The notes beneath the pieces are model-generated. The model searched no databases, was not told where the DNA came from, and worked only from the letters and a program-made list of their open reading frames with translations. From Dehalococcoidia bacterium (GTDB lineage Bacteria > Chloroflexota > Dehalococcoidia > Lucifugimonadales > UBA3495), in NCBI GenBank assembly GCA_965205495.1, contig CBDBHA010000002.1, positions 1,782,326 to 1,846,325 on the forward strand: 64,000 bases of DNA. The letters are read 5' to 3'. Position 1 is the stretch's first letter, and the number at the start of each line of letters is the position of its first letter. Of the stretch, positions 1 through 64,000 are shown piece after piece. The translations under genes and the position numbers were made by a program.

Positions 1-139
1 TTTCCGGCTGAGGAACAAAACTTTCGGCCCCAAAAATGGCGGAACCGATCGCGCCCCGGACCAAGCCGACCACCAAGAGGACCGCCAGAACCAGACCGAC
101 CACCAAAAGCAGCCTTTTAGCCGCGGGGTTCGCCAGCAC
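1..139 (-). CDS. N-terminal fragment of a membrane protein that continues past the window start. By position it is the next gene of the ATP-synthase operon (atpI/atpB-like).
   Basis: GTG at 139-137 overlaps the TAG of the upstream atpZ-like ORF (TAGTG). It reads VLANPAAKRLLLVVGLVLAVLLVVGLVRGAIGS with one clear hydrophobic helix. It is absent from the ORF track because it is open-ended. Confidence 0.35.
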   Translation of the reverse strand, partial: MLANPAAKRLLLVVGLVLAVLLVVGLVRGAIGSAIFGAESFVPQPE

Positions 140-390
140 TAGGGGTCCCTCCTCTTTCCGCTCGTTTCCTGCCGGTTAGTTCCGTAGAGGACCGGCAGTA
201 CCATTTTATATACGCCCCAAAAGGCCGCGACGCTGCCCAAAACCGTACCCAGCAGGGTAAACAAGGCTTTGGATCCGAAGAGCCGGTCGAGCCATACACC
301 TCCGGCCACTCCGATAACCACGCAGGCGGCCACGTACCAGCCCAGGCCGGTGAGACGCAGGGCAACCGACCACCAGGGGGCGCCCTTCAC
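139..390 (-). CDS. AtpZ/AtpI-like small membrane protein of the kind that opens F1Fo ATPase operons
   Basis: 83 aa with two hydrophobic helices (LGWYVAACVVIGVAGGVWL and LFTLLGTVLGSVAAFWGVY). GTG start lies 4 nt after GAGG. Size, topology and position fit AtpZ-type ORFs, from family recall only. Confidence 0.55.
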   Translation of the reverse strand: MKGAPWWSVALRLTGLGWYVAACVVIGVAGGVWLDRLFGSKALFTLLGTVLGSVAAFWGVYKMVLPVLYGTNRQETSGKRRDP

Positions 391-402
391 GAAACCTCGT
401 GA

Positions 403-431
403 ATATTATCACCAGCGTTTTTAAAAGTCAA
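403..431 (-). promoter_or_regulatory. sigma70-like promoter for the atpZ-like operon
   Basis: Minus strand TTGACT (431-426), 17-nt spacer, TAATAT (408-403) with a TGn extended -10, just upstream of the RBS and GTG at 390. Confidence 0.5.
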
Positions 432-533
432 TTTAACCCTTGGTGGCCGGAAACTAACAATGCGTTTACGAAAACACCCCAGCCGGTAGGGGGCTGGGGC
501 GCGGAATAGAGACAAAACCTGGTGGGCGATGGG

Positions 534-1088
534 TCATGCCCCTTCGGTCTGCTGCTTGCCGAAGTCCTCCAAGTCCAGGTCGTTGATGAAGTCGGTGAAA
601 GCGGACATTCGGCGGAGTTCTTCCTCGTCGACGGGGGCGGCTTCGGGCCGGCCTGGGCGCTCGGGGACGATGGGCTTTCCGGTGTCCTTATCCAGCAAGA
701 TGCCGGCTTTTTCCATGACGGCTTCTTCGGCGAAGATAGGGACTTGGGAGCGGACGGCCAGGGCCATGGCGTCGCTGGGGCGCGAGTCAATTTCCTTGTC
801 GTCGCCGTTAAGCTGGATGACGATTTTGGCGTAGAAAGTATCGTTTTGGAGGTCGTTGACCAGGATGTGTTTGACCTGGCCACCGAGGGTATCTATGACG
901 GTGCGGAGCAGGTCGTGGGTCAGGGGGCGGGGAACGCTGAGGTCCTGAAGTTTAACGGCGATGGCGTCGGCTTCCGCCGGGCCGATCCAGATTGGGAGGT
1001 ACCGGTCGGAGTCCTTCTCTTTGAGGATAACCACGCGTTGGTAGTTCATCGGACTGACCCGTATGCTGTCGACGTTCATTTCCAGCAT
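534..1088 (-). CDS. bifunctional nuclease (BFN/DUF151) domain protein
   Basis: 184 aa. The N-terminal 130 aa read as a BFN domain (RVVILKEKDSDRYLPIWIGPAEADAI..RPLTHDLL..SRPSDAMALAVR). GGGAGG lies 7 nt before the ATG, and the C-terminal tail is acidic. Confidence 0.8.
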   Translation of the reverse strand: MLEMNVDSIRVSPMNYQRVVILKEKDSDRYLPIWIGPAEADAIAVKLQDLSVPRPLTHDLLRTVIDTLGGQVKHILVNDLQNDTFYAKIVIQLNGDDKEIDSRPSDAMALAVRSQVPIFAEEAVMEKAGILLDKDTGKPIVPERPGRPEAAPVDEEELRRMSAFTDFINDLDLEDFGKQQTEGA

Positions 1089-1384
1089 CTGACTACCTCC
1101 CTTCGCTTCGTGACGGCATCCGAAAGTGTATGCTCAGAGGAAAACCTGTGTCAACCCAAAACAGGGGTTTTTTGGGAGACGTGGAGGGGACAGAACTTAC
1201 TGAAAAGAAGGCTTGCTTGGGGAACCAACGGCGGTGGGCGCTGTGCCGCGCAGGTGTACGACGAAGGGTCCCCCACGGCGGGCCAACGGGGCGTCTTCGC
1301 GGGGTGGGGAGCCGGGGGTGGAAGAGGAGGCAGCCCAACCCCAGGGGGGAGAGCGTTGGGCTGCCTCCTTGCGGGGGGGGATGG

Positions 1385-1870
1385 TTAGTCGTCTTCGGAG
1401 CCTAGGAGGGCCATGGAGGAGCTGCTGACCAAGGCGTTGCCGGCCAGCATATCAATGCCCTTGCGGACGGAGCCGTTAAGGCTTTGGAGTTCGCGTTCGA
1501 AGGCCCGCAGGGACCGGAGAGCGTAGGCGTCGGCTTCCATGCGCTTGGATTCGCACTCGGCATCGGCCTGTTCGATCAGGCGGGCGGCCCGGCGCTCGGC
1601 TTCCTTGAGCATATCGTCAGCGCGTTTGTGGAGCTCGCTCTGGTTGAGCCTTTCGCGGAACTCGTCCTCGGCCTTGGCCTTGGCGCGTCTGGCCTCGACC
1701 ATGGCGTTGTTAATGATTTGGTCTTTCTGGACTAATACTTCTTCGGCGTTCTTCACTTCCTGGGGGATATGGAGCCGGAGCTGATCGACCAGTTCCATGA
1801 CCTTGGTTTTATCCAGCATGAGGGCGCCGGTCACGGGCATGGTCTTGCTGGTTTTGACCAGGGTCTCCAA
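1385..1870 (-). CDS. coiled-coil protein of unknown function (DivIVA/ATPase-b-like heptads). The true start is probably upstream at a non-canonical codon near 1897.
   Basis: 161 aa from TTG 1870 with a charged helical sequence. The in-frame upstream codons DIIDIINVVDR look coding and follow a GGGAGG (1908-1903). See the finding on this start. Confidence 0.6.
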   Translation of the reverse strand: METLVKTSKTMPVTGALMLDKTKVMELVDQLRLHIPQEVKNAEEVLVQKDQIINNAMVEARRAKAKAEDEFRERLNQSELHKRADDMLKEAERRAARLIEQADAECESKRMEADAYALRSLRAFERELQSLNGSVRKGIDMLAGNALVSSSSMALLGSEDD

Positions 1871-1919
1871 ACGGTCAACAACGTTAATAATATCGATGAT
1901 GTCCTCCCTTTCCGGTTAG

Positions 1920-2414
1920 TCAGTTATTGGGGACCGGTAAGCCAAATTTGGAATATAACGCGTCCCTGACGTGGGGAGGCACCATGCCGGTGACGTCCCC
2001 ACATAAACGGGCAACTTCTTTAAGCAGGGTGGAGCTTACGAACATATAGTCCTGGGAGGTCATGAAAGAGACCATGTCGACGCCGGGGTCCAGATGGCGG
2101 TTCATGGAGGCCATCTCGAACTCGTACTCGAAGTCGGAGCCGCTGCGGAGGCCCCGGACGATGACGGCGGCATCGACTTCCTGGGCGAACCGGACCACCA
2201 AGCCGTTGAACTCTTGCACTTCGACGTTGGGCAGGTGTTGGATGGAATTCCGGAAGAGGTCGAGACGCTCTTCGGTAGTGAACAAAAGGTTCTTGGACGG
2301 GGTCGCGTAGACTGCCACGATGACCCGTTCAAAGAGGGCCGATGCCCTGGTGGTGATGTCCAGGTGACCCATGGTCACGGGATCGAAAGTCCCTGGGTAA
2401 ATGGCGGTTACCAC
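1920..2414 (-). CDS. coaD: phosphopantetheine adenylyltransferase
   Basis: 164 aa. YPGTFDPVTMGHLDI (the T/HxGH nucleotidyltransferase motif) and full-length CoaD-like sequence. Overlaps the rsmD stop. Confidence 0.95.
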   Translation of the reverse strand: MVTAIYPGTFDPVTMGHLDITTRASALFERVIVAVYATPSKNLLFTTEERLDLFRNSIQHLPNVEVQEFNGLVVRFAQEVDAAVIVRGLRSGSDFEYEFEMASMNRHLDPGVDMVSFMTSQDYMFVSSTLLKEVARLCGDVTGMVPPHVRDALYSKFGLPVPNN

Positions 2415-2983
2415 CCTTGCCTCCTGACGTAAAACTCCACCACGTTATCCCCGTAACGGCGGTGAGATTCAAGGAACAGAGGACCATAACTGGGAAGGAG
2501 GTCCTGGTGTCTGGAGTGTCCAATCACCACGATTCCTTCGTCGTCTACCAACCCTGGGGCCAAGGCTATCATTTCGAGAATCTCTCCCAAGTTCTGCAAC
2601 CGATAGGGCGGGTCCAACATAACCAACTGGTAGGGACCGGGCAAAGAGCTAACGATCCTGGCCGCGTCCGCGTGGTGGACTTTGGCTTGGTTTGTGAAAC
2701 CGGTGTTTTCCAGGTTGGAGCGAATTACGCCGCATTGCTGCCGGTCCCGTTCCACAAAATCGGCCCACGCCGCACCTCGACTCAAGGCTTCGATCCCCAG
2801 GCTGCCGGAGCCGGCGAAAAGGTCCAACGACTTCTTATCCAGGTAGGAGTTGGGAAGGAGGATATTGAAGATCGCCGCCCGCACCCGCTCGGTGGTGGGA
2901 CGCGCTCCGGGAGCGATGGCACCTTGTAATCGTCTTCCTTTCACCTGACCGCCGACCACCCGCATTGAGGATTTGGGGCGCAT
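2408..2983 (-). CDS. rsmD: 16S rRNA (guanine966-N2)-methyltransferase
   Basis: 191 aa. RVVGGQVKGRRL, DLFAGSGSLGIEALSRGA (SAM motif I) and MLDPPY (motif IV). AGGAG lies 4 nt before the ATG, and there is the classic rsmD-coaD pairing. Confidence 0.9.
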   Translation of the reverse strand: MRPKSSMRVVGGQVKGRRLQGAIAPGARPTTERVRAAIFNILLPNSYLDKKSLDLFAGSGSLGIEALSRGAAWADFVERDRQQCGVIRSNLENTGFTNQAKVHHADAARIVSSLPGPYQLVMLDPPYRLQNLGEILEMIALAPGLVDDEGIVVIGHSRHQDLLPSYGPLFLESHRRYGDNVVEFYVRRQGW

Positions 2984-3124
2984 TATACTCCTGGGGCTGC
3001 AACCGAGTTCTAGCGGAAACGGTGGTGGATTTTGGGCAATTTGGGCGCAGGGCCAGTAGGCCGGCGCCGGTACACCGGGTTGCCGGTCTCAATATACTAG
3101 GGCGGGGATGGGGATGTCCAAAAT

Positions 3125-3200
3125 GGAAGCGGCGATTTGGGCAACCTGGGGGGTGAAGTTTAGATTCCTCCCTACGGTTCGGAATGACAGGTTAGGGGCG
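3125..3200. repeat. interspersed repeat family F2 (core TTTAGATTCCTCCCTACGGTTCGGAATGACAGG), partial copy
   Basis: The same core recurs at 18014, 21895, 29016, 45264 and 47327. Confidence 0.8.
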
Positions 3201-3235
3201 GGGGACAACCAAAAGGCCGCACTCCCCAACAACAA

Positions 3236-3350
3236 TCAAAAAACCCCATACCGTGCAATTCAATCGCCGGCTTCTCCTCAACCCTTCTGGGTTCCGGCTC
3301 AAGGCCGGAATGACGGTTTAATGTCAGGATCACTCATCAATTCCGAACAC
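3236..3350 (+). repeat. interspersed repeat family F3 (hairpin ATTCCGGC-N5-GCCGGAAT, end motif ACTCATCAATTCYGAACAC), 5'-truncated copy
   Basis: Aligns by eye to 43690-43801 and to the reverse complement of 7860-7975. Confidence 0.8.
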
Positions 3351-3434
3351 CTACGGGGGCGAGGGTCAACTTCCCTATTGAAGGGCCAGCTATTACAATA
3401 ACGCCAGAATTTTGCGACGAGGAACGACGTCAGG

Positions 3435-4373
3435 ATGAACCTTCGCCAGCAGTTGGCTGAAGCCGCACCGGAGCGGGGAACCGTGTTGACCATTGGCGTT
3501 TTTGACGGTGTCCACCGGGGACATTGCCACCTGCTCCGGCGATTGATTGACGCGGCCCAACCGGAGTGGATGCCGGCGGCCATCACTTTCAGGAATCACC
3601 CCGCGACGGTCCTGCGGCCCGATTTTCAGGTCAACTACATCACCACGCCGGAAGCCAAGGTGGACCTGCTAAAGGCCCAGGGCGTGGAGTTGGTGATACC
3701 CCTGGAGTTCACCCGGGACCTTTCGCAAATGGACGCCGGAGACTTCACCCGAGCGTTGGTGGATGTTTTGCAATTGAAGGGGCTGGTCATTGGGCCGGAC
3801 TTTGCCCTTGGGAAAGACCGGCAGGGGAATGAAGAGTTCTTGCGCCGGACTGGTGAGGAGCTGGGGTTCTGGGTGGAAACGGTGGAGCCGTTGATCATCG
3901 ACGGAGCGGCGGTGCGCAGCCGCCGGATCAGGCAGACCATAACCGACGGAGACCTGACGGCGGGGAACAAGCTGCTGGGGCGCGAGTTTCACCTGTCGGG
4001 AGAAGTGGTGCAGGGCGACCAGCGAGGGCGGGAATTGGGATTCCCCACGGCCAATCTTGCGGTCAAAGAAGGGATGGTGGTGCCGGGGGACGGGATTTAC
4101 GCGACCTGGGCCATAGTAAACGGGCAACGGCTTCCGTCGGCCACGAGCATTGGGATACGTCCCACATTTGGGCTGACCCAGCGGTTGGTGGAAACGTACA
4201 TATTTGAGTTCAACGAAGACTTGTACGGAAAGACGCTGGGGGTGGAGTTCGTGGAGAAGCTGCGGGACCAGGAGGCTTTCGCGAGCGTGGAGGCCCTGAT
4301 AGACCAGGTAAACCAGGACGTGGCCGACGCCCGCAAGTCCTTGGCCGAAGATCAGGGGGTCCGAATTGGTTAG
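3435..4373 (+). CDS. ribF: bifunctional riboflavin kinase / FMN adenylyltransferase
   Basis: 312 aa. GVFDGVHRGH (FAD synthetase) and the C-terminal GFPTANL riboflavin-kinase motif. Confidence 0.95.
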   Translation: MNLRQQLAEAAPERGTVLTIGVFDGVHRGHCHLLRRLIDAAQPEWMPAAITFRNHPATVLRPDFQVNYITTPEAKVDLLKAQGVELVIPLEFTRDLSQMDAGDFTRALVDVLQLKGLVIGPDFALGKDRQGNEEFLRRTGEELGFWVETVEPLIIDGAAVRSRRIRQTITDGDLTAGNKLLGREFHLSGEVVQGDQRGRELGFPTANLAVKEGMVVPGDGIYATWAIVNGQRLPSATSIGIRPTFGLTQRLVETYIFEFNEDLYGKTLGVEFVEKLRDQEAFASVEALIDQVNQDVADARKSLAEDQGVRIG

Positions 4374-5586
4374 CCAGGCTGTCATCGACCAGGTCACGCG
4401 CCGGGGAGTGAAGGAGATCATCTCTCACGCCGAGTTTGTGGAGATGCTGCAAGGGGGGAAACCGCTCCGCTTGAAGATGGGGTTTGACCCCAGCCGGCCG
4501 GATATTCACCTGGGGCATGTGGTCGGGCTGCGGAAGCTGCGCCAGTTGCAGGACCTGGGACACCAGGTCATTCTCATCGTGGGGGACTGGACGGCGCAGA
4601 TTGGGGACCCCAGCGGCCGGTCGGCCACGCGGCCGATGCTGACCCACGAAGAAGTGGTGTCCAACGCCGAGTCCTACCTGCGGCAGTTCTTCAAGGTGGT
4701 GGACCGGGATCGGACTCAGGTTGAGTGGCAGAGCCAGTGGTTTGGCAAGTTTACCCTGGCGGACGTAATCCGGTTGACCAGCAAATTCACCGTGGCCCAA
4801 TTTTTGGAACGGGACGATTTTGCGCTACGGTTCCGGGAACACCGGCCCATCGCCATAACGGAGTTGTTGTACCCGTTGCTGCAAGCTTACGATTCGGTGG
4901 CGATAGAGTCGGACGTGGAGTTTGGGGGCACGGACCAGATGTTCAACCTCCTGGTGGGGCGGGAGTTACAGGGAATTATGGGGCAAAAACCCCAGCAATG
5001 CTTCCTGATGCCGATATTGGTCGGGACCGACGGCGTCCAAAAGATGAGCAAGAGCCTGGGAAACTATGTGGCGTTGGAAGAAGAGCCCAACGACATGTAC
5101 GGGAAGCTCATGTCTTTGCCGGACACGTTGATAGTTTCCTACTTTGATTACTTGACGGACGCTCCGGAGCAGGAATTGGCGGAGATGGCCCAGGCCATCG
5201 AATCGGAAGCGGTCAACCCGATGGAACTCAAAAAACGGTTGGCCAGCGAAGTTACGGCAACCTTCCACGATCCGGAAGCGGCGCGCGGGGCGCAAGCCCA
5301 CTTTGAGCGGGTTATTCAGCAACGAAGTGTGCCGGAAGAGATCCCGGAGTTCGCCTGGGACCCAGATACCATCGAGGGCGGGGTAACTTTAAGCCGCTTG
5401 TTGGTATCGGCGGGGATGGCTTCCAGCAACGGCGAGGCCAAGCGGCTGATCAACCAGCGGGCGGTACAGCTTATCCGGGAGTCGGGCGAAAGCGACGTGT
5501 TGATCAACGAAGGCGCTGCCAGGGAACTGCAACCCGGGGACGTCCTGCGGGTAGGGCGGCGGCGCTTCGTCAGGCTGACCAACTAG
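4366..5586 (+). CDS. tyrS: tyrosine--tRNA ligase
   Basis: 406 aa. HLGH (DIHLGHVVG) and KMSKS motifs, with a C-terminal S4-like domain. The TTG start overlaps the ribF stop. Confidence 0.95.
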
Positions 5587-5599
5587 GACGGAGGCAGTT

Positions 5600-7258
5600 T
5601 TGCCGGCATATCCACCGGAACCCGAGAGGAATTTTTCCCGGGAAGCGAAACGTTGGCGGGAGCGGGCCGAGGCTGCGCCGCAACGGAAAGGCGCGTATAA
5701 GACCCCTTCCCAAATCCAGGTGGAGCCGCTTTACAATCCGACGCATTTGGCGGGGCAGGAGCAGGGCTATCCGGGGGAGTATCCGTATCTGAGGGGGGTC
5801 CACCCCACCGGCTACCGGGGTCGGCTTTGGACCATGCGGATGTTTGCCGGTTACGGGCTGCCGGAAGAGACCAACGCCCGGTTCAAGTTCCTGTTGGGCA
5901 ACGGGCAGGACGGGTTGAGCGTGGCTTTCGACATGCCCACCCTCTACGGCTACGATACCGACGCGCCCCAGGCGGCCGGGGAGTTTGGGAAGTGCGGGGT
6001 GGCAGTCTCGTCTCTGGCGGATATGGAAACGTTGTTCGACGGGATTCCGCTGGGGGAAGTCACGACCTCCATGACCATCAACAGCCCGGCGGCCATCATC
6101 TGGGCCATGTATATCGCGGTGGCGGAGAAGCAGGGAGTCCCTTTGGCCCGGATGGGCGGGACTCTGCAAAACGACATCCTGAAAGAGTACCTGGCGCAAA
6201 ACGAGTACATTTTTCCGCCGGAGCCGTCGATGCGGTTGGTGGTGGACACGGTGGAGTTCGCGGCGCGGCACATGCCGCTTTGGAACCCCATCAGCATCAG
6301 CGGGTACCACATACGGGAGGCGGGGGCCACCGGAGTCCAAGAGCTGGCGTTCACCCTGGACGACGGGTTTGAATACGTGCGGCATTGCCTGGACCGGGGG
6401 TTGGCGATGGACGACTTCGCGCCGCGCTTGAGCTTCTTTTTCAACGTGGACAACAACTTTTTTGAAGAGATTGCCAAGTTCCGGGCGGCGCGGCGGATTT
6501 GGGCCCGGGAGATGAAGGAGACGTTTCACGCCGAGAACCCGCGGTCGATGTGGATGCGTTGCCATGCCCAGACTTCGGGAGCGGCGTTGACAGCCCAACA
6601 GCCGGACAACAACGTAATGCGGGTGGCCCTCCAGGCGTTGGCGGCGGTGTTGGGGGGTTGCCAGTCGCTGCACACGAACTCCAAGGACGAGGCGTGGGCC
6701 TTGCCTTCGGAGGAGGCGGCGTTGCAGGCGCTGCGCAGCCAACAAATCATCGCCCATGAAACCGGGGTGGCCGACATAGTCGACCCGTTGGGGGGCAGCT
6801 ACTTCCTGGAGACATTGACCAACCAGGTGGAAGCCGGGGCTTACGAGTATTTCCGGCGCGTAGAGGACATTGGCGGGGTAATACCGGCATTGAAGACCGG
6901 ATTTTTCCAATCGGAGATTGCCGACGCCGCCTACCGGTGCCAGCAGGAGGAAGACCGGGGGGAGCGCATCACCGTTGGGGTAAACCAGTTCGGCAGCGAC
7001 GAGGCGGTGGAGATTCCGTTGCTGCGGGTGGACGTGGAAGGGGAACGGCGGCACATAGAAAAGTTGAACGAGGTGCGGCGCACACGGGACAACCGGGAGG
7101 TGGCCCAACGGCTGCGGGACCTGGAGACGGCGGCGCGGGGGTCGGAAAACCTGATGCCGCCGCTGCTCGAAGCGGTGAAGGAGTACGCCACCCTGGGGGA
7201 GATGATGGGGGTGTTTCGGGAAGTGTTCGGAGAGTACAGCCCCAGTTGGGGGTTTTAG
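5600..7258 (+). CDS. methylmalonyl-CoA mutase family, catalytic (TIM-barrel) subunit without a B12-binding domain
   Basis: 552 aa. RMFAGYG, FKFLL..GQ.GLSVAFD and HTNS..EA..LP are motifs typical of the MCM large-subunit N-domain. GGAGG lies 5 nt before the TTG. Confidence 0.9.
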
Positions 7259-7293
7259 GAAAGGAATATATACAATTCTACCCTGAAAGGAAG

Positions 7294-7318
7294 GGCGGGC
7301 ATAAAGCCCGCCTTTTTT
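7294..7318. terminator. Rho-independent terminator, probably bidirectional
   Basis: GGCGGGC-ATAAA-GCCCGCC followed by T6, with an A-rich 5' flank. It lies between the convergent mutase gene (+) and the 7331 ORF (-). Confidence 0.75.
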
Positions 7319-7330
7319 ACTGTTACTACC

Positions 7331-7633
7331 TTATATCTGCCTGCCCATATCCCGAACTTCCTCGGCAGACCGGTACTGCCCTTTCTCCAACCTCTGAAAA
7401 CGACGCTTTTCCAATTCGGCCATCTCCAAATTAATCCGCCTTGCATTGATTCGCTCTTGCATTACTCTAACGGCCAACTTCATGTCACGATTGGCCGTCA
7501 ACAGTAAACTGGTTGCCCGTGGAACAACTCGGTCGAACTGCTCTATCGTATCGGCAACATCATCTGGAACATTGCTATCCAGCAAGCAATCCAAAGGTGT
7601 TTCAACTTCTTCTATCTCTCCCAAATATTCCAA
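7331..7633 (-). CDS. hypothetical small helical protein
   Basis: 100-aa ORF from a TTG in an A/T-richer islet. Overlaps the upstream 68-aa ORF by 22 nt. No recognisable family. Confidence 0.3.
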   Translation of the reverse strand: MEYLGEIEEVETPLDCLLDSNVPDDVADTIEQFDRVVPRATSLLLTANRDMKLAVRVMQERINARRINLEMAELEKRRFQRLEKGQYRSAEEVRDMGRQI

Positions 7634-7818
7634 GGCTTCCTGTGCCCACGCATAAAATCCTCGACTACCATCTGCCGGTCTGGCGGGCGGATCCGGTCAT
7701 ATACTGTTAAGGTTATTTGGACAACATCTGCCCGTACACTCTGCAACTCAATAAGGCGGACAACAAAACGGTCCACCGGCTTGAAGGCAGATTCAAAGTC
7801 CTGTTGCTCTTTCCTCAA
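7612..7818 (-). CDS. hypothetical small protein
   Basis: 68-aa ORF, first of an overlapping pair. No recognisable family. Confidence 0.25.
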   Translation of the reverse strand: MRKEQQDFESAFKPVDRFVVRLIELQSVRADVVQITLTVYDRIRPPDRQMVVEDFMRGHRKPWNIWER

Positions 7819-7859
7819 CCAATAATGGCAGCTTGGCCTCTTGTTCCTTCCCTGTGTAA

Positions 7860-8030
7860 GTGTTCAGACTTGGGGAGTCATCCCAACATTAAACCGTCAT
7901 TCCGGCCTTGAGCCGGAATCCAGAATGGTCAGGGAGAGACCAGCGTTCGAATTGCGCGGGGTTTCCTGGATTCCGGCTCGGGGGCCGGAATGACGGTTCC
8001 TGGGTTGAACTAACCCATTAATTCTGAATA
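7860..8030 (-). repeat. repeat family F3, full-length double-hairpin copy in inverted orientation
   Basis: Ends are GTGTTCAGA.. and ..ATTCTGAATA. The two hairpins are CATTCCGGCcttgaGCCGGAAT (about 7897-7918) and ATTCCGGCtcgggGGCCGGAAT (about 7970-7991). Confidence 0.85.
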
Positions 8031-8140
8031 GTTACTACTCCAACCGTTACTTGACAATAGGGACAAAACATTCCAACGTCCATAACCTCTCTTACCTACC
8101 CGGCTCTGGGGCTGGGGTAGAATTACATTTAATTCCCTTT

Positions 8141-8177
8141 AGAAAAGCGAGAGGGCCCCGATTGGATCGGGGCCCTC
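8141..8177 (-). terminator. Rho-independent terminator of the EF-G paralog
   Basis: Minus strand GAGGGCCCCGAT-cca-ATCGGGGCCCTC followed by TCGCTTTTCT, 29 nt after the stop codon. Confidence 0.75.
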
Positions 8178-8205
8178 TTGGATTCCTGGCTGGTTACCGG
8201 GTGGG

Positions 8206-10254
8206 TTAGGCGCGTTCCTCTTCCTTGGCCCGCTTGGTTTCCTGGACCACGCGCTGTTCGATGTTTTGGGGTACAGGTTCGTAGTGGTCGAACTGGAACA
8301 TATAGCTGCCGCGTCCCTGGGTCAGGGAGCGCAGGTCCTGAGCGTAGCGTTGGACTTCGGAGTGGGGCACTTCGGCTTCAATGGTGGTGAACCGCTCTTC
8401 GGGGGTCATGCCCAGAATGCGGCCCCGCTTGGTGTTGAGGTCGCTCATGACGTCGCCGGTGTAGGCGTCGGGGACCAGCACGGTGAGCTTGACGATGGGT
8501 TCCAAAAGGATGGGGTTGGCGTCGGTCATGCCCTTCCTGAAGGCCTGGGAACTGGCGATTTCGAAGGAGACTCCAGAGGAGTCAACATCGTGGTAGCTGC
8601 CGTCGTAGATGACCGCCTTCATGTCGACCACGGGAAATCCGGCGACGATACCTTCTTCCATAGTCTTGACGATGCCCTTTTCCACCGAGGGGATGTACTC
8701 CCGCGGCACCCGGCCGCCGACAATTTCCGAACCGAACTGGAAGCCCTGGTCGCGGTCCATGGGCTCAAGACGGAGGAGGACGTGGCCGTATTGGCCGTGG
8801 CCGCCGCTCTGCTTTTTGTGACGGTACTCGGACTGGGTGACCTTGGTGATGGTCTCCCGGTAGGGGACGCGAGGCAACTTGGTCTCCAGTTCGGCGCCGA
8901 ATTTGCGCTTAATCTTGTCGATGGCGACATCGATTTGGGCTTCCCCGAAACCGGTTAGGACCATTTCGCTGGTCTCGATCTGGCGGGAGAGGCGGAGGGT
9001 GGGGTCTTCTTCGACGATGCGGCTGAGGGAGGTGGACATCTTATCCAGGTCGGCCTTGGTAGCGGGGGAAACGGCAACGCTGTAGAAGCCCCGGGGGAAC
9101 TCGATGGGCTCGAAGGAGACCTGGTGGTCGCGGGTGCAGAGGGTGTCGCCGGTGACGGTGGCGGCCAACTTTCCGATGGCGCCGATGTCGCCGGCGGAGA
9201 CTTCAGTGATGTTTTCCTGGGACTTGCCCCGGGGGAGGTAGAGCTGGCCGATGCGCTCCGACTGGTTGCGGGCGCTGTTCCAGACTTCGGAGTTGCTGTT
9301 GATGGCACCGCGGAAGACTCGGAACACGGACAGCTTGCCGACGAAGGGGTCGGCGGTGGTCTTGAAGACGAAGGCCGCCAGCGGAGCGGAGGGATCGACA
9401 TCGAACTCGGCGTCGTTGCCGGAGGCGTCCCGCATGGCGGGCTTAACGCCGTCTCCGGGAGAGGGCAGAAATTCGTACATCATCTCCAGGAACTCTTCCA
9501 CACCCACGTTCTGGGTGGCGGAGCTGGCGAGGATGGGAATCAAGTCGCCGCTGGCGATGGCGGCGGAAGCACCGGCCACCACTTCGGCGTCGGTCAAGTC
9601 CTCGCCTTCCAGGAACTTGTCGGCCAGGACTTCGTCGGCCTCGGCGACGGCTTCGATCAGCCGTTCGCGGGCGAGTTCAAACTCATCGGCAATCTCGGCG
9701 GGGATTTCCGCGGGGGGATGGACCACGCTGATGACGCCCTTGAATTCCTGGGCGTCGCCCAAGGGGAGTTGGAAGGGAACGCACTGACTGCCGAAGGTGC
9801 CTTGGATGTCGGCGACGGTGCGGGAGAAGCTGGCGTTTTCGCGGTCCATCTTGTTGACCAGGAAGACGCGGGGAAGTCCGGCGTTGCCCGACAGTTCCCA
9901 GGACCGCTCGGTTCCCACGTCGACGCCGGAAGGGGCCGGGACGACGATAACGGCGGATTCGGCTACGCGAAGACCGGCGACAACTTCGCCGACGAAGTCA
10001 TCGTAGCCCGGGGTATCGAGGAAGTTAACCTTGCGGTTGCCAGTGGCGCAGGCGACGAGGGTGGTCTGGATGCTGCCGCGGCGCTTAATCTCTTCGGGTT
10101 CGTAGTCGGAGACGGTGTTGCCGTCCTCGATGGCGCCGATGCGGGTGGTAGCTTTAGCGTTGAAGAGCAGGGCCTCACACAGCGAAGTTTTGCCGGCCCC
10201 GCTGTGGGACAAGAGGGCCACGTTGCGAATGTTCTTGGGGTCGATGCTGGGCAT
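8206..10254 (-). CDS. elongation factor G family GTPase (stand-alone paralog, not in an str operon context)
   Basis: 682 aa from the ATG at 10254 (GGAGGGG 9 nt upstream). G1 SHSGAGKTS, DTPGYDDF and NKMD motifs, and full five-domain EF-G length. Confidence 0.9.
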   Translation of the reverse strand: MPSIDPKNIRNVALLSHSGAGKTSLCEALLFNAKATTRIGAIEDGNTVSDYEPEEIKRRGSIQTTLVACATGNRKVNFLDTPGYDDFVGEVVAGLRVAESAVIVVPAPSGVDVGTERSWELSGNAGLPRVFLVNKMDRENASFSRTVADIQGTFGSQCVPFQLPLGDAQEFKGVISVVHPPAEIPAEIADEFELARERLIEAVAEADEVLADKFLEGEDLTDAEVVAGASAAIASGDLIPILASSATQNVGVEEFLEMMYEFLPSPGDGVKPAMRDASGNDAEFDVDPSAPLAAFVFKTTADPFVGKLSVFRVFRGAINSNSEVWNSARNQSERIGQLYLPRGKSQENITEVSAGDIGAIGKLAATVTGDTLCTRDHQVSFEPIEFPRGFYSVAVSPATKADLDKMSTSLSRIVEEDPTLRLSRQIETSEMVLTGFGEAQIDVAIDKIKRKFGAELETKLPRVPYRETITKVTQSEYRHKKQSGGHGQYGHVLLRLEPMDRDQGFQFGSEIVGGRVPREYIPSVEKGIVKTMEEGIVAGFPVVDMKAVIYDGSYHDVDSSGVSFEIASSQAFRKGMTDANPILLEPIVKLTVLVPDAYTGDVMSDLNTKRGRILGMTPEERFTTIEAEVPHSEVQRYAQDLRSLTQGRGSYMFQFDHYEPVPQNIEQRVVQETKRAKEEERA

Positions 10255-10460
10255 AGCTAATTTCCCCTCCCAAAGCAGGATATTCGTTGCCGCAAAAGGG
10301 CCGCGAACCGGGGGCACCCGTTGGCGGTTCCCAGCGGGACCGGTCCGAACTGGGTATTCTTGGAATCATTCTATATAGGAAGGCCTGCCAGTGCAACTTG
10401 GATAACGGCGGGGGGTGCCGAACAAGAAGCGGGCCGTTGGGCGTCCGGGGATTCTCCAAT

Positions 10461-10488
10461 TTGACAGGGGTGCGTCAGCGGTTATAAT
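10461..10488 (+). promoter_or_regulatory. near-consensus sigma70 promoter upstream of the RidA-family gene
   Basis: TTGACA (10461-66), 16 nt, TATAAT (10483-88). It leaves a leader of about 80 nt. Confidence 0.6.
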
Positions 10489-10575
10489 TCAGCCACTAAA
10501 AAACTGGGCGGCGTCTGGCCGGTCCGGTAGGAGGCGGCCCCGTTTTTGATGTAATCCAACGTCAAAAGGACGATA

Positions 10576-10962
10576 ATGGCACGAAAAGAAGCGATAAACT
10601 CGGCGGCCCTATCCCCGGGGAGGGGCCTTCTTTCGCAAGCGACCCGGTTCGGGAATATGGTCTTTGTCCAAGGCTGCACCGGCAGGCATCCCACCACCGG
10701 AGAGGTGGGGGTGGGGATTGAAGAGCAGACCCGTTTCACGCTGGAGCGGATCAAGACCATTTTGGAGGAGTGCGGGACGTCGATAGACAACGTGCTGACC
10801 AACACCTGTTACCTGGCCCGCAAGGAAGACCTGGCGGGGTTTAACGAGGTCTATGCCGAGTATTTCCCGGACAACCGGCCCGCCCGGACCGCGATAATCG
10901 TTGAGTTTGGGGCGGAGGACAACCTGGTGGAGGTTACTTCCACCGCGGGGATACCGGACTAG
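10576..10962 (+). CDS. RidA/YjgF/endoribonuclease L-PSP family protein
   Basis: 128 aa. GNMVFVQGCTG..., NTCYL.. and PARTAI..VEV are typical YjgF family blocks. Confidence 0.88.
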   Translation: MARKEAINSAALSPGRGLLSQATRFGNMVFVQGCTGRHPTTGEVGVGIEEQTRFTLERIKTILEECGTSIDNVLTNTCYLARKEDLAGFNEVYAEYFPDNRPARTAIIVEFGAEDNLVEVTSTAGIPD

Positions 10963-10992
10963 GGAAAAGCGGCGGTTTAGGGAGGGACGACG

Positions 10993-11226
10993 GTGGCAGC
11001 CAAAGCCTTCATCCTGATTGAGGTCCAGGTGGGCCGGACAACCCAGGTGGCGGAAGCGCTGCGGGGGATACCCGGGGTCCGGTTCGCCGATGTCATAACC
11101 GGGCCCCACGACGTTATCGCCTGCGTTGAAGCCGCCGACATGACTACGGTAGCCGAAACGGTTACCGGGCAGGTGCAGGGTGTACGCGGGGTCTTGAAGA
11201 CCATCACCTGCGTGGCAGCCGGTTAG
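10993..11226 (+). CDS. stand-alone Lrp/AsnC-type ligand-binding (RAM) domain protein
   Basis: 77 aa. AFILIEVQVGRTTQVAEALRGIPGVRFADVITGPHDVIACVEA matches the AsnC C-terminal domain pattern. GGGAGG precedes the GTG. Confidence 0.7.
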   Translation: MAAKAFILIEVQVGRTTQVAEALRGIPGVRFADVITGPHDVIACVEAADMTTVAETVTGQVQGVRGVLKTITCVAAG

Positions 11227-11267
11227 TTTTTAGGAAGGCACCGGATCCAACCCCGGGCCGGGGGATT

Positions 11268-11355
11268 CAGGACGCTTGCCAGGCCGGGTACGACCTGGAT
11301 TGCCGCCTTCGCGGGAATGACGATAGGTGTTCGTAGGGATTTTGCAATTGGCCTG
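11268..11355 (+). repeat. repeat family F1 (MITE-like), copy with an internal deletion
   Basis: CAGGACG|CTTGCCAGG..GGATTGCCGCCTTCGCGGGAATGACG..TTTGCAATTGGCCTG. It lacks the ATTGCAAAGTG..GGGA segment found in full copies. Confidence 0.8.
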
Positions 11356-11367
11356 GGGTAATGGCGG

Positions 11368-11679
11368 TTAAGGGGTCTTCTTGAATACGATGTGGGTGCG
11401 GTTGGTGGTGTGGGGCCTGATTTCGCCGGGCCAGTCCCCTTTTTCCGACTCGGCTAGCCAACCTTCGCTAAAGGGGATGTCCGGCGAGTCAACCTCGTAG
11501 ATGGCGGCGTAGCGGGCCACGCCTTCCACGTCGGCGGACACCAGCTTGTAGCGAGTGCAGGAATGGACGCCGGGGGCGTTGCAGATATTTGGGACGTGCT
11601 GGGTGTCGTAGACCCGGTTGAACTCTTCCTCTTTGTCGGCGGGGATATCCATCTGAACCAGGTAGATATAGTCTGCCAT
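11368..11679 (-). CDS. small alpha+beta protein (EthD/dimeric alpha-beta-barrel-like by eye), paralogous to both halves of the 22279 gene
   Basis: 103 aa from the ATG at 11679 (GGGAGGG 7 nt upstream). YLVQMDIPADKEEEFNRVYDTQHVP resembles MVWVDVPADKDEEFNRWYNEEHIP at 22279. Confidence 0.6.
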   Translation of the reverse strand: MADYIYLVQMDIPADKEEEFNRVYDTQHVPNICNAPGVHSCTRYKLVSADVEGVARYAAIYEVDSPDIPFSEGWLAESEKGDWPGEIRPHTTNRTHIVFKKTP

Positions 11680-11753
11680 TTTTACCCTCCCTAAGATTGG
11701 TCCCAAGTTGTTCCGCCATCAATTCCCAGCGGAGGGGGCCTCGGTTCACCGGG

Positions 11754-11857
11754 CAGGACGATTGCAAAGTGATGTTTTTGTGAGGAAAAGGGACACTTGC
11801 CAGCCATGGTCCAACCTGGATTCCCGCCTGCGCGGGAATGACGGCAGGTGTTCGTCC
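11754..11857 (+). repeat. repeat family F1, 3'-truncated copy
   Basis: CAGGACGATTGCAAAGTG...GGATTCCCGCCTGCGCGGGAATGACGG, with the right terminal inverted repeat missing. Confidence 0.8.
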
Positions 11858-12000
11858 TGATTCGCCGGGAACTCCGGTTGACCTGGTGGATGGCGTTGGA
11901 GTAAAATCGGGGCATCAGCGACCGGCAGTGGGACGCTCCCTCAGCGACCCCCCTCTTCGGAGGCCGGCCGCTCCTTTTTTGCCTAAAACCTTCGCCCGGC

Positions 12001-12549
12001 CTAGTAGGTCAGGGCGTCGGCTACGCCGTCGGGAAGCTCGACATCCAGGGCTTGGAGTGTATGGGCCAGGCCGTGGTAGTAGGCCACCACCACCAGGACG
12101 TCGACAATGGCGGCGTCGCCAATCTGGGCGCGCAGGGCATCGAAGCTGGCGTCGGAAACCCGGTGCTGCCGGAGGAGTTCCAGGACGAATTGGACCACCG
12201 CGCCATCGGAGGGTGACAACCCGGCGGGAGCGCGGTACTCGTGGATGGCGGCGATAACGTCGTCCTCCAGATTCGCTTCCTTGGAGGCCCGCTGGTTAAC
12301 GGTCCAGACGTAGTGCCCACAGGCTTCGCGGGCTGCGGTGAGGATGGCCAGGGCCTTGACCCGGGGGTCCAAGGGGGTCTCGAACCGGACGTAACCACCG
12401 AAAGCGGCAAAGTTGCGGGCGGCTTCCGGGTTGTTGAGGATGGCGGAATAGTTGCGGGCTACCCCGCCCCGGGTGCTTTCGATTTCGTCCCAGGCGGCCT
12501 GACCATCCGGGCCGATGGTTTCGCGGGTCATTAAGGGTACACGGGCCAT
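12001..12549 (-). CDS. carboxymuconolactone decarboxylase (AhpD-like) family protein
   Basis: 182 aa from the ATG at 12549 (GGAGGAATTGTC upstream). Full-length paralog of the 30708 gene, both ending in LD/FEVxLPDGV. Confidence 0.8.
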   Translation of the reverse strand: MARVPLMTRETIGPDGQAAWDEIESTRGGVARNYSAILNNPEAARNFAAFGGYVRFETPLDPRVKALAILTAAREACGHYVWTVNQRASKEANLEDDVIAAIHEYRAPAGLSPSDGAVVQFVLELLRQHRVSDASFDALRAQIGDAAIVDVLVVVAYYHGLAHTLQALDVELPDGVADALTY

Positions 12550-12610
12550 GACAATTCCTCCAACGTAGAGTGGATTTAGGGGACATTCCGGGTACAAGAG
12601 AAATCCTCAC

Positions 12611-12733
12611 CAGGACGATTGCGATGTGATGTAATTCTGAGGGAAATGGACGCTTGCCAGGAAGGGTAGGACCTGGATTCCCGCCTGCACGGGAATGACG
12701 ATGGGTGTTTGGAGGGGCTTTGCAATTGTCCTG
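12611..12733 (+). repeat. repeat family F1, complete MITE-like copy
   Basis: Terminal inverted repeats CAGGACGATTGC.. and ..GCAATTGTCCTG, central hairpin ATTCCCGC-ctgc-aCGGGAAT, flanked by AAATCCTCAC and AAACCCTCAC direct repeats. Confidence 0.85.
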
Positions 12734-12797
12734 AAACCCTCACCCCCACCGCTTGAGTCCGGTCCAGGGGTGAGGGTTTAAAGCGCGGGTTTACGGG

Positions 12798-15086
12798 TTA
12801 ATTATCGGCGGCTTGGAGTTGAGAGGAGCCGCCGTCCTTCTCCCACAAAGCTTCCAGGATGGCGCCCGGGGACATGGGGAGACGCTCCATGCGGGTGCCG
12901 ATAGCGTCGTGAATGGCGTTGGCAACCGCTGCCATTGGGGGAACTATGGGCACCTCGCCGACGCCTCGGACGCCGAAGGGATGGCCGGGGTTGGCCACTT
13001 CGACGATGACGGTCTCAATCATGGGCAGGTCCAGGCTGGTGGGCATCCGGTAGTCCAGGAAGCTGGAGTTGACCATGGTGCCCTGATCGTTCATGAAATA
13101 CTCTTCGTTGAGGGCCCAGCCGATACCTTGGACGACGCCGCCCTGCATCTGGCCTTCCACGTAGCTGGGGTGGACTGCCTTGCCCGCGTCCTGGACGGCG
13201 GAGAAGCGAAGGACGGTGACCTTGCCGGTGTCGGGGTCGACCTCTACATCGGCGATATGGGTGCTGAAGGCACCGCCGGCGCCCTTGGGGTCGACGCTGA
13301 CCTGGCTGGAAACGGGTCCGCCGGTGCGGTTGAGTTGGCCGGCCAGTTCCTTGAAGGAAATGCGGAGTTCGGGTTCGGACTTGTGCTGGAAAACGCCGTC
13401 GACCAGTTCCACGTCGTCAGCGGAGACGTCCCAGATGGTGGAGGCCCGGTCAATCATCTTCTGCTTGATGTCCTGGGCACATTCGTAGGCGGCCCAGCCG
13501 CTGGCGAAGGTGACCCGGCTGCCGCCGGTGAGGAAAGTGTAGCCCACGGAGTCGGTGTCGGCGACGCTGGGGTGGACATCTTCGGCGGGGATGCCCAGGA
13601 CCTCGGCGGCCTGCATGGCGATGGAGGCGCGGGTGCCGCCGATGTCGGTGGAACCCTCCACCAAGATGATGGTCCCGTCGGGGTTGACGCCGATGCTGCA
13701 ACTGGAGGGCATACCGATGTTGAACCAGAAGCCGGAAGCGACGCCCCGTCCCCGGTTGGGGCCGGTCAGGGGGGTGTTGTAATGGTCGGTGTTGCGGGCG
13801 GCTTCGACGACTTCAACGTTGCCGATGCGGGGGTAGACCGGGCCGTCGACGCGGCGGGTGCCTTCCTTAGCGGCGTTGCGGAGGCGGAATTCCAGCGGGT
13901 CGATTCCCAGGCGGCGGCTTAGTTCGTCGACCACCTGCTCGCCGCCGAAGGCAGCGATGGGGGCGCCGGGGGCGCGGTAAGGCGCGACCTTGGCCTTGTT
14001 GTCGACCACGTCGTAACCCTGGGAGCGGACGTTTTCAACGTCGTAGGGCGCGAAGATACACTGGGCGCCCATGGTGACGGGAGAACCGGGGAAGGCGCCG
14101 GCCTCCATGGCCAGGGTGGCTTCGGCGGCGGTAATCTTGCCGTCGTTGGTGGCGCCCATCTTAATCTTCATCCAGGAACCGGAGGTGGGGCCGGTGCTTT
14201 CGAAAACGTCGATGCGGGACATGAGCAGTTTGACGGCTTGTCCCGACTTCTTGGAGAGAACGGCGGCCAGGGGTTCCAGGTATATGGGAATTTTCCCGCC
14301 GAAACCGCCGCCAATTTCCATGGGGACAACGGTGATCTTGGAAACCGGCATGTCCAGAACCTTGGCGAGGGACTCGCGGGCGGAGAAGGAACCCTGGGTG
14401 CTGGTCCAGACCTTCAGTTGGCCGTCGGCGTTCCAGAGAGCGGAAGCGTTTTGGGGCTCGATGTAGCCCTGGTGAACGGTGGTGGTATTGAACTCGCGTT
14501 CGACGATTACGTCGGCGGCGGCAAAACCGGCTTCCAGGTCGCCCAACTCATAGCTGAAATGGGTGGCGATATTGCTGTGCTTGTCGCTGTCTTCGCCCAG
14601 CTCGTTGGTGGTCATTTCTTCGTGAAGCAGGGGAGCGCCGCCGGCCATGGCGGCCTGGACCGTGGTAACCGACGGGAGGACCTCGTATTCCACTTCGATC
14701 AGGGCCACCGCAGCTTCGGCGACGTGGGGATTGGCGGCGGCGACGGCAGCGACGGGATGGCCTCTATAGAGGACTTTGTCCCGGGCCAGCACGTTGTCGC
14801 TGGCGAAGCGCATACCCTGGTCGGGGTTTTCCATCTGGGAGATGGGCAGGTCTTTGACGGTGACCACCGCCTTGACCCCGGGATAGCCTTCGGCCTTGCC
14901 GGTGTCGATGGACTTGATGCGGGCGTGGGCGTGGGGACTGCGGAGGACCGAGCCGTGAAGGAGGCCGGTCATCTGGAAGTCGCCGCCGTATTTGGCCCGG
15001 CCGGTAACCTTGTCCGCGCCGTCGTGACGGATGGGACGGGTGCCGACCACGTTATATTCAGTGTTGGACAAAACGATATTGGCCAT
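12798..15086 (-). CDS. xanthine dehydrogenase / aldehyde oxidase / CO-dehydrogenase family molybdopterin-binding large subunit
   Basis: About 762 aa from the ATG at 15086 (GAGGTG 7 nt upstream). N-terminal a/b-hammerhead (RHDGADKVTGRAKYGGD) and Mo-binding blocks (GGGFGGK, PYRAPG, GxxE near the C-terminus). Confidence 0.9.
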   Translation of the reverse strand: MANIVLSNTEYNVVGTRPIRHDGADKVTGRAKYGGDFQMTGLLHGSVLRSPHAHARIKSIDTGKAEGYPGVKAVVTVKDLPISQMENPDQGMRFASDNVLARDKVLYRGHPVAAVAAANPHVAEAAVALIEVEYEVLPSVTTVQAAMAGGAPLLHEEMTTNELGEDSDKHSNIATHFSYELGDLEAGFAAADVIVEREFNTTTVHQGYIEPQNASALWNADGQLKVWTSTQGSFSARESLAKVLDMPVSKITVVPMEIGGGFGGKIPIYLEPLAAVLSKKSGQAVKLLMSRIDVFESTGPTSGSWMKIKMGATNDGKITAAEATLAMEAGAFPGSPVTMGAQCIFAPYDVENVRSQGYDVVDNKAKVAPYRAPGAPIAAFGGEQVVDELSRRLGIDPLEFRLRNAAKEGTRRVDGPVYPRIGNVEVVEAARNTDHYNTPLTGPNRGRGVASGFWFNIGMPSSCSIGVNPDGTIILVEGSTDIGGTRASIAMQAAEVLGIPAEDVHPSVADTDSVGYTFLTGGSRVTFASGWAAYECAQDIKQKMIDRASTIWDVSADDVELVDGVFQHKSEPELRISFKELAGQLNRTGGPVSSQVSVDPKGAGGAFSTHIADVEVDPDTGKVTVLRFSAVQDAGKAVHPSYVEGQMQGGVVQGIGWALNEEYFMNDQGTMVNSSFLDYRMPTSLDLPMIETVIVEVANPGHPFGVRGVGEVPIVPPMAAVANAIHDAIGTRMERLPMSPGAILEALWEKDGGSSQLQAADN

Positions 15087-15319
15087 AACCAATCACCTCG
15101 TTTTTGGGTGTGGGATGCTGTTGGAGGGAATCACTGGGATTTGGAGGGGATTGTAACACAAGGGCAGGAAATCAATCTAACCGGGAGTTGGGTGAAGGTG
15201 AAGAACCTAACCTTCATCGCCACCAGGCGGTTTGCCCCCCGGTTTCCCCACTTTACGGATGGACAACCGAAAGGCCCTGCGAGTGTACCGGCCTTTAGGG
15301 CTGACGCCGAAGGATTGAA

Positions 15320-16534
15320 TCAGAAAAACGAAGTGCCAATGGCTATCACGGCCACTGTCAGGCTCGCCAACGCGAGAGCAACAAGCCAAGTGGGGCGCCG
15401 ACGGTCTTTCCTCGGGGCGCCGCTGGTTACATCCCACGCAAACTTGGTTTTGCAGTCGGTATCTTTGCAGAAAAAAAGACGGTACTCGTCAAGAGGCAGG
15501 TCCCATTTGGCAGCCTTGATTAGGCGATAGGCGACTGTGCCACCCATCAGCACTATACCCGCGCCGGCAAGTACGGGTCCCGCAGGTCCTAAAGCCGGAG
15601 GAATCCCGACCAAAGCCGCACCCTTCGCCACGCCCGCCACCGCAACAGTGGTACCAACGCCAACAGCACCCGCGCCCGCTGTATTCTTAGCTGCATCTCC
15701 TGCCGCCTGCCGACCAGACTTGCGCCCACGCCTCCAGTGAAAGAAGTTTTCCAGCCCTGAGACAGGGGCTTCCATGGCAGCGGCAACAACTCCACCTTTA
15801 GCAGCGCCTTTGGCAGCGGCAACAACTCCACCTTTAGTAGCGCCTTTGGCAGCGGCACCAAATGCCGCGCGTCGGTTAACGGACTTAACGGCGGCGAGTT
15901 CAGTGGAGGTCATGTTGCTGCCGCGTCGGGCCCGGTTCTTTTTGATGCTCTCCCAGACGACATTGTCTGACGTCTTGGCCATGTCGGGCATCTTGGAAAC
16001 GGAGCATACGTGACTGGCGTCCTTGCCTTTAATGAATTTCAGAATGGCCTTCTCGCCCTGATTTTGGACGGCGACCGGTACACTGGTCTGGTAGAATTGC
16101 TGCGCCTGTGCAGCGGTACGGGTTCCGAGGCCGCGACCTAGCCCGGCACGTTGAAAACGTCGCTGTGTTTCATGGTTGAGATTGTGCCATGCGCCAGTCT
16201 GCACCCGCTTGACAACGTCAGCCCCTGGTATCCCGAGTCCGGGCGTCCTAACCCGGCTAAAAACACCACCTCTATCGGCCGTTACCCTTTCATCTTCTGA
16301 CCCTGTTAAGGGTGCAGGCCATGCATAGAACTCCTGGATTGTGGTACGCGTGCCTTTGGGTATACATTCGCCACAATAAGCACAGCTTGTTGCCTCTTTA
16401 ACCTCCGTCGGCGTGACCCCATGGGCAAGCCACCTGATATAACATGGCGGGCCGCACGCGGCACATTGGGCACAATTGATACAGAAATTTTCGTATTTTC
16501 CCCGACGAAAATGCTCCGGCATGATTTCGGGCAT
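15320..16534 (-). CDS. Cys-rich, Gly/Ala-zipper membrane protein of unknown family
   Basis: 404 aa. N-terminal CINCAQCAACGPPC and CAYCGEC, central basic region with AWHNLNHE, tandem AAKGAxKGGVVAAA, a Gly/Ala-rich hydrophobic stretch and a C-terminal TM (WLVALALASLTVAVIAIG). The locus is A/T-richer. Coding may extend upstream to 16618 across a TAA. Confidence 0.55.
   Translation of the reverse strand: MPEIMPEHFRRGKYENFCINCAQCAACGPPCYIRWLAHGVTPTEVKEATSCAYCGECIPKGTRTTIQEFYAWPAPLTGSEDERVTADRGGVFSRVRTPGLGIPGADVVKRVQTGAWHNLNHETQRRFQRAGLGRGLGTRTAAQAQQFYQTSVPVAVQNQGEKAILKFIKGKDASHVCSVSKMPDMAKTSDNVVWESIKKNRARRGSNMTSTELAAVKSVNRRAAFGAAAKGATKGGVVAAAKGAAKGGVVAAAMEAPVSGLENFFHWRRGRKSGRQAAGDAAKNTAGAGAVGVGTTVAVAGVAKGAALVGIPPALGPAGPVLAGAGIVLMGGTVAYRLIKAAKWDLPLDEYRLFFCKDTDCKTKFAWDVTSGAPRKDRRRPTWLVALALASLTVAVIAIGTSFF
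15776..15858. repeat. 36-bp in-frame tandem repeat, 2.3 units
   Basis: GGCAGCGGCAACAACTCCACCTTTAG(C/T)AGCGCCTTT occurs twice (15776-15811 and 15812-15847, 1 mismatch), followed by 11 nt of a third unit. It lies inside the 15320 gene. Confidence 0.9.
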
Positions 16535-16702
16535 TTGCGACAGGCAATCCGTCCCGGCGTTTATTTCGTGGCCGCACTCCGTACAGCGAAAATCTTCCTC
16601 GGCTACTACTTACCACATACTTTGCCCTCCCGAATTTGTTGACTGCGGCTTATTCTACAGCCCAGCGCTTTAACGAACACCGGCCCGGGGTTCGGCTGAC
16701 GC

Positions 16703-17137
16703 CTAGCTTGGCTCTTCACCCAAGAAGCGCCTGATTTCCTCACGGGCGTTCCTGATCAATTGGGAATGCTCTTGTATCTTCTCGAACAACTCGGCCCTTA
16801 CCTTGATTCCTTCAGCAATGAGAAACGCCGCGGCTTCCGACCTGCTGTTAACCAACCCACAGTCCACGAGGTCATCCAGCCTCTGTAAGTCCTCTTTGCT
16901 AACCCTGGCCATTACGACCGAACTGCGGGTGTTCCGGATTGCCTTGATGGCTTCGAAGATTGACAACCCAACAATACCCGGGGGTCCTAAACCCGCTGCC
17001 ACGATGCCTTTTGCGGCAACGTCGCTAACGGCCCGGCCAACATCCCCGAGGGTTTCCCTTGCCCCGGGCTTATCTCCAGCCTGAGTAGATTCCGGTTGGT
17101 CCTTGACACTAATGTCATCCGTCGCCATACATATCAC
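16703..17137 (-). CDS. ribbon-helix-helix (CopG/Arc-type) domain protein with an N-terminal Gly-rich extension
   Basis: 144 aa. The C-terminal half, VVMARVSKEDLQRLDDLV..SRSEAAAFLIAEG, has the RHH beta-strand plus two helices pattern. The N-terminal AAKGIVAAGLGPPGIVG echoes the neighbouring gene. Confidence 0.6.
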   Translation of the reverse strand: MICMATDDISVKDQPESTQAGDKPGARETLGDVGRAVSDVAAKGIVAAGLGPPGIVGLSIFEAIKAIRNTRSSVVMARVSKEDLQRLDDLVDCGLVNSRSEAAAFLIAEGIKVRAELFEKIQEHSQLIRNAREEIRRFLGEEPS

Positions 17138-17153
17138 CGTACTCTCGCCTCGG

Positions 17154-17194
17154 CATTACATGTAATGTAATCATGTTGATATCTACATATCAAC
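17154..17194. promoter_or_regulatory. two palindromes (candidate operators) overlapping a candidate promoter of the RHH gene
   Basis: CATTACATGTAATG (17154-67, a perfect 14-bp palindrome) and GTTGATATctacATATCAAC (17175-94). On the minus strand, TTGATA-17-TTACAT overlaps them, 17-57 nt upstream of the start at 17137. Confidence 0.45.
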
Positions 17195-17263
17195 CCCAAA
17201 ACTATGCGGGGAAGGGCTTCGTTCGTTTTGGTGTTCCCCGGTTGTGAGCAATCTCATCCAGAG

Positions 17264-17335
17264 TAGTCCGTTCACGGTTTGACGGGCTCACTAGGCATGG
17301 ACTGGAGTGGTCGTAACTGTTCAGGGTTAAAGGGT
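17264..17335. repeat. repeat family F4 (..TTCGACGGGCTCAGG..GGACTGGAG..), diverged copy
   Basis: Aligns by eye with 47480-47540 and 45337-45421. Confidence 0.55.
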
Positions 17336-17348
17336 TATCCCGATACAA

Positions 17349-17381
17349 CATCCGTCATTCCGGCTTTGAGCCGGAACGACG
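17349..17381. repeat. repeat family F3 hairpin fragment
   Basis: CCGTCATTCCGGCtttgaGCCGGAACGACG. Confidence 0.7.
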
Positions 17382-17424
17382 ATTGGGGGTTTTTAGTTTT
17401 CGAGGTGCTGGGACATTTCTTGGG

Positions 17425-17886
17425 TTAGTAAATGCAGGGGCTTTCAAGCCAGGGGAGTAGGGCGTCCAGGAGGGGCTTGTGTTCTGGCTCTTCTTTCCGT
17501 AGGCGGCAGAAGTCCAGGTAGCTGAAGGCGGCGGTGAAGTAGAGATGGTGGAGGCTGGCGTCGGTTACCCTTTGGATGAAGGCGTGGGCGTCGGGGAGGG
17601 GCTTATGTTGGTGTTTGGCGTCGGCCCATTCCTCACAGAGTTGGTTTACCTCTCGGGCAGCGAAATATTCGGTGTAGCGGCGGTGCAGTTTGCGTTTCGG
17701 GGCGCGGACGCGGTTGGGATGGCGGGGAATCCGGTCATTTTCGGGGTTCCTCCGGGTTTTGGGTGGATAGGCGGAGTGAGAATTGTTGCTTGTTGGGACA
17801 GTTTGGGACATTGGGTTGGTTGTTTCGGTTTTTGGGTTTTGTTCAGGGTTTTGGGCGGGAGACCCGCTTTTGGGAAAGCTGCGCAA
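17425..17886 (-). CDS. hypothetical protein
   Basis: 153-aa ORF. The N-terminal third is low-complexity and the C-terminal 90 aa are helical (EYFAAREVNQLCEEWADAKH..). No family recognised and the start is uncertain (alternative Met at 17811). Confidence 0.3.
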   Translation of the reverse strand: MRSFPKSGSPAQNPEQNPKTETTNPMSQTVPTSNNSHSAYPPKTRRNPENDRIPRHPNRVRAPKRKLHRRYTEYFAAREVNQLCEEWADAKHQHKPLPDAHAFIQRVTDASLHHLYFTAAFSYLDFCRLRKEEPEHKPLLDALLPWLESPCIY

Positions 17887-17943
17887 AACTTTTTGGTTGG
17901 GATGGTTGATAGATATTATGGTAGGGTGTTGTCACCGGAAGTG

Positions 17944-18060
17944 GCAAGGGGGAAGTGTCAGTGAATTTTGGGGGTGGGGTCACCGTGAAGGGTTGGGGGT
18001 GGTTTTGGGCAGGGATTTTGAGATTCCTCCCTGCGGTTCGGAATGACCGGTAGGGGCGGT
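17944..18060 (+). repeat. repeat family F2 copy
   Basis: GGCAAGGGGGAAGTGTCAGT (shared with 45199) ... GATTTTGAGATTCCTCCCTGCGGTTCGGAATGACCGG. Confidence 0.75.
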
Positions 18061-18160
18061 CGGAACGACCTAGAGCGGGGGGTGGAGTGGGCATTGTATA
18101 CTGGGGGCGGCGTTCGGGATTATGGGCGTTACTTGTTTAGAACGGAAGGCGAGGGATGCC

Positions 18161-19390
18161 ATGCAACCTTTGGAAGACGTGCGAGTACTGGCGGTAACGG
18201 TTTTTCTGGCGGGCCCCTACCTGAGCATGAACCTGGCCAGAATGGGGGCGGAGGTTATCAAGGTGGAACTGCCCGGCAAGGGTGACCCGGTGCGGGGCAA
18301 CGGCCCATTTGCCGGGCCCAAGGGCATTAACACCACGCCCCAGACCGACCAGGACCTGGCGACCCGTTTCTTGAAGCGGACCCAGGGTGTGAAGAGCGTT
18401 ACGTTGAATTTAAGGCATCCCCAGGGCAAGGAGATGTTTCTGGAGATGGCGAAGCAGTCGGACATTGTATTGGAGAACCTGGCCCCAGGGTCGCTGCGGA
18501 GGCTGGGGTTGGGCTATGACGACGTTGCGGCGGTGAACCCGAAAATCATCTACTGCTCCATTGCCGGTTACGGCCAGACCGGTCCCTACGCCGCCAAGCC
18601 GGCCCATGATCCCCAAATTCAGGGGATGAGCGGGTTGATGGACATTAACGGAGACGCCGAGGGGCCGCCGACCAAGGTGGGGTTTTACATCGGGGACCTG
18701 GTGACGCCGCTGTTCGCCGCATATTCCATAATGGGGGCTCTGCGGCACCGGGACCGGACCGGAAAAGGGCAGTACCTGGACGTTTCGATGATGGATACGC
18801 TGGCGGCGCTGATGTTCATGGAGAACCTGGAAGAGGACGTGGCGGCGGGAACACCGCTGCGGACGGGCAACATCAGCCGGGGCGGGCCCACGGGTTTGTA
18901 CCACACCCAGGACGCGGACATCATTCTAACGGCGGCCAGCGACGACCAATGGCGGCGGCTGTGCGTGGCCTTGGACGCTACCGAACTGATGGAGGACCCC
19001 CGGTTTGACAGCTACACCGGCCGGGCGCGGAACGTGGTGGAGGCCAGGAAGGAAATCCAGCTAAGGGTGGGCAAGCTGACCCGGTCGGAGGCGTTGCGGA
19101 AGCTGGAGGAGGGGGACGTGCCCTGCGGACCGGTGCGGGCCGTTCCAGAGATTCTGGCCGACGAGCATTTCTATAAACGGGGAACGTTACTGCCGATGCG
19201 GCACAGTGGGATGGAAGAGCCGGTGCCGGGGGGAATAGCCTCAGGCTGGCCGGTGGTGTTTTCCGATGGGCCGCTGCCGGAGATGGCGGGAGCGCCGACG
19301 TTGGGGATGCACAACGAAGAGATTTACGGGAAGCTGCTCAACTTCGACTCGGGGAAGGTGGGTCAACTGCGGGCGGACGAGGTCATCTAA
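18161..19390 (+). CDS. family III CoA-transferase (CaiB/BaiF/Frc type)
   Basis: 409 aa from the ATG at 18161. The start VRVLAVTVFLAGPYLSMNLARMGAEVIKVE is typical for this family, and the catalytic-Asp region is GYGQTGPY..HD. Confidence 0.9.
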   Translation: MQPLEDVRVLAVTVFLAGPYLSMNLARMGAEVIKVELPGKGDPVRGNGPFAGPKGINTTPQTDQDLATRFLKRTQGVKSVTLNLRHPQGKEMFLEMAKQSDIVLENLAPGSLRRLGLGYDDVAAVNPKIIYCSIAGYGQTGPYAAKPAHDPQIQGMSGLMDINGDAEGPPTKVGFYIGDLVTPLFAAYSIMGALRHRDRTGKGQYLDVSMMDTLAALMFMENLEEDVAAGTPLRTGNISRGGPTGLYHTQDADIILTAASDDQWRRLCVALDATELMEDPRFDSYTGRARNVVEARKEIQLRVGKLTRSEALRKLEEGDVPCGPVRAVPEILADEHFYKRGTLLPMRHSGMEEPVPGGIASGWPVVFSDGPLPEMAGAPTLGMHNEEIYGKLLNFDSGKVGQLRADEVI

Positions 19391-19415
19391 AGACGGCGAG
19401 GGGCGAGGGCGGTTC

Positions 19416-20036
19416 ATGTCTGAGGTCAATTGGTGGGCCGAAGGAGACCTTTTCGAGGGGTGCAACTGCGCTATCGTCTGCCCCTGCCACCTGAATTTCC
19501 GGCAAAAGAGCACCAACGAGACCTGCGAAAACGCCTGGGGAATCCACATTGAAACGGGCGAAATTGGGGGTCTTTCCCTGGCTGGGTTGAACGGGATGGT
19601 CTTGGTTTCGTGTCCCGGTCCGAGCATGTTTGACGGGAATTGGACCGCGTTGGTCTACCTGGACGACCAAGCTGCACCGGAGCAGTTGGTTGGGCTCCGG
19701 CAAATCCTGACCGGGGAAGTTGGCGGGCCGTGGAGCAAGATCGCGCAGTTCTATACCGGCGGGAAGGTTGCCAGGGTGCAAACGGCGGCATTCCGGTTTG
19801 AGAAGAGCGAACGGCGGAGGGAGTTGGAAGCGCGGGGGCTGGCGTCGCTGTAGGTGGAGGCGGTCCGGGGAGCGGACCGGGAGGGGGAGGTTACCATCAG
19901 CAACCTTTTCAACCTGCTCCACGGGCCGGAGCACATAATCGCCAGTTCCCAGGTCAAGTTGGACGACCACGGGATGAAGTGGAACAGCAGCGGCACCCAC
20001 GGGTTGTACAGCCGTTTCCGGTGGTCCGATGGGTAA
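19416..20036 (+). pseudogene. DUF1326-family gene interrupted by one in-frame TAG (19851-19853)
   Basis: ATG 19416 gives MSEVNWWAEGDLFEGCNCAIVCPCH.. (DUF1326 N-terminal Cys motif). After ..RGLASL-TAG the same frame continues VEAVRGADREGEVTISN..DHGMKWNSSGTHGLYSRFRWSDG, which reads as the family C-terminus. Confidence 0.65.
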
Positions 20037-20074
20037 CGAAGGATGCTGGGCGAAGTTTTTCCGGAGATTGGGTT

Positions 20075-20992
20075 ATGAGGTTTAGAGCCAAACCGTTGCG
20101 GTCGGTGATGTTCGTGCCGGGGAACCGGGAAGACATGATGCGGAAAGCCCCGCAGTATGGCGCCGACGCTTTGATCCTGGACCTGGAGGACTCGGTGCCG
20201 GAACGCGAGAAAACCGAGGCCCGGGGGCTGGTCAAGAAGATGGTGGAGGAGCTGGGGGCGGCGGGAGTTACGCTTTTTGTGCGGGTGAACCGGCTGGAGA
20301 CGGGACTGACCGGGTTTGACCTGGAAGCGGTCACCAACCCAAACCTGTATGGAATCCTGCTGCCCAAGGTGGAAAAGCCGGAGGACGTGGTGGAAGTGGA
20401 CATCCTGCTGAAGTTTTTCGAGGCCAAGGCGGGGATGGAGACGGGGAGCATCTGCATCGACCCTTCGTTGGAAACGGCCCAGGGGATACGGCAGGCTTAC
20501 GAAATCGCCATGGCGTCGGAGCGGGTGGCCCACATGGGAGGAAGCGGCGGTAAGGGCGGCGACACGGCCCGGTCCATTGGGTTCCAGTGGACGCCGGAAG
20601 GAATGGAGACGCTGTTCATCAAGTCCAAGGTGCTGGTCGATTCCCGGTCGGCGGGGATTCAGTTCCCCGTCAGCGGGGGCTGGTTCGATATTCGGGACCT
20701 GGACGGACTGCGGGACCTGGCAAACCAGTTGAAGCAACTGGGGTACACCGGAATGAACCTGATTCACCCATCCCACGTTCCCATAGTCAACGATGTTTTC
20801 ACGCCCAGCCCGGAGCAAATCGCTCACTGGCAGGGACTATTGCGGGCAATGGAGGAACAACGGGCGGCGGGGAGCGCGGTGGTGCCCTACAACGGCGACA
20901 TGGTGGACATTGCCCACGAAGAAACGGCCAAGGCGATGCTGGAGATGGTCAAGGAATGGGGATTGGTGGCCGCCGGGGCGGTAGGGGAATAG
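20075..20992 (+). CDS. HpcH/HpaI aldolase / citrate-lyase beta-subunit (CitE)-like acyl-CoA lyase
   Basis: 305 aa from the ATG at 20075. SVMFVPGNREDMMRKAPQYGADALILDLEDSV is the CitE/malyl-CoA-lyase N-terminal signature. Confidence 0.88.
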   Translation: MRFRAKPLRSVMFVPGNREDMMRKAPQYGADALILDLEDSVPEREKTEARGLVKKMVEELGAAGVTLFVRVNRLETGLTGFDLEAVTNPNLYGILLPKVEKPEDVVEVDILLKFFEAKAGMETGSICIDPSLETAQGIRQAYEIAMASERVAHMGGSGGKGGDTARSIGFQWTPEGMETLFIKSKVLVDSRSAGIQFPVSGGWFDIRDLDGLRDLANQLKQLGYTGMNLIHPSHVPIVNDVFTPSPEQIAHWQGLLRAMEEQRAAGSAVVPYNGDMVDIAHEETAKAMLEMVKEWGLVAAGAVGE

Positions 20993-20996
20993 GGGG

Positions 20997-21797
20997 ATGG
21001 CCGGTTACGAGAATTACCAGCACCTGCGGGTGGAGGTGGCCGACGGGATTGCCCTGCTGACGATGGACAGGCCGGAAGTGTTGAACGCCACCAACGCGCA
21101 ACTGCATTACGAACTGAGCCGCATCTGGGTGGACCTGGGAGAAGACCCGGCGGTGCGGGTTGCGGTGATAACCGGGGCCGGCAACGCCTTCTCCGCCGGC
21201 GGCGACTTCGACATGATCGAGGAGTCCCTGGGCAACGCCGAGATAATCAGCCGGACCATCAAAGAGGCGGGGGATATTGTCTATAACCTGCTTAACCTGG
21301 ACAAGCCGGTGATTTCGGCCATCAACGGGGTGGCGGTGGGAGCCGGGTTGGCGGTGGCGCTCTTGGCGGACATATCCATTGCGGCGGAGAACGCGCGGAT
21401 CACCGACGGGCACGTGCGGTTGGGAGTGGCTGCGGGGGACCACGCGGCCATAATCTGGCCGTTGCTTTGCGGAATGGCCAAGGCCAAGTATTACCTGTTG
21501 ACCTGCGATTTTCTGGATGGCCGGGAAGCGGAACGCATTGGGCTGGTCAGCCTGGCGGTACCGGGAGAAGAATTGATGCCCAAGGCCCTGGCGGTTGCCC
21601 GGCAGTTGGCAGATGGGCCGCAACCGGCCATCCGGTTTACCAAACGGGCGTTGAACCAATGGCTGCGGCAAGCGGGGCACACATCTTTTGACTATTCGCT
21701 GTTGGCCGAAGCGTTGGGATTTTTCGGAGAAGACGTGCGGGAAGGGCTGCAAGCACTCCGGGAAAGAAGGCCGCCGAAATTTCCGTCGGCGGGTTAG
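20997..21797 (+). CDS. enoyl-CoA hydratase/isomerase (crotonase) family protein
   Basis: 266 aa. [25 protein letters not shown] and [11 protein letters not shown] crotonase-fold motifs. Confidence 0.9.
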
Positions 21798-21829
21798 GCG
21801 AAGGGGGTTGGATGTGTGGTGGGGGGCAC

Positions 21830-21983
21830 TTTTCATTTCGTTTTGGGGAGGTTGCGACGGCGAATCCGGGGACAAACCGGCTGGCGGCGATGGATTTTAG
21901 ATTCCTCCCTACGGTTCGGAATGACAGGTGGGGGGGTCAGGATGAAGGGGGGGTTGGAAGCGGCATTTGGGGAGAATTGAGAG
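21830..21983 (+). repeat. repeat family F2, long copy
   Basis: TTTTCATTTCGTTTTGGGGAGGTTGCGACGGCGAATCCGGGGACAAACCGGCTGGCGGCGATGGATTTTAGATTCCTCCCTACGGTTCGGAATGACAGG..GGAAGCGGCATTTGGGGAGAATTGAGAG. Nearly the same string occurs at 28952-29108. Confidence 0.85.
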
Positions 21984-21997
21984 GCCTGGGATGACGG

Positions 21998-22139
21998 CAG
22001 GGCGGTTGCGAAGTGATGGAATTGTGAGGGGAAGGGAAGCTTGTTGGCCTAGGTGCAACCTGGATTCCCGCCTACGCGGGAAAGACGGTAGGTGGCGGGA
22101 ATGACGATAGGTGTTCGTTGGGACTTTGCAATTGTCCTG
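21998..22139 (+). repeat. repeat family F1, complete copy with a duplicated GGGAA(T/A)GACG segment
   Basis: CAGGGCGGTTGCGAAGTG..GGATTCCCGCCTACGCGGGAAAGACGGTAGGTGGCGGGAATGACG..CTTTGCAATTGTCCTG. Confidence 0.85.
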
Positions 22140-22278
22140 GCGGTGTGACGAGGGCAAGTTGACACCGTGAACGGGGGACACCTAGACTTCTAGCCGCAGC
22201 GGGGGCCGCAATTTCGCCGTCTGCCGCAACCTTCAATCGCGTGATACAAACCCGGTGGACGGGAAATTAGGAGGGGAC

Positions 22279-22938
22279 ATGCCTAACAAGAAGGGCAACG
22301 GCCTGTTGATGGTTTGGGTGGATGTGCCCGCGGACAAGGACGAGGAGTTCAACCGCTGGTATAACGAGGAGCACATTCCAGAGCTGACGGCCATACCAGG
22401 CGTTCTCAACGCCGCCCGCTACGAAGCGGTGCGGAGCGGCCCGAAGCACCTGGCCGTTTACGAGTTGGAATCGCCGGCGGTGATTGACAGCCCGGGTTGG
22501 GCCAACCGCACTCCCTCGGAGTGGGCACAAAGGATTGGCCCGCGAATCATCGGCTCGAACATGATTAACAACATTTACGAGATGATTCACCCGGCGGCAT
22601 TGACCGACGACATAGCGCAGTCGGACATGGCGCCCGCGCTGCAAATCGGGCGGATGGACCCGGTGGAGGGGCACGAGGACGAGTGGAACCGTTGGTACAG
22701 CGGGGTTTACGTGCCGAACTACGAAAAGGTGCCGGGGTGCATTCGGGGGCGGCGTTGGAAGTGCGTTCGGGGCGCGCCGTCGTACTCAGTGGTCTACGAG
22801 TTCGAGCACGAAGGGGTGTCGGACACGCCGGAGTGGGAAGCCCAGCGGGACATCAACCCGGACAACCCTCGGATGCGGGGACTGATGGTCCACGCCGGGG
22901 GGTCGCCGGGCATCTGGAAAAAGACGTTTCAGCTTTAA
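22279..22938 (+). CDS. tandem two-domain version of the 11368-type small alpha+beta protein
   Basis: 219 aa from the ATG at 22279 (AGGAGGGG 2 nt upstream). Repeat 1 is VDVPADKDEEFNRWYNEEHIP and repeat 2 is MDPVEGHEDEWNRWYSGVYVP. Confidence 0.6.
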   Translation: MPNKKGNGLLMVWVDVPADKDEEFNRWYNEEHIPELTAIPGVLNAARYEAVRSGPKHLAVYELESPAVIDSPGWANRTPSEWAQRIGPRIIGSNMINNIYEMIHPAALTDDIAQSDMAPALQIGRMDPVEGHEDEWNRWYSGVYVPNYEKVPGCIRGRRWKCVRGAPSYSVVYEFEHEGVSDTPEWEAQRDINPDNPRMRGLMVHAGGSPGIWKKTFQL

Positions 22939-23053
22939 CGCCGGGTTGAAACACGACCAGATTGACTAGCCGTGCACCGCCATCATAACGGCAGGAACCC
23001 AACGGCCGCTTTTCCTCCGGCCCCACCGGGCCCGGGGCAGTAGAAGCCTTCGG

Positions 23054-24016
23054 ATGGCGCGGCACAGCCACGGCTCCGGATTGGAAACGGCGGGGGCCAA
23101 CCATGTTCGGTCGGCCAGCCGCCGGAGTCTGACGTTGGCACTGGGGTTGACCCTCGGTTACATGGTGGCCCAGATTGTTGGTGGAATACTCTCCCAGAGT
23201 TTGGCCCTCTTGGCCGACGCCGGGCACATGGCCACCGACGGCGCGGCGATTTTGCTGGCCATCCTGGCGTTGTGGGTAGCGGGAAGGCCGCCGTCGATCA
23301 CCCGGACCTTTGGATTTCAACGGACCGAAGTGCTGGCGGCGTTCATCAACGCCCTGAGCTTGTGGGCCATCGTCGGCTGGATAATGGTTGAGGCGTACCG
23401 GCGCTTTACCGACCCGCCGGAAATCCAGGTTGGAATCATGTTGGGGGTGGGAATTGGAGGGTTGCTGGTAAACTTGGCGGTGGCGGCGGTGCTGCGCCGG
23501 TCCGCCCACGACAGCCTGAACGTGCAAGGGGCTTTCCTGCACGTAATGGGCGACCTGCTGAGTTCGTTGGGCGTGGTGGCAGCAGGGTTCGTAATTTTGG
23601 TGTTCGGCTGGAACATGGCCGACCCGATTCTCAGCGTCGTCATCGGGGTCTTGATCCTAATTAGCTCTGGGCGGTTGCTCTGGAAGGCGTCGCACGTATT
23701 GATGGAAGGGACGCCGGCCCACCTTAACCTGCATCAGTTATGCCAACGTCTGGAAGGGGTAGAGGGAGTTACCGGAGTGCATGACATTCACGCCTGGTCG
23801 ATTACCACCGGGTACGACGCGCTGAGCGCCCATGTTACCGCCGACCGGACGGGGGAGCGGACCTCGGACCAGGTGCTGCGAAATTTGCGGGAAATCGCGT
23901 CCCGTGAGTTTGGAATATCCCACGTCACGATTCAATTGGAGGACTCCTTGGGCGGGTGCCCCGAAGACCACCATGTGCCCCATCCGGCACCCGAGCCCGG
24001 GGCCGCTGGGCCATGA
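23054..24016 (+). CDS. cation diffusion facilitator (CzcD/ZitB-type) divalent-metal efflux transporter
   Basis: 320 aa. Six TM helices, LLADAGHMATD (TM2 HxxxD) and HVMGDLLSSLGV (TM5 HxxxD), a C-terminal cytoplasmic domain and a His-rich end. Confidence 0.9.
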   Translation: MARHSHGSGLETAGANHVRSASRRSLTLALGLTLGYMVAQIVGGILSQSLALLADAGHMATDGAAILLAILALWVAGRPPSITRTFGFQRTEVLAAFINALSLWAIVGWIMVEAYRRFTDPPEIQVGIMLGVGIGGLLVNLAVAAVLRRSAHDSLNVQGAFLHVMGDLLSSLGVVAAGFVILVFGWNMADPILSVVIGVLILISSGRLLWKASHVLMEGTPAHLNLHQLCQRLEGVEGVTGVHDIHAWSITTGYDALSAHVTADRTGERTSDQVLRNLREIASREFGISHVTIQLEDSLGGCPEDHHVPHPAPEPGAAGP

Positions 24017-24627
24017 AATTTATCCCCAGAAGAGCAAGAAGTTTAGTGCGGAGCGGCAGGATACCCGGGTTCGGGTTGGCCCGTTGGGTGGCCGTCGGGG
24101 CGATGGTCGGGCTTCTGGCCCTGTTGTTGGTTTTGACTCCCACCCAAGCCGACGCCCAGCAGACGGGGCCGCGCCCCTACCGGGCTATCGCCGGGCCCTA
24201 CCTCATTGGGGTGTTTTCCAAGGCTTCCCAACTGTCCCTGGGGACGGTGGATTATGTGGTGACGGTGAACGAACCTGTTACCGAGGCTCCCATTGGCGAT
24301 GCGAAAGTCAGGATCAAAGCCGTAGCCGCCGCTGATGGACATGAGGGTTGGGCGTTGGCCTTGAACACGCCCGACAACCCAGACCGGTACACGGCCCGGG
24401 TGGATTTGGAGGATCCGGGGGTTTGGAAAATGAGCGTGGAAGTGGACAGCCACCGGGGAAAGGTGGAGATAAACACGCCGTCACATGTGGTCCAAAAACC
24501 GCGCCTGTCGGCTTCCGGGGGGTTCGTTTTCGTTGGGGTTTTCATTGTTCTGCTCATGGGGTTGGGGTACGTGGTCTGGAGCGTAAGGCGGGCGCAACGG
24601 GCGCGGGATGCAGCCGTTGAACAATAA
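24013..24627 (+). CDS. bitopic membrane protein of unknown function (N- and C-terminal TM helices, exported beta-rich middle; YtkA/FixH-like by eye only)
   Basis: 204 aa from the ATG at 24013, which overlaps the CDF stop (ATGA). The 3' end overlaps the ctaG-like start by 20 nt. Confidence 0.5.
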   Translation: MKFIPRRARSLVRSGRIPGFGLARWVAVGAMVGLLALLLVLTPTQADAQQTGPRPYRAIAGPYLIGVFSKASQLSLGTVDYVVTVNEPVTEAPIGDAKVRIKAVAAADGHEGWALALNTPDNPDRYTARVDLEDPGVWKMSVEVDSHRGKVEINTPSHVVQKPRLSASGGFVFVGVFIVLLMGLGYVVWSVRRAQRARDAAVEQ

Positions 24628-25561
24628 GAGGTGGGGATTCCTGGCGGCAGTAGCGGGTGGCGGGTTGCTGTGGCTGGCCGCCGGCGGTACCGCGTATGCC
24701 CACGGGGGAGTGGAACCGGGGGAGAACATCTGGGCGGCCTGGAACTCCAACCCACTGCCCAGCCTAGCCCTCTTTTTGGTGGCGTTCCTTTACATCAACG
24801 GGTTGAACAAGTGGCAGCAGCCCAGCCACCCCATCGCCCCCTGGCAGAAGATATGTTTTTTCGCGGGGTTGCTGGCCATTTTCCTAGCGTTGCAGTCGCC
24901 CATCGACCCGTTGGCGGAACACCAGCTTTCCATTCACCAGGTACAACACCTGCTGCTGCGGATGATTGGACCGCTCTTGGTGCTGGCCGGAGCGCCGTTG
25001 ACTCCCATGCTGCGGGGGCTGCCTCTGTGGGTGCGGCAGGGGTTTGTGCGCCCCTTGGTGCGGACCTGGATCGCCCATCGGGTTTACGGAATAATCACCA
25101 ACCCGATAGTCACCACGGTGGCCTTTTTGGGAACGCTTTACCTGTGGCAGGTGCCAAACCTGCACAACCTGGCGGTGCGGAACGACCTGGTCCACGAGTT
25201 TATGCACATCACCATGCTGACCTCCGGGTTCCTATTCTGGTGGCTGGTAATCGACCCCAAGCCTCACCGGTCCCGGCTGCACCACGGGCTGCGGGTGCTG
25301 TACCTGGGCCTCATCGTGATTCCCAACACTCTGCTGGGAGCGGGGATCACGTTTAACTCGGAGCTGATTTACGAAGCCTATTACGAGTACCCCCAGCCCT
25401 TTGGGATGGCGCCTTTGACCGACCAGCAATTGGGCGGGTTGCTGTTGTGGGTAGTTGGCGACATGATGAGCATTATCACCGCAGGAGTGGTGATGATCAT
25501 GTGGTACCAGAAAGACCCGGGGGCGCACCAAGAAGACCAGTGGGACCCCACGTCGAGCTAA
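24608..25561 (+). CDS. ctaG: cytochrome c oxidase assembly factor CtaG (Caa3_CtaG family) membrane protein
   Basis: 317 aa, polytopic. HQVQHLLLRMIGPLLVLAG and HEFMHITMLTSGFLFWW are blocks typical of the Caa3_CtaG family. Confidence 0.75.
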   Translation: MQPLNNKRWGFLAAVAGGGLLWLAAGGTAYAHGGVEPGENIWAAWNSNPLPSLALFLVAFLYINGLNKWQQPSHPIAPWQKICFFAGLLAIFLALQSPIDPLAEHQLSIHQVQHLLLRMIGPLLVLAGAPLTPMLRGLPLWVRQGFVRPLVRTWIAHRVYGIITNPIVTTVAFLGTLYLWQVPNLHNLAVRNDLVHEFMHITMLTSGFLFWWLVIDPKPHRSRLHHGLRVLYLGLIVIPNTLLGAGITFNSELIYEAYYEYPQPFGMAPLTDQQLGGLLLWVVGDMMSIITAGVVMIMWYQKDPGAHQEDQWDPTSS

Positions 25562-25657
25562 AGGGAAGCGGGGGGGCAAAAGGCCGCTTGACCCGGCTTA
25601 TCGACGAATCTAGGATATTTCGGAACATCGACCATTCCAGATTTTAGGAGGAACGGT

Positions 25658-26773
25658 TTGGAGAGCACGGGGGAGCGTCCCGAACCCAAATTTGACTGGT
25701 TCATCCCCATTGACGGCGACGGTGAACACGCGGGAACGATGGAGGCGCAACGGCCGCCCACCTTTGAATACCTGCGGCAAGTGGTGCAGACGGCAGAGGA
25801 CCTGGGATTTTACTCGCTGTTGATACCCACCCGCTTCGCCAACGGGTTGTTTTCGGAAGAAGCTCCGCTGGCGGAGACCTGGACCACGGCGACGGCCCTG
25901 GCGGCGGTGACGCAGCGCATCCGGTTTTTGGTGGCGGTCAGGCCGGGGTTCATTACCCTGGGGCTGTTCGCCCAGATGGCGGCGGCGTTTCACCAGATTT
26001 CCGGCGGGCGGCTGGACTTGAACATCGTCCCCGGTGGTATCCAGAACGACTTGGAGCGGCTGGGGGAGGTCAGCGACCAGGCCACCCGGTACGAGCGGGC
26101 CGAAGAATTCATAGACGCTTGCCGGACCCTATGGGAAGGGCCGGGGCCAGCCCACTATGAAGGACGATTTTACCGGTTGCAGGGGGCGTACTGTTCGCCA
26201 TCGCCGCAGGATGGGGGTCCCAAGTTCTACCTGGGAGGAGTGTCGGAGCGGGCCATGGGGCTGTCGGCGCGGCAGGCGGACGTTCACCTGGGCTGGATTG
26301 AGCCGTTGGAACAAACGGCCGGCAGGTTGGAGTCTTTGCGGGAGCAATTCCAGCAGACCGGGCGGACGCCTTTTTTCGGGATTCGCACCCATCTGGTGGT
26401 GCGGGACACGGAAGAAGAAGCGTGGCGGGCAGCGGATGAACTGATCGCCCAAGCGGACCCTCGGGTGAAGGCCCAACGGCGGTCGGCGACGGAAGGGGCG
26501 CCGATGGTGGGAGTGCAGGCCCAATCCCGCAAGGCTCCCGACCACCGGCTGGGACCCCGGCTGTGGAACGGGTTGTCGGAAGTGCGGGTCAACTGCGGCA
26601 GCGCGTTGGTGGGCACCCCGGAGCAGGTCGCGGACGAGTTGCTGGAGTATTGGAAGCTGGGGCTGGACGAGTTCATCCTGTCCGGGTTTCCCCACGTTGA
26701 GGAATGCCACCGGACGGCGGCCCAGGTCCTGCCTTTGTTGAAGGAAAAGGTGGCGGCGGAGCGGGACAAGTAG
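25658..26773 (+). CDS. LLM-class flavin-dependent oxidoreductase (SsuD/alkanesulfonate monooxygenase-like)
   Basis: 371 aa. TTG start 6 nt after AGGAGG. Luciferase-like TIM-barrel pattern (FDWFIPIDGD.., LGFYSLLIPT, LNIVPGG). Confidence 0.85.
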   Translation: MESTGERPEPKFDWFIPIDGDGEHAGTMEAQRPPTFEYLRQVVQTAEDLGFYSLLIPTRFANGLFSEEAPLAETWTTATALAAVTQRIRFLVAVRPGFITLGLFAQMAAAFHQISGGRLDLNIVPGGIQNDLERLGEVSDQATRYERAEEFIDACRTLWEGPGPAHYEGRFYRLQGAYCSPSPQDGGPKFYLGGVSERAMGLSARQADVHLGWIEPLEQTAGRLESLREQFQQTGRTPFFGIRTHLVVRDTEEEAWRAADELIAQADPRVKAQRRSATEGAPMVGVQAQSRKAPDHRLGPRLWNGLSEVRVNCGSALVGTPEQVADELLEYWKLGLDEFILSGFPHVEECHRTAAQVLPLLKEKVAAERDK

Positions 26774-26891
26774 TCAAAACGCCGAGGCAGGGGCTATTTG
26801 CCTGCGCCGTTGGCGTGTGGTAAATTGACTCCAAGCTAGGATGCGACTGAACGTAGACCCCCGGAAAGGGTTAGGCCGCAAGGAGAGTTGA

Positions 26892-27077
26892 ATGGCATAC
26901 GTAACGCCTAGAGAGGGAGAGAGCCCGGAGAGCCTGGTTAACCGTTTTCGGGCATCAGTACAGCACGCAGGGATCTTGCGGGAACTGAAGGACCGGCGGT
27001 TTTTCCGGTCCAAGGCGCAAAAGGAGCGGTTGGCCGCGCAACGTGCCGCTAGGCGCCGCCGCCGGCAGCGCCGGTAG
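26892..27077 (+). CDS. rpsU: 30S ribosomal protein S21
   Basis: 61 aa. ESLVNRFRASVQHAGILRELKDRRFF.SK.QKERL with an Arg-rich tail. AAGGAGAG precedes the ATG. Confidence 0.9.
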   Translation: MAYVTPREGESPESLVNRFRASVQHAGILRELKDRRFFRSKAQKERLAAQRAARRRRRQRR

Positions 27078-27102
27078 GCTGCAAAACCCAGGCAAATAAT
27101 TA

Positions 27103-27131
27103 GGGGCCCTCACCAGGGCCCTTTTTCTTTT
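27103..27131. terminator. Rho-independent terminator after rpsU, possibly bidirectional
   Basis: GGGGCCCT-cacc-AGGGCCCT followed by TTTTCTTTT. The convergent MBL-fold gene ends at 27159. Confidence 0.8.
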
Positions 27132-27158
27132 GGGACTTGAAACGAAGAGGGCGCGAGA

Positions 27159-28034
27159 TTAAACCGGGATACGCATCAGCTCTTCGGAAAAGACCACTTG
27201 GCCGTCGTAGACGCGGCTGATGTCACCAATTCCTTTTTCCATGGGGCCGTGTCCGGCCAGGTGGGGGCCGACGTGGACCAGGACCAGTTTTTTGACTCCG
27301 GCATCTTGCGCCAGTTGGGCGGCGCCCAGCGTGCCGCATTGGCCGTTGGACTCCCCATTTTGGTCCATCACTTCCTGGTCATCCCAGCACATGCAGAGCA
27401 TGGTATCGGCTCCCTGGGCCAGCGCGGCCACCGAAGCGCAGGGTTGGGTATCGCCGGTGACCACCACGCTGCCTTCGGAGGAGTCCAGGCGGTAAGCCAG
27501 GGAATCCAGATAAGGCTGGACGTGCTCCGCGGGGGCGGCGGTTACCTGCCAATCGTTGCCGCTGAACACGAGACCCGGCCCGACGTCCCGGGCGGAAACC
27601 GACGGCGCCGGGCGGGGCAGGGAACCGCCCCGGTTCACGTGGACCCGCTGGCTCAGGGGATGGTTGACCCGGGCCTTCCAGTCGTGGGAGAAGAGGCCGT
27701 CCTCACCCAGGATGCCCTCGGTAATTTTCTCGGTCAGGTCTGGTCCGAAGACCTGGAGCCGGTTTTCCTTGCCGATGCTCTGGTCCCAACGGCAGAGGAG
27801 GAAGCAGGGATAGTCGATGTCGTGGTCAAAGTGGTGGTGGGTGAAGAAAAGATAATCGACCTGGGTGGGGAAGAAGCCAGCTTGGACCAGCTTGTGGGTG
27901 GCGGCGGGGCCGCAGTCGAACATTACCAGGTCTTGGCCCACCTTGAGGACGTGGGAACTACCGAACCGGGTTGGCGTGGGGGTGGGGGTACCGGCGCCGA
28001 GGGTGATTATCTCAGCCATGATCCAAGAACTCAC
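27159..28034 (-). CDS. MBL-fold metallo-hydrolase (RNase Z/arylsulfatase-like)
   Basis: 291 aa. FTHHHFDH metal motif. An alternative start MAEIITLGAG at 28019 overlaps the upstream hydrolase stop. Confidence 0.8.
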   Translation of the reverse strand: MSSWIMAEIITLGAGTPTPTPTRFGSSHVLKVGQDLVMFDCGPAATHKLVQAGFFPTQVDYLFFTHHHFDHDIDYPCFLLCRWDQSIGKENRLQVFGPDLTEKITEGILGEDGLFSHDWKARVNHPLSQRVHVNRGGSLPRPAPSVSARDVGPGLVFSGNDWQVTAAPAEHVQPYLDSLAYRLDSSEGSVVVTGDTQPCASVAALAQGADTMLCMCWDDQEVMDQNGESNGQCGTLGAAQLAQDAGVKKLVLVHVGPHLAGHGPMEKGIGDISRVYDGQVVFSEELMRIPV

Positions 28035-28866
28035 GAATCTCGGCCAGGACCAGGCCGGGGTGTTCCATGGGTACGAAATGGGAACCCCGGGGCAGGGGTT
28101 TGAGCTGAAAGGAGGGAGTCTCGCGGATTAGGTGCTGCACGGCGGCGTCCTGCTCGGTTTGGGCGCCGTCGTAGTTCCCGACCAAGAGACGATAACGGCC
28201 TTTGAGCCCGCGAAGGATAGCGGCGGGGTCCAAATCCACACGGCTCTCGTAGAAGGCGGCTTCGGCGTCGTTGGGGCATTTCAACTCGGCGCGTCCGTCT
28301 TCGAGGAGGCGGGTACCCCCTTGGATGTAGTCGTTAAAGACCTCGTCGGTCCAGGGTTGGAAGACGCGGCGGCCCCGGTAGGCTTGGTACATGGCCTCGC
28401 GGCTGTCCCAAATGAGCCGTTTTTGGGCCGTGCGCTCCATGCGCTGCACCCGTTCTTCGGGAGAGAGCATCATCATGGGGCTGGCGCCCACGCGGGTGTC
28501 GACCAGGACCACCTTGTCGACGAGGCCGGGGAACATGCTGTCGGCGATGAGCAGGGACATGCCGCCGGCGGAGTGGCCGATGCCCCAGGGACGGTCGAGT
28601 TCGAGCGCCTGAATTAGCGCGGCGGTGTCGGAGCCAATCTGGTGAAAGGTATAGCCCTGGCCGGGGTTATCAGTGTCGCCGTGGGCACGCAGGTCGGGGC
28701 AGAGGACGTAGTAGTCCCGGGCTAAGTCCCGGGCCATGACGTTCCAGACCTGTGCGCAAAAACCGATGGCGTGAACCATTACCACCGGCTGGTTTTCAGG
28801 GCTGCCCCAAGCGAGATAGTGGTGGCGGATGCCGTTGGCCGCGACAAACTTGCTTTCCGGTTCCAA
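28012..28866 (-). CDS. alpha/beta-fold hydrolase
   Basis: 284 aa. HG-type oxyanion region (VVMVHAIGF), nucleophile elbow GHSAGG and a C-terminal His (GSHFVPMEHP). Confidence 0.85.
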   Translation of the reverse strand: MEPESKFVAANGIRHHYLAWGSPENQPVVMVHAIGFCAQVWNVMARDLARDYYVLCPDLRAHGDTDNPGQGYTFHQIGSDTAALIQALELDRPWGIGHSAGGMSLLIADSMFPGLVDKVVLVDTRVGASPMMMLSPEERVQRMERTAQKRLIWDSREAMYQAYRGRRVFQPWTDEVFNDYIQGGTRLLEDGRAELKCPNDAEAAFYESRVDLDPAAILRGLKGRYRLLVGNYDGAQTEQDAAVQHLIRETPSFQLKPLPRGSHFVPMEHPGLVLAEIREFLDHG

Positions 28867-28951
28867 TTAGACCTCCCGGCTTTTGGGTTGGCCGAAACAG
28901 TCTAGGATTAGCGGTTATCGCTGTCAAACGGAGGGTTGGCGGAGCGGGGTC

Positions 28952-29108
28952 TTTTAATTGTTGTTGTGGGGAGTTTGGGCCGACTAGTCCAGGGCAAACC
29001 GGCTGGCGGCGATGGATTTTAGATTCCTCCCTACGGTCGGAATGACAGGTGAGGGGGTTGGGGTGACATTGGGCAGGGGGCTGGAAGCGGCATTTGGGGA
29101 GAATTAAA
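28952..29108 (+). repeat. repeat family F2, long copy, followed by a 15-nt F1 left-end fragment at 29125-29139
   Basis: Near-identical to 21830-21983 by eye, then CAGGACGATGGGTGC. Confidence 0.85.
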
Positions 29109-29145
29109 AGACGGTGCCGGTGGGCAGGACGATGGGTGCATTGCG

Positions 29146-29174
29146 TTGACACTGCCTGGGGGCTTTGGTAAATT
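29146..29174 (+). promoter_or_regulatory. sigma70-like promoter of the FmdB-family gene
   Basis: TTGACA (29146-51), 17 nt, TAAATT (29169-74). Confidence 0.5.
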
Positions 29175-29240
29175 TATGATCGAACTTATTGGGAACGAAA
29201 ATAGGCCGTTTCCAGCCATGAGCGCCATAGGAGGCCTGGA

Positions 29241-29549
29241 TTGCCACGATACGATTACCAGTGTGTTAGCTGTGGGCACGAGTTTGAACTGAGGCAAAGT
29301 TTCAAGGAAGCCGGAGCGGGGACCTGCCCCTCTTGCTCCGGTGAAGGGCGGCGGGTCTTTCACGCCGTTCCGGTGATTTACAAGGGTTCCGGGTTCTACA
29401 CCACCGACTACGGCCGGCCGAAGACGCCGGCCGAAAACGGGAAAGAGAACAAGGAAGCTAAGGAATCTTCGGAAAGCAAGTCTTCGACGAAGACGGACAC
29501 CAAGAGCGACACCGCCACAACCCCCACGCCCAGCGAGGCCAAGAACTAA
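29241..29549 (+). CDS. FmdB-family zinc-ribbon protein (CxxC..CxxC) with a low-complexity K/E/S/T tail
   Basis: 102 aa. MPRYDYQCVSCGHEFE...CPSC..V.R.F is the FmdB/CxxC_CxxC_SSSS pattern. GGAGG lies 6 nt before the TTG. Confidence 0.8.
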   Translation: MPRYDYQCVSCGHEFELRQSFKEAGAGTCPSCSGEGRRVFHAVPVIYKGSGFYTTDYGRPKTPAENGKENKEAKESSESKSSTKTDTKSDTATTPTPSEAKN

Positions 29550-29667
29550 TTTCCAGTCGGAACACTGGAACCCTGACGCAGCGGGCGGTTGGAAAATCAC
29601 CCGCTGTTTTCATGTTTGCGCCAACCCTGATTCCCACGGCCAAATCCTTTTCGCGGGGGGAGTAACG

Positions 29668-30129
29668 TTGCGGGCGCTGGTGCAACGGGTTTCCAACGCT
29701 TCGGTTTTGGTTGACGGCCAGGAAATCGGGGCCATCGGGGCCGGATTGGTGGTGCTGTTGGGAGTGGCCGAGGGGGACACCGAGGACGATGCCCGTTACC
29801 TGGTGGAAAAGATTTCCAACCTGAGAATCTTCGCCGACCAGAGCAATCGTTTCAACCTATCGGCCCTGGACACCGGCGGGGAGTTGTTGGTGGTGAGCCA
29901 GTTCACTCTTTATGCCGATACCAGAAAGGGCAGGCGGCCCAACTTCAGCCGGGCCGCCGGTCCCGAAGATGCGGAAAGGCTCTACGAGAAGACGGTGCAC
30001 CTCTTGCGGGAAACTCCGTTGAAAGTGGAAACGGGCCGGTTCCAGGAGTACATGCAAGTGCGGCTGGAGAACGACGGCCCGGTTACGATTATGCTGGACA
30101 GCGCCGACCGGCAGCGGCCCCGGCGTTAG
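29668..30129 (+). CDS. dtd: D-aminoacyl-tRNA deacylase
   Basis: 153 aa. MRALVQRVSNASV..., VVSQFTLYADTRKGRRP and GPVTIMLDS are the Dtd signature. Confidence 0.93.
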   Translation: MRALVQRVSNASVLVDGQEIGAIGAGLVVLLGVAEGDTEDDARYLVEKISNLRIFADQSNRFNLSALDTGGELLVVSQFTLYADTRKGRRPNFSRAAGPEDAERLYEKTVHLLRETPLKVETGRFQEYMQVRLENDGPVTIMLDSADRQRPRR

Positions 30130-30660
30130 CTAACGGTGCCAGCCCATGCCTAGGAATAGGCCCCGCAAATAGGCGATTTGCCCGCCATGGGCCACAGCGT
30201 CCCAGGTCATCTGGCCCAGGGCGGCGGCCACGGTGCGGGGTTCTTCGACGGGCGGGATAACCTTGGTGACCGCCAGGTCGTCCAGAGACAGGCCGGACAT
30301 ATATGCCCGGGCGGCGGCCTTCACCGCCTGGTAATAGCCAAGTTGGACGTCCTTCGAGGGCGGAGTCCAGGCGGCGACCTGACCGGCGGTCCAGCCCACG
30401 CCCCGGTCCGCCGGGTTGTCGGCCATGCCGTATTTTTCGTGCCAGCCGTCCCGGTCCCAGACTTGCTGGACATCCTGCAGGCGGGTGTGGATGAAGGTAT
30501 CAACCACGCGATTCATGTGCCACATAATCCAGGCGACCGAGTTGCATTGGTCGGCCGGGAGGCGGGCCATCAGCGCGTCGTCCATGTCTACCAAGGCGGC
30601 GTCAATCATGTCCCAATTGCGGATGTGGGCGGTCAAAAGGCCTTCGGCGGGAGCCGGCAT
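30130..30660 (-). CDS. DinB-family (four-helix-bundle metal-dependent) protein
   Basis: 176 aa. WIMWHMNRVVD and AHGGQIAYLRG are the His-triad pattern of the DinB_2-like family. Confidence 0.75.
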   Translation of the reverse strand: MPAPAEGLLTAHIRNWDMIDAALVDMDDALMARLPADQCNSVAWIMWHMNRVVDTFIHTRLQDVQQVWDRDGWHEKYGMADNPADRGVGWTAGQVAAWTPPSKDVQLGYYQAVKAAARAYMSGLSLDDLAVTKVIPPVEEPRTVAAALGQMTWDAVAHGGQIAYLRGLFLGMGWHR

Positions 30661-30707
30661 TTTCTTTCTCCTGGGAGTTGGGTTGGTTTAAGACCATAAC
30701 CGGCCCG

Positions 30708-31256
30708 TTAGTCGGAGATTTCGGGAGAGACGCCATCCGGCAGGTCGACCTCGAAGGCGGCCAGGATTTGGCCTACCAGCAGATAGTGGCCGATCAGGGC
30801 AGTTATTTCCACGGTCTTGGATACCCCGTACTTGTCCTTGACGGCGGCGTAGGTAGCATCGCTGACCTTGCGATTCTGGAGCAGTTCCTTGGCGTAGGTT
30901 ACCAAGAGGGCCTCTTCGCCGGTGAGTCCGTCGGGGGCGGTGCCGTTGGCGATGCGGGAGATGGTGTCGTCGGAAACGCCGGCCTGACGGGCCAATCGGG
31001 CGTGGGCCGAGAACTCGTATTGGTTCTTAATCTCCCGGGCGGTGGTGATGATGACGGTTTCCTTGAGGGACTCGGGGAGGTCGAGGTTGAAACGGACGTA
31101 ACTGCCGGTGTGGGCAACCCGGGCCGCCAGGTCGGGACTGTGGAGCAGCACGCCATAGGGGCCGCGAACGCTGCCCCGGCTGTCGGCGATAGAGTCGTAG
31201 AATTGTTGCTCGTGGGGTTGCAGTTCTTCGCGGGCAACGTTGTTCAATCGGGCCAT
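30708..31256 (-). CDS. carboxymuconolactone decarboxylase (AhpD-like) family protein
   Basis: 182 aa. Paralog of the 12001 gene, with the same length and the same C-terminal ..FEVDLPDGV. Confidence 0.8.
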   Translation of the reverse strand: MARLNNVAREELQPHEQQFYDSIADSRGSVRGPYGVLLHSPDLAARVAHTGSYVRFNLDLPESLKETVIITTAREIKNQYEFSAHARLARQAGVSDDTISRIANGTAPDGLTGEEALLVTYAKELLQNRKVSDATYAAVKDKYGVSKTVEITALIGHYLLVGQILAAFEVDLPDGVSPEISD

Positions 31257-31416
31257 GGGTCAGCCTCCTGTGTTGGCTTGTTGTTGGTGATGAAAACGCG
31301 GGAAAGTCCAGAGATTCCGGCCTAATGATAGCGGGTGGGAACAAAGCTGTCGAATAAAAGACTGGGTTCGTAGAAGCCGCAGGTTGGGTCGCAGAGGTTA
31401 GAGAATACGGTTGGGG

Positions 31417-32277
31417 TCAGTCGAACTCCAAGTCCAAGCTGATGTCCAGGGCTTGGACCGAATGGGTGAGGGCGCCGATGGAAATTAGGTCAACGCCGGT
31501 TTCGGCGACGGCGCGAACTGTTTCCAGGTTGATGCCTCCGGAAGCCTCCACCACGGCGCGGCCATCGACGATATTCATCGCCTCCTGCATCGTGGGGACG
31601 GGCATGTTATCCAGCATGATGATATGGGCCCCGGCGTCGAGGACTTCCCGCAACTGGTCCAGGGATTCGACCTCAACTTCAACTTTGATGGTGTGGGAGG
31701 CGCGTTGGAGAGCCAGCCGCACCACGTCGCCCAACCCCATCTCCTTAGACCGGAGGGCTTCGATGTGATTGTCCTTGATTAAAATTCCGTCGGCCAGGTT
31801 GAGGCGGTGGTTGTAGCCGCCGCCCATGCGGACGGAGTATTTGTCCAGGAAGCGGTGACCCGGAGCGGTCTTCCGGGTGTCCACTATACGGGCCGGGCAA
31901 CCCTGGACCGCCTGGACATAGCGGTTGGTGTCGCTGGCGATGCCACTCATGCGCTGAAGGAAATTAAGGGCGACCCGCTCGGCCCGCAGGATGCTGGCGG
32001 CGCTGCCCCGCACCTGGGCAATATCGACCCCGGGGGAAAGGGGCGAGCCGTCTTCCAGCAGGATTACGGAGTCCAAGGCGGGGTCGATTCGTTGAAAGAC
32101 CGATTGGGCAACCGCTCCACCGGCCAAAACACCCACGGCCTTGGCGCGAAGCATACCCACGGCGGTGACTTCCGGGGGAACGAGGGTGGCGGTGGTGGGG
32201 TCGTTGAAGGTCTGGTCTTCCGACAAAGCGGCATCGATCAACCTGTAGACTTCGGGGGGCAGTTGATTAACCATCAA
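31417..32277 (-). CDS. nadC: nicotinate-nucleotide pyrophosphorylase (carboxylating)
   Basis: 286 aa. RVALNFLQRMSGIA, DTRKT.PG.R and IMLDNM motifs. Confidence 0.95.
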   Translation of the reverse strand: MMVNQLPPEVYRLIDAALSEDQTFNDPTTATLVPPEVTAVGMLRAKAVGVLAGGAVAQSVFQRIDPALDSVILLEDGSPLSPGVDIAQVRGSAASILRAERVALNFLQRMSGIASDTNRYVQAVQGCPARIVDTRKTAPGHRFLDKYSVRMGGGYNHRLNLADGILIKDNHIEALRSKEMGLGDVVRLALQRASHTIKVEVEVESLDQLREVLDAGAHIIMLDNMPVPTMQEAMNIVDGRAVVEASGGINLETVRAVAETGVDLISIGALTHSVQALDISLDLEFD

Positions 32278-33827
32278 TCTCCCTCTTGGCGAATTAAGAT
32301 GTGCTTTTCCCAGTCCGGGGAGGGTTCGGGGAAGTCCTCCCGGAAATGGGAGCCCCGGCTTTCCTTACGCAACAAGGCGGCCTCGACCATCAGCCTTCCA
32401 AGCAGGACCATGTTGCAGAGTTCGTAGTCGTCCCGGGCTTCGGTGGCAGGGAGGGTCCGCTGCCAGGCCTGAAGGATGCGGGCGGACAACAGGAGGCGGG
32501 TACCCCGGCGGTTGATGCCGACGTTACGCCACATAAGGTCTTGAAGAGCTTCGCGGCTGACAGTGGGGAGGTTGTTGCAGACCAGTTGGCGGGACTGCAA
32601 CCCGGCCTGAACATCCGCCGCGCGGCCCTCCGGTCCGGCCGGAGCTTGGCCCAGGGTGCTGGCCACCAAGCGTTGAGCGAATACCAAGGTGTCGAGGAGG
32701 GAGTTGCTGGCCAGGCGGTTGGCGCCGTGGACGGCGGAGCAAGCGGCCTCGCCACAAGCGTAGAGGCCAGGAACGTTGGAACGGCCCCAGGTGTCGATTT
32801 TGATGCCGCCCATCATGTAGTGGGCGGCGGGAGCCACCGGGACCGGTTCCTTGGTAATGTCCAATCCATAGTCCAGGCAGAACTTATAGATGGTGGGGAA
32901 CCGGCTTTGGACATTTTCGGAGGGAAGATGGGATATGTCCAGGAAGACCGGATCGCCCTGGTTGCGTTCAATCTCTGCGGCGACAGCCCGGGAGACCACA
33001 TCCCGGGGAGCCAGGTCGGCCAAGGGATGATAGGCGTCCATGAATGCCTGTCCCGCCGGATTCCGCAAAATTGCGCCTTCGCCGCGCATGGCCTCGGAGA
33101 GCAAGAAGGTGGGCGCGCCTTCCAACCACAAGGCGGTGGGGTGAAACTGGTAAAACTCCAGGTCCATGACCCGGGCTCCAGCGGAGAAGGCCAGGGAAAC
33201 CCCGTCGCCGGTAGCCACCAAGGGGTTGGTGGTGAACCGGTAGAGTTGGCCGGCGCCGCCAGTGGCGATGACCACGAACCGGGCAGTAAAGGAACGGTTT
33301 TGGCCGGTATTGCCGTCGAGGGTTTCCACTCCGGCGACTTGCCCGTCCACCGTGAGGAGGCGGGTTGCCAGGGTGAAATCGCGGACCTCAATGTTGGACT
33401 CGGCCACCAGGGCGGCGAGGGTCAACTCGATATGCTGGCCGGTGGCGTCACCGCCCGCGTGAAGGATGCGGGGGAGGCTGTGGGCACCTTCCCGCCCCAG
33501 GGACACCTGACCCTGGCTGGTGTCGAAAGGGATGCCCCATTGGATCAGGTTGGCAACCCGCTGGGGGCCTTCTCCGGTGAGAACCTCCACCGCTTCGGGG
33601 TCACAAAGACCGGCGCCGGCAACCAGGGTGTCGCGTTGGTGCAGCAGGGGGGAGTCGCCCGGGCCAACGGCGGCGGCGATTCCGCCCTGGGCGTAACGGG
33701 TGTTGCAGTCGTCCACCGCCCCTTTGGTTAGAATCAGCACCGAGCCGTGCTCCCGAGCCAAGAGGGCGGTGTTGAGGCCCGCAATGCCGCTGCCAATGAT
33801 TATGTAATCGTAATCTGGGCTGATCAT
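32274..33827 (-). CDS. nadB: L-aspartate oxidase
   Basis: 517 aa. IIIGSGIAGL FAD motif, YAQGGIAA, FHPT and RGEG blocks. Overlaps nadC by 4 nt. Confidence 0.95.
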   Translation of the reverse strand: MISPDYDYIIIGSGIAGLNTALLAREHGSVLILTKGAVDDCNTRYAQGGIAAAVGPGDSPLLHQRDTLVAGAGLCDPEAVEVLTGEGPQRVANLIQWGIPFDTSQGQVSLGREGAHSLPRILHAGGDATGQHIELTLAALVAESNIEVRDFTLATRLLTVDGQVAGVETLDGNTGQNRSFTARFVVIATGGAGQLYRFTTNPLVATGDGVSLAFSAGARVMDLEFYQFHPTALWLEGAPTFLLSEAMRGEGAILRNPAGQAFMDAYHPLADLAPRDVVSRAVAAEIERNQGDPVFLDISHLPSENVQSRFPTIYKFCLDYGLDITKEPVPVAPAAHYMMGGIKIDTWGRSNVPGLYACGEAACSAVHGANRLASNSLLDTLVFAQRLVASTLGQAPAGPEGRAADVQAGLQSRQLVCNNLPTVSREALQDLMWRNVGINRRGTRLLLSARILQAWQRTLPATEARDDYELCNMVLLGRLMVEAALLRKESRGSHFREDFPEPSPDWEKHILIRQEGD

Positions 33828-33968
33828 GGGCCGGATAACCCCGCTTGAAGGGCAGAGACCCGTTAAGTTGGGGGCATTATATACGAATCCCCCGGCGTCT
33901 TCCTGACCTGGCCCGGGGGATAATTTAAGAACGGGTTGACGGACGGGGACGGCGAAGCGCCCGGATTT

Positions 33969-35177
33969 CTACCGCAGCTCCAACATCCGTTGCAGGGCCA
34001 CCAGGGACTCCTGCTTGATGTCGGCAGGAACGGTGATTTCGTTGACCACCGTGCCGTCCAACATGGTTTCCAGGGTCCAGAGCAAATAGGCCGGGTGGAT
34101 GCGGTACATGGTGGAGCAGGGGCAGCTTACCGGGTCCAGGCAGAAGACGGTCTTGTCCGGGTTATTCAGGGCCAGGCGGTTGACCAGGCTGATTTCGGTG
34201 CCCACGGCCCATACGCTGCCTGCGGGGGCTTCGTTGATGGTCTTGCGGATGAACTCGGTGGAACCGTTCAGGTCGGCAGCCTGCACGGTTTCCATGGGAC
34301 ATTCGGGGTGGACCAGGACGGTTACCTCGGGGAAGCGTTGGCGGGCGGACTCAATCTGGGAGGCGGTAAACCTGGTGTGGACCGAACAGTGACCCTGCCA
34401 GAGGACCATCTTGGCGTTGATCAGCTGCTCCGGGGTGTTGCCACCCAGGGGCTTGAAGGGGTTCCAGACGACCATTTGCTCCAAGGGAACGCCCAGTTTG
34501 AGGGCGGTATTGCGTCCCAGGTGCTGGTCGGGCAGGAAGAGGACCCGCTGGGCGTTTTCGAAGGCCCATTCCACGACCCGGGTGGCGTTGGAGGAGGTGC
34601 AGACCGCGCCGTTGTTGCGGCCGCAGAGGGCCTTGATCCCGGCGATGGAGTTCATGTAGGTGACTGGAACGATGCCGCCCTTATCGCCCAAAACGTCCTG
34701 GAGGTCGTCCCAAGCGTCTTCCACATCTTCCATCGGAGCCATGTCGGCCATGGAGCAGCCGGCGGTGATGTTGGGCAGGACAACCTTCTGGTGGGGGGCG
34801 CAAAGGATGCAAGCGGTCTCCGCCATGAAATGAACGCCGCAAAAGACGATGTATTCCGCCTCGGGCTTGGAGGCGGCTTCCTGGGACAGCAGGAAGGAGT
34901 CGCCCTGGAAATCGGCGTACTTGATAACCTCTTCGCGCTGGTAGTGGTGGCCCAGGACGGTGACGGTGGAGCCCAGCTTTTGGCGGGCGTCGTGAATCCG
35001 CCGGTCCAACTCCTGGGGGCTGCAACGGAGGTACTCCTGGGGGATCTTCTGCCACCGGATATTGATGGCGAGTTCTTCGGCCAGGGACTTTGAGGGGAGT
35101 TCGTCACCCGGCTTGCAGAAAGCGGCGTGCTCAATTTCGGTTATGGGCACGAAGGGTTGGCGGGGTTTCGTAGTCAT
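33969..35177 (-). CDS. nadA: quinolinate synthase (long type with N-terminal extension)
   Basis: 402 aa. ILGHHYQ, FCGVHFMAET, C..M and HPEC blocks. Confidence 0.9.
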   Translation of the reverse strand: MTTKPRQPFVPITEIEHAAFCKPGDELPSKSLAEELAINIRWQKIPQEYLRCSPQELDRRIHDARQKLGSTVTVLGHHYQREEVIKYADFQGDSFLLSQEAASKPEAEYIVFCGVHFMAETACILCAPHQKVVLPNITAGCSMADMAPMEDVEDAWDDLQDVLGDKGGIVPVTYMNSIAGIKALCGRNNGAVCTSSNATRVVEWAFENAQRVLFLPDQHLGRNTALKLGVPLEQMVVWNPFKPLGGNTPEQLINAKMVLWQGHCSVHTRFTASQIESARQRFPEVTVLVHPECPMETVQAADLNGSTEFIRKTINEAPAGSVWAVGTEISLVNRLALNNPDKTVFCLDPVSCPCSTMYRIHPAYLLWTLETMLDGTVVNEITVPADIKQESLVALQRMLELR

Positions 35178-35181
35178 TTCA

Positions 35182-36489
35182 CTACCTCAAGGGTTCCACG
35201 GTTCCAGCATACTCCTCAACGCAAGCGCCTTGAAGCGACCAAGGGCTGGAGCCGTCGATTTTGACGTCCACTAATCGGCCCAGGTAGTCGTCATCGCCTT
35301 GGAAAAACACCAACTTGTCGGTCCGCGTCCGCCCCCGCCACTTGCCCTTATGGAAGCCGTCCACCAAGACCTGCATGGTCTGGCCCAGGAGGGAAGCGTT
35401 GATTTCCCGCTGGATGGTCTCTTGCTGCAGATCGATGGCCTTCAAACGGCGGGTCTTTTCCTCTGGTGGCACGTCGTCGGGGAGGTTGCGGTGGGCGACG
35501 GTCCCGGGCCGGGTGGAGTAGGCGGCAGAATGGACCTTGTCGAAACGGAGGTCGGTCATTAGCTCGGCGGACCGCTGATATTGGTCTTGGTTTTCTCCGG
35601 GGAACCCGACTATCAGGTCGGTACTCATGGCGACGCCGGGGACGGTCTCCCTAATCCGGCTCACCAACTGCCGGTATTCACCGCTGGTGTAGGGGCGGCG
35701 CATCCGGGCGAGGACTTCATCGTCGCCCGCTTGGACCGGCAGGTTAATGTGCTCACATACCTTGGGGAGTCCGGCCACGGCCTCGATAATGCGCTGGCTC
35801 ATAAACGAGGGATGGGAGGTAAGGAAACGGATTCGCTCAAGGCCGGAAATATTGTTGAGTTCAGCCAGCAGGTCGGCTAAATCGGGGCGTTCCGGAAGAT
35901 CGTTGCCATAGGCGTCGACGGTCTGGCCCAGGACGGTCACTTCTTTCACTCCGCGCTGCACCAGAAGTCCGACTTCGTGGACAACTTCCGCCACCGGGCG
36001 GCTGACCTGGCGGCCTCGGCGGTAGGGGATGATGCAGAAGGTACACATGAGGTCGCAGCCCTGTATGATGGGCACGAAGGCGGTGACGTCGGGGTGGTTG
36101 GGGGCCAGGGAACCGACGCAACCTTCCCAGTCGACGCCCTTGCGTTGGCCCACCACGTCCAGCAGGGGTCCGTATTGTTGGGGACGCAGGAACAAGTCTA
36201 CCCAGGGGAACTGACGCTGCAATCCTTCGGATTTGGGGCCGACCATGCAGCCCATGAGCGCGATGAGTTGGCCGGGGCGGTGTTTCTTGACCGGGCGCAT
36301 CAGGGAGAGGTTGTTGGCCACCTTGTCTTCGGCGTTTTGGCGGACCACGCAGGAATTGAAAACCACGACGTCGGCGTCCTGAGGGCGTTCAACTTCGTTC
36401 AGGCCGAGTTGCTCTAGGGCCGACCCCAAACGCTGGGAATCGGCTTTGTTCATCTGACAGCCTATGGTCCAAATATAAAACGTATCCAT
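35182..36489 (-). CDS. miaB: tRNA-2-methylthio-N6-dimethylallyladenosine synthase (MiaB-type radical SAM methylthiotransferase)
   Basis: 435 aa. The N-terminal UPF0004 Cys residues (TIGCQMN..FNSCVVR..GCM), radical-SAM CDLMCTFC and a C-terminal TRAM domain. The stop is 4 nt from the nadA start. Confidence 0.88.
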   Translation of the reverse strand: MDTFYIWTIGCQMNKADSQRLGSALEQLGLNEVERPQDADVVVFNSCVVRQNAEDKVANNLSLMRPVKKHRPGQLIALMGCMVGPKSEGLQRQFPWVDLFLRPQQYGPLLDVVGQRKGVDWEGCVGSLAPNHPDVTAFVPIIQGCDLMCTFCIIPYRRGRQVSRPVAEVVHEVGLLVQRGVKEVTVLGQTVDAYGNDLPERPDLADLLAELNNISGLERIRFLTSHPSFMSQRIIEAVAGLPKVCEHINLPVQAGDDEVLARMRRPYTSGEYRQLVSRIRETVPGVAMSTDLIVGFPGENQDQYQRSAELMTDLRFDKVHSAAYSTRPGTVAHRNLPDDVPPEEKTRRLKAIDLQQETIQREINASLLGQTMQVLVDGFHKGKWRGRTRTDKLVFFQGDDDYLGRLVDVKIDGSSPWSLQGACVEEYAGTVEPLR

Positions 36490-36512
36490 AGGGGTTTAAA
36501 ACAAGAGGAACC

Positions 36513-36604
36513 TGGCGGAGGGAGTGGGATTCGAACCCACGATCCCAATTTCTCAGGATAAGCGCTTAGCAGGCGCCCGCACTAGACCACTATGCGATCC
36601 CTCC
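36513..36604 (-). tRNA. tRNA-Ser (anticodon GCT), CCA encoded
   Basis: Manual fold: acceptor GGAGGGA/TCCCTCC, anticodon stem GGCGC/GCGCT with loop CTGCTAA, long variable arm, T-arm GTGGG-TTCGAAT-CCCAC, discriminator G. Confidence 0.9.
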
Positions 36605-36618
36605 CGCTCGTTTGAACC

Positions 36619-36647
36619 AATATAACAAACCGGGCCACAGCCTACAA
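36619..36647 (-). promoter_or_regulatory. candidate promoter for tRNA-Ser / miaB-nad operon
   Basis: Minus strand TTGTAG-17-TATATT, 15 nt upstream of the tRNA 5' end. Confidence 0.35.
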
Positions 36648-36826
36648 TAAGCAAGGCGTCAGTTACACCCGAAGCGGACCGGGTGGTCCGGCATGGTTGG
36701 GGGCGTTTGGGAGGGGGGTCAATCAACGGGAACGGTGACGAAATCGATAGCTTGGATGGCCCTCTAAACTCAACGGTGACGCGGGAAAACTGAGAAAAAC
36801 GCCATCCGCTTTAAATGGGTCATGAG

Positions 36827-36855
36827 TTGACACACATTAGACGCTCCCATAATAT
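36827..36855 (+). promoter_or_regulatory. near-consensus sigma70 promoter of the Lrp/AsnC regulator gene
   Basis: TTGACA (36827-32), 17 nt, TAATAT (36850-55). Confidence 0.6.
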
Positions 36856-36898
36856 GGCTGGTGGGAAATCGGCAAGTACATAACGGAGCACAGCAATA

Positions 36899-37339
36899 AT
36901 GGACGAACTCGACCGCAGAATAATCGCCCTTCTTCAGATGGACGGACGGGCTTCAAATGCGAAAATCGCCCGCGAAGTCGGAGTAAGCGAGGGAACGGTA
37001 CGCCGGCGGCTGCGCCGGTTAATCCAAGACGACGTAGTGAACGTTGTGGCGGTCCCAAACCTGGAAAAGCTGGGTTATGCCACCACGGCGCTCATTGGCT
37101 TGCAAACCGGGCCGGGCAAGTCGGACTCGGTGGCGGAAGCCATCGCCGGGTTGCAGGAAGCCCATTACGTGGCAGTGACGACGGGAGCCTACGACGTTTT
37201 CGTCTGGGCGGGCCTGGAATCTGCGGAAGGGTTGGGTGACTTTCTCCGGACGAAAATCGGCATCATCGACGGAGTGCAACGCACGGAAACCTTCGTAAAC
37301 CTGTCCATCAAGAAGCGGACTTATGGGCTGGTATTGTAA
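36899..37339 (+). CDS. Lrp/AsnC family transcriptional regulator
   Basis: 146 aa. LDRRIIALLQMDGRASNAKIAREVGVSEGTVRRRL (HTH) plus a C-terminal RAM domain. Confidence 0.9.
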   Translation: MDELDRRIIALLQMDGRASNAKIAREVGVSEGTVRRRLRRLIQDDVVNVVAVPNLEKLGYATTALIGLQTGPGKSDSVAEAIAGLQEAHYVAVTTGAYDVFVWAGLESAEGLGDFLRTKIGIIDGVQRTETFVNLSIKKRTYGLVL

Positions 37340-37367
37340 GACGGGCTGCCAGGTAAGGCGCTCATTA

Positions 37368-37395
37368 TTGCAAACAAAACCCCCTATGATATAAT
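37368..37395 (+). promoter_or_regulatory. near-consensus sigma70 promoter of the ferredoxin gene
   Basis: TTGCAA (37368-73), 16 nt, TATAAT (37390-95) with TGa upstream. Confidence 0.6.
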
Positions 37396-37486
37396 TTTGG
37401 TGGTTAAATCCTTTCCGGCGGGGTGGCCGGGGCGCGAGAGGCGGTCCCGCGCTGTTACGCAGATAATTCAGAGGAGCAACTAAAGA

Positions 37487-37756
37487 ATGACCTACATTAT
37501 TACTGAGCCATGCGTAGGGGTCAAAGATGGGGCGTGTGTGGACGTTTGCCCGGTGGACTGCATCTACACCCGGGACGATGACGACATGTTCTACATCAAC
37601 CCGGATGAGTGCATCGACTGCGCCGCCTGCGAGCCGGTGTGCCCGGTTACGGCCATCTTCGCCGAGGACGCCGTGCCGAATACCTGGAACGAGTACGTCT
37701 CCAAGAACTACGACTACTTCAAAGGCACCGACCTATCGACGCTCCAGCGGAAGTAG
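37487..37756 (+). CDS. ferredoxin (Fe-S, FdxA-like)
   Basis: 89 aa. CVGVKDGACVDVCPVDCIY and CIDCAACEPVCPVTAIF cluster motifs. GAGGAG RBS. Confidence 0.9.
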   Translation: MTYIITEPCVGVKDGACVDVCPVDCIYTRDDDDMFYINPDECIDCAACEPVCPVTAIFAEDAVPNTWNEYVSKNYDYFKGTDLSTLQRK

Positions 37757-37796
37757 GGCGTCTCAACCAGCCCGGTAACCCATCCCGGTCAACCAC

Positions 37797-37836
37797 AAAC
37801 CTCCAGGGGGTTTCCCCCCCTAGAGGTTTTTATTTT
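37797..37836. terminator. bidirectional hairpin terminator between the ferredoxin gene and the hemQ-like gene
   Basis: AAACCTCCAGGGGG-ttt-CCCCCCCTAGAGGTTT (1 mismatch) followed by TTATTTT. Confidence 0.75.
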
Positions 37837-37864
37837 GTGCCGAATACTGAAGCGGGATTTGGGG

Positions 37865-38560
37865 TCACCCCAGATCGTCCAGGCAGGCTTCCAGGGGCTT
37901 ATGGATGCAGGTGAAGATGGGAGTGTCGCGGAGGGTAAAGGGGCGGGCTTTGGACTCCCGAAGTTCCATGACCAGGTCGAGGAAGGCGCCGGGGTCGTCG
38001 GTCTCAAAACCGAGGACAAATTCCTGGTCGTCCAGCCCGAAGGAGTAGGACGTGGTTATTTTCACCTGGGGGTACTTGTGACCAATCTGGAAATGCTCGT
38101 TCATCATCTGCTGACGGTCGGGCTGGGGAAGTTGGTACCACTCGTTGGTCTTGACGAAGGGGTAAACGAAGAGGTACTTGCGGCCAACCATGCGGAGGGA
38201 TGAGGCGGAGCCTTCCTGGCCTTCGTGCCGGTGATCGTCGATGTAGGGGGACCGGCGGGTCATGGCCAGGTAGGAGTGGGTGGTGTGGAGGAACCGGGCC
38301 AGCCTGGTCCGGTTGAGCTGGGCCATTAGTTCGTTGATGGGTTCCAGGGTGGGGCTAACCTTCCAAAGCATAAGGTCGGCGTCGCCGCGGGTGCCCACCA
38401 AGCTATAGCTGGACAGGGAAACTTCCTGAGAACACTCGGCCAGTACCTCGGCAAACTGGGCCTTGGCCTGGGCGCGTTCTTGGGCGGGAAGGTCCCGCCA
38501 TCCTGGGGAGACTTGGTAGAAGGTGTACTTGACGAAGTCCCTTTGGGTTTCCTGGGCCAT
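37865..38560 (-). CDS. chlorite dismutase family protein (HemQ/coproheme decarboxylase-like)
   Basis: 231 aa from the ATG at 38560 (AGGGAG upstream). KYTFYQV..., YLFVYPFVKTNEWYQLP and DLVMELR blocks. The longer ORF-track start lies inside an F1 repeat. Confidence 0.8.
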   Translation of the reverse strand: MAQETQRDFVKYTFYQVSPGWRDLPAQERAQAKAQFAEVLAECSQEVSLSSYSLVGTRGDADLMLWKVSPTLEPINELMAQLNRTRLARFLHTTHSYLAMTRRSPYIDDHRHEGQEGSASSLRMVGRKYLFVYPFVKTNEWYQLPQPDRQQMMNEHFQIGHKYPQVKITTSYSFGLDDQEFVLGFETDDPGAFLDLVMELRESKARPFTLRDTPIFTCIHKPLEACLDDLG

Positions 38561-38651
38561 TTGAGGCTCCCTTTGTTTTGGTGTGGTGTTTGGGTCTGGC
38601 AATGGATGATAACAACAGGGGGCACGGTCTGACAACGGTGGACTGTTGGGG

Positions 38652-38775
38652 GTAGGACGATTGCAAAGTGGTGCAATTCGGGGCAAAAGGGAGGCTTGCC
38701 AGGCCAGGTACGACCTGGATTCCCGCCTTCTCGGGAATGACGATAGGTGTTCGTAGGGACTTTGCAGTTGTACTG
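38652..38775 (+). repeat. repeat family F1, complete copy
   Basis: TAGGACGATTGCAAAGTG..GGATTCCCGCCTTCTCGGGAATGACG..CTTTGCAGTTGTACTG, flanked by the direct repeat CTGTTGGGG (38643-51 and 38776-84). Confidence 0.85.
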
Positions 38776-38874
38776 CTGTTGGGGCGATAAGGCGTTACAT
38801 CGGGTTGGCGGAGTGCTAAAATCGGCCATGGACTCACCCAACCAGCGAGAAGGCCAGCATAACGAGGTGAAAAG

Positions 38875-39822
38875 ATGGTCCTGCTAGGCGCGGAGCAATA
38901 CACATACGAAGTAGCCGAGGGATGGGGACAACTTCCCGACGGCTGGAAGTTCAAAGAGGTTGCGGCGGTGGGCGTAGACTCCAGCGACAACGTCTACGCC
39001 TTCAACCGGGGCGAACACCCCATGATTATTTTCGACAAGCAGGGGCATTTCCTGCGCTCCTGGGGCGAGGGGGTATTCCCTCGGGCCCACGGGATAACCA
39101 TGAGCCCGGACGACACCATCTTTTGCACCGACGACGGAGACCATACCGTGCGGAAATGCACCTTGGACGGCAAGGTGTTGTTCACCCTGGGAATCAGCGG
39201 TCAGCCGGCCCCCTTCATGAGCGGCGATCCCTTCAACCGCTGCACCCACGTCGCCATCGACCCCCGCAACGGGGACTTCTACGTGACTGACGGGTACGGC
39301 AACGCCCGGGTGCATAAATACTCGCCCGACGGGAACCATCTGTTTTCCTGGGGAGAGTCGGGGACGGAACCGGGGCAGTTCAACATTGCTCATAACGTCT
39401 GCACCGACAAAGACGGCTGGGTTTACGTGGCGGACCGGGAGAACCACCGGGTCCAGATTTTCGACGCCAACGGCAAGTTCGAGACCCAGTGGGTAAACAT
39501 GGCGCGGCCCTGCGGCCTCTATATCGACCAGGAAGCGGAGTTGGTCTACATCGGCGAATTGGGCGCGGCCATCGGAGCCAACATCGCGGCTACCGGACTG
39601 GGGCCACGGGTTAGCATTTACGACACATCGGGGAACGTTCTGGCCCGGTTGGGCAACCAGGGAGAAGGGGAAGATCCAGGCAAGTTCATCGCCCCCCACG
39701 GCGTTTGCATCGACTCCCGCTCCGATATTTACGTCGGGGAAGTGTCCTGGACCCACACCCGCAGTTATCCCAACCCCAAGGACGAATGGAGGACTCTGCA
39801 AAAGCTGGTGAAGAAGAGCTAG
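38875..39822 (+). CDS. NHL-repeat six-bladed beta-propeller protein (peptidyl-alpha-hydroxyglycine lyase-like)
   Basis: 315 aa. Repeated blades of the form ..P.G+a+D..g.+YV.D..NhR+..F.. Confidence 0.75.
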   Translation: MVLLGAEQYTYEVAEGWGQLPDGWKFKEVAAVGVDSSDNVYAFNRGEHPMIIFDKQGHFLRSWGEGVFPRAHGITMSPDDTIFCTDDGDHTVRKCTLDGKVLFTLGISGQPAPFMSGDPFNRCTHVAIDPRNGDFYVTDGYGNARVHKYSPDGNHLFSWGESGTEPGQFNIAHNVCTDKDGWVYVADRENHRVQIFDANGKFETQWVNMARPCGLYIDQEAELVYIGELGAAIGANIAATGLGPRVSIYDTSGNVLARLGNQGEGEDPGKFIAPHGVCIDSRSDIYVGEVSWTHTRSYPNPKDEWRTLQKLVKKS

Positions 39823-39881
39823 GCGGATCATTGGCGGAGTTGAGCGCCCGGTTGTGGTCCGGCGGGGTTAGCTAACCGATA

Positions 39882-40757
39882 ATGGCCCAGGACGTCATCG
39901 CCATCATCTGCGACTGCGACGATACCCTTTGCCCTGACACGACGGACAAGCTGGTCCAAGATCTGGGCATCGACTCCGCCGATTTCTGGACCAACCAGGT
40001 CAACCCCATGGTCCGGGACGGGTGGGACCCGCCGCTGGCCTACCTGAACAAGCTGCTGGAGGTCACCGCCGGTCCCCACGTAACCAGCCTGACCAAGTCC
40101 GAGCTTCGGAAAGCCGGCGCGGGAGTTGAATTTTTCCCGGGCGCGTTGGACTTCGTGGACCGTATCCGGAAAGGGTTGTCGGCAAACACCGAGTACCGGC
40201 AGGCCGGCATCACCGTAGAGTGGTACATCGTTAGCTCCGGCATCGAGGAGGTGCTGCGGGCCACGCCGCTCGAGGGGACGGCGACGGAAATATTCGCCTG
40301 CGCCTTTGGCTACAGCGGCGATGAACAGGCCGTGGCGGTAAAACGGGGAGTCACCTTTACCGAGAAGACCAAGTTCATCTACGCCATCAACAAGGGAATC
40401 TCCGGCGAAGAACTGCGGAAGAACCCCTACCGGGTAAACTACGCCATGACACCGGAAGACCGCCGCATCCCCTTTGAGCACATGGTTTACGTGGGAGACG
40501 GCCCCAGCGACATTCCGTGCTTCTCCATGATCCGGCAACTGGGCGGGCGGGGCATTGGCGTGATGCCGCCGGACGATAAGGAGCTGCGGAAACCTTATGA
40601 ACTGGCGGAGGGCAACCGGCTGACGGTGGGCCCCTATACCGCCGACTACCGGGAAGGCACCGACCTCTTTAAGATGATGTCGCGGATCGTCACCGGTATC
40701 GCCGATTCGATACTGGAAAAGCGGGCGCAGCGGATTAAGTCTTCCCCGTCCCATTAG
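39882..40757 (+). CDS. HAD-superfamily hydrolase-like protein
   Basis: 291 aa. N-terminal IICDCDDTL (DxDxT), SSG.. and YVGDGPSD (motif IV). Confidence 0.6.
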   Translation: MAQDVIAIICDCDDTLCPDTTDKLVQDLGIDSADFWTNQVNPMVRDGWDPPLAYLNKLLEVTAGPHVTSLTKSELRKAGAGVEFFPGALDFVDRIRKGLSANTEYRQAGITVEWYIVSSGIEEVLRATPLEGTATEIFACAFGYSGDEQAVAVKRGVTFTEKTKFIYAINKGISGEELRKNPYRVNYAMTPEDRRIPFEHMVYVGDGPSDIPCFSMIRQLGGRGIGVMPPDDKELRKPYELAEGNRLTVGPYTADYREGTDLFKMMSRIVTGIADSILEKRAQRIKSSPSH

Positions 40758-40790
40758 GGGCGGCGGCAAATCGGAGACCGAGGACAGGGA

Positions 40791-41480
40791 ATGGAAATCA
40801 GGGTAGGGAGCTTGGTGCGGGACGCCAGGGAAGCCGAAGGAACGGCAATAATAATCGACGTGTTCCGGGCGTTTACCACGGCGGCCATCGCCTTCGACCA
40901 CGGAGCGGCGAAGATCACCCTGGTGGCCGAAGTGGAAGAGGCGTTGGAACTCCAAAAGCAGGGCGGAGTGGACGTACTTATGGGGGAAGTGGACGGAAAG
41001 CGTCCCGACGGGTTCGATTTCGGCAACTCCCCCTACGAAGTCTCTCAAGCGGACTTCAGCGGCAAGGCAATCGTGCAGTCCACCCGGGCGGGCACGGTGG
41101 GGGTGGCGGCGGCATCGCAGGCGGACAGCATATACCTGGGATCCCTGGCGGTGGCCGAAGCCACGGTCAAGGCGGTACTGGCCGACGACCCCGCTGTTGT
41201 TTCCATCATCGCCATGGGGGACCGGGGCCGGTCCCGGTCGGACGAAGACGAACATTGCGCCCTGTACCTGCGGAACCTGCTGGAAGGACGGAAGCCGGAC
41301 CCGGAAGCGGTCCGCTCGCTGGTATTGGCGGGCGGGGATACGGTGAAGTTCTTTGATGAAAACCAGCCCCAGTACCACCCCAACGACGTGGAATTGGCAT
41401 TGCAAGTGAGCCGGTATCCCTTTGCCATGAAGGTAACCCGGGAGAACGGGCTGCCGGTGGCCCGCAAGCTTCCGGTTTGA
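40791..41480 (+). CDS. 2-phosphosulfolactate phosphatase (ComB) family protein
   Basis: 229 aa. IIIDVFRAFTTAAIAF and QSTRAGT are ComB-family blocks. Confidence 0.75.
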   Translation: MEIRVGSLVRDAREAEGTAIIIDVFRAFTTAAIAFDHGAAKITLVAEVEEALELQKQGGVDVLMGEVDGKRPDGFDFGNSPYEVSQADFSGKAIVQSTRAGTVGVAAASQADSIYLGSLAVAEATVKAVLADDPAVVSIIAMGDRGRSRSDEDEHCALYLRNLLEGRKPDPEAVRSLVLAGGDTVKFFDENQPQYHPNDVELALQVSRYPFAMKVTRENGLPVARKLPV

Positions 41481-41625
41481 GGCTTGTCAAACCGGGTCCG
41501 GAGCCAAGGGGTGTGACGGTGGGCCGGTAGTGGCGCGTTATTCCTGTTTGGTCTTGGGAATTGTGATGGCAACGTTGGTCTTGCTGGTTATCGTAACGTG
41601 CCGGATAACCGGCTTGGGGATTTAA

Positions 41626-42506
41626 GAGCTTGTGTTCAAAGTGTCGAAATCTGGCGAGCTGAAGTAGGAACGCCAAATTTCCCGATTTGATAAGTTGGAG
41701 GCATGAATAGGGAATCATATCCAAGCGACCTTACCGATGCCCAATGGGAGGAACTAGCCCCTTTGATTCCGCCAGCCAGGCGAGGAGGCCATCCCCGCAC
41801 CGTCAACATGCGCGAGGTCATAAACGGCATATTGTACGTGCTGCGTAGTGGCTGCACTTGGCGCATGATGCCCCATGATCTGCCTCCTTGGAGTACCCCG
41901 TGGGGATACTTTCGCCGGTGGAGAAAAGACGGCACTTGGGAAGGTATCCATGATACTTTGCGTCCCAAAGTGCGGGAGTTGGAAGGGAGAGAGCCGACGC
42001 CCTCAGCAGCCATCATCGACAGCCAGAGTGTGAAGACCACCGAAAAAGGGGGCCTCGTGGCTATGACGCTGGTAAGAAGGTGAAGGGCCGCAAGCGTCAC
42101 ATTGTGGTTGACACCATGGGGTTGCTGCTGGCCGTGGTGGTGCATCCGGCGGACATTCAAGACCGGGACGGGGCTAAGCTGGTGTTGAGCAAGCTTCTGG
42201 GACGATTCCCCAGGCTCCACTTGATTTGGGCTGATGGCGCCTATGCCGGACAATTGGTGAATTGGGCTTTCGCCTTGGGAGGCTGGCTGGTTGAGGTGGT
42301 CAGGCGTGCCAAGAACAGCCACAGCTTTGAGGTGTTGCCTCGTCGGTGGGTTGTAGAGCGCACCCTTGGCTGGCTGGGCCGAAACAGGAGACTCAGCAAA
42401 GACTACGAGGAACTGCCGGAAACTTCTGAGGCTTGGGTTTATATAGCTATGATTCATCTCATGCTCAAAAGGCTCGCCCGCTTGATTCTACTTTAAACAC
42501 AGGCTC
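41626..42506 (+). mobile_element. IS5-family insertion sequence (881 bp; IS1031/IS427-like subgroup from memory), apparently intact
   Basis: Inverted repeats GAGCTTGTGTTCAAAGT and ACTTTAAACACAGGCTC (15/17). Perfect 3-bp direct repeat TAA at 41623-25 and 42507-09. Two-frame transposase. Confidence 0.9.
41703..42496 (+). CDS. IS5-family DDE transposase, orfA (41703-42083) plus orfB in the -1 frame
   Basis: orfA is [18 protein letters not shown] (DUF4096-type). Reading ..TEKGG then [24 protein letters not shown] across the A5G5 run at 42043-52 gives the usual fused DDE protein. Confidence 0.85.
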
Positions 42507-42551
42507 TAAGCGCCGGCGCATCGGGGTTGGCTTTTGTAGAATGGGCCTCCT

Positions 42552-42920
42552 TTAAACCTCAACCACGTTTTCCAGGTGCCGGACGCTTTCCAGCCGGCGC
42601 CCGCTGCTCACGCGGACGGAGACCAGGTCGATTCGCCAATCGGCGGGCGCGGCTTCCAGGGATTGAAGGTAGGTTTCCGCCGTGGCAATTAGGCGGCGGG
42701 CCTTGGCCGCGGTCAAGGACTCTTCCGGCGTACCCAAGGCGGGGCCGGAACGGGTGCGGACTTCCACGAAGACCAACTCACCGTTCTGTTGCGCGATTAT
42801 GTCGACCTCGCCCCACCGGCAGCGGTAGTTGGTCGTCAGGATGGCGTAACCCTTGGCCCGCAGCATCCGGCAGGCCAGAGCCTCGCCCCACGAACCCAAC
42901 TTGGCCCTGGGAGAGGGCAT
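42552..42920 (-). CDS. yraN: YraN-family (UPF0102) endonuclease-like protein
   Basis: 122 aa. GE.LA...L...GY.IL..N.R...GE+DIIA...LVFVEVR pattern. Confidence 0.85.
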   Translation of the reverse strand: MPSPRAKLGSWGEALACRMLRAKGYAILTTNYRCRWGEVDIIAQQNGELVFVEVRTRSGPALGTPEESLTAAKARRLIATAETYLQSLEAAPADWRIDLVSVRVSSGRRLESVRHLENVVEV

Positions 42921-42921
42921 A

Positions 42922-43626
42922 TCAGCCCGAGCCTGGCCAGTGGGAGGTCAACCCGGCTCCTGCCCGGGGGATGGCCATGGCCCTGACCGGGCCGAAGGAG
43001 CGGCGGTGGATGAGGCAGGGGCCCAACTTCCGGAGGCGTTCGATGTGCTCCTTGGTGGGGTAACCCTTGTGGCGGGAGAAACCGTAGCCGGGGAAGCGGC
43101 CCTCGGCCCGCTGCATCCAGCGGTCGCGGGTGACCTTGGCCACGATGGAAGCGGCGGCGATGGAGTAGCTGAGGCTGTCACCTTTGACGATTACTTGGTA
43201 GGGGAAGGCACACTTCTTCAGGGGAATGTAGTCGAAGAGGACATGGTCCGGCTGAACCGGCAAGCCGGCCAGGGCGTTCATCATGGCCTGGATGGTCGCG
43301 GGTAGGATTCCCACGGCGTCGATGTCGTCGGAGTCCTGCTGACCGACGGCCACGGCGACGGCGTTAGCCTTGATGAGCTCCAAGGCTGCTTCGCGGCGGC
43401 GGTGGGAGAGCTTCTTGCTGTCGTTGATGTACCGGAGCCAGGGCTCGGAACCGGAGAGTTCGGCGGGGAGGATAACCGCCGCCGCGACCACCGGACCGGC
43501 CAAGGGGCCGCGGCCCGCTTCATCCACCCCGGCGATTAGCCGGCGTCCGGTTAAATGGACGCCCCGTTCCAGGTCCAGACCCGGCACATCCCCTCCCCTC
43601 GGTTGAAGCGGTTTAGCCAGCCACAT
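42922..43626 (-). CDS. rnhB: ribonuclease HII
   Basis: 234 aa. IAGVDEAGRGPLAGPVVAAAV and DSKKLS motifs. The exact start is uncertain. Confidence 0.9.
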   Translation of the reverse strand: MWLAKPLQPRGGDVPGLDLERGVHLTGRRLIAGVDEAGRGPLAGPVVAAAVILPAELSGSEPWLRYINDSKKLSHRRREAALELIKANAVAVAVGQQDSDDIDAVGILPATIQAMMNALAGLPVQPDHVLFDYIPLKKCAFPYQVIVKGDSLSYSIAAASIVAKVTRDRWMQRAEGRFPGYGFSRHKGYPTKEHIERLRKLGPCLIHRRSFGPVRAMAIPRAGAGLTSHWPGSG

Positions 43627-43632
43627 CTTAAC

Positions 43633-43801
43633 TATTCAAAATGAAGGAGTTGGCCCAACCCAAGATGCGTCGTTCCGGCCTCGAGCCGGAACCCAGGAAT
43701 CCCGGTCATTTAGAACGCTGGTCTCTCCCTGACCATTCTGGATTCCGGCTCAAGGCCGGAATGACGGTTTAATGGCAGGATTACTCATCAATTCTGAACA
43801 C
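43633..43801 (+). repeat. repeat family F3, full-length double-hairpin copy
   Basis: Fills the whole mnmA-rnhB intergenic gap. Its right end ..CAATTCTGAACAC abuts the mnmA stop codon (43802-04). Confidence 0.85.
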
Positions 43802-44875
43802 TTACGCCAAATCGTGTTCGATGACTCCGCCGCCCAATACGGTGTCGCTCTGGTAAAAGACCGCCGCCTGGCCCGGAGTGACCGCCCGTTGGGGTTGGTC
43901 GAACCGGACGACGGCGCTGCCAGCCGACGCGGAGAGGGTCGCGGGGGCCTCTTCAAACTTGTAGCGGATTTTGACTCCGATGCGGGTCGGTTGTTCCGGA
44001 GGCAGGCCGGAAACGTAGTTGACACGGGAAACGAGGAACTCCTGGCGGTAAAGTTCGGCTTCGGGCCCCACCACGACGGTGTTGGTCTCGGGTTCCAGGC
44101 GCACGACGTAACGGGGAGCGCCACCGGAGAGGCCGAGGCCCCGCCGTTGGCCCACGGTGAACATTTCGATACCTTCGTGGCCGCCGAGGACGTTGCCCGC
44201 CGAATCAACGATTTGACCCGGTTGAGTGGTGACCCGCTCTTTCAAAAAAGCTTTGTAGTCGCCGAAGGGGATGAAGCATATATCCTGGCTGTCAGGCTTT
44301 TCGGCGTTGGGAAAGCCGGCATCCAGGGCAAATTGGCGGATTTGCGGCTTAGAATAAGCACCGACGGGCATCAGGGTGTGGGCCAGTTCGTCTTGACCCA
44401 TGCCGTAGAGGACGTAGGACTGGTCCTTGCCGCCGTCCAGGCCCTTTTTCAAGGACCAACTGCCGGGGGATTGCTCGATGCGGGCGTAGTGCCCGGTGGC
44501 CACCAGGTCCGCGCCCAGCACCTGGGCCCGGTGGGCCAGGAAGTTGAACTTAATCTTGTCGTTGCAGGCGATGCAGGGGTGGGGGGTGCGGCCCTTCTGG
44601 TACTCGGAGCAGAAGTAGTCGATGACGAAGTCCTGAAACTCCCGTTGGACGTTCATCACGTAATGGGGGACGCCGAGGCGGTGGCAGACCATGCGGGCGT
44701 CATCGACATCATCGACGGTGCAGCAACCGCGGTAGTAATCGGGGAGGTCGGCGTGATCTAGGCTGTAGAGCTTCATGGTGACGCCCACGACGTCGTAACC
44801 CTGCTGCTGCAACAAGAGGGCCGCCACCGAGGAGTCAACGCCGCCGCTCATGGCGACCACGACACGTTCTTTCAT
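43802..44875 (-). CDS. mnmA: tRNA-specific 2-thiouridylase
   Basis: 357 aa. VVAMSGGVDSSVAA PP-loop, C..C.. and the full MnmA pattern. Confidence 0.95.
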   Translation of the reverse strand: MKERVVVAMSGGVDSSVAALLLQQQGYDVVGVTMKLYSLDHADLPDYYRGCCTVDDVDDARMVCHRLGVPHYVMNVQREFQDFVIDYFCSEYQKGRTPHPCIACNDKIKFNFLAHRAQVLGADLVATGHYARIEQSPGSWSLKKGLDGGKDQSYVLYGMGQDELAHTLMPVGAYSKPQIRQFALDAGFPNAEKPDSQDICFIPFGDYKAFLKERVTTQPGQIVDSAGNVLGGHEGIEMFTVGQRRGLGLSGGAPRYVVRLEPETNTVVVGPEAELYRQEFLVSRVNYVSGLPPEQPTRIGVKIRYKFEEAPATLSASAGSAVVRFDQPQRAVTPGQAAVFYQSDTVLGGGVIEHDLA

Positions 44876-45198
44876 ATCAACACAACCTTGGATTCCAGCC
44901 TAGCACAGGTAGGAACGGCGGTTCAACAACGGGCTAGAGCCGGGGCCGGGGCAAATTATTTCTCCTGGGACATTTTGCGACAAATGGGGACATTTGTGCT
45001 TGGCTCCCGCAGGATGAGGGCGGAGCCGGAGGGTCAAAGTTCTCAAATATGGATGGTTTTGGAACATTTTTGGGGGATATCAAGGCCGTTTTGGTACAGT
45101 TTTACGGCTGGATTGAATTGGGGTTGGGCCGACGCCGGGGAATAACTCGCCGGTGGAATACCGGGCCGTTACCAGCATGACGGAGGGACGCCGGAGTT

Positions 45199-45318
45199 GG
45201 CAAGGGGGAAGTGTCAGTAGAGCAGGGCGTTTTCATTGTCGTTGGAGGGTTGGCGGCGATGGATTTTAGATTCCTCCCTGCGGTCGGAATAACAGGTAGG
45301 GGTGGGCGAATGACAGGC
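45199..45318 (+). repeat. repeat family F2 copy
   Basis: GGCAAGGGGGAAGTGTCAGT..TTTTCATTGTCGTTGGAGGG..GATGGATTTTAGATTCCTCCCTGCGGTCGGAATAACAGG..GCGAATGACAGG. Confidence 0.8.
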
Positions 45319-45336
45319 GGAGCGGGGGCGGAGTGA

Positions 45337-45421
45337 CCCCCCTTCGACAAGCTCAGGGCGAACCTTCGATGGGTGGTCCGTGGTTCGACGGGGCTCAGGA
45401 TGATAGGGCTCACTATGATGG
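45337..45421. repeat. repeat family F4 copy (two TTCGAC(A/G)(A/G)GCTCAGG units)
   Basis: CCCCCTTCGACAAGCTCAGGGCGAACCTTCGATGGGTGGTCCGTGGTTCGACGGGGCTCAGGATGATAGGGCTCAC. Confidence 0.7.
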
Positions 45422-45565
45422 CGCGGGATGAAAGGGGCCGGTTTCGGCAGGGGCCGCCAATTGGCGGAAGAGCAGGGCAAGGCAGGTTTAGGTGGTTGGG
45501 GCGAATGTTTATAATGGCGGGCATAGCGTTCCACAATAAGAGTTGAAGGGTTACGGGAGAAGGCC

Positions 45566-45925
45566 ATGCTGGAACCGGCGGGGCAGAAAAGGACCGACCA
45601 CATCAAGTACCGCAATATGTTTGTTCAGGTGTTGTTGTTTATCATCACCCTGGGGATTTACGGGATTTATTGGTTTTATGTGACGTTTGGCGAATTCGCG
45701 TTGGGGAACGGTGAGGAAGAGAACCCCGGCTGTTTGTGGACTATTTTGACCCTCATTCCCATCGCCAACCTCTTCGCTTATTGGAAGTGGTCCCATGAAT
45801 ACGCTGAGTTTATTGAACAGAAGTACTCGGGGATAGTGATTTTCATCTTGTGGCTGGTGTTTGCGCCGGTGGTGTGGTTCCTGGCGCAGTCGGACTTGAA
45901 CCGGGCGGCGCGGGGGAATTCTTAG
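45566..45925 (+). CDS. DUF4234-like small membrane protein
   Basis: 119 aa. FVQVLLFIITLGIYGIYWFY.. is a motif typical of DUF4234. It has three TM helices. Confidence 0.65.
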   Translation: MLEPAGQKRTDHIKYRNMFVQVLLFIITLGIYGIYWFYVTFGEFALGNGEEENPGCLWTILTLIPIANLFAYWKWSHEYAEFIEQKYSGIVIFILWLVFAPVVWFLAQSDLNRAARGNS

Positions 45926-45952
45926 GCGGGGGAGAAGCCGTGGCGGAAGAAT

Positions 45953-45976
45953 GGTCCTTCGACGGGCTCAGGAACA
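45953..45976. repeat. repeat family F4 fragment, interrupted by the adjacent F1 copy
   Basis: GGTCCTTCGACGGGCTCAGGAAC. The F4-like sequence resumes after the F1 element (CAGGATGAAGGGG at 46120). Confidence 0.6.
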
Positions 45977-45978
45977 AG

Positions 45979-46119
45979 GGGGACGATTGCAAAGTGATGC
46001 AATTCTGAGGGAAAGGGACGCTTGCCAGGCCACGTGCATCCTGGATTCCCGCCTACGCGGGAATGACGGTAGGTGCGGGAATGACGGTAGGTGTTCGTCG
46101 GGACTTTGCAATTGTCCTG
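45979..46119 (+). repeat. repeat family F1, complete copy with a duplicated GGGAATGACGGTAGGTG segment
   Basis: GGGGACGATTGCAAAGTG...CTTTGCAATTGTCCTG, flanked by CAGGAACAAGG and CAGGATGAAGG. Confidence 0.85.
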
Positions 46120-46191
46120 CAGGATGAAGGGGGGTTGGGGGTAGTTGCAATACCCTGCGCTTTGATCGGAACGTTAGACTAACAGGAGAGG

Positions 46192-47151
46192 ATGGAGATG
46201 GCTATTACTTTTGGATGTTCTTTGCCCAGCCGGGGGCCGATGGCCAGCCCGGAGGCGCTGCGGTCGTTGGCGCAGCGGGCGGAGGACTTGAGCTTTGATT
46301 CGGTTTGGGTCAGCGACCATATCATTCTGCCCCGGGAGGTCGAGTCATTTTACCCCTACTCGGCGGACGGAGTGGCGACGTTCAACGCCGAGCAACCTTA
46401 TTACGATGCCATCGCCGCGTTGAACTTCCTGGCGGGCTGCACGCACAGGGTGCGGCTGGGCACCCATGTTTTGATACTGCCTTACCGCAACCCGGTCGTG
46501 ACGGCCAAGATGCTGGCGACGTTGGACGTTTTGTCGGCGGGAAGGTTAATCCTAGGGGCCGGGGTGGGCTGGATGGAAGAGGAGTTCCAGGCGCTGGGGC
46601 TGGACACCTTTGCCCAACGGGGCGCGGTGACCAACGAATACATCCGGCTGTTCAAGGAGCTTTGGACGGCGGAGCAGCCGGAATTCCACGGCGAATTCTA
46701 CAACGTCTCCGGCGCGGGGTTCCTGCCCAAGCCGGTGCAGAAGCCCCACCCGCCGGTCTGGGTGGGCGGCCATACCGGCCCGGCCATCCGCCGGGCGGCG
46801 GAACTGGGGGACGGATGGATGCCTATTGGGTTGCGTCCCCCGGCGATTTTGGAGCCGGAAGAGCTGGCGGAAAAGATCGCGCGGTTGAAGCGGTTGACGG
46901 TGCGCGCAGGAAGGCCGGAGGACGCGGTTGAGCTTTGCTTCAGCACCGACATAACGTTTGAGCCAGCCGCGGGAATGGACCGGCGGATGATGACCGGGCG
47001 GCCCGAACAGATTGCCTCCGACCTGCGGTTGTACCAGGACTTGGGAGTGGTCAACTTCATCTTCAGCTTCCCGGCAGACAGCGTTGACGGGCAGCGGGAG
47101 GCGATGGAGCAGTTTTCCCGGGAAGTGATGCCGTTGATTCCGGAGGAATAG
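46192..47151 (+). CDS. LLM-class (F420-dependent-type) oxidoreductase
   Basis: 319 aa. FDSVWVSDH, GRLILGAGVGW and PPVWVGG blocks. The ATG at 46198 has better SD spacing (AGGAGAGG-6 nt). Confidence 0.85.
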   Translation: MEMAITFGCSLPSRGPMASPEALRSLAQRAEDLSFDSVWVSDHIILPREVESFYPYSADGVATFNAEQPYYDAIAALNFLAGCTHRVRLGTHVLILPYRNPVVTAKMLATLDVLSAGRLILGAGVGWMEEEFQALGLDTFAQRGAVTNEYIRLFKELWTAEQPEFHGEFYNVSGAGFLPKPVQKPHPPVWVGGHTGPAIRRAAELGDGWMPIGLRPPAILEPEELAEKIARLKRLTVRAGRPEDAVELCFSTDITFEPAAGMDRRMMTGRPEQIASDLRLYQDLGVVNFIFSFPADSVDGQREAMEQFSREVMPLIPEE

Positions 47152-47161
47152 GTTCGTAAGG

Positions 47162-47258
47162 GTTCAGAATTGATGAGTTAGTCCAACCCAAGATCCGTCA
47201 TTCCGGCTCGAGGCCGGAATGACGGTTTAATGTTGGGATGATTCCTTGACTCTGAACG
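47162..47258 (+). repeat. repeat family F3, short single-hairpin copy
   Basis: GTTCAGAATTGATGAGT..CCGTCATTCCGGCtcgagGCCGGAATGACGG..CTCTGAACG. Confidence 0.85.
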
Positions 47259-47263
47259 CTTGC

Positions 47264-47373
47264 TTTTAATTGTCGTTGTGGGGGGTTTGCGACGACGAAT
47301 CCGGGGCAAACCGGCTGGGGGCGTTGGATTTTAGATTCCTCCCTGCGGTCGGAATGACAGGTTAGGGGGTTGG
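47264..47373 (+). repeat. repeat family F2 copy
   Basis: TTTTAATTGTCGTTGTGGGGGGTTTGCGACGACGAATCCGGGGCAAACCGGCTGGGGGCGTTGGATTTTAGATTCCTCCCTGCGGTCGGAATGACAGG. Confidence 0.85.
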
Positions 47374-47479
47374 AATTGCGGGTGGCCCTGGCTAGGCCAC
47401 GTATGAGGAATGAAAATGGAATTGCACTGGAACCCTTCGCAACTTGTTATTTTCATGCCAATGGGGGTGTTTAGTGCGA

Positions 47480-47580
47480 CCGTCCGTTGGCCCTTCGACG
47501 GGGCTCAGGACGAACGGACTGGAGGGTTGTGCGGTTGTTCGTGGTTCGGCGGGCTTACCATGATGGCTCAGGGTGATGGG
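47480..47580. repeat. repeat family F4 copy
   Basis: GTCCGTTGGCCCTTCGACGGGGCTCAGGACGAACGGACTGGAGGG..GGTTCGGCGGGCTTACCATGATGGCTCAGGGTGATGG. Confidence 0.7.
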
Positions 47581-47638
47581 GTGATTGAAAGATGTTGCCC
47601 CCGGCGGGGGGCCGGGGGCTTTTTTTGAGCGCCGGGGT

Positions 47639-48496
47639 TTAGGAAACGGGGGTTTCGGTTAGGCCGTACTTGCGTTCCAACTCGTAGATCTGGTCCAGGC
47701 CCAGGAGGCCGGCTACGTCCCAACGGGTGCCGAAGCGGTTGGGGTCGACGCGGCCTTCGTTTTTCAGTTCTTCAAAGGCATCGCGGACCTGCTTGTAGAC
47801 CAGCCAGATGGTGCTGCCGCAAATCATCAGTTTGTAGCCCAGGGAATCGACTTCCTGGGTGGTGGTCAGGTCGCCGTTGTACATGCGGGGCAGGTCGGGA
47901 AGGTCGGCGGCATAGGCGCGGAGGTCGTCCAGGGTCTTGATGCCGTCGACGAAAACCAGGTCGGCCCCGGCGTCGCGGTAGGCCCGGCAGCGGCGGACGG
48001 TGTCTTCCCAGCCGGTGACGGCGTAGGCGTCGCAGCGGGCGATAATCACGAAGTCCGGGTCGCTGCGGGCGTCCAGCGCGGCCTTGATTTTCTGGACGTG
48101 CTCTTCCAGAGGGACCACCTGCTTACCCTCGAAAAAGCCGCACTTCTTGGGGAAGACCTGGTCTTCGATGTGGATGCCGGCAACGCCGGCGGACTCGTAC
48201 TCGCGGACGGTACGCTGAACGTTGAGGGCGTTGCCGTAGCCGGTATCGGCGTCGCAAACGACGGGAATGTCCACGGCGTTGGCGATATACTTGGCGTTGG
48301 TAACCATTTCGGTCATGGTAAGGAGGCCGACATCGGGGAAACCGCGCTCGGCGGCGGTGCCCGCGCCGGTCATATAGACGGCGTCGAACCCGACGGATTC
48401 GGCGATGCGGGCGTGAAGGCCATTCACAACGAAAGGGGCCACGATGAGGCCGTCGGAGTTGAGCATTTGCCGGAGTTTGGTGGTAGCTTTCATCAA
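47639..48496 (-). CDS. isocitrate lyase / PEP mutase superfamily enzyme (2-methylisocitrate lyase or carboxyvinyl-carboxyphosphonate phosphorylmutase-like)
   Basis: 285 aa. YMTGAGTAA, DADTGYGNA, GIHIEDQ and IIARCDA blocks. Confidence 0.85.
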   Translation of the reverse strand: MMKATTKLRQMLNSDGLIVAPFVVNGLHARIAESVGFDAVYMTGAGTAAERGFPDVGLLTMTEMVTNAKYIANAVDIPVVCDADTGYGNALNVQRTVREYESAGVAGIHIEDQVFPKKCGFFEGKQVVPLEEHVQKIKAALDARSDPDFVIIARCDAYAVTGWEDTVRRCRAYRDAGADLVFVDGIKTLDDLRAYAADLPDLPRMYNGDLTTTQEVDSLGYKLMICGSTIWLVYKQVRDAFEELKNEGRVDPNRFGTRWDVAGLLGLDQIYELERKYGLTETPVS

Positions 48497-48532
48497 CTTT
48501 CTCCTTGGGAAGATTATTTAACGGAGGCGGGG

Positions 48533-49177
48533 TTAGAGGGGGTAGGCATCCAGCCATTGCCAGCGGAGGTCGGCGGCCCAGGAACCGTCGTTCCAGTCGC
48601 CGACGGCGGCATCCGACTCGAAACACACCAGGACCAACTGCCCGGCGCGGGTGGAGTTGGGGATTTCCAAATCGCGGGCGACGGCAGTGGCAAACTCCAC
48701 CGCGCTGTTGAACACCGAAGGAGGGAGGGGAGCGTACTGCATCAAGGGGATGTGGGGGCGGTAATCCGGGGAGAGTTGGTTAGGGTTGGGGATGACGCCC
48801 TGGGTCTGCTGCAACAGAGCGGTGATTTGCTGGCGGACACTGTCCAACTGCCTTTGGCGGCGGTCCAGGGGATTATCGGCCACGGTGAAGTCCAGGTGGA
48901 TGTGGCCGATGGTGTCAGGAAAGGTGGAAATGCCCCGGTTCACCATGGGGAACCGTAGGGCTTGGCGGCGGGAATGCCCGGCGATGGCGGCCAGGCCGGC
49001 GGAGATGGGGGGCAGGGCTTCGTCGGAGCATTGGAAGTAGTCGGCCAGAGACAGGTGGAGCATGTGCATTTCGGCGGCCCACGCGCCGAACTGTCCGCAA
49101 ATTAGCTGGCGGGCCCGGTAAACCCGGGCGGTGAAGCTGGGGTCGGGAATTAGGGAGATACCGTAGCGGAGGGACAA
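48533..49177 (-). CDS. hypothetical protein, possibly a 2H phosphoesterase (LigT-like) fold
   Basis: 214 aa. Two H-x-(S/P)-x motifs (HLSL, HIPL) about 100 aa apart. Weak assignment, TTG start. Confidence 0.4.
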   Translation of the reverse strand: MSLRYGISLIPDPSFTARVYRARQLICGQFGAWAAEMHMLHLSLADYFQCSDEALPPISAGLAAIAGHSRRQALRFPMVNRGISTFPDTIGHIHLDFTVADNPLDRRQRQLDSVRQQITALLQQTQGVIPNPNQLSPDYRPHIPLMQYAPLPPSVFNSAVEFATAVARDLEIPNSTRAGQLVLVCFESDAAVGDWNDGSWAADLRWQWLDAYPL

Positions 49178-49211
49178 TTTTTCACCCGTGGGAGAGTTTA
49201 CCTGAGTTGAT

Positions 49212-49589
49212 TTACTGAAAGACGCGGGTCCAAACGGGAGAGGTGGCTATCAAGAGCAGGGCCGCGGCGACTCCCAAGACGAGGGGCCAACCCCAAATCT
49301 TGGTTGACCCGAAGGAAGCTCCATCATAGCCCTGCCCCGGAGATCCTTCATCGGCGCCAAGGTTGAGGATTTCGCGGGAGCGGGCTTCATCGCTTTGGAA
49401 GACGTAGAGGGCGTGGGGAAGGTTATAGGCGGAACCCCACAGCCCGGGCCCTCCTTGCAGGCTTTTGACCAGCGATGGGACTCCGGCCAATTCCAGGCGC
49501 TGAGCGGCCAGGCGGGCCAGGGGTTCGTTGGGGAACATGGACAGCGGTACTTGGTTCCCCCGGTTTTCGGTTGGGGGTGGTGGTGCCAT
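49212..49589 (-). CDS. hypothetical protein with a DUF2007-like N-domain and a C-terminal TM helix
   Basis: 125 aa. GGGAGG lies 4 nt before the ATG. EPLARLAAQRLELAGVPS pattern and a C-terminal WPLVLGVAAALLLIATSPVW helix. Confidence 0.45.
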   Translation of the reverse strand: MAPPPPTENRGNQVPLSMFPNEPLARLAAQRLELAGVPSLVKSLQGGPGLWGSAYNLPHALYVFQSDEARSREILNLGADEGSPGQGYDGASFGSTKIWGWPLVLGVAAALLLIATSPVWTRVFQ

Positions 49590-49679
49590 TGCGCCTCCCT
49601 TTGCCGGTGGAGCCCATTATAGCAGAGGGGATTGAAGGGCCGAGGCCGCGATTTCCAGGTGCCGAGGCCGGAGGGGTTG

Positions 49680-49688
49680 TGGTATAAT
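49680..49688 (+). promoter_or_regulatory. extended -10 promoter element upstream of tRNA-Leu
   Basis: TGG-TATAAT (TATAAT at 49683-88), 16 nt before the tRNA 5' end. No good -35. Confidence 0.4.
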
Positions 49689-49704
49689 TTCTGCCGACCT
49701 ACAG

Positions 49705-49791
49705 GCCGAGGTGGTGGAATAGGTAGACACGCGGTCTTGAGGGGGCCGTGGGCGTAAGCCCGTGTGGGTTCAAGTCCCGCCCTCGGCACCA
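49705..49791 (+). tRNA. tRNA-Leu (anticodon GAG), CCA encoded
   Basis: Manual fold: acceptor GCCGAGG/CCTCGGC, anticodon stem CGGTC/GGCCG with loop TTGAGGG, long variable arm, T-arm GTGGG-TTCAAGT-CCCGC. Confidence 0.88.
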
Positions 49792-49820
49792 ACGCCCGCC
49801 GTTAAGGGCGTTGTGGGAAG

Positions 49821-49897
49821 GGCGACGTAGCCAAGTGGACTAAGGCGGAGGTCTGCAAAACCTCTATTCGGCGGTTCGAATCCGCCCGTCGCCTCCA
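49821..49897 (+). tRNA. tRNA-Cys (anticodon GCA), CCA encoded
   Basis: Manual fold: acceptor GGCGACG/CGTCGCC, anticodon stem GAGGT/ACCTC with loop CTGCAAA, T-arm GGCGG-TTCGAAT-CCGCC. Confidence 0.9.
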
Positions 49898-49998
49898 AAA
49901 ACCTCGAAACACCGGAAGCAAGGTCAATAGCAGCCCGGATTGCGGAACGTCGGACTTATAACCCGTATTTTTCGCAAAGTTTTTCTAAAATAGCCTCT

Positions 49999-50037
49999 AA
50001 ATTTGACCCTATCCGGTCGCCAGGTAGGGTCAAATTT
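49999..50037. terminator. 13-bp-arm inverted repeat in an A/T-rich spacer, a possible bidirectional terminator
   Basis: AAATTTGACCCTA-tccggtcgccagg-TAGGGTCAAATTT, lying between the tRNA pair (+) and the convergent SMP-30-like gene (-). Confidence 0.4.
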
Positions 50038-50091
50038 TGGGCCGGACTCGAATGGGCTCTTATTAGTTTCAATTTTTGACCGACTAGAAAC

Positions 50092-51012
50092 TTAATGGCT
50101 TGATGCCGCTGGCACCGGCAGACCGGGTATCTTTAACTGAATACGGGCGAGGGTCTCAAAGGTGGTAATAAACAGGGTCCTCCAGTCATCGCCGCCCCAC
50201 GCCATGTTGGTCGTATGCTCCACCTCGGTCAGGATTGTGCCCAGGTGGTTGCCGGCCGCGTTCATGATCCACACCCCGCCGGGGCCGGTGCAATAGACGT
50301 TTCCCTCCACGTCAACCTTCATGCCGTCGGGTATCCCGGATTGTTCTCCTCTCAGCTCGCAGAAGACTCGCCGGTTGGCCAGCATCCCGTTGGGCCGCAC
50401 GTCAAAGGCATCAATGCGGCCGATGCTGCGGAACATGTCATTGTTATCAACGAACACACCCTGGGAATCGTTGATGTAGAGGATGCTTTCATCGGTCGAA
50501 AAAGCGAGGCCGTTGGGGAGGACATAGTCGCGGACCAGCAGGTTGATCACGCTGAGGTCCGGCGAGACCCGGTAGACTCCGGAAAAGTCCAGGTCGGTGT
50601 CAGGGGCGGGGCCGCCCGGATCGGTAAAATAGATGCTGCCATCGGACTTCACCACCACGTCGTTGGGGCGGTTCAACGGCCTGCCATGATAGCTGCCGGC
50701 AACCACGGTCACGCTTCCGTCGGGTTCCACGCGCGTCACCCGCCGGGCCCCGCCCTCGCACATGACCAGCCTCCCCTGCGGGTCCCGGGTCAGTCCATTG
50801 GCATTATTGGTCGGGTCCTGGACCAGGGTCACACCCTCGTTGGCGGACCACTTCCTCCTGCGGTTGCCTCGGACCTCGCTGAAAAGCAGGCATTGGTCCT
50901 CGCTCCACCACAACGGCCCCTCCCCGACGGCGTAGCCGGTTCCCAGCACCTCGACGTCCTGGTCCAAAGACACGATGCGTTGCAACTCCGGTGAAATCTG
51001 CTCGAAGGGCAT
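50092..51012 (-). CDS. SMP-30/gluconolactonase/LRE-family beta-propeller protein
   Basis: 306 aa. EGPLWW, PNDVVV..DGSIYFTDP and PNGLAFS blocks. Confidence 0.85.
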   Translation of the reverse strand: MPFEQISPELQRIVSLDQDVEVLGTGYAVGEGPLWWSEDQCLLFSEVRGNRRRKWSANEGVTLVQDPTNNANGLTRDPQGRLVMCEGGARRVTRVEPDGSVTVVAGSYHGRPLNRPNDVVVKSDGSIYFTDPGGPAPDTDLDFSGVYRVSPDLSVINLLVRDYVLPNGLAFSTDESILYINDSQGVFVDNNDMFRSIGRIDAFDVRPNGMLANRRVFCELRGEQSGIPDGMKVDVEGNVYCTGPGGVWIMNAAGNHLGTILTEVEHTTNMAWGGDDWRTLFITTFETLARIQLKIPGLPVPAASSH

Positions 51013-51251
51013 GAGCGCCTCCTTAAAAAATCCGAGTCTGTTTTCATGATCGTTCGTGGTCCGATTTTAAGCGTCCTGGGACTATTTTCAAAGGCAGCAT
51101 CCCCCTTTAACCTTGGAAATACCTGATATTGCGGGTTTTACTGAGTACGAGTACTGTACTTTTCAAAGCCGTTGGACTGCTCGGAATGACGGTGGAAGCA
51201 GGCCTGATGGGGCATACAGCCATCACTTGACGGGAAGATTTGTGGACTGCT

Positions 51252-53096
51252 ATGAAGCTCATCAGCCGGAACATACTCTGGATCTTGCTTCCGTTCGGTT
51301 TAACGGCCGCCTGTTTCGGCAGCCAGCAGGTCAAGACGCCCGCCGATGGAATCGTTCAGCAAGATGCCGCTGCGGTTACCGAGACGGCCACGAAGGATGA
51401 TGTTAGCGTGAAGTCCAATGAGGATTCGGCCCCCTTCAGCGAGAGCGTCCGGCCCCACTTCTATGCTTTGGGTGATGACGGAAGCCCGCAGCCGGTGCAG
51501 GGAAAACCCGACCGCATCGTCACCTGGCGGGGCAAGGTGAAGGTGCGGTTAACCAACGGCGGTGAATATCAGTACCTAGACCCTTTGTCGCTCAACTCCG
51601 GGCTGATTGGCGAGCATCCGGCCCAACGGGCGCTGCGTCTACACGAGTCGGGTGTGGCGCTTGATGCTAAATTGGGAGATGAACTGCGATCACTAACCCC
51701 GCCCGACGACCTGTTTCATAGCCTGACCTTCCAGTACCTTCCCGGCAAGGAGACCAGCGGCATAATTTCGGACGTTTTCCCCGACGGCACTTTCCTGGTA
51801 ATTGTTCCGGATGTTCCGGCGGAATGGCGGAGCGAGCACCCGGAGGTTGCCAGTCCGACGCATTTGCACGTGAACCCACGAGCTTTGACAGCCGGGCAGT
51901 CGGAACTAGCCCAAGAGTTTGAGGAGGAGATTCTCTCCCTATCTTTTGAAGACCAGCGGTATCCCCCACCCGACTTGGCCAGGAAACAGTGTGGCGTCTA
52001 TTACGAGAGCCTGTCCGGGGCCGAGTACGCCGGCCTGCTCGATACAATCGGGTACCGGTTTACCTTGGGGCATGTGGTCGAGGGTGATACCGACGCATCC
52101 CAGCCCTTCGGAGAGCGGTTGCTGGCAATACTGCGAGGTGGCGCCGGCCAGGACACGAGCTATTTTGGGTACGGCCGCTACTGGTTGGCCGCCCGGTTGG
52201 CGGAGTTGCAGGCCGCCTGGATTGCGGAGTGCGACACGGCCGGGTCAGTACGGACTTACCGCAAGAAGGGGGCTGCCGCGGACAGTTATTACCTGGTCGT
52301 CCGGCGTTCCCTGGAGCCGGAGAAGACCTCCAGATACCGGGTGCTGGCATTGGATGATGATGGGTCGGCGCGGGAAATCTACATCGCGCCGGGAATCATA
52401 CTGATGGCAATGCCCCTGCCTTTCGACGACAACTACTGGCTTTTGAGCGCCGAAGGTTGGAAATCGCCCGACGACGGGGACCAGGCGGACCCCCGGTGGC
52501 AGACGGTCTACCTGGTAAACCTGCGGGACCCGGAGGAGTACCACAAAGTCCAGTACCCCATTCAGCAGTTTCCCGACGCGCCCGAGGCGGGCCTCTACGG
52601 GGTTTCCCCCAGGTTGAGCGCCGACGGCAGGTTCCTTTTCAATACCCTGTATGGCTTTAAGGACGAGGGCGGGGGCATCTGGGTGTCGGACCTGTCCGCG
52701 GACGACTACTACACCCATCCCGAACTGTTCGCCCGGGTTGTCGCTTGGGACCATACCCTGAGTTGGATGAAGCTGGAGCGTGATGATGACGGGCCATTGC
52801 CCCACTTCCACCTGTTTATGACCGGAAAGGAGGTGGCCGACGACTTCGCCATGACCGCCAACGTCCTGCGCGTAAAGGACGCCGGGCTGGAGTCGTCGAT
52901 CCTATACCAGGAGCGGCTTCTGCAAATGGTGGGCTGGAACCCCGTCCCATTTGCGGTGCAACGCTTGAGCGACACCCGATTTCGCGTTGCCGTCGAGACC
53001 CATTTCAACTACGAAAGCTCGCTGCTGCCGCGGGCCAAGGGCGTCTACATAGTGCCCGTGGACCTGGAGGCGATTGAGGCTAAAGCCAGTCCTTAA
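51252..53096 (+). CDS. predicted lipoprotein of unknown function
   Basis: 614 aa from MKLISRNILWILLPFGLTAAC (lipobox L-T-A-A-C). No recognisable domain. Confidence 0.6.
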   Translation: MKLISRNILWILLPFGLTAACFGSQQVKTPADGIVQQDAAAVTETATKDDVSVKSNEDSAPFSESVRPHFYALGDDGSPQPVQGKPDRIVTWRGKVKVRLTNGGEYQYLDPLSLNSGLIGEHPAQRALRLHESGVALDAKLGDELRSLTPPDDLFHSLTFQYLPGKETSGIISDVFPDGTFLVIVPDVPAEWRSEHPEVASPTHLHVNPRALTAGQSELAQEFEEEILSLSFEDQRYPPPDLARKQCGVYYESLSGAEYAGLLDTIGYRFTLGHVVEGDTDASQPFGERLLAILRGGAGQDTSYFGYGRYWLAARLAELQAAWIAECDTAGSVRTYRKKGAAADSYYLVVRRSLEPEKTSRYRVLALDDDGSAREIYIAPGIILMAMPLPFDDNYWLLSAEGWKSPDDGDQADPRWQTVYLVNLRDPEEYHKVQYPIQQFPDAPEAGLYGVSPRLSADGRFLFNTLYGFKDEGGGIWVSDLSADDYYTHPELFARVVAWDHTLSWMKLERDDDGPLPHFHLFMTGKEVADDFAMTANVLRVKDAGLESSILYQERLLQMVGWNPVPFAVQRLSDTRFRVAVETHFNYESSLLPRAKGVYIVPVDLEAIEAKASP

Positions 53097-53262
53097 AATA
53101 GCGGCCAAGAGTGATGCGCTTCAGGTCCACGGCGGCAGGGCAACCGCGTCTTAACTTTCAACATACCAAACAAGCCGAAATCGCCGGAAAACTCCGATGA
53201 TTCCCGCGAAAGAGGCAATCCACACTGTTTTGCACCGGCAAATTGGTCCTGGCCCGCGACTT

Positions 53263-53291
53263 CTGGATTCCCGCCTGCGCGGGAAAGACGG
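53263..53291. repeat. repeat family F1 hairpin core only
   Basis: CTGGATTCCCGCCTGCGCGGGAAAGACGG. Confidence 0.65.
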
Positions 53292-53407
53292 GTGAATGAA
53301 CTTGCGGGCCTTATGATGCGATTGCCCTGGCCACGGCAGTTGCCGGCGGGATTGGGGTAGATACAGCATGGTAAACTGGCGGCCAAAGGCGGCCGGGAGG
53401 TGATCAC

Positions 53408-55150
53408 ATGACGCCATCTGCGAAGGGACACATTTGGGCGGGGACCCTGGACCAGGTCAAGGAACGTGGATGCACTGTGGTTACGGGCGGGGGGCACTCC
53501 ATCGCCGTGTTCTACCACGAGGGCGAGGTCCACGCGGTGGACAACCGCTGTCCCCACATGGGCTTTCCGTTGGACCGGGGCAGCGTTCAGGACGGTATCC
53601 TCACCTGCCATTGGCACCACGCCCGGTTCGACCTCTCCAGCGGCGGCACCTTCAATCCCTTCGCCGATGATGTCCGCGGCTTCCCGGTAAACGTGGTAGA
53701 CGGCCAGGTGTGGATCGACCCGGAGCCGCCGCCGCGGGACGAAAGCCGCCACTGGCAGCGTCGTCTGGAAGACGGCCTAGAGCACAACCTGCGGCTGGTC
53801 ATCGCCAAGGCGGTGCTGGGCCTTTACTCGGCCGGCAGCGACTACCGTGAGCCACTGAGGATCGGGGCACAATTCGGCACCACTTACTCGGCCAACGGCT
53901 GGGGAGCGGCCATGAGCATCCTGACTTGCACCGCCAATATCCTTCCGCGCCTGCATGAAGAGGACCGCCCCAGGGCCCTGTACCACGGGCTTCTCCACGT
54001 CGCCAGGGAGTGCGCGGGCAAAGCCCCTCGTTTTGCCGTGGACCCCCTTCCCGGCGGCGAGACCCGCCCGGAGGTTTTCGCCGGCTGGTTCCGGAACTTC
54101 ATCGACGTCCGGGATGACGAAGGGGCCGAGCGGTGTCTGATAACCGCCATAGAGCTGGGCATCCCCAAGCGGAACATCGCAGACATGGTTTTCGCCGCCG
54201 CCACCGACCACATCTACCTGGATGCCGGGCACGTGGTGGACTTTGCCAACAAAGCCTTCGAGCTGCTGGACCACCTGGGCTGGGAGATGGCCGGTCAGGT
54301 GCTGCCCAGCTTGGTGCATGGGATGGCCCGGGCCCGCCGCAGCCAGGAACTCAGCGCTTGGCGCCATCCCATCGACATCTCCGCAATGGTATGGCAGGCA
54401 CGGGCGGAGCTGCCGGCCCTATTCGAGAAAGGCCAGGGCAGCCCTGGCGGCTGGGATGATGCCGACACCCTGGCGTCCCGGATGTTGGGCGACTCCCCAG
54501 TCGAAATCACGGAGTCGATCAAGGAAGCGATAGCAGGCGGGGCCACCGCCGAACAACTTGGAGCCGCCGTGGCCCACGCAGCCTTCCTGCGGATGGCCCA
54601 CTTCCACCTGTCCAACGAGTTCCGCGATTGGGACACGGTGCACAACACCCTGACCGCCGCCAACGCGCTGCATCAGGCACTGAAACGGTCGCCGACGATC
54701 GAGTTGCTGCGGGGCGTGTTCGACGTCGCGATGAGCATTTACCTGGCCCGGTTCCTTAATATGCCGGCCCAGCGCCTTCCGGACGGGGTAGGGAGTCCAG
54801 TCGAAGGCCCGGAGGTACTTACCCAGTTGCTGGAGTTGGTAAACGTGCGCCAGCAGGTGGAGGAATCTGCCCAGGCCGTGTCCGGATACCTGGCCGGTGG
54901 CGGCGCGCCGGAAGACCTGCTGGCAACCATGGGCCGGATGATGCTGCGGGAGGACGCCGGTTTTCACTCGTTCCAGATTGTCGACGCCGCCTTCAACCAG
55001 TTCGAGTCGCGCAACGCCTCGGAGTCCGGCCGCCACGTGATGATCGGACTCAGCCGCTTCCTGGCGGCCCACTCCCCCACACCCAGGGCCGAAGGCCAGA
55101 CCTACCAGATAGCCCTCCGCCTACAGCGCGGCGAAGAGATTTACCAGTGA
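53408..55150 (+). CDS. Rieske [2Fe-2S] domain fused to a ~470-aa all-helical domain of unknown function
   Basis: 580 aa. CPHMGFPL...CHWHHARF (the CxH..CxxH Rieske motif) in the first 105 aa. The remainder is not recognised. Confidence 0.8.
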   Translation: MTPSAKGHIWAGTLDQVKERGCTVVTGGGHSIAVFYHEGEVHAVDNRCPHMGFPLDRGSVQDGILTCHWHHARFDLSSGGTFNPFADDVRGFPVNVVDGQVWIDPEPPPRDESRHWQRRLEDGLEHNLRLVIAKAVLGLYSAGSDYREPLRIGAQFGTTYSANGWGAAMSILTCTANILPRLHEEDRPRALYHGLLHVARECAGKAPRFAVDPLPGGETRPEVFAGWFRNFIDVRDDEGAERCLITAIELGIPKRNIADMVFAAATDHIYLDAGHVVDFANKAFELLDHLGWEMAGQVLPSLVHGMARARRSQELSAWRHPIDISAMVWQARAELPALFEKGQGSPGGWDDADTLASRMLGDSPVEITESIKEAIAGGATAEQLGAAVAHAAFLRMAHFHLSNEFRDWDTVHNTLTAANALHQALKRSPTIELLRGVFDVAMSIYLARFLNMPAQRLPDGVGSPVEGPEVLTQLLELVNVRQQVEESAQAVSGYLAGGGAPEDLLATMGRMMLREDAGFHSFQIVDAAFNQFESRNASESGRHVMIGLSRFLAAHSPTPRAEGQTYQIALRLQRGEEIYQ

Positions 55151-55221
55151 CGTTCACTAACTCCCAGACGGCTTGCAACTACAGGTGGGGCCCACCTTCG
55201 GGTTGCGGTTTGCCAACGGGT

Positions 55222-58200
55222 TTACCGCCGCAGCCAGACCTCGGTTAACCATTGCGTGGGCGAACGACGCCTTCCCGGCAAACTTTCGAAAGTGGACCTT
55301 CTGGCGATCCGGGGATGGCGGTAGAGCTTGCCCTGGCCATTCGCGCGTAGGATGTTGTGGTCCCGGACTTTTACGAAATCGTAGAGCCTCAGGAAACCTT
55401 CAACCCGATGCTCCGGATACGGCTGCTGGTCATCGTTTAACATTCCGTTTAGATAGAGGGTGAAATTTTCGACGGTGAGGTAGCCGTGGGTAATTTCGGC
55501 CATTTCTAGGGCCAGCGCCCGATAAGGGACTGACGCCCGCCGGTCCGTTCTATATCGTATCTTTTGCTGCCCAAAATAAGTTGCGATTCCGATTGAACCT
55601 ACCAGTCCGACACCCGTTGCTACAAACCAAAAGGGCATCCACAAATGGGGCCAATAGTCGCCGGAGTCGAGGTGCCCGTCATCGTCGGTGTCGGGGGTAG
55701 TTGGGTCGGTATAAACGGTGTACGCGAGCCCCAGCAAAGACACCGTGAACCCCCCAACCTCTTCGCCATCAGTTTTGTCGTCGCCATCGCTGTCAACGTT
55801 TAACGGGTCGGTCCCCCAGGCCCGTTCGGCGCCATCCCGCAAGGAATCGCCATCGGTATCGGGCAGGTCGGGACGGGTTGGCCGGCGTTGGGCGGGGTCC
55901 CCGCCGCTAACCCGATTTACTTCTTCGCCGTCGTTGACTCCGTCGCCGTCGGTGTCGGCCATGCAAGGGTTGGCGGCTACCGGCTCATTGGCTCCCACGT
56001 CCAAACGGCCAAGGTACTCGTCACCATCCGTTAAGTTGTCCCCATCGGTGTCCGCGGCGGTGGGGTCGGTGCATCCGAGCTGCAACTCCAGAGCATCGGA
56101 GAGGCCATCTTGGTCGGTGTCGCTGCTGGTGCAACTCATCTTCCTGTCGTATTCCTGCGAATCACCGATGCTATCCTGGTCGGTGTCGCTTCGCTGCGGA
56201 TGACAGCCGTAGTCCACCTCCAGATTGTCGGCCAACCCATCATCGTCGGTATCCGTGCGGGTGGGGTCGGTCGGAACGGTTTCTCCGGATGGTTGGAAGA
56301 CCATGCCGTAAACTTCCTGCCCGTCGGACAGACCGTCCTGGTCGGTATCGGGATTCTTGGGGTCGGTTTTTACGAGGAGCGCCTGTCCGTTGATGAGCAA
56401 CGAATGCCCCTCGAACTCGTGACTGTCCCCAAGGCCATCACCGTCGGTGTCGTCAGATAAAGGATTCAACCCGTGGGTTAAGATCTCTTCACCGTCGGTC
56501 AGGCCATCCCCATCCGTGTCTCGGTTTATGGGGTGGGTGTTATGGGTAATCTCTTCGCCATCCGAAAGGCCGTCCCCATCGGTGTCCGGGTTGGTGGGGT
56601 CCGGGTTGACCACCACATCGGTGCCGCCGTAGGAGAGCGTGTAACCCTGGACCTCCTCGCTGTCGGACAGCCCGTCGCCGTCGGTGTCGAGGGCTTTGGG
56701 ATCGGTGGAATACTTGTTGACTTCCGCGCCATCGGTGAGCTTGTCGCCGTCGGAATCGGGACTGTTGGGGTTGGTGCCATGGGTTTCAAGTTCTTCCCAA
56801 TCGTTGAGGCCGTCGTCGTCAGTGTCGGCTTGGGTGGGATTGGTCCGGTGCTGTTCCAGTTCCTCCCGGTCGGGAAGTTGGTCTCCATCGGTGTCGATAT
56901 TTTTGGGGTCAGTCCCATGAATATGGACTTCATCTCCGTCGGAAAGACCATCGCCATCGGTGTCACTCAATTCGGGGTCGGTAAGGTAAGTGTTAACCTC
57001 GGCGCCGTCGAGGAGGCCGTCGCCGTCGGTATCCCCGCTGGTGGGGTTGGCGCCTGCGGCGATTTCCTGCCCATCACTTAACCCATCGCCGTCAGAGTCA
57101 AAATTCACCGGGTCGGTGCCGTGGATATGGACCTCGTCGCCGTCTTTGAGGCCGTCCTTGTCGGTGTCCGGCAAAAGGGGGTCCGTTGGGCCATTGACCT
57201 CATCCCGGTCCGATAGCTTGTCTCCGTCGGTATCCGCCTTTCTGGGGTCAGTCTTGTAGTTGATGACTTCGGCATAGTCCGACAGGGCGTCGTTGTCGGT
57301 GTCTTTCAATATGGGGTTGGTCTTCCAGGTCTTGACCTCGGCCCCGTCCAGCAAGCCATCCCCGTCGGTGTCCTGCTTGTGGGGGTCGGAGCCCTTGCTG
57401 ATTTCATCACCGTCCTTCAGTCCGTCCCGGTCGGTATCAGGTCTTACCGGGTCGGTCCCGTAACGGTTTACCTCGTCCCCATCATTCAGGCCATCGCGGT
57501 CAGTGTCGGGGTCGGTAGCGTTGGTAACGCCCCGCAGTTCATCGGGGTCGGACAGCCCATCCCTATCGGTATCTCCGCGTATCGGGCTGGTGCCGTGTTG
57601 ATTGACCTCCGCCGCGTCGGACAAGCCATCGCCATCGGTGTCCGATTTGCGGGGATCGGAGCCATGAGTTTTGGCCTCCCTGCCGTCGGAGAGGCCGTCA
57701 TCGTCGGAGTCCGAGTCCAGGGGGTCGGTCCGGTATTGTTTGATTTCTTCGCCGTCGGAGAGGCCGTCGCCGTCGGTGTCGCGGTTGGTTGGATCGGTGC
57801 CGTGGCGGTTGACTTCGTTCCCATCGGAAAGGCCGTCGCCGTCGGTGTCTTCCCGAAGGGGGTTGGACCCGTGCTTGTTGACTTCGTTCCCATCGGAAAG
57901 GCCGTCGCCGTCGCTGTCTTCCCGAAGGGGGTTGGACCGGTGTTTGTTGACCTCGTTCCCATCGGAGAGGCCATCGCCGTCGCTGTCCGGCTCAAGAGGA
58001 TTGGTCCCCAGGTTGACTTCCGCGCCATCGGAAAGCCCATCGTTATCAGTGTCCGAGTCCAGTGGGTCGGTGCGATGGGTGGATACCTCGTCACCGTCCC
58101 CCAGGCCGTCGCCGTCGGTGTCGGCCCGGACGGGATTAGTATGGTAATCATTTACCTCGGCGCCATCGGACAGGCCGTCGCCGTCGGTGTCGCGGTTGTT

Positions 58201-58395
58201 CGGGTCGGTGCCACGGGCCGATTCGGCCTCGTCGGAAAGCCCGTCGCCGTCGCTGTCCACCGGGGACTCTTGAAGGGGAAGGGCGGCGATCAGGGTGAAC
58301 GACAGCAAGCCAATGGCAACCAGGGCTGCCAGGCGGCCCAGGAACGCTGCCCTTTGGGGGAGAGAATCTCTCAACTGGTCCACGATTGTAACCAA
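55222..58395 (-). CDS. single-pass membrane protein with 36 thrombospondin type-3 (DxDxDGxxDxxE) Ca-binding repeats and a ~116-aa cytoplasmic C-terminal domain
   Basis: 1057 aa. TTG start abuts the upstream stop. Signal anchor LAALVAIGLLSFTLIAAL. I counted 36 D(T/S)D.D..-initiated units, mostly 22-23 aa. TM helix MPFWFVATGVGLVGSIGIATYF, followed by a basic tail. Confidence 0.85.
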   Translation of the reverse strand: MVTIVDQLRDSLPQRAAFLGRLAALVAIGLLSFTLIAALPLQESPVDSDGDGLSDEAESARGTDPNNRDTDGDGLSDGAEVNDYHTNPVRADTDGDGLGDGDEVSTHRTDPLDSDTDNDGLSDGAEVNLGTNPLEPDSDGDGLSDGNEVNKHRSNPLREDSDGDGLSDGNEVNKHGSNPLREDTDGDGLSDGNEVNRHGTDPTNRDTDGDGLSDGEEIKQYRTDPLDSDSDDDGLSDGREAKTHGSDPRKSDTDGDGLSDAAEVNQHGTSPIRGDTDRDGLSDPDELRGVTNATDPDTDRDGLNDGDEVNRYGTDPVRPDTDRDGLKDGDEISKGSDPHKQDTDGDGLLDGAEVKTWKTNPILKDTDNDALSDYAEVINYKTDPRKADTDGDKLSDRDEVNGPTDPLLPDTDKDGLKDGDEVHIHGTDPVNFDSDGDGLSDGQEIAAGANPTSGDTDGDGLLDGAEVNTYLTDPELSDTDGDGLSDGDEVHIHGTDPKNIDTDGDQLPDREELEQHRTNPTQADTDDDGLNDWEELETHGTNPNSPDSDGDKLTDGAEVNKYSTDPKALDTDGDGLSDSEEVQGYTLSYGGTDVVVNPDPTNPDTDGDGLSDGEEITHNTHPINRDTDGDGLTDGEEILTHGLNPLSDDTDGDGLGDSHEFEGHSLLINGQALLVKTDPKNPDTDQDGLSDGQEVYGMVFQPSGETVPTDPTRTDTDDDGLADNLEVDYGCHPQRSDTDQDSIGDSQEYDRKMSCTSSDTDQDGLSDALELQLGCTDPTAADTDGDNLTDGDEYLGRLDVGANEPVAANPCMADTDGDGVNDGEEVNRVSGGDPAQRRPTRPDLPDTDGDSLRDGAERAWGTDPLNVDSDGDDKTDGEEVGGFTVSLLGLAYTVYTDPTTPDTDDDGHLDSGDYWPHLWMPFWFVATGVGLVGSIGIATYFGQQKIRYRTDRRASVPYRALALEMAEITHGYLTVENFTLYLNGMLNDDQQPYPEHRVEGFLRLYDFVKVRDHNILRANGQGKLYRHPRIARRSTFESLPGRRRSPTQWLTEVWLRR

Positions 58396-58767
58396 CTATC
58401 GCCGGGGCAACCGTGGGAAGTACTGCCGGTAAACGGCCGCCAGGATGCCGTCGGTTACCTGCTGGGCGGCCCGCTGCTGGGGAGCAGTTTGCGCCTGCTG
58501 CAATACTTCACCGGCAACGTCTAGGAGGCCCAGGGGGAGCCTTCGGGCCACGGCGTCGTTGATCTCCCGGTTGCAAAGTTCCCTGGCGGCCTGGACTTGG
58601 CGCACGTAATCGGGGGTGGATCCGAGGGAAGTCCCCAACTGCTCGTTGAGTTCCTGGAGGGCGGCGAGGAGCAAATGCAAAACGGTGGCCGGGGTTCCCT
58701 CCAGGGCCCTTTTCAGGGCCGCGGTCTTCAGTCCCTCCCTTTCCAGGGACTCAACAAGTTGACCCAT
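58396..58767 (-). CDS. small helical cytoplasmic protein of unknown function, or the -1-frame continuation of the upstream gene's tail
   Basis: 123 aa. The ATG at 58767 overlaps the upstream ORF by 40 nt, and the stop abuts the next gene's start. Confidence 0.45.
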   Translation of the reverse strand: MGQLVESLEREGLKTAALKRALEGTPATVLHLLLAALQELNEQLGTSLGSTPDYVRQVQAARELCNREINDAVARRLPLGLLDVAGEVLQQAQTAPQQRAAQQVTDGILAAVYRQYFPRLPRR

Positions 58768-60299
58768 GGCAACCCGCCGTTCGCTGTGGGGCCAGCCAAA
58801 CCTTCGAGGGTTTGCACGGCGGAAAGGACTACCTGTTCCCGGTCTAAAAGCGCCGACATATCCCCATTAACGCTGGGAGGGTTGGCAAGGACCGCTTCAA
58901 GGAAGGATAGCTCGCGCAATTCTTGCGCCTGCTGACCGAGAATGGCGGACAAGTTCCGCAGTTCGGTTGCTTTGGTTTCCTTGCGGCGCTGCATGGCCCG
59001 CTGCGCTGACGGGTCGGGCGGCTGCTCTTGGAGACCCCCGCGTTTGGACCGCAACCAAATGAAAAGCGTCACCAGAGCCGCAACAATAGAGAAGGCGATA
59101 ACCCCCACCACGGCCCAAAGCACCCATTTCCATGGTCCATCGAGACCGAAAAACCCGAAGAGACCTTGTTTCTCCGGTTCGGTTGTCACACCTGGGCCGG
59201 GGGTTGTCACAAGTTCTTGCTGATTGGCTGGGGGGATTTTCGTCTCAGTATAGCCAGCCACAAGGATTGCCTCAGTATCGGTGAGTTTGGGCGAGTTAGG
59301 TTTCGGGGTTTCGGCAATTTCTGGAGTCTCTGGGGCTGGGGTTGCCTGGGGGACGGTTTCGCTGGTCCCAGCGGTGGGGTCGCTGGTCGGACCAGGAGTT
59401 TCAACGTTGTGGTCATCGGTGAAACCATCACCGTCGGTGTCACCCTTCTTCGGATGGGTTCCGTAAAGGTTAACCTCATCGCCATCCGAGAGGGTGTCAC
59501 CGTCCGTGTCCTTTTTCAAAGGGTAGGTAAAGTATTTTTTTACCTCATCGCCGTCCGAGAGGCCGTCCTCATCGGTATCTGCGAGATTTGGATCGGTCTT
59601 GTAAGTTTCCACCTCATCCCAATCGGTGAGGCCGTCGCCATCCGAATCCTTTTGGTTTGGGTTGGTTCCATGAAACATCTCGAGGTTGTCGGCAAGCCTG
59701 TCGCCATCGGTGTCCTTGTTGTTGGGATTGGTCCCGTGTTCGTTCACCTCATCCCCGTCGGAGAGGCCGTCATTGTCGGAATCGGCCTTGAGTGGATCGG
59801 TTTGGTGGGTGTTCACCTCAGCGCCGTCAAGGAGGCCATCGCCGTCGGTATCTGCCCATAGTGGTTTAGAGTTATTTTCGGCTATTTCAACGTAGTCGGT
59901 TAGCCCGTCGGCATCGCTATCCGGGTCAAGCGGGTTCGTTTTGTACCTCTGTAGCTCCTGACCGTCGGGTAGGCCGTCCTTATCGGTGTCCTCTTCCAAT
60001 GGATTAGTCCGGTGGGTGTTCACCTCTTCCCCATCGGTAAGACCGTCCTTGTCGGTATCGCGGCTTTTAGGATCGGTCTCGTAGGTGCACAACTCGTCCC
60101 AGTCGGTGAGTCCGTCACCGTCAGAATCCGCTTTTCCAGGAGAGGCATCACAAACCTCTTGGAGGTTGTCGGTGAGGCCGTCCTTATCGGTGTCTTGTTG
60201 GGGAGCCTGGATCGGGACGGCGGCCACCAGGGTAAGCGCCAACAGGAGCGCCACGCTGGTTAAACCGAGTCCCCGGAAAATGTTTGAGAAAAGGTTCAT
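58728..60299 (-). CDS. single-pass membrane protein with 12 thrombospondin type-3 repeats, a Pro/Thr/Glu linker and a ~107-aa helical cytoplasmic tail
   Basis: 523 aa from the ATG at 60299 (GGAG 8 nt upstream). Signal peptide MNLFSNIFRGLGLTSVALLLALTLVAAV, 12 DxDxDG units and TM helix VLWAVVGVIAFSIVAALVTLFIWL. The longer ORF-track start overlaps the upstream gene. Confidence 0.8.
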   Translation of the reverse strand: MNLFSNIFRGLGLTSVALLLALTLVAAVPIQAPQQDTDKDGLTDNLQEVCDASPGKADSDGDGLTDWDELCTYETDPKSRDTDKDGLTDGEEVNTHRTNPLEEDTDKDGLPDGQELQRYKTNPLDPDSDADGLTDYVEIAENNSKPLWADTDGDGLLDGAEVNTHQTDPLKADSDNDGLSDGDEVNEHGTNPNNKDTDGDRLADNLEMFHGTNPNQKDSDGDGLTDWDEVETYKTDPNLADTDEDGLSDGDEVKKYFTYPLKKDTDGDTLSDGDEVNLYGTHPKKGDTDGDGFTDDHNVETPGPTSDPTAGTSETVPQATPAPETPEIAETPKPNSPKLTDTEAILVAGYTETKIPPANQQELVTTPGPGVTTEPEKQGLFGFFGLDGPWKWVLWAVVGVIAFSIVAALVTLFIWLRSKRGGLQEQPPDPSAQRAMQRRKETKATELRNLSAILGQQAQELRELSFLEAVLANPPSVNGDMSALLDREQVVLSAVQTLEGLAGPTANGGLPWVNLLSPWKGRD

Positions 60300-61689
60300 G
60301 GGGATAACTCCGGTGAGTGGTCTCATTCGCGGGCGGAAAGCTAGGGTTGGGGGAAGGCGTCGATGCCCGCCATGTGCTCCAGGCCCCGGTTCAGGACCAA
60401 CTGCTCGGGAATCCGGCGGATGGCGTCGGCCAACGATTCGCCGTTCTGGGGGGCCCAATCCGGGTCCTGAAGCGCCAACCTGAGCCCGTCCTCCAGTTCC
60501 GGGAATTCGGGGCCGCAGAGCAACACGGTTAAACGGACGTCGGTCATTTGGGGAAAGCCGGCCATGAAAAAGCGGGCGAACCGCGACCTGTTGTTGGTTT
60601 CCGGCCCAGCCTCCGGGGCGCAGACCTCCCGGAGGAAGTCTTGGAAGCGGAGCAAGGCCAGGTTGTCGGGAATCATCCTTTCCAACGCCCAAGCGGGACC
60701 GGACAGCAGGGCCAAAATATTGCGGGAGGTGTAAGGGTCGCAATTGATGGTGGTGGCTTCGAACGCTTTGTCCAGCATATCCATGATGTCGGGAAGGCGG
60801 TTGGAATCCTTGGCGGCCACCAGGTTGGCCCGCATATTCTTGATGCGTTGGGGCGCGTTGGAAAGGGGAAATATTGAAAAGCCGGCGGCGATGAATTGGT
60901 GGGAAGCATCTCCGAGGGGCGCAACGGTAAGGCGGACGTTGGCCGGGTCCAGTTGAGTCCCGAAGGGGGCAAAGTGATAGGCAGCCTGGGCCGATAGGAA
61001 CACGGGCATGAGCACATCTTGCAAGTGCCGGTTAACTTCGGTTACCAGGTCTCGATGCCCCTGCTGGAGCAAAAGAAGGTTGTCGGCCAGGATTATGCCG
61101 TTGATGGCCGAGGTGGTGGCCAGGTAGTAAAGGGAAGTCAGCAGATTGCCCAACATGCGGGGGTCTCCGCGACCGGCGCCCTGGTCCCGCTCGGGGATGA
61201 TACAAACGCTGAAAGTTGCCACCGGCGCCGGTTCCATCACCTGCTGCATCCAGTCCACCACCACCGGCACCGACCCCGAACCGGTGCCGCCTCCCAGCCC
61301 GCTAAAGGTGGTCAAGTAACCGTTGTACACCCGGCTCAATACATTGGCCTCGTTAAGATGGCCAAGGTTGGCTTCCCGAGCGTCGGCGTTCGAGCGGAAA
61401 TTGTATAAGGCGGAGGCTCGGCCATTGAGGGTAAATCCGCCGGCCCCTCCAGTCCTTTCCACGCTGTACCCCTGCCCGGCCTGGCCCTCCTCATCCCCCG
61501 GCGCTGAAGGCAGGCCCAGGAGTTCGGGGATGTCTTCAGGCGGCGGCGGGGCGAAGGCGATTTGGACCCTGGGGTCGTGCCAACCGAAGAAATTGTCCAT
61601 TCTTTCCGGCAGGTCGGCCTGGGTGTCCATGGCGATGGCGCGGACCGGAAAGGTTCCCGGAAGAACCGCGGAAACAAAGTCGGGTTTCA

Positions 61690-62560
61690 GAACCTGTTTA
61701 CAATCTCTTCAGGATTAGCGCCGCGAAGGCAAGCACGACCATTTGCAGGCTGGTATCGAGCTTTCTTTCGCAGTTCTTCCAGAGTCGGCGGCACTTTTCC
61801 AGCCAGGCGAAAGACCGCTCCACCACCCATCGCTTCGGCAGTACTACGAAGGTGTGCATCTCATTGCGTTTCACCACCTCCACCGACGCTCCCAGCAGGC
61901 TCTGCACCCCAGCGGCAAAGGGCTCCCCAGTGTAACCCCCGTCCACCAGCACGTTCTGCACCAAGCTGAGGCCGTCCCGGTGCTGGTCAAACATCGCCAA
62001 AGCCCCAGCCCGGTCGGTGACGTTCGCCGTGGTCACGTGGATCGCATGGGGCAACCCCTGAGTATCCACCGCGATGTGGCGCTTGATTCCAGACACCTTC
62101 TTCCCCGCGTCATAGCCCTTCTGCTCGGCGCTGTCCGTGTTCTTGACGCTCTGGGAGTCCACGATGCAGAAGCTGCTCTGCTCTTTCCGACCATTGCTTC
62201 TCCGGGCCGCGCCAACCAATTTTTTTTAAGACTTGCTCCAGAATGGACTCTTGCTCTGGGTCAGGCCGCTCGCTCCATTGCTGGAAATACTGGTAGCAGG
62301 TGCCCCAATTGGGGAAGTCCGCAGGGAGCATCCGCCACTGGCACCCGCTTTTCAAAAGATAGAGCACCCCGCAGAAAACGTCGTACAAGTCCACGGTGCG
62401 GGGCTTGGTCCGGCGGCGGGCCGACTCCAAATCCGGCAGAATCCGGGTAAATTGCTCCCGGCTGATGTCGCTGGGATAGGAATGAGACATGATTGCCCCT
62501 CCCTCCGGTAATCGTCTCAACTTATCATATTTTAGAGATTGCAAACAGGTTCTTAGGCGG
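61690..62560 (-). mobile_element. IS5-family insertion sequence (871 bp), a different element from the one at 41626
   Basis: Inverted repeats GAACCTGTTTACAATCTCT and AGAGATTGCAAACAGGTTC (18/19). The flanks TCA and TTA (T-N-A) are imperfect. It lies inside the tubulin-like gene. Confidence 0.88.
61698..62490 (-). CDS. IS5-family DDE transposase in two frames (orfA from 62490; orfB in the +1 frame after an A8 run at 62227-62220)
   Basis: MSHSYPSDISREQFTRILP.. (DUF4096-type), then ..[38 protein letters not shown].. and a DDE core. orfA is also open upstream into the host gene. Confidence 0.85.
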
Positions 62561-62798
62561 AACACGCCAGCCAGCTTGCTGCCCGCCTCGCCACAGCCCA
62601 CCAAGCAAATGGAATGGAGTTCTTTTGAACGGATTTCCTGGTTAAAATAGTCCAGGACCGAGTCTCGGATGTCGAGGTTTTGCTGGGACTCGTTAACCTG
62701 TACCACTTACCACCTCGTCAGTCGTCTGGGGACCCCCAAGCAACGTTGGGCGACCCGCGGAAACCCTGGAAGACCGCAACCTGTGTGATATTGACGTA

Positions 62799-62827
62799 AT
62801 AATATTTTACACGATAAGATTAGTCAA
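62799..62827 (-). promoter_or_regulatory. near-consensus sigma70 promoter of the tubulin-like / TSP3 operon
   Basis: Minus strand TTGACT (62827-22), 17 nt, TATTAT (62804-799), in an A/T-rich divergent intergenic region about 90 nt upstream of the GTG at 62706. Confidence 0.6.
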
Positions 62828-62931
62828 CCTTGGGACCCTAGACGTTTCCTTTGGCCCGTAGCAATGGGTTAAGAATTGCTAAACATTGACTTGACCGTCG
62901 CGGGTGATTCCGGATTCCGGTAGAGGCCCGA

Positions 62932-64000
62932 TTGATAGAAATCTTCTTACAGGCAATTCATCCGCTGGTATTCGTCGTTTTGTTTTCGGCGGGGGTATGC
63001 GCGGCGGCGGCCGTTGGGGCGTTGGTGCTGCAACGTATTGCCGAGCAATTGGAAGGTCCCGGTCCCGCCTACACCCTGCCCGGTTGGGTGAAGTTCTTCT
63101 TGCCGCTTTTGGTGACCGCAACCGCGGCCTGCGGTTTGTTCTGGCTGCGCCCCATCTGGCAGGAACCCTTGGAATTCTGGGTCAATGTCACTTTTTGGCT
63201 ATTGCTTTGTGCCGGGTTGTTCCTTTCTCTGTCAGTGGCGGCGGGCGTCACTTATTGGAAAGACCACTGGAGACCTGGGAAGGTGGTGGCCGGTGGAATA
63301 CTTGGCATATTTTTGTTGGGAGTCATGTTAACGGAGGCCGTCGACGACAGGCCGGTTTCCGGCAACCCCCAACCGTTTGACCAGGCCGGCAGCAGGGTTG
63401 TTCTTGCCAAGGGGGTGGAGATAGAGGTCAAGCCTTGGCGGGAAGCGGTTAAGGTGGGAGAGATAGTCCCCCTGGGCGTGACCGTCAGGAACAGTTCGGG
63501 TGTTAACATCTCCGACCTGACCATTCAACCGGTCCAGGTATCCGAGTCCGTGATTGTAGATTGGCAGTCCCGCTCCCTCGGCAACCTTCAAGACACAGCC
63601 ACTTGGGGCCCCGAGCTTTTTGAGGCGCAATTGCTGAAACCGGGCGACCAGGAGGTTGAGTTCCGGTTGAGTTACATCGATGCGCCTACGCAGAGGCCCA
63701 GGCAAGTATCTCAGCGGTGGACCGGGACGGTTGGTGGTCCCAGTTTGGAGGTCCAACGTTACATTTACAGCGGGCCGGTCGTAACCAGCGGGCAAATCAT
63801 CGACGTCAGACTGTTAATCCGGAACGTGGGAGCAGGGCCGGTCTACCGGCTGCAAATGGAACCCAATCTAATGGAATTCTTCCAATCCTCCACAACATTG
63901 CGTTGGCCCGATATCCTTGAACCTGGCGAAGAGTTTCACGCCTCTTACACCGCAAGAGCGGACCGCGCGGGTGAGGGTCCCTTGGAGGACCCCAACGCCG
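62932..64000 (+). CDS. partial (3'-open) membrane protein: about 4 N-terminal TM helices followed by repeated CARDB/DUF11-like beta-sandwich modules
   Basis: Hand-translated frame with no stop from 62908 to the window end. The first start candidate is TTG 62932. Modules GEIVPLGVTVRNSSGVNISDLTI and GQIIDVRLLIRNVGAGPVYRLQM. Not in the ORF track because it is open-ended. Confidence 0.6.
   Translation, partial: MIEIFLQAIHPLVFVVLFSAGVCAAAAVGALVLQRIAEQLEGPGPAYTLPGWVKFFLPLLVTATAACGLFWLRPIWQEPLEFWVNVTFWLLLCAGLFLSLSVAAGVTYWKDHWRPGKVVAGGILGIFLLGVMLTEAVDDRPVSGNPQPFDQAGSRVVLAKGVEIEVKPWREAVKVGEIVPLGVTVRNSSGVNISDLTIQPVQVSESVIVDWQSRSLGNLQDTATWGPELFEAQLLKPGDQEVEFRLSYIDAPTQRPRQVSQRWTGTVGGPSLEVQRYIYSGPVVTSGQIIDVRLLIRNVGAGPVYRLQMEPNLMEFFQSSTTLRWPDILEPGEEFHASYTARADRAGEGPLEDPNA

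Follow-up and report, generated by a model that had tools for sequence, protein, structure and literature searches.

How should a locus be read in which a tubulin-like gene runs without a stop codon into the transposase of an insertion sequence (IS), the transposase is itself divided between two frames at a run of eight adenines (A8), and the two triplets that flank the IS differ from each other? The window (the whole 64-kb stretch of DNA that was analysed) contains such an arrangement, and a sequence-only reading of it proposed a clean, probably recent and in-frame insertion that creates a promoter-fed fusion between the host gene and the transposase. After comparison with related assemblies and IS copies, we consider it likely that an ordinary IS5-family insertion has split the tubulin-like gene, that the fusion frame is accidental, and that the transposase is recoded at A8 by RNA-polymerase slippage. 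The features of the locus are collected in Table 1.

Table 1. Features of the interrupted tubulin-like gene and of the inserted element (positions in the window)
Feature	Position	Strand	Basis
Promoter-like site TTGACT-17 nt-TATTAT upstream of the tubulin-like gene	62799..62827	-	consensus match and conservation
5' part of the tubulin/FtsZ-like gene, from its GTG at 62706 through codon 51, with the GCGEAGSK nucleotide-binding loop; its final 3 nt form the left flank triplet	62553..62706	-	
Triplet at the left flank, read as TAA along the gene and as TTA on the + strand; the copy of the target duplication that deviates	62553..62555	-	
IS5-family insertion sequence, 863 bp	61690..62552	-	inverted repeats, Pfam, NCBIfam, full-length relatives
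Left terminal inverted repeat, transposase-proximal end, GAACCTGTTTGCAATCTCT	62534..62552	-	
Fusion ORF, 198 aa, made up of 51 residues from the host gene, 21 from the leader (RTCLQSLKYDKLRRLPEGGAI) and the 126 of OrfA	62110..62706	-	ORF list
orfA, 126 aa, ATG at 62490, DUF4096 N-terminal DNA-binding-type domain; own ribosome-binding site GGAGGGAGGGG just upstream	62110..62490	-	
A8 run (T8 on the + strand), putative recoding site	62220..62227	-	
orfB, DDE_Tnp_1 catalytic domain, +1 frame relative to orfA; stop TAA at 61698-61700 inside the right repeat	61698..62219	-	
Terminal inverted repeat at the right end, GAACCTGTTTACAATCTCT in the inward direction, differing from the left repeat at one position; includes the orfB stop	61690..61708	+	
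Triplet at the right flank, read as TGA along the gene and as TCA on the + strand; original target sequence	61687..61689	-	empty site in L097
3' part of the tubulin/FtsZ-like gene, with codons 51/52-499 and the GGGTGSG signature	60341..61689	-	

An IS5-family element and its empty site

Deletion of the IS together with either of the flanking triplets restores, as had been proposed, a single host frame: a 1500-nt ORF that reads ..GVFRL-KPDFVSAV.. across the junction and has a 499-aa product. A database search for this rejoined protein retrieved uninterrupted 499-aa homologues with 97, 89 and 88% identity, and one protein in the closest cluster (P0194) is identical to it. The uninterrupted gene thus exists in relatives, and the two fragments are not naturally separate genes. 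An IS-free allele on a 1.44-Mb contig sequenced at 20.9x coverage (L097) differs from the rejoined gene by eight synonymous nucleotides and by no amino acid; its empty site reads CGC CTG AAA and has a single TGA. That L097 codes for an identical 499-aa protein agrees with the initial view of a clean insertion into the tubulin-like gene. In the scenario that we favour, the 863-bp element would have transposed into the single T-G-A at codon 51 of the 499-codon gene, duplicating this 3-bp target in the process.

Four other long-read assemblies, obtained from other samples (L091, L092, L093 and L098), carry the 863-bp IS at the same position. They are 99.8-99.95% identical to the window, with 3-8 substitutions over 3.6-6.7 kb, and the IS sequence is identical among L091, L092 and L093. 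Three contigs assembled from short reads (L094-L096) have their starts within the IS, some 50 nt short of its right terminus, and one sample (ERZ26167216) holds both IS-free and IS-bearing strains. Since the same junctions recur in independent assemblies, they do not represent an assembly chimera, and the insertion is both real and persistent. Its supposed recent age holds in a relative sense only, as the allele is common to strains in at least five samples that are 3-8 substitutions apart. Repeated independent insertions at this site are unlikely, because the target is suboptimal compared with the consensus YC-TWA-GR and the IS is identical in L091-L093.

The ends of the element are defined by terminal inverted repeats with the pattern GAACCTGTTT[A/G]CAATCTCT (19 nt, one mismatch). 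Counting the adjacent A/T, the arms are 20 nt long and 95% complementary. This pattern has two matches in the window, compared with 0.02 expected by chance, and the repeats are kept in 69 related copies found among the best 80 of 560 loci (see below). The repeats corroborate the start proposed for the element (61690) and move its end from 62560, which lies 8 nt into host DNA, to 62552. We also considered an AGAACC...GGTTCT element inserting into a 4-bp T-N-N-A without duplication and rejected it, because comparison with the empty site leaves the joined flanks one base too long. Assignment to the IS5 family, already made from the letters of the window, is supported by the inverted repeats, the T-N-A flanks and profile searches. 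Pfam detects DUF4096 in orfA (E 1.2e-20) and DDE_Tnp_1 in orfB (E 1.3e-29). When orfA and orfB are joined by removing one A of the A8 run, the fused protein matches the NCBIfam model NF033580 ('IS5 family transposase') over profile positions 1-257 of 258 with 248.5 bits, the cut-off being 110. The catalytic D, D and E residues would be included in these full-length profile matches.

To collect relatives of the IS, GTDB genomes were scanned, which gave 560 loci; the best 80 of these were retrieved and contained 70 full-length copies including that of the window. More than 60 full-length copies, 86-96% identical to the IS of the window, come from Dehalococcoidia MAGs, which are the hosts in almost all cases among the best 80 of 560 loci. 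Identical or near-identical copies with different flanks occur inside single genomes within the same set, attesting to mobility of this kind of element. A search with the fused 263-aa transposase retrieved more than 100 single-ORF homologues of 263 aa, with identity of up to 95%. The window also holds another IS5-like element at about 41626-42506, which is 40-45% identical and has a -1 layout.

A distant member of the tubulin/FtsZ superfamily

The rejoined host protein scores 20.7 bits against the Pfam Tubulin profile, below the gathering cut-off of 33, and an NCBIfam search with it gave no match; some of its homologues have precomputed PF00091 matches. The GGGTGSG signature is invariant in 36 homologues of the host protein, and the GxGxxG N-terminal loop is also present. 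A profile of these 36 homologues, compared with PDB sequences, matched CetZ1/FtsZ chains, the best being CetZ1 4b46 (E 4e-7). For structural comparison, an AlphaFold2 model was built from an alignment for P0001, which is 97% identical to the host protein (pLDDT 82.8, pTM 0.85). Using this model, Foldseek retrieved tubulin, TubZ, BtubA and Asgard AtubA from the PDB with E about 1e-15, probability 1.00 and TM 0.53-0.66. The host protein is therefore like tubulin, BtubA/B, TubZ, CetZ and FtsZ in the GGGTGSG signature, the GxGxxG loop and the predicted fold, and departs from them in being only 12-16% identical to solved structures and in its sub-threshold Pfam Tubulin score. Considering the signature, the CetZ1/FtsZ profile matches and the fold matches of the model together, the label 'tubulin-like' is justified, and the host gene can be placed as a distant member of the tubulin/FtsZ superfamily. 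A search with the host protein in a database of 5.8 billion sequences returned only 44 clusters; the tubulin/FtsZ-like family to which the interrupted gene belongs is rare and uncharacterised.

Since the IS parts the N-terminal nucleotide-binding loop from the remainder of the protein, the host gene is very probably inactivated. The longest internal ORF of the 3' fragment starts at M71 (61630). The existence of such natural knock-out strains suggests that the gene is dispensable in that environment. As to the genome itself, the window encodes an EF-G with 78-83% identity to those of Chloroflexota, Dehalococcoidia and SAR202 MAGs, in line with a Dehalococcoidia-type Chloroflexota.

Probable recoding of the transposase at the A8 run

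Both the ORF list and the sequence place orfB in the +1 frame after A8, as first described. Joining of orfA and orfB calls for one A to be lost or two to be gained in the mRNA, a +1 ribosomal slip being equivalent, and orfB resumes the family profile directly after the run. The normal transposase would be a 263-aa protein, which here, as in most relatives, is split into orfA and orfB by A8. Among the 70 copies from the best 80 of 560 loci, the run is A8 in 49, A7 in 18 and in another state in three. The A8 copies in this set come from about 15 genomes, and removal of one A produces an intact 263/266-aa protein in 45 of the 49. In a neighbour-joining tree of these copies (again the best 80 of 560 loci), A8 is found in deep clades and A7 has several independent origins. 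We also compared ten diverged A8 copies, with dS of up to 0.49: the dN/dS of orfB is 0.08-0.28 in 44 of the 45 pairs and 0.43 in the least diverged pair.

In principle, the +1 frame could stem from a wrongly read homopolymer, which would make this copy a single ORF in reality, or from a mutation confined to this copy that inactivated an A7 element and left a dead pseudogene. The four closest DNA copies among the best 80 of 560 loci (L007-L010) do have A7 and a single 263-aa ORF, and many database homologues are single 263-aa ORFs as well. We nevertheless regard error or decay as highly improbable. A8 is repeated in three independent assemblies of this insertion (L091-L093) with coverage of up to 18x, the run being interrupted in L098 (AAAAACAA); it is the majority and deep-branching state in the best 80 of 560 loci, in copies that are otherwise intact and under purifying selection, and the presence of A7 and A8 copies together in single assemblies argues against a systematic error. 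On these grounds, the A8/+1 layout appears to be a conserved recoding site, neither an error nor a sign of decay. Of the two alternatives that the sequence-only reading had offered for the unusual frame, homopolymer error can thus be set aside, given the three independent assemblies with A8, and transcriptional slippage is favoured by the data. A change of frame by the ribosome, with Lys-tRNA slipping +1 on A_AAA_AAA_A, is unlikely. On this run Lys-tRNA could re-pair perfectly after a +1 slip, and the protein made, with the junction VLKK-LVGAAR, would equal that of an A7 copy, but the A site has neither a slow nor a stop codon (the next codon is ATT or ATC), and the sole Shine-Dalgarno-like sequence, GGAG, precedes the shift codon by some 12 nt. 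Going by prfB and dnaX, such spacing favours -1 and not +1 shifts. In addition, the published view of DDE_Tnp_1 poly-A sites with mixed directions is that they undergo transcriptional realignment (PMC3711429). We give similarly little credence to a switch at the DNA level, whereby replication slippage would flip the element between A7 (on) and A8 (off) and A8 copies would be mobilised in trans by A7 copies. Such a switch is consistent with the repeated emergence of A7 in A8 clades and with the presence of both forms in some genomes, but several genomes among the best 80 of 560 loci have only A8 copies, near-identical and located at different sites within a single genome, and purifying selection on orfB has been sustained in A8-only clades.

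Published precedents exist for RNA-polymerase slippage. Baranov and colleagues (2005) described IS elements whose orfA and orfB are fused by transcriptional slippage at a conserved run of 9 or 8 As (PMC1088944). Among DDE_Tnp_1 transposases, Antonov and colleagues (2013) found clusters in which poly-A shifts go in either direction, +1 or -1, and attributed these shifts to transcriptional realignment; their DDE_Tnp_1 '+1' cluster has 108 members, 80% of them with poly-A/T (PMC3711429). Slippage of RNA polymerase on A8 would yield mRNAs lacking one A or having two extra, and from these a low level of full-length transposase. Such slipped mRNAs, that is, programmed transcriptional realignment, are the most likely source of the full-length protein in this element. 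Slippage on eight As may be inefficient, and transposase might instead be provided in trans by A7 copies, which coexist with A8 copies in some genomes.

The fusion ORF

The host frame is indeed open through the left repeat into orfA, forming the 198-aa ORF listed in Table 1. The exact sequence of this ORF is on record on a 3.47-Mb contig, with close variants on other contigs. It ends at the orfA stop codon unless recoding occurs. The insertion is, however, not in-frame for the host gene as had been thought: the IS and the duplicated triplet amount to 863 + 3 = 866 nt, which is not a multiple of three, so the host gene is not read through, and only its 5' fragment, not the whole gene, is in phase with orfA.

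A stop interrupts the leader frame that leads in phase into the orfA ATG in 58 of the 70 related copies (best 80 of 560 loci), leaving it open in 12. The 5' leader of the window copy and of its closest relative, L007, has one extra nucleotide (CCGGAGGG as opposed to CC-AAGGG), and this base moves the orfA ATG into phase with the single stop-free leader frame. It is thus owing to a 1-nt indel that the leader frame of the window copy is open. We propose that the leader insertion arose in an IS sub-lineage, putting the ATG in the stop-free frame, and that the element then landed in the host gene in a coincidental orientation and phase which would allow the host frame to continue into orfA. Given the indel, the chance of matching orientation and phase is roughly 1 in 6. 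Stops in 58 of 70 copies and the leader indel together suggest that the fusion is most likely accidental.

One may still ask whether the fusion is biologically meaningful, with the host promoter and ribosome-binding site driving the transposase as a fusion protein that has a 72-residue N-terminal extension and higher activity. The ORF does exist, and several assemblies annotate it as a gene. The promoter-like site matches 10 of 12 consensus positions, and a 42-nt block around it is invariant in five related loci, some of which are only ~89% identical at the protein level; the Shine-Dalgarno sequence GAGGTGG before the host start is likewise invariant in relatives. No terminator-like sites were found between 61600 and 63000, and host transcription probably enters the IS. 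Set against this, the open leader frame is a minority state (12 of 70 copies from the best 80 of 560 loci), the product formed without recoding would stop at the orfA stop and lack the DDE domain, and the extension directly adjoins the N-terminal DNA-binding-type domain. Furthermore, orfA has a strong-looking ribosome-binding site of its own (GGAGGGAGGGG), so read-through transcription, if it affects the transposase level at all, would act without any fusion. Finally, strains from at least five samples have retained the IS at this site, and there is no further copy of it in the 64-kb window or in the first related loci. A functional role of the fusion therefore seems quite improbable to us. 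What stands of the promoter-fed fusion as originally put forward is a conserved sigma-70-like promoter match and a Shine-Dalgarno sequence upstream, beyond which the epithet 'strong' goes too far; that the fusion is a design feature does not agree with the upstream frame being mostly closed in relatives.

A variable base at the left flank

The difference between the flanking triplets, pointed out at the start, is genuine, and a fresh simple insertion would not be expected to leave it. The right flank is TGA in gene sense in all eight assemblies that cover the junction (the window and seven others). The left flank, also in gene sense, has three forms: TAA (window, L091), TTA (L092, L093) and TCA (L098). 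Its central base (62554) is accordingly A, T or C in five assemblies that are 99.8-99.95% identical, the corresponding base of the right flank and of the empty site being G. Three states on near-identical sequences imply that this one position has changed at least three times while its surroundings hardly changed. When L091 is compared with the window over 6.6 kb, all three differences fall within 62042-62655, in or adjoining the IS.

A similar tendency is seen in other copies of the element. T-N-A flanks are general in the 69 related copies from the best 80 of 560 loci, with N being A or T in 62 of the 69 left flanks. The two triplets are identical in 51 of these copies and unequal in 18; 17 of the unequal copies differ solely at the central base, and the outer T and A are kept at 275 of 276 positions. 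Mismatched flanks are already present in 8 of the 42 copies in this set that are at least 99.5% identical to another copy. Junction-spanning ORFs are restored in 10 of 16 mismatched copies, compared with 27.5% of random joins (p = 0.004), a crude test given that the DNA is GC-rich; by the same crude measure, mismatched copies restore such ORFs at least as often as matched ones. ORF restoration above the level of random joins suggests that most mismatched copies are not products of recombination between IS copies. In the window itself, the sequences on either side of the IS rejoin into one gene, and recombination between IS copies is therefore rejected as the source of its unequal triplets. Also rejected, as a sole explanation, is the carry-over of bases from the donor flank, as three left-flank bases occur on one insertion.

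It is possible, though we hold this view only tentatively, that the central base at 62554 is a true mutational hot spot created by the IS end. The most economical idea for the flank variation is gene conversion or break repair templated by other IS ends. As a candidate sequence of events, a break made by the transposase would be repaired using another IS end as a template, with re-annealing on the shared T and A. Possible templates are available: other copies are mostly flanked by TAA or TTA (best 80 of 560 loci), and the IS's own right end, reversed, gives TCA. In addition, part of the family-wide signal might come from donor flank bases that are carried over in a piggyBac-like manner. A literature search on unequal T-N-A duplications in IS1031/IS427 returned nothing relevant.

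Comparison with known systems

Members of the IS1031 and IS427 subgroups of IS5 are 0.8-1 kb long, contain DUF4096 and DDE_Tnp_1 and generate 3-bp T-N-A duplications. Their transposase is often split into two frames, and classical members have been described with -1 frameshift motifs. The IS of the window is alike in size, domains and T-N-A duplication, and differs in having a +1 instead of a -1 arrangement.

The closest named relative of the element is ISWpi1, an IS5-family member of Wolbachia: Wolbachia IS5-family transposases of this kind, 263 aa in ISWpi1, are 70-72% identical to the fused 263-aa transposase. Both elements have short terminal inverted repeats with a single mismatch. ISWpi1 (Cordaux 2008, as described in PMC3004938) is reported to target T-N-A with a strong preference for T(T/A)A, and gene conversion, between copies or end to end, is discussed for it. 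The repeats reported for ISWpi1 are 23 bp long (PMC3004938), and the 863-bp IS of the window has repeats of 19-20 nt; PMC2515875 yielded no structural details of ISWpi1. The hosts also differ, being Chloroflexota in the one case and Wolbachia in the other. Most copies collected here (best 80 of 560 loci) are split by A8.

With the published poly-A recoding systems (PMC1088944, PMC3711429), the element shares a conserved run of at least eight As at the orfA/orfB overlap, as well as the occurrence of +1 and in-frame or -1 layouts within one transposase family. It departs from them in that the alternative among its relatives is the fused A7 form and not a -1 layout, and in that the recoding here is predicted from sequence. 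By analogy with these systems, the A8/+1 arrangement would be an already-described kind of recoding.

Implications

Genes interrupted by an IS, fusion ORFs that arise by chance and IS5-type transposases recoded at poly-A runs are familiar phenomena, and the finding itself is minor. Its practical consequences are for annotation: the two host fragments should be treated as one disrupted gene, the 198-aa 'protein' as an artefact of the insertion, and the orfA/orfB pair as one recoded transposase rather than as pseudogenes. Two aspects are of more specialist interest. The IS lineage in Dehalococcoidia MAGs seems to be large and active, with A8 (split) and A7 (fused) forms that apparently interconvert, and could interest those who study IS5 elements. 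The one real oddity of the locus is the hypervariable flank base, which varies far faster than its surroundings; if it is a true hot spot, it would suggest that the ends of IS5 elements which target T-N-A undergo a process not yet described.

Genomic context of the interrupted gene

The tubulin/FtsZ-like gene family is rare: searching a database of 5.8 billion proteins yielded only 44 clusters. The gene lies in a conserved cluster (window 55222-62706 on the minus strand and 62904-64000 on the plus strand; loci L001-L006 and the IS-free relative L097). On its downstream side are the genes of two large proteins that contain bacterial TSP3 repeats; on its upstream side, beyond an invariant 42-nt promoter-like block, a divergently oriented gene encodes a protein of about 650 aa without a Pfam match. 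Compared with L097, the window is much more diverged downstream of the tubulin-like gene (94% identity) than upstream (99.7%). The internal repeats of the large TSP3-repeat gene are about 82% identical, with a 69-nt offset.

The window also holds a second IS5-family element, flanked by TAA/TAA and bounded by the inverted repeats GAGC[T/C]TGTGTT[C/T]AAAGT. Its orfA and orfB show the conventional -1 layout near GAAAAAGGGGG.

Features of the window downstream of the tubulin/FtsZ-like gene and of the second IS5-family element
Feature	Position	Strand	Remarks
Large TSP3-repeat gene	55222-58395	-	internal repeats at 57600-57990
Second IS5-family element	about 41626-42506	+	about 881 bp; protein 40-45% identical to IS at 61690-62552
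orfA of second element	41703-42083	+	
orfB of second element	42080-42496	+	

Variation within and around the insertion

At window 62554, the middle position of the left flank triplet, five near-identical assemblies that share the insertion (the window, L091, L092, L093 and L098) have A, T or C, whereas G occupies the central position of both the right flank triplet and the empty site. Among 69 related copies, almost all in Dehalococcoidia MAGs and from the best 80 of 560 GTDB loci, the central T-N-A base is unequal between the two flanks in 17; the outer bases almost never are. Over 6.6 kb, the window and L091 differ by three substitutions, all at 62042-62655: two lie inside the IS, and the third is in the host 5′ fragment, 100 nt from the element. 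Such clustering is consistent with more rapid turnover in the IS region, for example through gene conversion from other IS copies.

In L098 (ERZ25071132), the A8 run at the orfA/orfB frame change is broken at the equivalent of window 62222 (AAAAACAA). Because the run is interrupted, slippage on it should be abolished there, as read from an assembly with a coverage of only 3x.

Tandem copies

Head-to-tail IS-TNA-IS junctions were observed at five Dehalococcoidia MAG loci (L040, L051, L063, L068 and L072). At each junction, the right end of one copy is followed by the 3-bp triplet alone and then by the left end of the next, and the IS termini (GA...TC) re-form the target consensus YC-TWA-GR; judging by the junction sequences, a resident copy thus offers a good target for the IS in its own flank.
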